Positions 1 to 45,496 of a DNA stretch of 45,496 nucleotides are shown one piece after another. A program made the translations under genes and the position numbers. The stretch comes from Cyanophora paradoxa CCMP329 (Eukaryota > Plantae > Glaucophyta): assembly GCA_004431415.1 (NCBI GenBank), contig QPMI01000296.1, positions 1 through 45,496 of the forward strand. The letters run 5' to 3'. The notes under the pieces were generated by a model. The model did no database searches. It had not been told where the DNA came from and worked only from the letters and a program-made list of their open reading frames with translations. Positions within the stretch are counted from its first letter, which is position 1, and each line of letters opens with the position of its first letter.

Positions 1-3000
1 CGCCGACGCGGAGCGCGCGGCGGGAGGCGACCCGGCGGGAGGCCCTGCAGCGCGAGGCGACCAGCCGCTCCCTCCGCGTCCTCGGCGCCTCGGCGCGCTC
101 CCTCTCCGCGCACCCCGCCGCCCTCCTCCTCGACCCCGCCTCCCTCAGCGACTCCGAGGCCGTCCTCGCCCCCGGCCGCTCCGAGGGCGGCCCCCGCGCC
201 CGCTCCGGCTCCGTCTCCGCCCGCGCCCGATCCGGCTCCGTCTCCGCCCGCGTCGCCCCCTCCCGCGCCCTGCCCCCCGTCGTCGGCCCCTCCGCCGCCC
301 CGCCCCTCGCCGATTACTGCCGCACCGTCCTCGGCCTCCCCTCCGGTCCGCCCCGCCCGCCCGCCTGCGCCGCGCCTCGGCCTCGCCGCGCCGGCGCCGA
401 CGCCGGCGGGGGCGGCAGGAGCCTGGCGGGGCGGCTGCGGGAGGCGGCGCCGCCGCTGGAGACGCCCGAGCAGCTCGCCCTCGCCTCCCTCTTCGTGCCC
501 TACACGGCGCGCCCCTGTCTCCTCGCCTGGCGGCCGGCGCTGACGTCGGCGGCGGCCGAGGCAGGTGCGGGCGCGGCTGGGGCAGATCGCGGGCCTCGGG
601 GGCGTCGAGCCCGCCCGCTACCTCGCCGAGTTCCGCCCCGTGCGTCCCGCCCGCTCCGCCCGCCACCCCCTCGCCGAGCGGAGGCGAGCGGGGCGCCGGC
701 GGGGCCAGGTCTCGGTGCTCTTTGGCTCCCTCGGGCTGCAGGCGGGCGCGGAGGGCGGGGAGGAGGGGGAGGGGGAAGGAGCGGGGCCGGCGGCGGTGCG
801 CCGCGCCGTGCGGACGGTGCAGGCGCTCCTCTACGCCCACGAGGGCTCCCTCCGCCAGATCGTCCTCGACGGTGAGCCCCCCCCCCCCCCTCCCCCGGTC
901 GCGCCGCCCCCCCGCCCCGCCCCGCCGGCGGCGAGGCCGCCGCAGACAAGGGTCTCGTCGTCATCGGCGTCTTCGGGCTCTACCCCGTCTCCCACGAGGG
1001 TGCGCGCGCCCCGCCGGCGAGCGCGAGCGCGGGTCCGGCTCAGGGCCCCGCCAGACGACGCGGGCGGTGCGCGGCGTGCGCGCTGGACGTGCGGGAGCGA
1101 TGGAGGCCGCCGGCGTCGGCTGCGCCCTCGGCTCGCCACGGGCCTCGCCTTCTGCGCCTTCGTCGGCGACCCCGCCACCGCTGGCGCGTCCGTCCCGCCC
1201 CGCCCGCCGCTCCGCCTCGAGCCGGCGCCGCAGCGAGTTCTCGGTCTTTGGGAACGCGGTGAACCGGGCGGCGCGGCTGATGGGCAAGGCCGGCCTCTCC
1301 GGCGCCGGCATCCTCGCCGACGGCGAGACGCGAGCCGCGGCGTGCGCCCTGTCCCGCGCCGCCCCGCGCGGGGGGCGGGGCCGAGGGGCGGGGGCGCAGG
1401 GGCGAGCAGGTGGAGATGGAGGCGGCGGGGGAGTACCACCTCAAGGGGATGCCCGGGCCCACGGCGGCGTACCGGCCGGTGCGGGTGCGGGGCGGGAGGG
1501 GAGCCGGGCGCCCTCGGCGGCGGGGGGCCGGCCCCCGGGCGCTCTTCGGCGGGAGGGGAGCTGGCGGTCCTTCGCTCCCTCCTCGAGGCCCGCGCGGGGC
1601 CCCGCACTCCCCCGCTCCCCCCGCACCCCCTCTCCCCTCCGCCCCGCCCGCCCGCCGGGCACGCCCCGGGGAGGCCCCGTGGTCGCCCAGGGCGCGGCGG
1701 GGGCCCCGGGCGGCCCGCTCGTGCTCGTGGCGGGGAGACGGCCTCGGCAAGTCGGCCCTCGCACGCGCCGCGGCGGCGATGGCGGCGGCCGCCGGGTGGC
1801 GCACGGCGGCGACGGCGGCGCTCGCGACGGAGCGGCAGCCGCTCGCCGCGTGGCGGCCCTCCTCGCCGCCCTCTTCCCCCAGGGCATCCTCGAGGCGCGC
1901 ACCGCCCTCCCGCGGGCGGGGCCCGGGCCCCGGGTGCGGGGCGCTGAGGGGGAGCCGGGGGCGGGCCGCAGGCGGGGCGCTGGTGGCGGAGGAGCCCGGC
2001 TGGACCCCGCCCTCGTCCGCGACCTCGAGGCCCTCCTCCCCGCCCCCGCACCCGCCCCGGGCCGGGGCCGGGGCCCGCCCCGCCCGCCCCGCCGGCCCCG
2101 CCCCCAGCCCGTCTCCAAGCGCCGCCCTCCTCCACTGGGTCCCCGCCACCTCCGACGACGAGGGCGCCGGCGGGGGCGACGCGCCACCGCCCTCCCGGGG
2201 CCCACCCCCGCAGCGTCGGCCGCGCCGAGCGGCGGGCGGAGGCGGGGCACCAGGCGGCGGCGGCGGTGCCGGCGGAGGCGCGGGCGGCGCAGCTGCGGGC
2301 GGCCGTCGTGCGGCTCGTCCTCGCCCGGGCCGCCGCCCCCGGCCCCTCCTCCTCGTCTTCGAGGGCGCGCCGCCCCGCCCCGCCCGCCCCGCCCCGCCGG
2401 CCGCGCAGCGCCTCACGAGGGCGCCGCCGCAGACGTGCACCTGGCGGACAGCCAGAGCCAGGCGGCGCTGCTGCGGCTCGCGGAGGAGGCGGCGGAGATC
2501 CCCGCGGCGCGACTCCTGCTGCTCGTCACCGGCCGCCCCGGGGCGGGGCGGGCCGGGGCGGAGGGCTGGAGGGGCTGGAGGGCTGGCCGGGGTGCGCGGG
2601 CGGCGCTGGCTCGAGCTGCTGCCCCTCGACCCCGAGACCGTCGCCCGCCTCGCCTGCGCCCGCCTCGGCGCCGCCTCCCTGCCCCCACAGGCCGCCGCCT
2701 TCATCGGTGCCCCGCCCCGCCCCCGCCGCCCGCCGCCCCGCGCGCGCCCGACGGGCGGCGCGTGCGCAGCGAGCGAGTCGGGCGGCGTGCCGTTCATCGC
2801 GGCGGACGTGGCGGAGCGGCTGCGCGTGGAGGGGACCCTGCGGGTCGACCCCGCGACGGGCGCCTGCACGGTGGCGCGGCCGCTGCGGAACCCGCGCGCC
2901 TCGGACGGCCTCCGCTCCGCGCTCCTCTGGCGCCTCGACCGGCTCGCCCCCTCCCAGCTCTTCGCCGCCAAGGCCCGCCCCGCCGCCCGCCCCGCCTGTG

Positions 3001-6000
3001 CCGCCGCCGCCCTGGGCGAGGCCGACGGGGCGCGCAGCTCGCGAGCATCGTCGGCGTGCGATTCACCGCCGACGAGGTCGCCCCGCGCCCGCCGCCCCGC
3101 CCGCCGGCCAGCCGCCGACGGGCGGCGCGGCAGGTGGCGGTGCTGCTGCTGCACCTGCAGGGCGGGAAGTCGGGGCGGGAGGTGGCGGGGCCGGGGCTGC
3201 GGGGGCGGCGGGGGCCTGGCGGGGACCTAGCGGCCCTCTGCGCGGCCGGCGTCCTGCGGGAGGCGGCCTACGAGGCGGCCGAGGGCGACGTGTACGAGTT
3301 CGCCCTCTCGCCCCTGCGCGAGGTCGTGCGGGCCTGCTGCCCGTCGCCGAGCGGCGGCGCCTGCACAGAGCCTTCGCCGAGTTCCTCGAGGCCCGCGAGC
3401 GCGAGCCGGGCGCCCCGCGCGCCGCGGCTCGGGCGACGGCGCCTCGGCCTCGCGCGCCTCCCTCGGCTCTTTGGACGTCGACGGGCGACGGCCGAGCTGC
3501 TCGCCCACCACTGGGCCGCCGCCGACGAGCCGGCCGCCGCGCTCCCGTACATGGTCCGCTGCGCGGCGGCCGCCCTCGACAGCTACGCCAATTCGGAGGC
3601 GGAGCGCGGGTACGGGGACCTGCTCGCCGGCTACGCGGGGCCCCGGCGGCGCAGCGGGCCGGCTGGCTGGCCGGCCTCGCCGAGGTCTGCATCCGCACGG
3701 GGCGCTACCCGGCCGCCGTGCGCCACTGCCGCGACGCCCTCGCCCTCCTCGGCCTCCGCCTCCCCTCGTGCGCCGCCACGCCGCCCCCGGCCCTCTCCCG
3801 CCCCGCCCCGCCCCTGACGCGGCCCCGCCGCAGGAGCCGCCTGGGGGTCTGGGCGGCGGTGATGTACGCGGCGGTGCGGACGCGGCTGCGGGGAGCGCCG
3901 ACGCTGGCGAGCGTGCCGCCGGAGCAGCTGGCGGCGGCGCGGGGCGGGGCGGGGAGCGGGCGGGGGAGGCGGCGGCGGGGAGCTCTACCTGAAGATGCGG
4001 CAGGCGGCGGCGCACAGCGGCGAGAGCGCCCTCTTCCTCCACGCCGGCTTCGCCCTCCACCGCCTCGCCACCGAGCGCCGCCCGGTGCCCGGCCCGCGCC
4101 CCGGCCCCCCCCCCCCCCCCCCTCCCCCGCGCGCCCCCGCAAGCCCGCGCCGACGCCGGCGGTGCGCGCGCAGGCCCCCACTTCCTCGCCATCGCCTCCG
4201 CCCTCGTCGTGCGCCCGCCCGCCCAGCCGCCGCCGCCGCCGCTGCCGCCTCGAGCGCCGCCGCAGGCGAGCAACATCGCGCTGCTCTTCCCGGGAGCCGC
4301 CCCTCGTCGCCGCCTTCGCCAAGTTCGCGTTCGTGCGCGGCGCCGCCGCGCCGCCGCGCCGGCTGCTGGCGACGGGGCGGCAGGAGCTGGGGCACGACGT
4401 GTGCGCGGGGCCGCACTTCGCGCTCGTGCTGCGCGGCGTCGCCTTCGCGCTGCTCGCCGCCGGCGAGTTCGACGAGTGCGCCCGCGTCTGCGACTTCTAC
4501 GCCGAGGCCGCCCTCCGCACGGCCCGCCCCGCCCGCCCCGCCCGCCCCGCCCGCCCCGCCCGCCCCGGCGCCGGCGCCGGCGCCGGCGGCTGAGGCGGGG
4601 GCTGCGGCGCGCAGCACGTGCGGCGGGACGTGATGGAGGCCCTCGCGTACCGCTTCCAGTGCCAGATGCGCACCGCGGGGCCACCGGCCCTCTTCGAGCG
4701 CCTCGCCGCCCGCACGCAGGCCCGCCCGCGCCCGCCCCACCCGCCCGCACCCCCGCGTGACGGGGCGGGCAGGCGGCGCTGGAGAAGTCGGCGCGGAACC
4801 GCGAGGTCTCCGACAACGCCCTCTCCATCCTCGCCACCGTCCGCCCCGCCCCCCCGCCCGCCGCAACCCCGCCCGGGGCGCCCCGGGGACCCTCCCAACC
4901 GCGGGGCGCAGGGCGTGCTGGTCTCCATCCGCTGCTTCCAGGACCGCGCCGCCGAGGCCCTCGAGGTGCGCCGGGGCGGGGGCAGGGGTAGGCGGGGGGC
5001 GCGACGGGGCGGGGCGGGGGCAGGTGGCGGAGGAGTTCGAGGAGGGGCACCTGCGGGGCGGCTTCACGGCGGTCGCCGCCCCCGCCCGCGCCTTCTTCTT
5101 CGCCGCCCACGCCCGCGCCCTCCTCGCCCTCGCCGGGCCCACGCCTCCGGCCCCGCAGCCGCCTCTCCGCCACCCAGGCCCGCCCCGCCCCGCCACCGCC
5201 CCCCGCCCCGTCGGCTGACCTCGGCCCGGCGGCAGGTGGCGCGCCAGGCGATCCATACGGCAGCCGGCGACCGCAACCGCATGACGGGCATCATCGGGGT
5301 GCGCGGGCGGTGCTGGCCGGCTGGTCGCCTCTGACGCGGGGGCCGGGCAGCCGGACCTGCTGTGCGAGGCCGCGACGGTCCTCTTCGTCGCCTGGCTCCT
5401 CTCCGACGCCCCCGCCGCCCGCGCCCACCGGCCGCCCCTTCGCCCCCTGTTCCTCCCCCCGGCGGCACCGCCCCGGCGGCGGGCCGGCGGCGGGGCCGGG
5501 GCCGGGCCGGGGTTCGGGGGCGGGGAGCTGGCGGCGCTGCTCGACGTCGGGGCGCGCAGCGGGGCGCGCTGGGCCTGGAACGAGGCCGTGCGCGCCCCGC
5601 CCCGCCGCCCGCCGCCCCCGCCCCGCCTGACCGGCCCCGCGCAGGCCGCCGGCGCCCTCGCCGTCGCCGAGGGCCTCGCGCTGAGCGCGCGCGGCGCCGT
5701 GCGCGCCGCCCGCGAGCGCTTCCTCGCGGCGGCGGCCCTCGGCGGGTGGACGGCCTTGGAGCCGGCGCCGGCGCCGCGCCGCGCGCGTGACTGCGCCCTG
5801 GGGCTCCTCTTCGCCGCCCTCCACACGGCCCCGGCGCCGGCCTCGCCGGGGCCGGCCCCGGCACGGGGGCGCGCGCTCGCCCGCGCTGCCGCCGTCGGCC
5901 TCGGCCTCGCGCCACTCGTCCGTCTGCTTGCCGCGCCCCCCCGAGCTCGCCCTCGGGCCCCCGCCAGGAGCCCCGGCCCGGTGCCGCCACCCCGCGGGGC

Positions 6001-6135
6001 CTGCGCGGGGCGGCCGCCGGGCGGGAGCTGCTGGGGGCGGGGCGGGGGGCGCTGCTGGCGGCGGCGGAGCGCTGCTTCGGGCTCTACGCCGACGCCCTCG
6101 GCGCCCGCATCGCCCGCGAGGCCGCCCGCCTCTGA
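1..6135 (+). CDS. Class III adenylate/guanylate cyclase fused to STAND/AAA ATPase and C-terminal helical (TPR-like) region, soluble-AC/ADCY10-like architecture; multi-exon, 5' end upstream of the window
   Basis: Spliced reading gives YLAEFRPVSVLF (~619-723), VQALLYAHEGSLRQIVLD|DKGLVVIGVFG, GLATGLAFCAFVGD, RSEFSVFGNAVNRAARLMGKA (~1233-1290), EYHLKGMPGP, Walker A-like GDGLGKSAL (~1735-1762), SGGVPF, LDRLAPSQLFAAK|LASIVGVRF, LLAHHWAAA, ALDSYANSEA, and ends REAARL-TGA at 6133-6135. Several apparent frameshifts lie in G/C runs. Confidence 0.85.
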
Positions 6136-6349
6136 AACTTCCCGCCCGCGAGGCCGCCCGCTAGCCAGGCGCCTCTTCCCGCCGGTTCACAGCTGCAGGC
6201 GCACCGAGTAACCCCTCGTTTCTCAATTCTTTCCATCCCGAGGTCTGCTGTATGTAATTCTTTTTTCAATGTGACATGCATGAGATTTATTATCAGCTAT
6301 CGAAATCTCGTTTTCTTTCTGACGTGCATATGTGAGATTTAGTATACGT

Positions 6350-6406
6350 ATCAGCTTACCGTAGTACGTAATCATAGGACTCGTAATCAGCTTACCGTAG
6401 TACGTA
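6350..6406. repeat. 21-bp direct repeat ATCAGCTTACCGTAGTACGTA x2 in an AT-rich intergenic/3' region
   Basis: Copies at 6350-6370 and 6386-6406. Confidence 0.8.
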
Positions 6407-6965
6407 TCGGAGTTTGCGCGTCACTCCGGCCGCCGGGCTGTACCTGCATCGATCGCGACAGAGATAGTCAATGCCCCTTCACGCGGTTTGGATTTTCTCG
6501 AATTGTGCAATGAAGTTTTTGCGCCGACATCCCCACCACCCAGTTCCAGGTTTGGTGCGAAGAGATGCGAAATGCATTTGCTGGGTGCATGCAGGATGTC
6601 GTGTGCATACCGTAGTTCTGGATGCTCATCGACCCCCCATCCAGATGCCGAAGGCGCGCGTGCAGAGGTATAGCTTGACCAAGCGCTTCAAGCTTAGGAT
6701 TACATTTAAATCGGTCAGATTTTCACAGAGTCAATTTGCATCGACATCTCAGAGAAAAACACCAGCTGCAGGATAAAGAGCCTGAACGGACACAGAATAA
6801 TCGATATCAAGGGTCATGATCAATAATTATGGCGATCATCGCCCTCGTGTCTCTAGGTCTATGCACTTGCAACCGAGCGCGCCGCGCGCGCAGAGGCGCG
6901 GGGCCCTCCGCCCCGACGGGGGAGCCGCCGCGGGGGGCCCTACCCCCGGCCCGGCGCGGGGCGGC

Positions 6966-9900
6966 CTACTCGAAGTCGAGGGCGTCGAGCTCGGCGGCGG
7001 GGGCGGGGGCCTCGGCGCCAAAGCCCTCGAACTCGTCGTCGTCCAAGGCGTCGTACTCGGCCTCCTCGCCGCTCGCGATGTCCCCGAAGAGCGGGTCCGC
7101 CACGCTCTGCGCCCCGCCCCCGCTCGGCCGGCGGCGGCGGGGGGCACTGCGGCAGCGGGGCGGGGCCGGGGCGGGGGCGGGGCGCACGCGGAACTCGAGG
7201 TAGGAGTCGTGGAGGCCCTGGACGGTGCCGGTGAGGGTCGTGACGACGGCCTCCGAGACGTAGCGCGGGCCCTCGCCCGCCTCGCCGGCGACGGCCTCCT
7301 CGTAGAGCTCCTTGAACTCGCTCACCAGCAGCTCCTTCTTCAGCTCCGACACCGCCTCGCCCGCCCCCGCCGCCTCCGCCGCCTCCTCCGCCTCCTCGCC
7401 CGCCGCCTCGGCCTCGTCCTCGGCCTCGGCGGTCGCCTCCTCGGCGGCGGCCGCCTCCTCCACCGCCGCGTCCACCTCCGCCTGCGCCTCCTCGATGCTC
7501 TCCACGATCTCCGCCGCCTCGGCGTCGCTGCCCGCCTCCTCCAGCTGCTCCGCCAACTCTTCCACCACGTCCGCCGCCTCGCTCGCCTCGGCCGCCGCGT
7601 CGGCAGCCGCCTTGGCGCCCTCGGCCGCCGTCTCGGACGCCTCCTGCGCCGCCTCGGCCGCCTCCTCGGCCTGCTCGAGCTGCTCGGCGGCCTCCTCGCG
7701 CTCCGCCGGCGTGTCCGCCTCCTCCGCCGCCTCCTCGAGCTGCTCGACCTCCTCCTGCGCGTCGGCGGCCGCCTCCAGCGCCTCCTCCGCCTGCGCCTGC
7801 GCCTCGGCGGCCGCCTCCCGCGCCTCGGCCGCGCCCTCCTGCGCCTCCTCGACGGCCGCGTCGGCCGCCGCCGCGGGGTCCTCCTCCGCCAGATCCGCCA
7901 GGATCTGCCCCCGCCGTCGGCCCCGCCCCCCCTCGAGAGCGGGCGCCCGACGGGCGGGGCCGGCGCACCTCGGAGTCGGCCTCGGCCGCCGCCTCCTGCG
8001 ACTCCTCTAGAACCGTCTCCACGCTCTCCTGCGCCCCCGAGCGCGTCGGCGGCCCCGCGCCGCCTTGGGGCGAGGCGGCGCGTGCGGCGGACCTCGGTGG
8101 CGGCGACGTCGGCCTGCTGCTCCTCGATGGCATCCACGATGTCGCCGACGGTCTCCTCCTGCGGCTCGCGCTCAGCTGCGCCCCGGCGCGGCGCGGAACT
8201 GCGCCGGCGCACGACGGCGGGGCTGCTGGTGTCGGCGGCGATGTCGGCGGCCTCCTCCTTCAGGTCCTCGAGGGTCTCGGTGTGCTCCTGCGCGCAGCCC
8301 CGTCGAACGCGGCAGGGAGCACGACGTCGACGTGGCGCGGGGAAAAGACCTCGAGCTTCTCCTCCGCCTGCTCCAGCTCCTCGGTCTTCTCCTCGAGCTG
8401 AACGAGAGCGCCACTCAGCCTCGGGGGCCGCGAGGGCCCAGGCCCGGTCGAACCTTCTCCTCGAGCGCCTCCTTCTCCTCGGTGGTGTCCGCGTTCTCGA
8501 GCTGCTCCGTCGTCTCCTGTGGTGTGTGCGTTACGCGCCGTGATGCGTTGCCATCGCCGCCGCGGCAGGGACGGCGGATGGTCAGGATCAGGGGCAAACC
8601 TGGATGTCCTGGGTGATGTCCTGGATGTCGGCCTGCGCCGTCGAATCGCCTCAGTGGCCGTCGGGCACCCCTCAATATGGCGAAGGACCACAGAAGCGCA
8701 CCTGCGTCTCGTTGATCGCCTCGGTCGTGTCGGCGACCTCCTCCTTCAGGTCCTCCACCTGCTCAGCCGGCTGCGCGGCGCCCGTCAGAGACGGCGGAGA
8801 TGCTGCGGAAACACCCCTTCGAAATCCGTGCACTACGCGTAATAGGAAGGCAGAATTTGAAAGAGCTATAACTGATGCGAGGGTTGCTCCCCGAGAGCGT
8901 ACGCGTGACGCCATGGCCATTAATCGAGAAACGCGGCGGAAACATATACAAGCGATTTGCAATGCTGACGGAACCCGGGAGCCTTTCCGCCGCGCCCTTA
9001 TCAGTTACCGCCGCTAACCGGCTTAAAGCAGCAACGGGCCATGGACGGCGAGCACGAGCGCGAGCGCACCGAGTCGTCGGAGGTGGCGACATCGACCGCG
9101 TCCGCAGCAGCCTCGGAAACGTCCTCTGCCTTCTCCTGCGCCCCCGAGCGCGTCGGCGGCCCCGCGCCGCCTTGGGGCGAGGCGGCGCGCGGCGGACCGC
9201 GGTGGCGGCGACGTCGGCCTGCTGCTCCTCGATGGCATCCACGATGTCGCCGACGGTCTCCTCCTGCGGCTCGCGCTCAGCTGCGCCCCGGCGCGGCGCG
9301 GAACTGCGCCGGCGCACGACGGCGGGGCTGCTGGTGTCGGCGGCGATGTCGGCGGCCTCCTCCTTCAGGTCCTCGAGGGTCTCGGTGTGCTCCTGCGCGC
9401 AGCCCCGTCGAACGCGGCAGGGAGCACGACGTCGACGTGGCGCGGGGAAAAGACCTCGAGCTTCTCCTCCGCCTGCTCCAGCTCCTCGGTCTTCTCCTCG
9501 AGCTGAACGGGAGCGCCACTCAGCCTCGGGGGCCGCGATCAGCGGGCCCAGGCCCGGTCGAACCTTCTCCTCGAGCGCCTCCTTCTCCTCGGTGGTGTCC
9601 GCGTTCTCGAGCTGCTCCGTCGTCTCCTGCGATGTGCTCGTTACGCGCCGCGATGCGTTGCCATCGCCGCCGCAGCAGGGACGGCGGATGGTCAGGCGCA
9701 AACCTGGATGTCCTGGGTGATGTCCTGGATGTCGGCCTGCGCCGTCGAATCGCCTCAGTGGCCGTCGGGCACCCCTCAATATGGCGAACGACCACAGAAG
9801 CGCACCTGCGTCTCGTTGATCGCCTCGGCCGTGTCGGCGACCTCCTCCTTCAGGTCCTCCACCTGCTCAGCCGGCTGCGCGGCGCCCGTCAGAGACGGCG

Positions 9901-12900
9901 CTGATGGCGGCTGCGGGTGTGTATCGATATCCAAGATAATCAACCGGAGAGATCCGTTGGCCGCGCGCGTCCTCGTCACGTGGTAGGTATTCGGTAATTA
10001 TATGCGGGGGAGCGCTGCAAAGCTATCCACATATGCATGCCTCGTCTTCGTAAAAATAAATTCTAGCACAGCGTAATGCAGGCAGAGAAACAGGGGCGAT
10101 TCCATCCGTTTCTCGTCGCCACCGGCGGGCGCAGGCACGAGCGCACCGAGTCGTCGGTGGTGGCGACGTCGACCGCGTCCGCAGCAGCCTCGGAAACGTC
10201 CTCCACCTTCTCCTGCGCCCCCGAGAGCGTCGGCGGCCCCGCGCCGCCTTGGGGCGAGGCGGCGCGCGGCGGACCTCGGTCGTGGAGATCTCGTCCAGAA
10301 GGTTTTCAATGTTCGCCGTCACGTTAACGTTGTCGACGACGTTCTCCTGCGCCACGCTATCAGCTGGGCATGCGCCGCGGCTCGCGGCCGTATGGCACGT
10401 TGCGGAGCGGCGCACGACGGCGGGGCTGCTGGTGTCGGCGGCGATATCGGCGGCCTCCTCCTTCAGGTCCTCGAGGGTCTCGGTGTGCTCCTGCGCGCAG
10501 CCCCGTCGAACGCGGCAGGGAGCACGACGTCGACGTGGCGCGGGGAAAAGACCTCGAGCTTCTCCTCCGCCTGCTCCAGCTCCTCGGTCTTCTCCTCGAG
10601 CTGAAAGGGAGCGCCACTCAGCCTCGGGGGCCGCGATCAGCGGGCCCAGGCCCGGTCGAACCTTCTCCTCGAGCGCCTCCTTCTCCTCGGTGGTGTCCGC
10701 GTTCTCGAGCTGCTCCGTCGTCTCCTGCGATGTGCTCGTTACGCGCCGTGACGCGTTGCCATCGCCGCCGCAGCACGGCGGATGGTCAGGCGCAAACCTG
10801 GATGTCCTGGGTGATGTCCTGGATGTCGGCCTGCGCCGTCGAATCGTCTCAGCGACCATCGGGCACCTCTCAATGTGGCAGAAATTAAATCCGCAGAAAT
10901 GCACCTGCGTCTCGTTGATCGCCTCGGTCGTGTCGGCGACCTCCTCCTTCAGGTCCTCCACCTGCTCAGCCGGCTGCGCGGCGTCCGTCAGAATGGCACT
11001 CTTCTTCGGAGCCGTTGCAAAAACATTATTTGTTGCAATTGCATATTCGAATTTCACGTGACTGTAAATCCAAGAAATAGGCAGAATACTGCTGTGGTTA
11101 TGGCGCCATAAAACGGGAATTTAAGATTAGGCAGAATAGTGCGGTGATCTAGATTCCATGGACGTGCACGTGCTCGGTGAAGCACAGGACCCAGCTTAAG
11201 CTTGCAATTGGAGCTAGCCTTGAATTTGTGTTGGGCTTGGTCCGCTATCCACAGCGACCCGAGGACGACGGCGGGCCGAGCGCACCGACTCGTTGGTGGC
11301 GTCGACGGCGTCACCCGAGGACAGCAGCTCCACGGTCTCCACGGCGAGCACGAGCGCGAGCGCACCGAGTCGTCGGAGGTGGCGACATCGACCGCGTCCG
11401 CAGCAGCCTCGGAAACGTCCTCTGCCTTCTTCTGCGCCCCCGAGCGCGTCGGCGGCCCCGCGCTGCCTCGCGCGCGCGTCGGCGTCGCGGAGCGCGCGGC
11501 GGACCGCGGTGGCGGCGACGTCGGCCAGCTGCTCCTCGATGGCGTCGGTCACATTCTCGACGATCGCATCCTGCCGCGACTCAGTTGTGTTCGGCGCGGC
11601 GCGGCACGGCGTGTCGACGTCGCACGATGGCGGAGTTGCTCGTCTCCGTGGCGAGGTCAGCCGCCTCGATGTTGAGCTCCTGGAAGAGACATTACATCAA
11701 TCTGAAGAAGCGAGCGGCGAGGGATTGGTGCGATGTCACCTGGAGGGTGTCAGCATGCTCCTGCGGACAGCTCCGTCAAAGGCGGTATATATGAAACACA
11801 ATAACACGAAGAAAGGACCTGCAGCTCCTCCTGCTTCTCCTCCAGCTCCTCAGTCTTCTCCTCGAGCTACATAACCGAATTAAATGTCTCTCAGCGATCA
11901 GCTGAGGCGGGCCCCGGTCCCCGAACCTTCTCCTCGAGCGCCTCCTTCTCCTCGGTGCTGTCAGCGTTCTCGAGCTGCTCCGTGGTCTCCTCGATCTCCT
12001 TGGAGATTTCCTTGATGTCGACCTGCTCCAGTGTAATTATAACATCTAATGATCAGAGACCGCCCCCCAAGCACCCGAAAGAAAGCAGAATTTAATAAAA
12101 GAACACGAACTTGGGTCTCGTTGATGTCCGCGACGGCCTCGCTTAGATCTCCCTCCAGATCCGCAGCCTTCTCTGTCGGCTGCGATCAGGACGCCCGTCA
12201 GAATTGAGGAATTCAGAATCTAATCAGATATTGAATAGAGAGCTCGAGGAAAGGCAGGATTGTTACTTCAAGTTCAAGAAGGCAGGATATATATTACATT
12301 AAGAGCGAAACGTAGATATGCATACAGAACTGCTTTATAGCGGAAGTTGGTATAGTGTGATAAACAAACTATGCATATATATTAGACACATATAACTATA
12401 CATAAAAATCAGTGTATCGATCTGATGCATAAATATGCATATGCATGGCTCAGGCGCACCGAGTCGTTGGTGATCTCCTGCGACGCGTCGATGGCGTCGA
12501 CGGCGGTTTCAATGGCGTCCTCGGCCTTGCCCTGAGTTCGGGAAAGCGGGTCGGCGGATGCAAGCTCGAGATCCAGCGCTGGCCGTCCCGGGCTGCGGGG
12601 GCGCGGCGCGCTTCTGCTGATGCGCACCTGGGCTTCCTTCACGTCGTCCTGGGCAGCCTCGATTTTCTCGACGAGCTCATCAGCCTTCTCATCCTGCGCC
12701 GCGAGCACTTAGCGGCGCGCAGGGCGTTCGGTGGTCCCCCGGGGCCCGGGCCCCGCGCGCGCGGCTCGGCGCATGCGCACGACGGTGGCGTCGCTGCTCT
12801 CCACGGCGTACGCGGTGGTTTCCTCCTTCAAGTCCTCGAGCTTCTCATCCTCCTTCTCGAGCTTTTCCTGCGCCCCCGTGCGTCAAATACAAATATCGTG

Positions 12901-13287
12901 TTTTCATTCGAAGACGAAGCCACACCTGCTCCTTCTCCAGCTTCTCCTGCTGCCCCTCGAGCTTCGAAAAGGAGATCGGCGTCAAGGAGATCGAATCCAA
13001 AGCGCGGGCGTCGCATTCAAAAAGAACCTTCTCTTCGAGCTTCTCCTTCTCCTCCTTCGAATCGGTATTCTCCTGCGCCAGCAATTGCAAGCGCGCCCAC
13101 GTCGGCGGCTGCGCGCCTCCTCGGGGCGTCGCGGGGCGCGGCGGCGGACCAATTTCTTCTCGGTTTCCTTGATTTCGTTGGACAGGTTGGAGATGCCCGA
13201 CGAGGCCTGCTGAAGTATCGCCTGCGTTTGCTGAACAGCCTCGACGATTTGCTGAGCCGCGGCTTGAGCGCTAGGTGCAGCTCCCAT
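6966..13287 (-). CDS. Large acidic Glu/Ala/Asp-rich, probably coiled-coil, internally repetitive protein of unknown function; many micro-exons; possible N-myristoylation
   Basis: Starts MGAAPSAQAAAQQIVEAVQQTQAILQQASSGISNLSNEIKETEKKL (ATG 13287). Repeated exons encode PAEQVEDLKEEVADTTEAINETQ / ADIQDITQDIQ / ETTEQLENADTTEEKEALEEK / LEEKTEELEQAEEKLE / EHTETLEDLKEEAADIAADTSSPAVV / EETVGDIVDAIEEQQADVAAT, each flanked by GT..AG. Ends AELDALDFE-TAG at 6966-6968. Confidence 0.8.
8025..12200 (-). repeat. Intragenic tandem duplication: about 4 copies of a ~1.1-1.2-kb multi-exon cassette, including introns
   Basis: Marker CTCCTGCGCCCCCGAG(C/A)GCGTCGGCGGCCCCGCG recurs at ~8025, ~9133, ~10210 and ~11431 (variant). 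Copies nearer 8-11 kb are nearly identical even in introns; the copy at 11.4-12.2 kb is more diverged. Confidence 0.9.
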
Positions 13288-13479
13288 GATGCGGATACGT
13301 AGCTGCCTGCGCGCGCAGCTCCTCGTGAGACGATCGGCGATGCGCGCCTGCGAAGCACGCGCGCCAGCTAAGCACGCGTACGCGCAAGCTACGAATCCAA
13401 ACCTTAGACGAGAGGGTCTTTCGGAAGGTGCGTCGCTCTTCCGGCGAACTGTTATGCGATTAGCTCGGCGCCGCGAGGC

Positions 13480-14215
13480 CTAAGCTTAGGAGTACGGATC
13501 GTACGGTACGACTACCGTAGTAGTAAGCTCGCAGGAGTCGCAGCCGCAGCCTGCGGCCTGCAGTGTGGATCTAGCCGGATCGGAGCCTCTGCAAAACGAA
13601 ATTTAATCTTCTTGCCTACTAGACTGGTACTAGTGGCCTAACAATCATTGAATCTCCAGGAGGGTAGTAGTACGGATCGGACTGTACGGTAGTAACGGTA
13701 GTACTAGTAACGGTACGAAATTACTAGTACTACAAATGCCAGTTTGCCACTGCGCATGCCAGCTGCAGTTCTCTGTGGTACTACTAGTCTACTACTAGTA
13801 CCGGCGGTACGTATATACCGGGCGGTACCGCTCTACGGTATGCGTACAGTACTACTATAGTAGTACCGTAGTAGTACGTATACGTTGCGACGGTACGATA
13901 GTACCAAGCGATTCAGCACCGCTGCTCCGCGGGCCCCTGTCACAGGCTGTCTGACGCTGTCAGGTCTAGAGGAGCCTACTACTAGCCTAGTACTAGGCTG
14001 CGTGTGGTACCGACTACTGGGAGTCGAAAAGCGTTCGATGAATCAGAAACGATTCGAATCCTCCTGCTCGCAGTACAACCCGACTCGAAGCCAAAAAAAC
14101 GAGAAAACGAAAGAGAATTGGCAACTTGAGCAAAAAAGCACCGGGGTACGGTATTCGACGTCACCTCGCTACTGGGTAGCTCCGCTAGCCTACCGGTAGC
14201 CTAGCGGTAGGCTGT
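13480..14215. repeat. Low-complexity tract of nested TA-flanked micro-palindromes (TAGTA, TACGTA, TACGGTA, TACCGTA, TACAGTA, ACTAGT); resembles piled-up Tc1/mariner-type excision footprints
   Basis: For example gtacggtacgactaccgtagtagtaag (13501), actgtacggtagtaacggtagtactagtaacggtacg (13681), tacagtactactatagtagtaccgtagtagtacgtatacg (13845). Confidence 0.6.
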
Positions 14216-14277
14216 AGCCCCGCCCTGGCGGTGATGCACGGGGACGCACGGGTCACGCACCCCGCCGCCAAGGGAGC

Positions 14278-17081
14278 TCAGCGGAGCGGGGCGGGGGCCG
14301 CGGGGCGGAGGAGCTCGAGGGCGGCCTGGGCGGCAGCCTCGGGGCCGGCGCGGGGGGGCAGGCGTAGCGGCGCCGCCCCCTCCACGCGCAGGTACGCCGC
14401 CGCCACCGCTGCGCGGAAGGCGGCCTCCTCCTGCGCCGGCCGGGGCCGAGGCGGGGCCTCAGCAAGGGCCTCGCCGGGGCGCGGGGGCTTGGGGGCGGGC
14501 GGGGCGGACGGCGAGGCGGGCCTCCTCGGGGTGGCGCCCCCGCCCGCGCCAGCAGCCGCCTGCGCCGCTCCGCCTCGGGCAGCGCCAGCACCAGCACCCC
14601 GCCGGGCGCGGCAGGTCCCGCGGCCAGCGCAGGCCGCCCCGCCCCGCCCCCTGCCGGCCCCGCACGCTCTGGCGGGGGCCGGCGCGCTCGGGCGCGGGGC
14701 GCACGGGTCCGGCGCGGAGCTCGGCCTCGGCGGCCCCGTAGGCGGCGGTGGAGGGCCAGTAGCGGTCCATCACGCACGCGCGCCCCTCCGCCTGCACCGC
14801 CCGCGCCGCCCTGCCGCCCCGAGGGGCCCATCGGCCGGCGTCCGGCCCCGCGCGGGGCTCCGGCGGAGGCGGCACCGGCCGGCGGCATAGTTGCCGAGCG
14901 AGTAGAAGGCGCGCCGGGCGGTCCGATCGGCCCCGTCCAGCAGCGGGCGCACCTGCGCCTGGCTCGCCGGGCGTGGCGGCGGGACAGGGCGGGGCGGGGC
15001 GGGTGGGGCGGACGGGGGCGAGGGCCGGGGCGGGGTGGCGAGGAGGGCGGCCGGGGCGCGCTCCGCGAGGCGCCCGCCAGCGTCGACTTGCCGCTCCCGT
15101 CCAGCCCTGCCCCCGCCCCCGCCCTCGCCGTCGCAAGGCGCGCGCGGCGGGGGCGGCGGGCCGGGCGACCTTCCAGGACCCAGAAGGGGCGGCGGGCGCG
15201 GGAGGAGGGCGCCGAGGGAAGCGGCGGGTCGCCCGCCCAGCCGGCCGCCTCCTCCGTGCGGAAAGCCCGCTCCGCGTGCACGGCCGACGAGAGCGGCTGC
15301 GGGGGCGCTCGGGCGCGGCTGGCGGCGGGCGGGGCGGGAGGGCGGGGGCGGTGCGGGGCGGGCCCCGCGGGGTCGAGGCGGCGGGTCGCGGCGAAGGCGA
15401 GGAGCGCGTCGCAGGCGGCGTCGAAGCCCGCCGGCCCCGCCCCGCCGCCCCGCCGCCCCGCCCGCCCGCGCGAGCGAGGCGGAGGCGGGCCGGCGGAGGC
15501 TGCGGGGCCGGTCCAGCGGAGGGCGGCGGGCCCGGCGGGCGCGGCCGGGCGAGGTGGAGGGCGGCCCAGGCGACGAGGCGCGCCCCTGCGGGGAGCCGGC
15601 GAGGGCTGCTGCAACGCCCCTCTCCAGCGCCGCCTCCCCGGCGGCCCTGCGCCCCGCGCGTGAGGCGGCGCGGGGAGGGCGTGAGGGCGGGGCGCGCGTC
15701 GGGGCGGCGGCGGCGACGAAGCCGAGGGCCGCCGGCGCCGCCTCCCGCTCGATCGCCTCCGCCCGTACAGCGCTGCGCCGCCCCGCGCCCGTCGGCGGAG
15801 TGGGGCGGCCCGAGGCGCCCCGGCGCCCCGGCGCGGCCCGCACCGTGCACGGCGCCGCATGTGCGGAGGGCGAGCCGCACGGCGGCGGCGAGGCGGTTGC
15901 GGGCCTGCGCGGCGAGGGCCGCCCGCACCGGCGAGGCCGCCTGCGCGCAGCCGGCGCCGGTGTCAGCGTCGGGCGCCGGCGGCCGCGCGGCCGGCTCGGA
16001 GGGCGGCGCGCAACGGGGCCAAGGCGGCGTCCAGCTCCCACTCGTCGAGGGCCGGCGACGAGACCCAGACGACCAGGCAGAGGCAGCGCGCCCCGGGGCC
16101 CGCCCGCCGCCCCCGCGAGCTCGAGGCGAACGGTCGCCTCGCAGCCGGCGTGGGGATCCAGAAGCGGAAGGCGGCGGGGCCGGGGCCGCCGCCAGCGCCG
16201 GCGCAGCGGCTCGAGGCGCGGGAAGGTGCGCGGGCCGCAGTCGCCGCCGGCCGCCTTGGCCACCTGGCGGAGGACGGCGGTGCAGAGGTCGCCGGGGGCG
16301 ACGGCGCCGCCCGAGTCGAGCGGGCGAGGAGCACCAGCCGCGGAGGCGCGCCGCCAGGCGCCCCGCCACGAGCGCCGCCTCGTCGCCCACCCCGGCGAAC
16401 CACGCGGCGAGGAGCGCCCGCTCGGCGGCCGCCTCCCCGGCCCCCTTCTGTGTCAGCCTGCGCGGCGTCGGTGCCGCGCGGCCGGCGCGGGGCGCGGCGC
16501 TTTGGCTCGGACCTCTCGAGGGAAGCTTCAGAGTCGCACGCGAGCGGCACGATGAAGATGCGCACGCGGGCGTCGAGGCGGGCGATGTGCGCTTCCGCCG
16601 CGGCCTCCAGCGCCTCGGAGGCCCCGGGAGATCGGCAGATGGCGTAGCCCAAGTTGCCAATGTGCCACGTCTCGATGACACGCCGTCGCTCGCCCCTCCG
16701 GGCCTCGTCGCGCTCCGCCTCCTGCTCGAAGAGCCTCCACTCGAACTCGGGCTGCTCGCTGCGCGAAGAAAATTCACACAGGGTATTAACGGCATTCGCC
16801 CTCGCCCGCCGACGCGCGATCTCAAGTCTCGCGCACCAGAAGCCGAACGCGCCCGCGTCCCGCTCGAGCTCGCGCTCTCGCGCTTCGTCGCCGAGCTCCG
16901 CATCAAAAACCGCATGCGCATCCCACCGCGCAGCGAGCTCCTTCCCGAGCGTTGACTTGCCGGAGCTGAGCCCATGGCAGCTGGGATCAAATTGCGCGGT
17001 ACCCGGCGGCGCGCTTTATTCTTCGCACCCGTGGGCCCCGCACAGCACTATCCAGGTGCAGGCGTGCTCGTCGGACATCAT
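14278..17081 (-). CDS. Tandem double P-loop nucleotide kinase; C-terminal domain CMPK2/thymidylate-kinase-like, N-terminal domain a second NMP/deoxynucleoside-kinase-like P-loop
   Basis: Exon 1 MMSDEHACTWIVLCGAHG, intron 16966-17028, then SGKSTLGKELAARW...FEWRLFEQEAERDE...VIETWHIGNLGYAICRSP. Second domain FWVLEG|LDGSGKSTLA (~15080-15186), LLATPP, RRAFYSLGNYAA, VMDRYWPSTAAY (~14737-14772), WPRDLPRP, VLVLALPEAERRRRL, FRAAVAAAYLRV. These follow the CMPK2-type pattern EGLDATGKTT / RRAFYxxGNY / DRYWHSTAxY / WPxDLxxP. Stop TGA at 14278-14280. Confidence 0.85.
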
Positions 17082-17192
17082 AAACCACGCGCACCGCGCT
17101 GCTCGAGATTTCGGCTTCGACCGCAACTTCGACCGAATCCTCAGCTCGCACGCTCGGGGTCTCAAGCTCCTGCCAGACTGTGCCAGTGCGCA
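17082..17192. promoter_or_regulatory. Probable bidirectional promoter between the kinase (-) and CYTH (+) genes
   Basis: Only 111 bp separate the divergent ATGs at 17081 and 17193; contains a short TTCGAC/TTCGGC repeat. Confidence 0.55.
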
Positions 17193-18516
17193 ATGGCGTT
17201 CCTCGTCGCGGCGGGCGCCCTCCCGCGTGCGGCGCTGGCCTCTGCTGGCCATGGGATTGCCGGGCTCGAGCTCTGCGGGCAGCTGGGGGCCGCGGCCGGC
17301 GCTCGCGTCCGCGGCCGACGGCGGCGGGCGTTCGCGTCGGCGGCGGCAGCGGCTGCGGTCGCCTCGGTGGCGCCGCCGGCGAGGATCGAGGTGGAGCGGA
17401 AGTTCGCGGTCACGCCGGAGGACGAGGCGCGCGTGGAGCGCGCCCTGCGCCTCCGCTCTGAGAAGTCCTTCACGGGTGCCTGCGCGGTCGCGCCGCGCGG
17501 ACCTGCGCTGCCCGACGCCGGGGGCGGCGCGCGCCATGCGCAGACGTGTACTACGACGCGCCGGGCTTCCCGCTGACGAGGCGCGACGTCTGGCTCCGCG
17601 AGCGCTCCGGCGCCTGGGAGCTCAAGCGGCCCGCCCTCCTCCCCGGCGCCGGCGGCGAGGGCGGCGCGCCCGACGGCGTCGGTGCGGCTGCGCACGCTCC
17701 GGCGGACGCGGGGTCGCGCTCTGAGGGGCGCGCGGGCGGGCAGACCGGTACGAGGAGGTGGAGGGGAGGGCCCGTCGCCCGCGCCCTCGGCCTCGGTGCG
17801 CGCCGCGAGGCGGCCCCTCGCCCCGGCCCCCGCCCGCCCCGTCCGACCCGGCGGCGCGCAGCGCTGCCGCCGGCGGCCTCGCTCGCCGACGCGCTTCGCG
17901 GGAGGGCTACGAGGCCTTCGCCCGGTGCTCTCTCCGCGGCGCGCCGGCCGGCTCCCAGATGGCAGCTGAAGCGAGGCGGGGCGGGGGGGCAGGATCGGGA
18001 CGCGGCGGCGGAGCTTCGTGCCGCGGGCCGGCGAGGGCGAGGGGCCGGCGAGGGGAGGGGGGCCTCTCGGTGGTCGTCGACGCGATGGACTTCGGCTACC
18101 GCGTGCGGCCCCGCGCGCTCCGCACCCCGCGGGCCGCCAGGTCCGAGCCCCCGGGGCGCCGCAGATCCTGGAGATCGAGGTGATGGCGGAGGCCACCCCG
18201 CCGCCCTCGGTCCCGCCCGCCCCCCGCCCCCCGCCCCCCGCCCCTGCCCCCTCACCGCGCCCCGCCCCGGCAGCGCGGGCGGAGGGCCTCATCGACGCCT
18301 GCGCCCGCCGCCTCGGCCTCCGCCGGGGCCCGCCCCGGCAAGGTCTGCCCCGGGCCCCTCCAAGCGAGACGCCGCGTGCCTGGGGCCAGGGGCGCTGAGG
18401 GGGGGCGGGGCCAGGTGCTGGTGTACCTGGAGCGCTTCCGCCCGGCGCACCTCGCCGCCCTCCGCGACGCCGGCCTCCTCGCCTCCAAGCGCCTCCCGGA
18501 GGCTCAGGCACCCTGA
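17193..18516 (+). CDS. CYTH-domain (triphosphate tunnel metalloenzyme) protein, thiamine-triphosphatase-like, with an N-terminal organelle-targeting-like extension
   Basis: MAFLVAAGALPRAA... presequence, then IEVERKF (ExExK motif, 17385-17405), EKSFT|DVYYDAPGFPLTRRDVWLRERSGAWELK, DRYEEVEG, VVVDAMDFGY, ILEIEVMAE, GK|VLVYLERFRPAHLAALRDAGLL; TGA at 18514-18516. Confidence 0.88.
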
Positions 18517-18771
18517 CGAGCCCCTTAACCCCCCCCCCCCCCCCTCTCCCCCCTCCCCCTTCCCCCGCCATGGTGCCCCCTCCGGCCCTCCTGCCCCCGC
18601 CCCCGCCCGCCTGTCTTGCCCAAGCCGACTCCTCTCAACATCCGATTCTTAAAGAGCAGCGTGCGCATAGAAGACATGAGAAAGAGGATCAACGCTACGC
18701 TCAACACGTCGCGGCAGAGTGACAATTGGGTGATTCAGATACACATGCACAGCACTTCGAATTCAGTGAAG

Positions 18772-19056
18772 CTAAATAGCGTAGCTGCAGCTGACTCGGT
18801 GATAGTTGAATATAGCTTCCGCGAAGTTCAGCTTCCGCATGCCCGCCCCCGCCAGCGCCCGCAGCGCCGCGCGGGCCTCGTCGGCGTCCGCGACGGCGGA
18901 AGACTTCGACGTGTGGAAGCAGAAGCCGCAGCGGTAGTTGCACGCGCGCAGGAAGTGATAGTTCACGCTCAGCGGCTCCGGATCCACGCGTACGGCGCGC
19001 GGACTCTTATGCGCTGCGGGTGCGGCGGCCAAGCTCGAGTGGAGAGCCCGAGCCAT
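18772..19056 (-). pseudogene. RSAD2: Viperin (RSAD2-like) radical-SAM gene, 5' fragment only (94 codons, homology lost after KLNFA)
   Basis: MARALHSS...[28 protein letters not shown]...[20 protein letters not shown] matches the viperin hallmark SVNYHFTRxCNYxCGFCFHTAKTS...GMxKINFxGGEP; CxxxCxxC at 18919-18942. The GGEP and the rest of the barrel are absent, and an in-frame stop is at 18772-18774. Confidence 0.85.
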
Positions 19057-19353
19057 TTGATTGCTCGACTTCAGCTGCTGCGGAGCGCAGTGGGAGTGGT
19101 GCAGTGCTAGTTTCCAGAAGATCATTTTCGGGATCCGGCCGCGGATCCGCTAACGTGAACGTTCGCGAATGCGACGCTGTGACGCGCGCGCCTGTGCGGC
19201 TGTTATAATGCAGCGTAGACTAGATGTGCCGAAATGAGAGGCAGCGGCGGGCGCGAAGCACTGCGACGCTGGACGCGCTCAGTCGAAAGCTCGACCGAAA
19301 AAAACGCACAGTTTGGTGTACCCCAAGGCTTCGTGCCCCAAGGACTGCCCGCG

Positions 19354-22300
19354 ATGAGCACAGTGGAGAGGTTTTTGAACGAAACAAAGTACCGCGAATA
19401 CGCCCAGGAGCTGTCGCGGCCGGACAAGGCCAACGAGCGCGGCACGCAGCTCTACAAGTCGGGCAAGTTCGATGAGGCGGCGCAGGCGTACTCCCACGCC
19501 GGCGCCGTCAACTCGCGCATATGGAGCGGCGCGGGCGTTGCCGAGCGTGCGACCATCCTGTCGAACCGGTGCGCTCGATCGATCGAGCGCCCGAGCTCGA
19601 GGTCCGCAAAGCTGACGCACGAGCGCTTGCGCAGAGCCGCAGCGTACCTGAGCTCGAGAGGCGGCAGGCTCGAGGAGGCGGAGGCCGATGCGCGCGCGTC
19701 GTTGGAGCTGAGGCCGGGGAACGCGAAAGGTCCGCTAGCGCTTCGCGCAATTCGACGCGTACGTCGCTAGCTATATAGCGCTCCACGCGCGAGGGGCGCC
19801 GATCGCGGCCGATTGCTGGCCGACTGCAGGACTGTGGAGGCACGCGAAGACGCTGTACGCGCTGGGCCGCTTCGCGGAGGCGGCCGTGGCGTGCTCGAGC
19901 GCGGCCGCTGCGGACTCCTCGGCGCCCGCTAGCGCTAGCTATAGCGCTTACAGCCGCGGCCGCGAGGTCGCTCTGCGAGCCGCCGAGGCCGCCGCCGCCG
20001 CCCGGAAGCTGTGCGAGGAGGGGAGCGCGCTTTTCTCCCCCGAGGCAGGCCCTGCTCCCCCCGCGCCGCGCCGGGCTTTCGCGTGCGCGCTCAGCGACGC
20101 CGGCAGGCGCCCGAGGAGGCGCGGGAGGGCGCGGCGGCGCTGTACCGGCGGGCACTGGAGCTGAACCCGGCGGACATGGCGGCGGGGGCGGACCTGGCGG
20201 CAGCGCTGCTCTCCCTTCGCCGCCTCGCCGAATGCGCCGACCTTGCCCTCGCCGTCCGCCCCGCCGCCCCAGCGCCCGAAGCGCGCCCCGCCCGCCCCCC
20301 TCACCGCCCCGGGCGCTCGCAGGCGGCCTGCAGACCCTCGCTGGTGGCCTCGGAGAGCCGGCCGGCGGCGGCGAAGCTCTTCGTGCGGGCGGGGCTGGCG
20401 CTTGGGGCGCTGGGGCGGCCGATCGACGCCGCCGCCTCACTCCGCCTCGCCCTCGACTTCGCCCCCGGCCTCCGCGAGGCCGCCAGCCGGCTACGCGAGG
20501 CCGAGGCCAAGATGCAAGGGTCATGGGCCGGCGGGCCGGCCGGCGACGGGCGCTGGGAGGGCGGCGGGGCGGGCCTCGACGCGTGCGCGGCGCGGGTGGC
20601 GCAGCCGGCGGCCGGGGGCGCGCGCCTTTCGAATTACGTTGCGTTTGAGAACCACTACCTGCAGGTGCCGCCTGCCCGCCCCCGCCGCCCCGTGCCTCCC
20701 GCCCGCTGGCTCACGCGGGGCGCAGTACCCCTTCGGGAACACGGAGGCGCGGCCGGCGGCGTCGCGCGAGGAGCTCCTCCAGGCGAGTGCTCGCCCGCAA
20801 CGGCGTCGGCACCTGGAGCGCGCCGGGCCGGACCCGAGCCGGCGGGGCGCAGGCGGCAGCGGCCGGGGGCGGCGCCCCGTGGCTGTCCTCTTCGTCGGCG
20901 TGGGGGACGTGCGGAACGTGCTGCGGACCGCGCAGGAGGCGGCCGGGCCCGGCGCGCCCCGCCTCGCCTTCAGCCTCGTCGACGTCGACCGCTGCGTCCT
21001 CGCCCGGTGCGCCCCCGCCGACGCCGCCGCCGCCGCCGGGGCCGAGCAGCGCCGACGGGCGGCCACAGGGACGTGCTGCTGCTTGCGGCGGTCTCGGAGA
21101 TGCGCGAGCCGGCCCCCGAGGACCTCCGCTTCCTGTGGCGCGCCTGGTTCTGCCTCGAGATGCCCCCCGGCGAGCGGCGCCGCCTCAACACGGCCCTCGC
21201 CGCCCTCGCCGACGCCGCCGCCTCGCCGGCGGCCTGGCGCGCCTCGCCCTTCGGCGCCTGGCTCCGCGTTCCCTGCGACGGCGACCTCGCCCTCCTCCGC
21301 GAGGTCCCGCCGGCCCCGCCCCGCCTGCGAGCGCTGAGTCCCGCCCGACGCCGCCCGAGGCCAGGTCTGGGAGTACTGGCTCTCGCCGGCCGTGCCGCCG
21401 CTGGCGCACGTGCGGGTGCAGCGCCACTCCCACTCGCTCCGCATCTCCCAGCTCCACGACTCCGCCCGCTCCCGGCAGCAGGCCCGGCCCCGGCCGCCGC
21501 AGCGCGCAGGCTCACGGTCGCGGTGCAGGGCTGGAAGCCGGCGGAGCTGCGCACGCAAGACAGGAAGATCGGGGCGCGTGAGCAGGAGTGCCAGCGACGG
21601 GTGCAGCTCCTCGCGCCTGCCTTCGCCGACGTCGAGCGGGAGATGGCGGACTGGTGCGCTGGCGCCCCGCCACGCCCGGCCCCGCACAGCGCCCCCTCTT
21701 CCCCCCGCCGACCGGCCGGCCGGGCGCCGCCAGGTACCGCACGTGGTCCGCGGCGCCCGACGACGCCACGCGGGGCGGGGGCGGGCCCGGCAGCGGGCGG
21801 CCGGGGGCGGGGGCGGCGCTGAACCCGACGCTCGTGGCGCCGCCGCGGGGCCTCTGCCTGACCCACTACAGCCTGCACCCCTTCGGGGCCTTTGCGCCCG
21901 AGGACCTCGCGGCCTTCGCCGACGCCGCCGCCCCGCCCCGGGCCCTCGCCCTCGTCCCCGGCCCCGCCTCGGGCAAGCTCCTTTTCTGCCCTCCGCCCCC
22001 GGGCCCGCCGCACTGAGGCCGGCCGCGCAGGGGAGGCGGACGGGATCGAAGAGCCGCCCCCGCGGGAGCTCTGCAGGGCGACCCTGCGCCTCCTCGCGCA
22101 GGTCCCCGCGCGCGACCCCTCCTCCCGCTCCTCCCGCCCTGCCCGAGCGCCCGCGCTGCCGCCGCAGATGGTGGTCCCCTTTGCGGAGGCGGTCGCCGAC
22201 GGCCGCGCTTCTGTCGCCGCCTACGCCGCCGACGGCCTCCAGGCGCCACCCTTCTTCTCCCCGCGCAGCGCGCTCGGGGCTGACTGGGAGGCGGCAGCTG

Positions 22301-24735
22301 TGCTGGGAGGGGGCGGGCGGGGGCGGGCCGGGGGCGCTGCCGGCAGGCGAGCGCTTCGACTTCATCGACTGCTCGAACCTCGCTGACAACGAGGGCGCGC
22401 TCCCGCCGTCGCCCGCCGCCGCCTTCGCTGGCGCCGGCGCCCGTGGCGCGCTCGAGCAGGGGGCGGCAGGGCTGTGGCCGCTCCTGCTGGCGTGCGGGTG
22501 GCGGCTGCGGGAGGCGGATCACGCGGCGCTCATGACGACCTCCATGAAGTGGAACAGCGCCCACGCCGACCCCCGGTACCGGTGCGCACGCCCGCCCGCC
22601 CGCGCTCGCGCACGCTGCTCGGCCGCGGGGGCCGCCGATCGCGAGGCGCGGCAGGGAGTACCTGCGGGAGGAGCTGGGGTTCGCCCCCGAGCTCGCCCCG
22701 ACCCTCCTCGGCCTTTGCCTCGCCACCGTGCGCCCGCTCGCGAGGGCCGGCCCTCGCTCGACCCGCCCTCACCCCGCGGCGCAGGACGTGGACGCGATGC
22801 AGCAGTTCATGCGACCGCCGCCCACCCTCTCCACCGCCCAGGCCCGCCCGCCCTTGCGCGGGGCTCACCTCGGGCTCATGCGGGGCGGGGGCAGTCAAAC
22901 TCGGCCTACGAGATCGTCCTCGCCTGGAAGCGACCGCGCCTCCGCGGCCCGCCCACGGGCGTGCGCGTCGCCGAGGGGGACCCCCTCCACAGGTGCCCCC
23001 TCGACCGGCGCCGGCGCCCTGGTGGCCGTCCTCATGCCGCGGGGTCTCCCAGGGCCCTCGCCGAGCTGGCCGACCGCGCCGCGCACCACGCCGACCTGCT
23101 GGGCGGGGTGCGCCCCGCCCGCCCTCCCTCTCCCACCCGCAGCCTCGCTCACGGTGCAGGCGGGCGCAGGGCAAGAAGCACGCGAAGCAGCCGTCGCACT
23201 CGACGCTGTACCTCTTCGCGGCGACGGTGGCCGACCTGGCGCGGCGGGCGGCGAACCCCGCGGAGCTGCTGCGCATGGCCGACGCGCTCGTCGCCGCCCG
23301 CGCCGTCGGCGGCAGCCTCGCACTCGGGAGTCCCTTGCGCCCGTGCCTCGCCGCCCAGTGGCGCGTGGCGCGCGCGCTCGCCGGCCTTGATGGCACGACC
23401 ACCGAGGAGGCGCTCGTCTACATCCAGCTCGCCCCGTCGCCCACCCCGCTGCCCCCGACCCTCGCCACCGGCCTCTCCCCCGCCGCCCTGCTCGGGCCGG
23501 GGGGCCTCCTGGGCACCTCCCCGCCCTGCCCGATGGTGCGCCTCCTGGTGGCGGCCGGCGCCGGCCCGGGCGGCACGCACGCCGCCTTCGACCTGCTCGA
23601 CTTCGACCACTGGACGGGCACCGTCGGCCTCTTCGTGCCGGCCGCGCTCCACGCCGCCGCCGCCCGCGCCGACGCCGAGGTCCTCTTCGCCGCCGCGGAG
23701 ACGGGGGCGCCCTGCGCCGCCCCCGTTCGCCCCCTCCGCTACTCCGCCTTCGGGGCCCTCCCCGGGGGGCCCCCGGTGCCCCGCTCCGCCCTCGCGGGGC
23801 GGCCCCTGCCCGAGCCGGCGCCGGTGGAGCGGGGCGTCGACCTCTGCGAGACGGAGGCGGCGTACAGGGCCACCGTGGACTTCGGCGGCTCGGCCCAGGG
23901 GCCCGTCACCGCCCGCATCGAGCATCGCCACTCCGCCCTCTTCTCCTCGCAGGGCGAGCCGCGCCCGCCCGCCTTGCCTCCGTCAACTCCGACACCCGAG
24001 GCCCCGGCGCGCATGCAGACGGACAGGGCCTCGCGGCGGCGTGCCTGCACCCGCTGGAAGGAGAGCCCGAGCTTGAGCCGAGCTGCGGGACATGCGGGAG
24101 GAGCGATGGCACCCTCAGCGCCTGCACCCAGTGCGCACGCGCCCCGCCGGCCGGCTCGGCCCCAGCGGCGCCCGCTCTGCGAACCGCCGCGTGCGGCAGG
24201 TGCCAAGCGGTTCTCTACTGCGGGCGGGACTGCCAGCGCGCCGACTGGAGGGCCGGGCACAGGGAGCGCTGCGGGAGGGCGAGGGCCCCGGCCGCCGCTC
24301 GCGCCACGTTCACCCTCTCGAAGGCGCGCCGAGGGGACCCCGCGCGCTCCCGGCGCCGCGCGCCGGCTCGATCTTGACTGGGTGCAGGGCGCTGCGTGCG
24401 ACATCGCGCGGGTGAACGTCTGCGCGCTGCCGAAGTGGGCGGACGTCGAGGTGGGCCCGCCCCGCCCCGCGCCTGCTGCAGCCGCGGGCGCCCCTGACCG
24501 CTGGCCCCCGGTCGGCGGCAGGAGATCGGGAAGCACATGTGAGCCATGTCGAAGCGCCTGCGCAGCTCGCGCCGCCGAGTGCGAGTAGCGCGAGCGGGGG
24601 CGCAGGCAGCAGATGCACAGCATGTCGGGGTACATGCGGCGGATGGCGGAGGTGGGGGAGGTGGGGGCCTCCACGGGGGACCCCTTGCGCGACCTCAAGG
24701 AGTCCCTCACCATCCTCTTCGTCATGTTCATCCGC
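19354..24735 (+). CDS. TPR + DUF4470 + MYND zinc-finger protein, 5' portion (continues after the LTR element)
   Basis: TPRs: ANERGTQLYKSGKFDEAAQAYSHA, ILSNRAAAYL, EEAEADARASLELRPGNAKG, LYRRALELNP. DUF4470-type: YPFGNT, VLFVGVGDVRNVLRT, LVDVDRCVLAR|DVLLL, ALNPTL, FDFIDCSNLAD. MYND: CGTC..SACTQCQAVLYCGRDCQRADWRAGHRERC (~24083-24271). Ends DLKESLTILFVMFIR before the GT donor at 24736. Confidence 0.82.
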
Positions 24736-24813
24736 GTCCGCCCCGCCCCGCCCCGCGCCCCGCGGCCGCCGCCGCCCCGCCGAGATCTAGAGCGGCGAGC
24801 ACGGGGCGGGCAG

Positions 24814-25102
24814 TGTCGGATGGGAGGATTCCCACCCGATTGGGCACCGCGCAGTACTGCGCGGGGCCGGCTCCCTGTGCTGGAGCAGCTGTAGATGCAG
24901 GCTGGTGTATTCACTGTGTACCCGGAAGACTACTGACTCTGTACCCCTAACTTAGTAAGACAGGTAGAGGCGGGCCAGCGTAGGCTACCGAGAGGTAAGC
25001 CTACAGGAAGAGAGACTATGCCAGGGCTCTCAGACTACGTCAGGCACCAACTAGCTCTAGTCACTAAGTCACCGCAAGGCCAGGGAATCGAGCCAGGCGA
25101 CA
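24814..25102. repeat. Left LTR (289 bp; probably the 3' LTR)
   Basis: By eye, identical to 36957-37237 except for an extra 8 bp (CTTAGTAA, 24951-24958); TG...CA ends; contains an 18-bp palindrome CCGCGCAGTACTGCGCGG (24847-24864). Confidence 0.95.
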
Positions 25103-28100
25103 ACTCCTCTTCCGCTGACGTCGCGTCCGCGCGACGTAGCCAGTCAAACCGTGACTCCAGTCGGTATAGCCGCAAGAGGGCGCCCCCAACACCGCCGATG
25201 GGTGCGCTGCTCGAGGGCACCGACAGGCCCCAAGACGAGGAACCTGAGCCACAGTCCGGGGACCGGAATGCAGACAGCTGCAGGCCAGGTAGAAGGCCAG
25301 GTAGCTGTAGATCGATCCCGTCCAGGTCGTATGCAAGGCATGGCAGGTGAGGCAAATGCGTGCATGCGGGAAAGCTCGAAAGGGAAAAGCATAAAAACTC
25401 GAAAGGTGTAAACGCTGGCCCAAACTCACTCCAAACGGCGAGGGCCGCTGGAGAGTGGCACGGATGGGAAGTTTCACCGCCTCGGGAAGAAACCAACGAG
25501 GAGGTATCCGGGCCGCCCATCAGGCCCAACGAAAGAGCAGGGCACGGCTTGAGCGGACCGCCCGACAACACCTGCTTCTCGGGGCCAGATGTGCCAGCAA
25601 AGCTCACGCTCAACCACTCTTTTTCAAGCTCGTGGGCCCAGGCTCCAGAAAAGTGAACGAAAGGCTCTGAACGGCGCCCGCTACTGATCGTCTCACCCGA
25701 CAAGACGGTGGCCCGACCAGTAGCGACCCGCTCCTCGGCCAAGACTGAGGCAAAGCGAGCAAAGAAATCTGCCCCACGGCGCAGCGACCGCGAGCAGCAT
25801 CGGGGCAAGGTATAGATTGGTTCGGATTGTTTGGTTGGGGAAGGGTCTGCTGAAGCTTGTTGCAATTGACCGTCCGGTTCGCACGCCTTAAAGGCGGGGT
25901 TTGCGTCTGCCGGCTTCCAATCCACAGCCGGCTTGCAAATGCGTCGAGCGGAATATTTTATTCCAGGCTCAGACGGCTGTCGGTGCGGCCAGAGTGGATT
26001 CATGAAGCATGCAGCCGACGTCGACGTCGATATGAGCGGCGACCTTGCATTCGCGTGCGTCTCGAGCTCGGGCTCGTGACCAAGTGCACACGATGCAGGT
26101 ACGAGCCCTTGAGCCGCTCAACATCGCAGGATGTAAATGCTCCAACGATCCCGTGACTGCTTTGGCGCTTCCGTACGAGTCGGGTTGCGCGGCTTGCAGT
26201 GCAGGGTCCGATCTGCACGGCTCCCGGCTCTGATCACGAGGGCCGCAGAGTGCACGGTTGCACTTCCGCGGCGGGATCACGAGGCCAAAGACGCGGAGCC
26301 GCCGAACTCGATGCTGAAGGCAAGCGAGTTCAAGGTCGCTCACGTACATCGGAGGGGAATCGAGCAGGGTCGGAGCTCGTGAAGCATACGCCAGGCCCCG
26401 AACACGCGCTGGGGCGTGAGGGCTGCAGTGCACACGTAGAGCCACGCATGGCCACGGGACGGAGGCGCCCGCTTGGCGAACGCAGAGCAGTGTACGTGTG
26501 CGCTGGCACTGGCGTTTGTGTATGGCCTGGAACGAGATGGGGAGCCTCGGGGAGGGTCTCGCGCTCACGGCGTGCGTGACATCGCAGCGCTAAGCTGCTG
26601 GCGATGAGACCAGGTGTCAACGCTCCAGCTAGACGCGGCCATCAATCGAAGGCGCGCGTGCTGGCCGCGAATCCCATCAGTCGTTCCCTCGGCCTGGTCT
26701 TCCTGGGATCCGGCCGCAGCCAGGCTCGTTGGCGAGCTTGGCGGGTCATGATCACAGGAAGGGGTTCTGCAGCGATCCGCGAGACTGCATATTCGCGGTG
26801 CCGAGACCCTCGGATTTGCGACCGATTCGCCAGCCTTCGCCGTGGGCTCGTTTCGATCGCATCCCAATACCAGGCGATCAGGCGAAGCTGACGAACGGCG
26901 AATCCTTCAGAGACTCAGATCTCTTGATCATGATCGGGGATCCGAATTCGTGTTCTGTGCGTAGCCAGACCGCAACACGGCGTGCAGTCGGCTGCTGAGA
27001 TCCGATTCCGATCCTTAGGAGGCCGCATCGGTGAGTAGTGCGAGCGAGTGCACTGGCCGTAGCTGTGCTCTCAAGCTCTGTCGAAACAGCACTTGCCAGT
27101 CCGTTCCGGACACGGTCACTGGCTGTGCACGTAACAACAGGGCCTGATGGCCATCAGCCCCAGTAGCATCGCCACCGATGGGTTTCCGAGGCGGAATGTA
27201 GTTCGCCAATATTAATGGCGAGACCCGGATCCCGGCAAGCCGCCGTGCGAGGGGACCTCAAGGCGGTCGGCTTGGTCCGATCGCTCATGATCAGCCTGCG
27301 GGCGGCGGCGCGCGCTGGCCATGGGGCAGGCTGCTGATTTGCAGGCCATGGGGCGGCGCGCGCGTAGCAGGCGTGACTGCGCGCTTGAGTCTGATTCCGA
27401 CTCCTCTTCCACTGAAGAGGGGAAGTCGGGGCGTGGCAGGAATGCGCCGATCGGAGAGGCGCTCCAGCGTCGGGCCAAGAGGCGCGCGTGCTTCGGCTCG
27501 AGTGCATGTGCACGTACTCCTCTTCCGCTGAAGAGCGGAAGCCGTAGCACGGCGAGCTGCTCCTGATGCCACTCCCTCTTTGGTTAAGCACCGTCCCCGG
27601 TGCTCTACCGTCTTCCGCGAAAATTTGGCACGCTGGGGCCGCTGGGATCCGTGATTGGATCGGGGCAGCATGGCCGTGGTGGGGAAATTCGCGATTGCGG
27701 GTCGAAAGAACGGCGAGGCCTAGGCATGATCATGCACGACCGGAACCGCCTCTCTTTCGTTGTATTCCATGGCGTTCCGGGCCGCTGCCTCTCTCGATTT
27801 GGGTTCAATCGAGGGGCGAGCGCGAGCCGCGGGGCCAGAGCGATGTTGAATTGATGTTGGCCTCGATTTGAATCGAGCTGTGGGCAACTGAGCAATTGCG
27901 ACGGCCGGCCACGATTGTGCCGATCGCGAGTCAATCGCACTGCAGTTCCCGCCGTTCGAATTTCGCGATTCGATCGGACGCCAGTCGTGTCGAGCACGAG
28001 GGCATCGAGCCTCGGAGCTTCGAGTCTCGAGCGGGCGTCGATCAATCAAGGCCTGGGCCGAGCTTCCGAAACACGATTTTGCATATCTAGCGCTCGGCTG

Positions 28101-31100
28101 TGTATGCTCGTGTCTGTTGGCCCGTGTTGCCGCTTTTCGCGGTTTTTAGGCCAGGCGCCGGGGTGCCAGCACCCAGATTTATGGGAGCGGCCTCAGTGAA
28201 TGAAGCTGGTGACGGTGGGTGCGCCACTGCCGGGAATAAGATCCCGGGTCGCCACCGCCCAGCGCAAAACGAATTTGACAGCTACGTCGAACTCGTTCGC
28301 TCGCAGGAGCGCCAGCTGCATGCAGCCGGGCCCGCGTGACTTGGTATGCGCGAACGTCCGATGGTCCGGGTTGCGGGGTAGAATTTGAGAAAATCCGCGC
28401 CGCTGCTCGGGACGAGAGCCCGGCCGGCGGTTCGCCAGCGAAAATCGACGACTTTCGCCATGCTGGGCCCTCGCGAAATTTCGCGAGCCGAGAGGTACGA
28501 AATCGGCCGTGCGTGCGCGGTCCGACGGTCTGGCCTTCTCGAGCGGGCCGCGTACGCGTAGCCTACATCTCGGTTCCGATCGCAAGCCGCGCGCGGCGTC
28601 GGGGCGGAATCGCGAGATCGAGGTCGACCGTCGGACTCGGTGATCATGAGTCGCAAGAGCCGTGACCGCTTTAGTAAGCGTCCGAACCAGGCTCAGCGGC
28701 TGGTCTGAGGCTGAGGATGATGCATATGCTTGGCCGAAGGGCCGTGCAAGGGCCGGGCCACTGGGCATGGCCAAGCACACGTGGGCGCGAAATTAAATTG
28801 CCGCACTCTAGTGCTGCAAAATTTTCGTGGCGACGCGAAGTGATTCGCATGCACAGATCTAGAGGGCCCGGGAAACGTCCGGCGCGAAGATTGTGCACGT
28901 GGGCGCCCTCACGTCCGCTGGCGTGCGCCGTGACGGCCTCGCCACCGCAGCAGCCGGCCACGGGCGTGCACTGCGGCCGCCGGGCACAAGTGCATGTGCA
29001 GAGCGCGGCTGCGCATGCCGTGGTATTGATGGCTGGGCGCCAGCCGCCGTACGTAGCGTAGCAGCACCACAGGGATCGGCAGGTGGGCGCCGCGGCGTGC
29101 AACCGACGCGGTTGGTTCCCAGCCGCAGGAGCGGAACCGGTAGCGGCCGGTTGCAGGAGCCGTGCTCGTGCATACGAGCGTCAATATCGTGCCGACGATA
29201 TCATGCACGATCGCAAGCGTTCCCTTAGCGGACCGGGGGCCGGGCCCCGATGCTCTCGAGAGAAATGACGATAGAGCTCTCGCTCGCTGTCTCGCAGTGG
29301 GCCGTGGCGGCTTTTGAGAGAGCAGACGATGAAGCTCAGCGGCTTTTGCTCGCTGTCTCTCGTTGGCCGTGGCGGGTGTTCCGGAGTGTGAAGCCGGCAG
29401 ATTCCACCAGCTAGGCGGGAACGGCTTTCCGAAAATTGGATACCGTACGCGTGGCTTGCGCACGGGCCAGCCACTAGGGCTCGCCGGCGCTGCCGCGCAG
29501 ATCGAGAACGGGCTGGGGATCATCGGATCCGGCGCCGCGCCCACGGTCCCGAATCATTGAATTCCGGATTCGCATTGCGATGCTTTCGAATTTGGGTGCC
29601 GCAGTGCGGTCGACAGGTTCGCTTCGCTCGGTAGCGAATTACGATTTCTGCAGCTCGTGCAGTCTTCCCTGCCTCATCCTCTCTCCCACCGCGTTTTAGC
29701 GGGAGGTCGAGGCATGAACGTTAACGTGCCGCAAGGCGGGTGGGGCTGAAGGCCGCGTGCGCAGGCTTGGCGGCGAGCGGCCGTGCCGAGGCCTGGGCCT
29801 GCCGCCGTGCGGTCACGTGTAAATTTTGCGGGCCGGGCTGCGAGCCCTAAAGGCTGCGCTACGGTGCGAAAAATGCCCGCAGCCAGCACCAGCTGCAGCA
29901 TCGCCGGGTTTGGCGAAGTGGTGCACAGGTTCCGGCTCAGGGCGGCGGCAATGCTCTTTTCGAGCTAGCGCTGCCCTTGGCGGGCTGGCATCGCCAGCGC
30001 CGTTCTCGGAGTGCTCGCGCGAATGTACTACGGTATGCCGCTGCAAATCGCGACCGTACATTCGATAGCTGGATCGGCGCTCTGTAGCACGGCGCTCCAT
30101 TACAGCGCCTCATCAGCGCTAGCCGAGCGGCGTGCCGGCGTTGGCAGAGAGAGCCGGGCGCTGTTCAGCGCAGCCGATCGTCCGTTCGCGATCACGAGTC
30201 GACGTCGTTTCGCGAGTCGGTCCGGGGCCACGGGGCCGTGTGCGCAGCCTCTTTGAGAAAGCTACCGCATAAGTGCTCAGGCTTCGAATTTTTCGCGGCG
30301 CTCAGCGCGGCTGCTCAGCGGCTGCATCCGATATCCGGTCGCGATATCGATGCATATGCTGTGGGCCTGCAGCCGGGGCTGAGACCCGCGCCTGCAACAC
30401 ACACGTGCACGTGCACGCGGTTTATGCAAGGTAGGGCTAGCCGTTTAGTTTTGTTTAACGGTTACAGCCTTTATTCCCGCTGGCCATGGTGGCTGCGGCT
30501 TGAATATTTGTGGCGCTCGCGATCGGTGTCCGCGTCCGCGGCCACGCGATTGCACGTGCAAAGAGTCGTGCGCGGCTCGACAAGCGGCTCTGGGGCCCGC
30601 CGTACGTTGTAGCGCTGGCCCACGCGTGGGAGCCCGACATTCGATTCCAGTCGCTAGCTTGACGCTCGCAATTGGCCTCGGTCTCCCTGGGACTCGGGAG
30701 GACGAGTCGAGCCCGTTGCGAGCTTCGATATCGATTCGCGTTTGGGCCGGGGGCCACAATCCGCGTTCTCGTAGGGGCGAGGCCCTAATTCACATGTACA
30801 GCTTTGCGACGTCCAGCGATCGAGCGTGATTGTGGATTCGCGACGCGGATATTCGCGGTGCCTAGGCTCGCCGCGAATTTCGCTGGGCTTGTGGCCGTGC
30901 CGGTTTTCGCGGGGCAGGCCGGTGCGGCCCGGTGGGCCGGGGCTGGAATCCCGATGCGGGTCGCCGCAGGCGCCGACGAGGAGGCCCTTGGGCGAGGGGC
31001 CCGCGAGGGGACGTGCCCGGTAAGGGCCGAGGGCCGCCTGAAATTGCGACTACTCCGAGCTCGGGGCTCGCAATTGCGCGGGCTCGAATGTGACGGGCTG

Positions 31101-34100
31101 TCCGTCAGATACGGGCTGGCCGGGCACTCCGAGGCTCGGAATATTCGATCGAGAATCTTTAGTCCGGTCCCGAATATCGGATTTTCGCGATATCGAACGG
31201 GCACGGCCTCCGCAGTGCCAGCCCGGCGGTGGGGGCGGTCTAGATCTGGCTGAAGGGAGCCTGAGCTGCGAGCCCGGGCAACCTCAGACCTCAAAAGGGC
31301 CGAGGGCCGCCTGCGATCGCAGCTGCTCCAAATCCGATCGCGAGGCTCGCGATAGTCGTTCCTTGCGATCCAAATTCGCAGGCCGGCCCGGCGGCACCCT
31401 GAATCGGGGCAACGATTGCGAATTGACGGATCTCGATTATCGGATTCTCGCGGGTCATCGGACCCCATACGCATGGCCAGGCACGTGCACGGCAGCCACG
31501 GGCGGGCTGGAGCGCGTGCAGCGGGCTCTGGGTTTAAATCGATATCCGAGCGAGCCAGCGTAACTTTGATCGTGAGCTCGAGCTCGCCTTGGCCGCGGGC
31601 CAGATAAGAGGCGGCTTGAGGCGGCTAAGAGGCGCGGGGCGCGGGTGCCGCTGTCAGCTTCGGGCCCTGAGGGCAGGGCCTCCGGGACGCAGCCGCCAGC
31701 TGTTCGCAGGCAATTGCAAGCGCCGATCGCGGGCTAAGCCCGTCCTCTGGATTCGAGGCCAGGGACCGCAGCTACTACTGCGGGTAGCTGCGGAGGACTT
31801 CCAGGGCTCAGCGGCAAGCTGGCCGTGGACTGCGGGGCCTCGGGCCGAGGGGCGAGGGCCGTATACGCATCGGCTTGAACGTTCACAGGCATTCGCATGA
31901 CCATGCAATCTGCACGTGCTCGTGCACTGTGGCCACGGCACACACCGGCTGCCGCAGTGCGGTTCGGTTGCGCAGCCGAGTCGCGGAAATATGCCCAGGG
32001 CCCGGCCGAGTGCCCGGCGCCGGCGGCCTCCGCCTCTGAGAGAGGGCGAGACTCGCGAGCTCGAGGGCAGGCGGCGCGAGGTCGCGAGGCAGGCGTCGCG
32101 ACGTCGACGGCGGTCGCAGGGCAGGCAACGGCCAGGGAATTTTCGGAGCGCTAGCGGGCCGTGCCCGGCCGCACGGTGCCGCGATATCGATCTGGATAGA
32201 CTCATGGTCGTCTCGAGCCAGGGGCTCGGAATCGCGATCCCACATCCGCGGATCGGGGGCCGGACTGGAATTCGAAGTTCGAATTCAAGGCCCGCGATTT
32301 TGCGATCGGTCGCCCGGGTCGGCGTAGGGCATAGCTGTGACCCGGCTTTGCAGCGCTCCTTGCTCGCAGCGGCGCGAGAGACGCTGTTCTCAGGCCTCTG
32401 GAGGCTCGTAGCGGCGCGAGATACAGGGCCGAGGCCTGGGGGGCCGCAGGCCGATATCGATCGTGAGGCACGGCATTGGACGCGCGCGCGGGAACTCGAA
32501 GGATCCCGACGTCGCAGCACGCGAGATCAGCCATGGGGTTCGATTTGAGGATTGGTATCCCGATCGCGCACACTGTGACAGCTGCGCTGCGGATCGTGCC
32601 GCGGTGTGCTGTGACAAGCACACCGGGTCCGACGGTCCGGGCGTGCTGCACATCTTCGCAATCGCGCCTCTGGCCGTGGGGCCGGGGCCGGGCCACCTCG
32701 AACGGCAGTTCGGCGATGCGAACGGCAGCTCGGCGATCGCGATCCTTGACCGCGAAGGCGAGGGCAACCGCGAGGGCGAGTTGCTGATCGTAATTCGATG
32801 GGGCCCGGCGGCCGAGACCGGGACCGGCGGGTGTCGGCGGCCGAGACCGAAACGCCGTGACGGCATCGAATTTGTGCCTGGCGAGGCTTGGCACTGCCAG
32901 TCGCAGGTCTGATCGCGGGCCTGGGGCTCAGCAGCCGCGGAGCCTTGGAGGCTGGGCAGCTCTGAGCCGTGGTGGACGTGCTCATGCACGTGACTTCCGG
33001 CCCTCAGCTCGCGGCTGATCATGAGCTCGGTCTGCGTGCACGCGGCGGCAACGGCGGGAGCCGAATTCCGAAGTTCGCAGTGCACGTGCCAGCAGGCCCT
33101 GATTATGAGGGCCGAAATCGACCCGTAACCGGACCCAGGGCTCGGAAGCGAGCTCGAGCTCGATCGCGAGGCGCCGCGCCGGGCGGGCCGCCGGGCGTTC
33201 GAGCTGGCACAGTGGCGGCTTGCGATTGCTCCAAGGCTTAGTCAACCGGGGCCCAGAGCGTCGACGTCTCGCTCGAAAAGCAGCGTGAGCTTTTGGGTCC
33301 GGCCCGGCGGACCCGGATCTAGGCCTGACAGCTTCCAGTCCGGATCGGAGAGTCTCGAGATCCGGACTTGAGAGCCTGCATCGAGCAAGCCAGGCCAGGT
33401 GCTGGCTCGCAGTGAGAGGTGCGCCGCGCGGCGCCCTCAATCTTGGGCCAGGCCCGACTGCGGGGCGTCTTGCGCTTTTTGCAACAGCTGTAGGCAGAGA
33501 GCCTCAGCAACTCGGGCCCCTTTCGAGCCTGGGGCTCGTGACGACGTGATGACGGTTCGAGCCGCGGGCCGGAGCTCGCCTCTCGAGCTCGAATCCGCAG
33601 TTGATATCGCCATCGGCGCTAGGGCTAGCGCTAGGCTCGAGCTCGAGGACCATGGGGCCCAGGCTAGGTAGCCAGGTGAACCTCGAGCTCGGGGGCCGCA
33701 TGGGCCGGCTGTGCGTGAAACGCGCCACTCTCCGAGGCTCGACGAGCCTCAGAAGTGCAGGCCGGGCCTCTAGCTCCAGGCCTGGTCGGGTAGCGGCTCG
33801 AATTCGAGCCTCAAGGCCTCAGGATGCCGACCGGCGCTCCCGAATGCAGCACGCAGTGCTGCGGGAAGACCGTCGGACAGGCCTAGGGGCCGGTTCCGAG
33901 GCCTGGCGGCCCTGATCCGAGCTTGAAGCTCGTGAGGGGTAAATCTCCCAATTTCGCACTCAAGGCCCCGAAGGAGCTTGCTGCGAAAACTAAACGCTCA
34001 GCCTGGCTCTCGATCGCGACTGCAGTCGCGCAGCCTGGCAGCTCCGAGGCTGGCAGTCGCAATCGCGATGGGGTTCGCCGATCGTGCGTGGCTCGGCATC

Positions 34101-35993
34101 AGGGCATCAGCTCTGGCCCTCGCGAGCGTCTGGTGCGTGACCTTTAGCTCGAGTTCTGAGCTCGAGGCTCTAACCACCAGTCGCCAAGCCGGCTGGTAGC
34201 TCGATATGCGATTCAGCACTGCGGATTCCAAAGCGGCGATAGCGGCCGGATTGGAGCCGGATGCCAGTTGCAATCGGCCGGGGCCGACATTAGAGCTTAG
34301 CCCTGCGACCGGCCGGCCCGGGGCCGGAAGTGGGCCCAAATTATAGCTGGCCGCTGGGCGTTCGAGGCGGCCGATGCCGTCCGACCCAGAGCTTACTTAG
34401 TGAAACTCAGTGTCCGGTGCCATGTGCATGGCGCCGGCCATGGGCTGGCCTGGCAGACCCCGGAACTCCGGATATCAGCGGATATCGATCGGGAGTCAGC
34501 CGGTCCTCGGGATCGGCCGGCGAGCGCCAGTAGCGCGTGTTGTACTCATCCCAGGGCTGCCACCTCAGGGCAGGGCCGCGGGGAAAGATCTCGTCGGGGT
34601 GCAGGGGCCGCGGCTCGCGATCGGTGAACCCTCGAGCGCCCCACCGACCGTCGGACGAGGTCCAGTCTCTGATCGCTTGCACTTGGGGACTTCCTCGGCA
34701 AGCGCGAGGGGAAAGTCGTTGGTGTCACAGGCGTCCGGCGGGGCGGGCCCACTAGGCGGCGACTCGTCGCCGGCCTCGCCCGGAGCGTCCCCGGCCGGGG
34801 TCGTCGGGCATCCCCTCGTCAGAGGGAATTTCGCGCTCCTCAGCGGCGGGGGCCCGGCCGGGCCCGGCTCTCGTTGCTTCGGAGCTTGAGGCGGCGGGGC
34901 TGGCCCAGGCACCGTCGGCGCAAAGCGTTCTGGCCACAGGGCGGCCTGCGGCCGCGCCTGCTTGCACGTGGCGGGGGCCTTGGCCTTAAGCTTCGCGAAC
35001 CCAGCAGACGCGGCGAGCTTGGCAAGCTCAGCGGCTCGCGGGGGAGGCGTTGCGAGGCACGTTTGAATTCGATTTTGCAGCTCGAGCTCGTGATCTTGCA
35101 TATGCATGATCATATGCATGATCATGATCAGCAGCTCGCGTACTGTGCATACGCATGCGATACTGCCGCGGCTTGCCATCATGATCATGGCGTCACTCCC
35201 CCTTCTCGCTAGCACCGTCCGCGGTGCTTCGCGAGAGAAGGTGTCACGCCGTGACGGTGTGCCAGGTACCGGCCGGCTGCAGCTGCCACAAGCTTGAGCT
35301 CGAGGCAGACGGCTAGCGCATAGCTGTGCACAGCGGAATTCGAAAGATAAAGCGGCTCGAGCCTCCGAGGCCGAGGGCCGCGCTATCGATATCGATATCG
35401 CTTCCGGTTCCCGTCTCAAGCTCTTAAAGTGAGCTCGAGACCACGTCCCATAGCTAGGCCTTCAGCTTATAATTAATCAAGCTTGAGCCTTGCGTCGACG
35501 TTCGATGTGCACGTGTGTGCCGCTGGCGCCGAGTGCATCACCGTCACCGCGGCGTTGCGTCGGGTCCGAGGCCATGGCCAGCGTGCAGGCACTCTTGATC
35601 ATGATCAAGAGTTGAGGCCGAGAGAAGCATCAGCCGAGGGAAGGCTAATGCTCTCAAGCTCGAGATCCTGGCCATGGCAGGGCAAGAGGGCCCTGCCTGC
35701 GCGCGAGGCAGCAGGTGGGTCCGCTCTGCAGTCGGGCCACTTGAGCTCCAGGTCTTGAGGGCATTCTCAGGTCAAGCGACGGCGTAAAGCCACGCTAGTC
35801 CGTGAGAGAATGTGCCTCACTCGAGATCTGAGGCCGTCGTGGTCCACAGCAGCGGCGAGCAAGCTCGGCTGCGGCGATTCTGGAGACAGCTCGGGCGCGC
35901 ACGCCTCAGCCATCGATCCGATCGCTCTTCCGTACTTGTCCAGCACGATCGCAGCAGCCGGAGAAGGCTGGCGTCGTGGCGAGTGTCCGGCGA

Positions 35994-36077
35994 CCGACCG
36001 GGAATAGTACCCTCGGGCCCGCTCGACAGCTCGCGCAGGCGGCGTCGACGAATCCGACCGGGAATAGTACCCTCGGG
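35994..36077. repeat. 24-bp direct repeat CCGACCGGGAATAGTACCCTCGGG x2, 60-bp period, inside the LTR element
   Basis: Copies at 35994-36017 and 36054-36077. Confidence 0.85.
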
Positions 36078-36956
36078 TATTCGCGCGCGGGCCTGGCTTC
36101 CACAGGGCTAAGTTCTGGCCGTCGTAACCGCGCTGAGCCAGAACCTCAGCCCGCGGCCGTGGGCGCCAGGCTAAGCCACGCGGCTGCCCCCACGTCTCCT
36201 CCAGATCCGCTGAAGGATCTGCGGGCGAGCGGCTCGCCTGGCTCTCTATAGGTGGCCAGCGACCGCCCGCGCTTAGTGGAGCGCGCGCGGCGCAGGCGAG
36301 GTCCGAGCCCGTACGCGTCCAGTGCCAGGATCAAATCTGCCGACCCCAGCAGATCAAATCCCATGGGCGAGGGCCAGGCGCGCACCCCGAGGGCCGTGCG
36401 CGTGCGCTGCGCCAGCACAGGCCGTGAACAACTCCGGCGCGAAGCGCTGGGCTCGGAGTGCAAGGCTAGCGAGAGCCAGCACGGCCGATCGACCATGCTC
36501 ATGCACGCCTCGGTCCAGGGCGAGGCTCGCCAGTCGCCGGTCGTCGTAAAGGTCTTCTTTTATCTGCTCGAGGCCGTACGCGCGGCGCTGCGCGGCGGGG
36601 CGCGCGTACGGGCATGGGCGTCGAGGTTGTCCCTCGGGGATCTGGACAAGATCTGCGGCGTCCGTCGGCGAGGGCGACGGGAGGGCGCGTCCGACCGCAT
36701 TTATCGGTTCTCCAGAGCTAGTTCTACGTTTCCGGTGCGCTGACGGAGAGCCTGGCGGCTCGCTGATGCTGATCGCTGTGTGCGTATCGATCGCACGCCG
36801 ATCTGAGCCCGCCGGTGCGCGGGGGTCGCCGATCGGCACTGAAACGATGTTTCTAGAGCTACTAGCGATGCGTGCGCATCGCTGCTGGTCGCCGAAGATG
36901 GCGGGCTGATGCTGTCGGAGGCTGCCCACGGGCCCAGTTCCGTGAGCAGTGGCGCC

Positions 36957-37237
36957 TGTCGGATGGGAGGATTCCCACCCGATTGGGCACCGCGCAGTAC
37001 TGCGCGGGGCCGGCTCCCTGTGCTGGAGCAGCTGTAGATGCAGGCTGGTGTATTCACTGTGTACCCGGAAGACTACTGACTCTGTACCCCTAAGACAGGT
37101 AGAGGCGGGCCAGCGTAGGCTACCGAGAGGTAAGCCTACAGGAAGAGAGACTATGCCAGGGCTCTCAGACTACGTCAGGCACCAACTAGCTCTAGTCACT
37201 AAGTCACCGCAAGGCCAGGGAATCGAGCCAGGCGACA
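36957..37237. repeat. Right LTR (281 bp; probably the 5' LTR)
   Basis: Direct repeat of 24814-25102, followed by TSD GGCAG. Confidence 0.95.
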
Positions 37238-37242
37238 GGCAG

Positions 37243-37923
37243 GACGGGGTGCGGCACCACGCGCTAGAGCGGGAGGCGAAGAAGAGCGACATCATTCTCT
37301 ACATCAAGTCGGCGCACAGGACGCGGGCCGGTGCGCCCGTCCTCCTCATCGGCTACGCCGACATCCGCGACGGCCTCGAGCGCGACACGGTCCCCGCCCC
37401 CGTCGCCCCGCGCGGGGCCCGGCTCAGCGGCGCGGCGCCGCAGGTCATGCGGCTCGCCGGCGCCACGCTAGACCCCCTCACGGGGCAGTTCATGATCAAC
37501 CGCATCCGGGTGCCGCGCCGCGCCGGCCCCTCAGCCCCCGCAGCGCCGCCGGCGCCCCTCCACCTCTAAACAGCCTTCGGGGGCCGGGGCGGGGGCAGAC
37601 GACGCGGGAGGAGTTCAAGCTCTTCCGGCGCCTCCTCGCCGTCAACGCGTGGCGCGTGGACCCTGCCTGCTGCCGCGTCAAGCTCAACGGCGTCGTTCTC
37701 CGCTCCAGGTCCCTCCCGCCCCGCCCCGCACCGCACCGCACCTGCGACCATGCGCCGGGGCCGCCGACGGGGGGACGGGCCGGCCTGCAGCTTCCTCGTG
37801 CCGCTCTACCACCGGGCGACGCTGGAGGAGCTGCTCTCCGAGTCCCAGCAGCTCACGGATGAGCTGGAGCGGCGCCCCGACCTCCAGGAGATGCTGCCCG
37901 GCCCCGGCCCTCCCACCTCGTAG
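37243..37923 (+). CDS. 3' exons of the TPR-DUF4470-MYND gene
   Basis: After the duplicated CAG the frame resumes in phase 0: DGVRHHALEREAKKSDIILYIKS...VLLIGYADIRDGLERDT|VMRLAGATLDPLTGQFMINRIR|TTREEFKLFRRLLAVNAWRVDP...|FLVPLYHRATLEELL...PPTS-TAG (37921-37923), with typical short introns. Confidence 0.8.
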
Positions 37924-38789
37924 CTCCCCGCTGCCTCGCCTTATAATTCAATTACTCCTTTGTCCTTGCATTTCTCTTTCGGTACCGGTGTCCTCAACTT
38001 CCATCGACACTCACTGAATTATTGGGGAAGGACCCCCTTCCCCTTCCCCCACTTGGGGGTGTTCGGGTGCCCACCCTAGGCCAAAATGAAATGTCCCGAC
38101 CTCCCAAAACCCAGGTTTTCTCGCCGGATCCTAGCAAGGCATGTCCCTAGGAGTCCGGAGACGTGTTCCGGGAGATCCGGGTCCTGTCGGGTCGACCAGG
38201 AATGAGCAATAACACATTGTTGAAAAATGCGATCTAGCGCCTCACCAAGTAGCGGTATATGTACCGGATTAAGTGCGCCTGAATGCGCCTGATACGCCCG
38301 ACGATTCATGTCATACATTCCGAGACCGGAGAGGCACAGGGTGGCCCGCTAGGCCGCCTCAAGTACCTGTTGTACCGAGCGCCGAAAAAAAGCGCTCCTG
38401 AGAGTTTTCAGCCGATCGAGACTCGAGCAGGGGGGAATGGATGCCGATATCGTGTTGCAGTACCCTTGCAGTATAGCTAGCTGAGCTCCGGCTAGCTGCG
38501 CATGCCTTGCAATGCGGCAACAGCTCATCAAGCACTTCGGAACGTGAAAGAGTGCAGGAAGAAGACGCCCGCTACGCCGCCGCCGCGTTCCGGTGCGCGT
38601 CGCCGATGGTTCTGACTGCCCCGCGCCTGCCGTCCGCAGATGCGACAGTCTTGCGCCGAAAGGTGCGCTCGCGCGCCGCCCGGCAATCTCGCGCCGGGCG
38701 CGCACAGAAGCCGACGCGTGTCGTCGAATTCGAACAGCTCCTCTTGCGCAAGGTGCACAGCTAGATTCGATGTGCCGCGCTCCGCAGCA

Positions 38790-39262
38790 GACGGCGGCGG
38801 CGGTGCGGTCGCCGGGCGGGGCGGAGGCGCTGCGGGCGGCGGCGCGGCGCGCCGCACGGGAGCAGGCGCCGGCGCGCGCGCGCGGCGGGCGGCTGCGCGG
38901 CGTGCCGGGCGGGCGGAGGCGCGGCGGGCGGCGGCGGGGCTCGCCGGCCGCGGGCGGGGCGGAGGCGCGGCGGCCGGCGGGTGGCGGCGCGGCTCCGAGG
39001 CTCGCCGGGCGGGACGGATCGCGGAGGCGCGGCTGCCGGCGGCGCGGCTCGCCGGGCGGGGCGGAGGCGCGGCGGGCGGCGGCGCGGCTCCCCAAGCGGG
39101 GCGGAGGCGCAGCGGGCGGCCGCGCGGCGCGCCGGGCGGGGGCGCGGCTCGCCGGGCGGGGCGGAGCGCGGCGGGCGGCGGCGCGGCTCGTCGGGCGGCG
39201 GCGCGGCTCACCGGGCGGGGCAGAGGCGCGGCGGGCGGCCGCGCGGCTCGTCGGGCGGGGCG
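38790..39262. repeat. Imperfect GC-rich tandem repeat, unit about 40 nt (GCGGCGCGGCTCGCCGGGCGGGGCGGAGGCGCGGCGGGCG)
   Basis: About 10-12 degenerate copies between 38790 and 39262. Confidence 0.8.
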
Positions 39263-39288
39263 GATCCGGGACTCGGGAGGGGGCGCGC

Positions 39289-39369
39289 AGGGCAAATTGT
39301 CCCATTCCCGCACGGCGGGTGGCGGCGCGGCGCGCAGGCCTAGGGCAAATTGTCCCATTCCCGCACGGC
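39289..39369. repeat. 28-bp direct repeat AGGGCAAATTGTCCCATTCCCGCACGGC x2 next to the GC minisatellite
   Basis: Copies at 39289-39316 and 39342-39369. Confidence 0.85.
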
Positions 39370-40432
39370 TTCTTGTTCCAGGTCTACGCCTAGCGAGCAT
39401 TTGCTGCAGCCTGCAGACTCTGAGATGCTCTCTTTGTTGAATAAGACCACATGGCCACCTTGCACGAGCAGGGGGCGGGGGCGAATCGAAGACCTAGAAC
39501 TTAGTAACCTGACTGATTGACCTGCAAGTCCTCTTCCGGTCCCACGAGCTCGATCGCGAGCCCGCGGCCGGCCCACCGTGGCACCGTCCCAGTTGCAATT
39601 ACGGGCGTTCGCGCAGCTCAGCGGCTCATGATCAGCGGCTGCAGGTTTAATTTAGAGTCAAAACTCTCTATAGCTAGATCTCTATCTCGGCTAATTATAA
39701 CCGTTGAACCTGACCTTTCCTACTCAACCGTTAGAGGTCCTTCCCCTCCAACAGGGGCAGTGCAACTGCAGTGTCCCTGTTCCGTTCATATGATATAATT
39801 TACTTGATTCTGTTTGTGTACCGTCAACTTTCTTCAATTTCTTGATTAATCTTGTAACGTTGCCGGACCCTTGATTCATGAGAGATAGGCCCCCCTCCCC
39901 ACGCGCCGCTGTTTCCAGCAGCTCGGCCGGACCGTGCGCGCGCGTGGCTTCGAATTCAAGATTCAGATTCATCACACAAAGATATCCGACTCGGCGATTG
40001 TACCCGGAATTCGAATGCGCTACCAGATAACGAATCCCAATGTACAGCTGGAGATCTAGAATCATATTCAGGAGTATACGTAATCATGATTCTCTTAGTC
40101 AAGTCGGATTTCGTATTCGAATTCTGTATTCTGTTCAATCAAAGGGTGGCGTCTAGATCTAGGCTTCGCCCGTCCCACATGTACATCAATCGTAGCCCTC
40201 GCCCCTCCCGATACCCACATATTAAAGTATACGTACGGCCATGAGCGTACGTATTTGCGCGCGCGAATGGAATGGCACGCGCGCGCGCCCAGTCTGTAGT
40301 GGCAGGCTCCGGTCAATGTCTGTCCGGTCTAACCGGTCCATTTTGATCACTCTCTCGCTCTGTGCCCAAACTCGAAAAAAGATCACAGCTCACAGCTCAC
40401 AGCACACACCCACAGCTCGCAGGGCGGCGCGG

Positions 40433-43400
40433 CTAGCGGTAGAAGACGAGCCAGGCGAGCCAGTTGAAGTTGGCGGGGAAGCCGCCCTCCCCGGGGTGCT
40501 GCCCGCCCCGCCCCCGCCTCTCAGCGCGGGACGGGGCGGGGCGGGGCGGGGTGGGGGACCTTGGCGGGGACGGGGACGTAGTCGGTGCCGTTGAAGGTGC
40601 CGCGGTAGGTCAGCCGCGCCCCCGCCCCCGCCTGCCGCCCCCGGCCCCGCCCCGCTCGGCCCCGGGCCCCGGGCCGCCCCATCTCCCGCGACCGGGCCCG
40701 CGCGGACCTTGACGTCGGCCGTGACGTCCTCGGCGTAGTGGGGCACCGCCGCCCCCGGGCACCACCCCGCCCGCCCGAAGTACCACGTCCCGTACTCCGC
40801 CCCCGCGTCGGCCCCGCGGCCCGCGGCGGGGGAGGAGCGGGGGGGGGGGGGTACCTGGTTGGGGACGACCCCGCGGTCGACGGCGGCCGCGTCGCCGCAG
40901 CCGTCCGCCGTTCCGGCCGCATCCAGCGCGTACCTGAGGGGTACATGCGCTTCAGCGGCGTGCGGCGTGCGGGGGGCGGGGGACGGGGGCGGGGCCGCGC
41001 CTGTGGGTGGCGGGGCGGGCGCCGGGGCCCTGGACGGAGAAGGCGTGCTCGGTGGGGCAGAACTCGGCGCAGTTCTCCTCCTGCGCGACGCTCCGTCGGC
41101 GCCGCCCGCAGCGGGGCCCGGGGCGGAGGGGCGGGGCGCGCGTCGGAGCCCCAGCCGTGGCCGGTGAGGAGGACCCAGAGCTCCGTGCGGGCCGCCCACG
41201 CCGGCACCGCCACGCTCTTCTCCCCGAAGGCCGCGTTGTACCCCGGCCCGAAGCCGCCCCCGCAGCACCACAGCGCCGCCGCCGCCGCCGGGACGGGCCC
41301 GCCGCTGCGCCGACGGGGCTCGGGCTCCGGGGCGGGCGGGCGGGGGCGGCGGGGGCGGCGGGGCGGACGCGGGGGCGGGGCGAGGTGGAGGACGAGGGTG
41401 GCCCGCGAGTCGCCCCAGCCGCCCTCCACCTGCAGCCGCACCCACACCGGAGCCGCCGCCCCGCCGGCGCTGCCGTCGCCCCCGCAGCGCCTGCGCCGCG
41501 AAGTCAGCCGCGCTGGCCCAGCGAGGCGGGGCGGGGCGGGCGGACGCGGTGCGGGGGGGCGGGGGCCGGGGAGGGGTAGAGGAGGGGCAGGACGCCGCGG
41601 GCCTCGGAGAGCCAGCGGGCCTCCCGCCCGTACGACGTGATCTGCCGGGGCATGAGGGGCCCCCGGGGGCGCCGGGGCGGGGCCCGGGGGGCGGGGCGGG
41701 TGGGACCCAGCGGAGGGCCTCCTGGCAGGTGGCGCCGGGGTCCCCCGGGCGGCCCTGGCACACGCTGAGGGAGAGGACCTTGTCCCTGCGCGCCGCTCGG
41801 GGGGGGGCAGGGGGGCGGGAAGCGGGCGGGTGCAGCTGACCACTCGCCGCAGGAGGCGTCGTCGCGGCGGTGGCACTGCACCCGCAGCTCCACCGCAAGC
41901 TCCCCGAACCTGCCGGGGCGTGAGCGGCCCCGCGGCGGCGCGCGGCGCGCGGCGGGGGCGGGTGGGGCGGGGCACCCCGGGTTGGGGGCAGGTCGAGGGC
42001 GACGTCGGCGGGGCCGGCGTCGAGGCGCCGCCCGTCCAGCAGGGGCACCCGCAGGTACCCGGCGTCGACGCCAGGGCCGCCTTCCGCCGCTCCACCCGCG
42101 CGAAGTAGCCGTACCTGCGTCGGCGTGAGGGGGCGGGGCCGGGGGCGGGGGGCGGCGGGGACGCGCGTGCGGGTCTCGAGGACGGCGGCGGCGAGGGAGG
42201 GGCGGATGGTCCCCTGGAAGGTCCCGTTCGCCACCACCGGCCGCCGCAGCAGCTGCGCCTCGCCCCCGGTGAGGCGCTGGGCCGGGGAGGAGGCGGGCGG
42301 GCGGCACGGGGCGCGCCCCGAGGCGGCGGACGCGGTGCTCGCGGTCGATGGCGACGGCGTGCGGCGGGATCTGCGCCGGCGCGCGTCGCGAGGAGGTGGG
42401 CGGGGCCGGCGGGGCGGGGGCGGGGGCGGACGGCCTGGGGGTCGAGGGCCCCGACGTAGACGTGGGCGCCGGCGGCGAGCAGCTTGTGCAGGCGCGCCCC
42501 CTCCGCGAAGTCGATCATCAGCGCGGGGATCGCCGCCCCCGCGCACTCCCCCGACCCGCAGCCCATCGCCCCTTTCGGCTCCTCCGCCCCTGCGCCCGCC
42601 GGCGTCAGGAGGGGAGCGGGCGGGCGCGGCGCGGCGCGGGGCGTACCGGTGTAGATCAGGACGCCCGACGCGTTCCGCCGCTGGGCCTCCATCACCTGCG
42701 GGGGGTACAGGGCGGTCGGAGGTCGGAACGCGAGCAGCTCTTTTGGGGGGAGGGGGGGGAGAGGGGGGTAGGGGACCTTTTCGTAGAAGGAGCAGCGGCC
42801 GCGGCGGACGAGGGCGACGGCGCCGCGCAGGTCGGCGTGCTCCTCGCGGGGCGCCGTCCCGTTCGGGGAGGCCGCGGCCGGCCCGGCGCCGGCGCCGGCG
42901 AGGGCGCGGCGGCCGCGGCGGGGCCCGGCAGCTTCGAGGCCTGCGGCGGGGTGCGGCGGGGCGGGGCCGCGGCCGGCGCCCGGCTCGCGGGGATGGCGCC
43001 GGCGTCTCCTTGCAGCCGTACCCGTCGCCGCCCACCCAGAGCACTCGCCTGCGGCGTACCCCTCAGCCTCGAGCCGGGGGACGGGGGGACGGGGGCGCAC
43101 TTGGGCTTCCAGGAGGGGTCGGCGACGGGCCAGGCCGGGAGCCAGCCGCCGGCGCCCCGATCCCTCGAACTCCTGCGCCGGCAGCGCCCGCGTCAGTTCG
43201 CGGGCGGGTGGGCCGCTGGGAGGCGGGGCGCGGGGGGGGGGGGGGGGGGGGGGGGGGGCGGGCCTCGAGGGTTGGGGAGCCGTGGCGGGGAGGGCGAGGA
43301 CGGGGAGGAGCTCGAGGGTGTCGGGGAAGGAGCGGAGGAGGCGGAAGAGGGGGTCCCGCCCTCCGCCCCCGCCGCCGCGCCGCCTCCAGCGGGTCCGCCG

Positions 43401-44229
43401 CGCCGAAGAGGAGCTGCGGGGCGGGGCCCTCGAAGAGCGCCGCCGCCCGCGCCTCCCCAGCGCCTCCGCGCACGCCCCCGCAGCCTGCGCTCCGCGTCGC
43501 CCCGGGCGCGCCCGGCGAGGGGCGGGGCGGGGCGCGCCGCTCGCGCATGAAGGCGGCGTAGGCGCCGGCGTCCTCGCCGACGCCGTAGAAGATCACGTCG
43601 ACGTCGGGAGGCAGCGCCTCCAGCGCTGGCGCGTACTCCGACGCCGAGAACCACAGCTGCTTCTGCTCGTGCGACTGCCTGCGCGAGCGGAGCCTCCGTC
43701 GCCGGGCCGGCGGGGCGCCGGCCGGCGGCGGGCTCGGGGCGCGCACGGGTGCAGGGCGAGGAGGAGGACGGAGCGATCGCGCATGCCGCCCGTCCCGTCG
43801 TACCTGCCGCCGGCGCACGTGTGAGCCGCCTCCCTCGGCCCGTACGCGTCGCCGCACGCCGGGTCACCTGTACGTGCGGGTGCCGTCGCCGTCGAGCACC
43901 TCCATGCTCCAGCTGTCGATCAGCTGCCCTACCCTCATAGGGTATTCGGTCTGTGGCGGGGGCAGGTGCTTCGGCCGCACGCGCCGCCGCAGAAGCGGCG
44001 ACTTCGTGTGAAAGACGGCCTTTCCGGCCGATCCCTTCGCTGCGCGCTCGTCCTGCTCGATCTCGGGGCCCGCCGCGTACAGCCGCGCGGTCTGCTGGAG
44101 GTCGACGGTGCGCCGCAGGCGCTCATAGCCGACGAAGTGCTGCGGAGCGGCCGGCTCGGCGTCCTCAGCTAATGCCGCGGCCACGATCGCAAGCAAAGCG
44201 ACCGCGAGGGCCGCAGCAGCCCGCGCCAT
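40433..44229 (-). CDS. Secreted peptide-N-glycosidase F (PNGase F)-like protein with a protease-associated (PA) domain
   Basis: Signal peptide MARAAAALAVALLAIVAAALA. PA domain: LRGAVALVRRGRCSFYEK|VMEAQRRNASGVLIY...IPALMIDFAEGARL. PNGase F-like: CHRRDDASCGEW|DKVLSL, QEALRW|ITSYGREARWL, ELWVLLTGHGWG, ENCAEFCPTEH, VVPNQ|YGTWYFGRAGWCPG; ends WLVFYR-TAG at 40433-40435. Confidence 0.85.
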
Positions 44230-44330
44230 CTGGCCGTCCTGGAGGCCAGACGCCTCGGGGCAGGAATCGAACCCGAACCCAGCTTTACCTCAGCGTATCC
44301 CCCAGGCAGCAACGGCAACGTACCCCGTCG
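44230..44330. promoter_or_regulatory. Probable bidirectional promoter between the PNGase F-like (-) and CRTISO-like (+) genes
   Basis: Divergent ATGs at 44229 and 44331 are 101 bp apart. Confidence 0.55.
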
Positions 44331-45496
44331 ATGGCAGCGTACATCTCCGCGAGCCTCGCCGCTCGCTCGGCGGGCAGTGCAGCGTGCACGGAAGCCGCCG
44401 TGCAGTCGGTCGCATCGCCCCAGCAGCCGCGGCGCAGCGCGCACGTGCACGATCGCCGCGCTTTCCTGGGAAAGAGCTTGCATGCGACGACAGTGCAGCG
44501 GTTCGAGCTGTCCAGGCCATGGAAGCTCCCGGCAGCCCGGCAGCCGGCGCGCGGCCTGCCACGTGCGAGCGCGGAGGCCAGCTCGGCGGCGGAGGCTGGC
44601 GGCGGGGCGGACGAGGAGTGGGACTGCGTCGTCATCGGTTCCGGGATCGGCGGCCTCGTCTGCGCCGGCATGCTCGGGCTGTACGGCAAGCGCGTCCTCG
44701 TCTGCGAGTCGTGCGCCCCCGCCCGGTCGGAACGAGCCGGCCCCCCGCGGGCCCGCCGAGCTCCCCGCACAGGCACTCGGTCCCTGGCGGTGCCGCGCAC
44801 TCGTTCGAGCGCAACGGTGCTCGCGCCGCGCCGCGGGCGCCGCCAGGCGGCGCCGCGGAAGCTGAGCGCTGGGGGGGCGGGCAGGCTTCCACTTCGACAG
44901 CGGCCCGTCGTTCTTCTGCGGGCTGAGCCAGGAGGCGGGCTCGACGAACCCGCTGCGGCAGGCCCTCGAGCTCCTCGGCGAGGCCGACTCGCTCCAGTAC
45001 GTCCAGTACGACCGCTGGGACTACCACATCGGTACCCCCGGTGCCCTCCCCCCCCACCCCCGCCCCGCCCGAGCCCGCCTCGCCTCACCTGCACCCCTCG
45101 GGGGGCGTAGAGGACGGCCCCTTCCGTGTCATCACCGACGCGGAGGGGTACCGCGCCGAGGTGGCCCGCTTCTCCCCCCAGGGTGCCCGCGAGCTCGCCG
45201 AGCTCGAGGAGGTGGCGTACCCCCCTCCTTCGGAACCTGTCTTCATCCTTTCGACCCCATACGCCCGTCAGATCCTGAGGCCCTACCACGAGGCGGCCTG
45301 CGCGGTGCCGTACCCCTCCCGGCCGCGCGGGCGCCGGCCTGACGCGGGGGCCTCAGATCCCCGCGGTGGCACTGCGCCCGGACCCGGCTATCCTTAAAGT
45401 CCTCTTCCCCAAGTACGCCGCACCCCTCGCCAAGGTCCGCCCCCGTCCCGCGCCCTGTACCCCCCAGAGCTTCGTCCTGACCCCGCCGCAGATGGC
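44331..45496 (+). CDS. Plastid-targeted FAD-dependent oxidoreductase, carotenoid isomerase (CRTISO)/phytoene dehydrogenase family; 3' end beyond the window
   Basis: Ser/Ala/Arg-rich presequence MAAYISASLAARS...RRAFLGKSL..., then Rossmann motif WDCVVIGSGIGGLVCAGMLGLYGKRVLVCE, HSVPGGAAHSFERN|GFHFDSGPSFFCGL, NPLRQALELLGE. Confidence 0.85.

Follow-up and report, generated by a model that had tools for sequence, protein, structure and literature searches.

A gene for a CYTH triphosphatase of the THTPA subfamily lies beside viperin in many fungi and in other eukaryotes, and the locus reported here, from the glaucophyte Cyanophora paradoxa CCMP329, extends this viperin-THTPA link to Archaeplastida and to a different kinase family. 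The viperin gene of C. paradoxa is a truncated stub, and the adjoining double-kinase and CYTH genes are spliced. Since the same triphosphatase adjoins viperin so widely, it is likely an overlooked viperin partner, and the linkage bears on how a cell producing a chain-terminating ribonucleotide escapes harm from its own product. The enzymatic activities named below are predictions from sequence.

The Cyanophora paradoxa locus

The window (the whole 45,496-nucleotide stretch of contig QPMI01000296.1 that was analysed) contains a kinase gene (− strand), a CYTH gene (+ strand) and a viperin reading frame (− strand) between positions 14278 and 19056, where the preliminary description had placed them, and profile, Pfam, PDB and NCBIfam matches bear out its three domain calls (viperin, CMPK2-like kinase and CYTH). 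No Rfam match was found in the window. The features are as follows:

14278–17081, − strand: double-kinase gene (EukProt tig00001258_g7826, EukProt model P0001), multi-exon, transcribed
14278–15188, − strand: C-terminal CMPK2-type kinase domain, six exons
15190–16250, − strand: middle segment, roughly 1 kb of the kinase gene, without Pfam match
16250–17081, − strand: N-terminal P-loop kinase domain, "ETWHxGN" family, dNK/TMK-type fold; lower boundary approximate
17082–17192, no strand: 111 bp separating the start codons of the divergent kinase and CYTH genes
17193–18516, + strand: THTPA-subfamily CYTH/TTM triphosphatase gene (tig00001258_g7827, protein P0122), eight exons, transcribed
18772–19056, − strand: truncated viperin reading frame, 94 residues, with CxxxCxxC motif
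18814–18838, − strand: viperin breakpoint; a 9-nt direct repeat straddles it, and single contigs of four runs read through it
18583–19274, no strand: unspliced contig of RNA-like run X19 covering the viperin stub and both flanks, with 0 other letters and 0 gaps

The arrangement has the form of a viperin-associated kinase locus as Shomar et al. define it (an NMP kinase less than three genes from viperin), the CYTH gene being the single intervening gene.

Residues 27–79 of the viperin stub match mouse viperin (E 1e-16), its best NCBIfam match is TIGR04278 viperin, and the radical-SAM CxxxCxxC motif is present in viperin context. The viperin N-terminus of the preliminary description thus stands in homology and in coordinates, but nothing beyond it exists: the stub covers only positions 23–87 of the 331-position viperin profile, it scores 39.7 bits against NF038283 (cut-off 180) and lacks the complete catalytic barrel and nucleotide pocket (about 280–330 residues), and the remainder of viperin is absent from the 45 kb window by tblastn with 81 full-length viperins, profile search and motif search. 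Homology ends at residue 79 (about 18820), and GC3 is 0.87 in the homologous part and 0.53 thereafter. An assembly error behind the short viperin was considered and rejected, as the breakpoint is crossed unchanged by contigs of three DNA runs and one RNA-like run. The copies of the 9-nt direct repeat start at 18838 and 18822, and the repeat is possibly a repair microhomology; there are 2 such repeats in the 2970 positions of 17–20 kb. Judged by its sequence, the stub derives from viperin and is not a functional member of the family, and ddhNTP synthase activity would be structurally excluded; because viperin is truncated, this locus should be unable to make ddhNTP, and the idea of a working ddhNTP-synthesis module here is not supported.

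The CYTH gene has seven GT-AG introns that are spliced in RNA contigs, and its protein matches Pfam CYTH above cut-off. In the PDB it comes closest to the thiamine triphosphatases of mouse and human (E 1e-16), and it keeps the ExExK, DxY, WxRxR and ExE motifs, the Y39/K65 dyad and R125. It is a member of the THTPA subfamily by the motifs set out for that subfamily in the available text of PMC8233210, since ExExK, DxY and ExE are present and the HF cyclase motif is absent, and specific ThTP hydrolysis may be its activity. The positions of W53, Y79 and M195, which bind thiamine in mouse ThTPase (PMC4641920), are W, Y and L here, whereas S or T replaces M195 in the fungal viperin-linked proteins. 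The tunnel fold with plug helix of TTM proteins is seen in the model of a stand-in homologue, L074 (pLDDT 92.9, TM 0.80 to mouse ThTPase 5A64). Retention of the thiamine-binding residues, and the almost absolute ThTP specificity of mammalian THTPA (PMC8615392), speak against a role on ddhNTP, as does the situation in birds, which have no THTPA, yet bird viperins are among the matches listed.

An N-terminal extension of about 60 residues on the CYTH protein resembles an organelle (plastid) transit peptide by comparison with the available text of PMC4510345, and looking for the protein, by name and by motif, in the three supplementary files of the cyanelle N-terminome paper gave no match. The excess of presequence-like N-termini is not significant (7/19 versus 35/180, p = 0.13), and family-wide organelle targeting was set aside on that figure.

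The N-terminal domain of the kinase matches Pfam AAA_28 above cut-off (31.3 bits) and a profile of prokaryotic ETWH kinases (E 8e-26); the ETWHxGN family profile matches thymidylate kinases in the PDB, and the closest fold to a stand-in model is deoxyadenosine kinase (TM 0.63). From these matches and the model it is likely a nucleoside or NMP kinase, of a family that carries no established name, and a Glu sits in what we take to be the position of the catalytic base of deoxynucleoside kinases. The spliced C-terminal domain matches a profile of CMPK2-like proteins (E 7e-49) and PADLOC PDC-M51B (E 2e-11), and a CMPK2-viperin fusion (P0148) is among the kinase matches. As the preliminary description had it, this kinase is CMPK2-like, and it groups apart from the canonical dTMP kinases: the domain falls in the CMPK2-like clade (SH-aLRT 97.1, in a tree with an outgroup of prokaryotic TMKs only, 11 of 18 loci extracted, and no eukaryotic dTMP kinase), and it scores 152.9 bits against 4 named CMPK2 proteins but 25.9 bits when compared with 11 canonical dTMP kinases. 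CMP/UMP/CDP kinase activity is putative. A profile built from six CMPK2 N-terminal domains of the animal type did not match the middle segment, which is frameshifted in the window and has too many single-base errors for a gene model.

Runs X15–X20 are taken as RNA solely from their intron-skipping contigs, as they are not recorded as RNA, and such contigs reveal neither transcript starts or ends, strand nor level. They skip kinase introns near 16759–16836, 16457–16511 and 14430–14508 and insert single bases at 7 places in the kinase gene; because one base is added at 11 listed places in the kinase and CYTH genes together, the apparent frameshifts of both look like sequence errors in the window. 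RNA contigs cover the kinase-CYTH gap continuously, from about 17003 to 17474, and run through kinase exon 1 into the first intron. This cover fits overlapping 5′ ends equally as well as the shared bidirectional promoter that had been suggested, so that such a promoter and co-regulation of the two genes are putative. Contig depths in X19 (98 over the stub and 3 over the last CYTH exon) give no expression ranking, and the fact that the stub is not among the listed pieces of X15–X18 carries no evidential weight.

Viperin-CYTH linkage in other genomes

Of 80 viperin loci from metagenomes, 25 have a THTPA-like gene next to viperin; 12 of the 17 query rows in this survey were named fungi and 80 of 180 loci were listed, so it has an ascomycete bias. 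When the viperins were clustered at 90% identity, 11 of the 15 clusters with at least 3 kb on both sides had such a gene and 4 did not, and at 70% identity it was present in 9/11 clusters. Ten candidates were checked against Pfam CYTH and 7 were confirmed, and the profile of the viperin-linked CYTH family has ThTPases as its best PDB matches (E 2.5e-29). Most of the CYTH-linked viperins are ascomycete-like, and three (L038, L072 and L074) do not fall in the clade to which the named ascomycete viperins belong. The gene may be upstream or downstream of viperin on either strand, and its accompanying kinase is of the ADK/CMPK1 type in 18 of the 25 CYTH-linked loci and of the CMPK2 type in C. paradoxa. 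The linkage is not chance, and its survival through rearrangement and change of kinase argues for selection. Conservation of the linkage in other genomes, on which the original proposal depended, is thus observed. The accompanying statement that it had not been described holds in part: four viperins with a fused "triphosphatase or cyclase" domain are counted by Shomar et al. (bioRxiv 10.1101/2023.09.13.557418), and the available text of that preprint gives no neighbourhood survey or function for them.

No THTPA-like gene was found beside 12 prokaryotic viperin-like loci with a THTPA-specific profile that would miss other CYTH classes (L097 having been set aside from this group as fungal-type), and no viperin relatives were found in viral contigs. 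The neighbours of prokaryotic ETWHxGN kinases include CYTH, NUDIX and TMK-like genes. A partnership of this kinase with viperin in prokaryotes was rejected: none of 16 prokaryotic genomes that carry it has a viperin above cut-off, and its radical-SAM neighbours are MoaA-like or SPASM-type. The ETWHxGN domain is also absent from the fungal clusters.

The importance of the glaucophyte locus is that the viperin-THTPA link here occurs in a non-fungal host and together with another kinase family, implying either great age or repeated assembly. With its viperin broken, it is limited as an experimental system, and intact fungal or L074-type loci are better suited for testing.

Possible roles of the triphosphatase

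Our preferred explanation, which we regard as evenly balanced between right and wrong, is that the locus is the relic of a three-gene viperin module, with kinase and CYTH genes still intact and transcribed, and that in intact modules the triphosphatase probably hydrolyses the antiviral ddhNTP. The kinase would raise the NTP pool, as published for vertebrate CMPK2, and its extra N-terminal domain would add a nucleoside-to-NMP step; viperin would make ddhNTP (published for full-length viperins and impossible for the stub); and the CYTH enzyme would take the gamma-phosphate off ddhNTP to give ddhNDP, thereby ending the response and shielding the polymerases of the host, perhaps within an organelle. 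A need for such self-protection exists because ddhCTP terminates mitochondrial RNA polymerase (PMC11982959), and our literature search found no dedicated ddhNTP-degrading enzyme. The physiological purpose of THTPA has been called obscure (PMC8615392), and the linkage ties ddhNTP self-protection and THTPA purpose to one question, the action of THTPA-type enzymes on ddhNTPs. A broader conjecture, which we put forward as doubtful, is that the THTPA family arose as, and outside animals still is, the self-protection arm of viperin immunity. In this view a viperin-kinase-THTPA module would be common to fungi, the glaucophyte and other protists, and its origin might go back to the last eukaryotic common ancestor; in it, an often organelle-targeted THTPA would destroy ddhNTP before organellar transcription is poisoned, the ThTP specificity of mammals having come later.

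It is also conceivable, if on the unlikely side, that the relic is real and the CYTH protein truly is a thiamine triphosphatase that does not act on ddhNTP, its tie to viperin lying in ThTP metabolism or signalling, or in mere co-transfer with the viperin-kinase block. Every ThTPase signature motif and pocket residue is kept, ThTPases are the best sequence and fold matches, and the gene has been kept and is transcribed although its neighbour does not work. However, such an enzyme leaves unexplained why the gene stays adjacent to viperin while its orientation varies and the accompanying kinase comes from either of two unrelated families; the fungal members differ at the M195 position (above), and a specific ThTPase has not been identified in fungi, plants or microbes according to the available text of PMC8615392.

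Intact, transcribed kinase and CYTH genes beside a dead viperin suggest that they serve some function independent of viperin, that viperin was lost very recently, or that the genome has a further viperin at another place. The last of these could mean a module that is still active, with a full-length viperin elsewhere in the genome or the stub completed in trans and with the kinase and CYTH enzymes serving ddhNTP metabolism. We consider this improbable. The stub does retain all its conserved residues (73% identity to its best homologue among the matches listed) and has RNA-like contig cover, and the viperin search covered the 45 kb window. Against this, the RNA-like contig runs unspliced through the breakpoint into a stop, a single contig at 90% likeness accounts for the DNA depth across the greater part of the stub, so that there is no near-identical second viperin copy, and no Cyanophora-style EukProt name is among the viperin matches listed (120 of 225).

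We give still less credence to a CYTH enzyme that belongs to the pathway but is no off-switch, and would instead turn ddhNTP, or some other triphosphate, into a form that is exported, used in signalling or phosphorylated again by the two-headed kinase. The dNK-like fold modelled for the N-terminal kinase domain, its presumed catalytic-base Glu and the CYTH, NUDIX and TMK-like neighbours of its prokaryotic relatives would fit such a conversion; the lack of viperin in the 16 prokaryotic genomes and of the ETWHxGN domain in fungal clusters does not. A chance juxtaposition of the three genes, in a genome that is compact, is hardly credible: head-to-head pairs are common here (the stub and an unrelated TPR/MYND gene are head-to-head, 298 bp apart) and the RNA cover of the stub and that of the kinase and CYTH genes come from different runs, but both neighbours belong to exactly the two families that adjoin viperin elsewhere.

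Comparison with known systems

Viperin with a linked NMP kinase has been published for vertebrate RSAD2-CMPK2 and fungal viperin-CMPK1 (Shomar et al., above). The C. paradoxa locus resembles these in having viperin within three genes of a CMPK2-clade kinase, and differs in its intervening THTPA-type triphosphatase, second kinase domain, glaucophyte host and truncated viperin. With the four fusions counted by Shomar et al. it shares a viperin physically tied to a CYTH-class domain (COG1437); here the two are separate neighbouring genes, and in the available text of that preprint the fusions are pooled with class III cyclases, without THTPA assignment. The mammalian 25-kDa THTPA (PDB 5A64, 3TVL) has the same motifs, Y39/K65, R125 and pocket positions in common with the C. 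paradoxa protein, which unlike it has the extra N-terminal residues and adjoins viperin. Human THTPA is at 14q11.2 and is not adjacent to viperin, RSAD2 being on chromosome 2. A further parallel is offered by the fungal viperin-kinase-CYTH loci, which combine the three functions with a CYTH protein of this very subfamily, and from which the C. paradoxa locus is set apart by its broken viperin, its place in another supergroup and its CMPK2-type double kinase in the position of an ADK/CMPK1-type enzyme.

Gene content and sequence quality of the locus

The window DNA is eukaryotic and GC-rich with short introns, and the locus under study consists of the following genes:

14278-17081, minus strand, double-kinase gene (EukProt tig00001258_g7826)
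17193-18516, plus strand, CYTH gene (EukProt tig00001258_g7827)
18772-19056, minus strand, viperin stub (residues 27-79 clearly viperin)

EukProt carries the kinase and CYTH proteins as consecutive Cyanophora paradoxa models. Relative to RNA contigs, at least 11 single bases are missing from the window between 14278 and 18516, which throws both models (P0001 and P0122) out of frame for long parts of their length. Contigs of four RNA-like runs (runs taken as RNA from their intron-skipping contigs; at most two samples) lack three introns predicted for the kinase gene and carry an extra base at each of seven listed positions, so the kinase-gene frameshifts in the window are likely sequence errors. 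The CYTH gene has eight exons and seven introns, all GT-AG, the first of which is spliced out in three runs; RNA contigs add four single bases to it, and its model has four further putative breaks. The kinase and CYTH start codons are 111 bp apart, and since RNA contigs cross this gap and enter the first kinase intron, overlapping 5' ends would fit just as well as a shared promoter would.

Elsewhere in the window, an intron-rich minus-strand gene (6900-13290) encodes an acidic coiled-coil-like product; within the gene a unit of ~1.1 kb is duplicated in tandem to 3-4 copies, which are 65-99% identical depending on segment, and no Pfam match was seen at E 0.001. A PA-domain gene lies at 40524-43592 (minus strand) and a degenerate GC-rich tandem array of ~470 bp at 38792-39264; a Pfam scan of 25-40 kb found no match in the frames scanned.

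Identities of the three gene products

A 67-residue C-terminal stretch of the kinase matched 52 proteins among 1.84 billion searched, including animal UMP-CMP kinase 2 and a kinase-viperin fusion (P0148), and Pfam Thymidylate_kin was found in 49/51 of them with the self match left out. The spliced C-terminal domain matches the profile of these proteins at E 7e-49, and falls within the CMPK2-like clade of a 58-sequence tree (SH-aLRT 97.1). Its score is 152.9 bits when compared with four named CMPK2 proteins and 25.9 bits when compared with 11 canonical dTMP kinases (11 of 18 TMK loci; prokaryotic sequences only). The middle ~1 kb of the gene, frameshifted in the window, matched neither Pfam nor a profile of six animal-type CMPK2 N-terminal domains. 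At the N-terminus the gene encodes another P-loop kinase domain, marked by the motif ETWHxGN. The best fold match of a stand-in model from this family (L001) is deoxyadenosine kinase (TM 0.63), and deoxynucleoside kinases use Glu as catalytic base; for these reasons we infer that the N-terminal domain is probably a nucleoside kinase.

A Logan protein, P0141, fuses ETWHxGN and CMPK2-like domains in the reverse order; its CMPK2-like domain is closely related to that of P0148, likewise a Logan protein, their partners being an ETWHxGN kinase and viperin, respectively. Free-standing ETWHxGN relatives were found at 14 prokaryotic loci (16 in another search) and at two loci of viruses, and Patescibacteria or small archaea account for many of them; the family loci L001-L016, L145 and L147 come from these groups and from proviral contigs. 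Neighbours at 15 loci include TMK-like (5/15), NUDIX (4/15), non-viperin radical SAM (3/15) and CYTH (2/15) genes, together with GreA-like and methyltransferase genes, and several of the adjoining TMK-like kinases branch beside the CMPK2 clade. None of the 16 prokaryotic genomes with an ETWHxGN kinase has a viperin above the cut-off. Other fusions, seen in P0127, P0171, P0139 and L100:1020-2831, were CMPK2-like + DUF3293 in either order, a beetle protein with two CMPK2-like kinase domains in tandem, and a viperin from a bacterium joined to a dNMP kinase and DUF4258.

The top PDB matches of the CYTH protein are the thiamine triphosphatases (ThTPases) of mouse and human. In alignment it has every motif that Vogt et al. 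(PMC8233210) assign to the THTPA subfamily, and it also keeps the Y39/K65 dyad, R125 and the thiamine-pocket positions described in PMC4641920 and PMC8615392. About 60 residues precede the domain, Ala-rich and with Phe at position 3; this extension fits the description of cyanelle transit peptides in PMC4510345 and may be one, but a search of that paper's three supplementary files by name and motif did not find the protein.

Viperin homology is lost after residue 79, with a stop after 94 residues. Full-length viperins in tblastn were significant only over the stub stretch (81/81), the viperin profile covered positions 23-87 of 331, and no downstream viperin motif was present in six frames of the whole window. 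One contig in each of three DNA runs spans 18529-19600, and one contig of an RNA-like run spans 18583-19274 unspliced with zero differences. The material that was sequenced, which may be one laboratory strain, therefore does carry a truncated viperin. GC3 is 0.87 before the break and 0.53 after it, and the two copies of a 9-nt direct repeat lie across the breakpoint; from this we infer a recent deletion or rearrangement as the probable cause. On structural grounds the stub is predicted to be unable to make ddhNTP, the chain-terminating nucleotide of viperin. Head-to-head with it lies a TPR + DUF4470 + MYND-finger gene (19354-about 24400, plus strand), the start codons being 298 bp apart.

The clade placement of the kinase, the ThTPase matches and viperin residues 27-79 bear out the preliminary description's calls of a CMPK2-like kinase, a CYTH triphosphatase and a viperin N-terminus.

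Viperin-CYTH linkage in other genomes

With a viperin query alignment of 17 rows (12 of them named fungi), 80 of 180 confirmed metagenome viperin loci were examined using a THTPA-like profile seeded with the window CYTH model and iterated on the surveyed loci. A THTPA-like gene is present in 25/80, many of the remainder being 1-2 kb contigs; among clusters flanked by 3 kb or more on each side it is found in 11/15 (90% identity) or 9/11 (70%). Since the profile was grown on the same loci, independent checks were made: Pfam CYTH was confirmed in 7/10 candidates tested, the profile matches ThTPases in the PDB (E 2.5e-29), and a stand-in model (the CYTH of L074) gave a fold match to mouse ThTPase of TM 0.80. 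An ADK/CMPK1-type kinase is also present in 18 of the 25 CYTH-bearing loci, no CMPK2-type kinase was seen among the 80 save two weak cross-hits, and the side and strand of the CYTH gene relative to viperin differ between loci. The viperins of three CYTH-linked loci (L038, L072, L074) lie outside the named ascomycete clade (support 81.5; root arbitrary), and the window CYTH matches best the CYTHs of these three (the CYTH tree is weakly supported). None of 12 prokaryotic viperin-like loci has a THTPA-like gene. An actinobacterial MAG (Lapillicoccus) chromosome carries a trio of fungal type (OZ255840.1, 5640670-5653650), made up of viperin, an ADK-type kinase and a THTPA-like gene, whose CYTH nests among ascomycete-like sequences; it is either a chimeric assembly or a transfer.

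The operon-like module earlier proposed here is supported as a recurrent linkage but not as a working site of ddhNTP synthesis at this locus, and the window locus is very probably a relic of a selected module.

Possible role of the CYTH protein and comparison with known systems

Viperin makes ddhNTP and is frequently linked to NMP kinases (bioRxiv 10.1101/2023.09.13.557418), ddhCTP terminates mitochondrial RNA polymerase (PMC11982959), and ThTPase-type TTMs remove the gamma-phosphate of organic triphosphates (PMC8233210, PMC4641920). A linked CYTH would turn ddhNTP into ddhNDP, acting as an off-switch and shielding the cell from its own ddhNTP, perhaps within organelles. Extensions of at least 29 residues are present in 8/19 distinct CYTH members; presequence enrichment by a simple rule was not significant (7/19 versus 35/180, p = 0.13). 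Against such an off-switch count the intact thiamine pocket of the window CYTH, the strict specificity of mammalian THTPA and its loss in birds (PMC8615392), and the survival of the kinase and CYTH genes beside a dead viperin. Judged from sequence, we consider the chances that the CYTH protein acts in this way to be evenly balanced.

In the Shomar preprint (bioRxiv 10.1101/2023.09.13.557418), four viperins are counted as fusions with a "triphosphatase or cyclase" domain, for which COG2114/PF00211 or COG1437 was the criterion, without follow-up in the available part of its text. Searches covering few subscription journals found no literature on viperin with THTPA or Cyanophora with viperin. Among the matches listed, none for viperin and thiamine concerned linkage (by titles and abstract openings), none for viperin/CYTH/triphosphatase/ddhCTP held both viperin and CYTH, and nothing beyond the preprint treated viperin-CYTH linkage.

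The linkage gives a cheap, direct test of two open questions, ddhNTP self-poisoning and the purpose of THTPA; the window locus itself is of limited value for such a test, being very probably a relic with a broken viperin, and its CYTH activity is predicted from sequence. The window locus shares kinase linkage with the known viperin-kinase locus, but differs from it in having a third, THTPA-type partner, and it lies outside the fungi, with a two-headed CMPK2-type kinase and a destroyed viperin.
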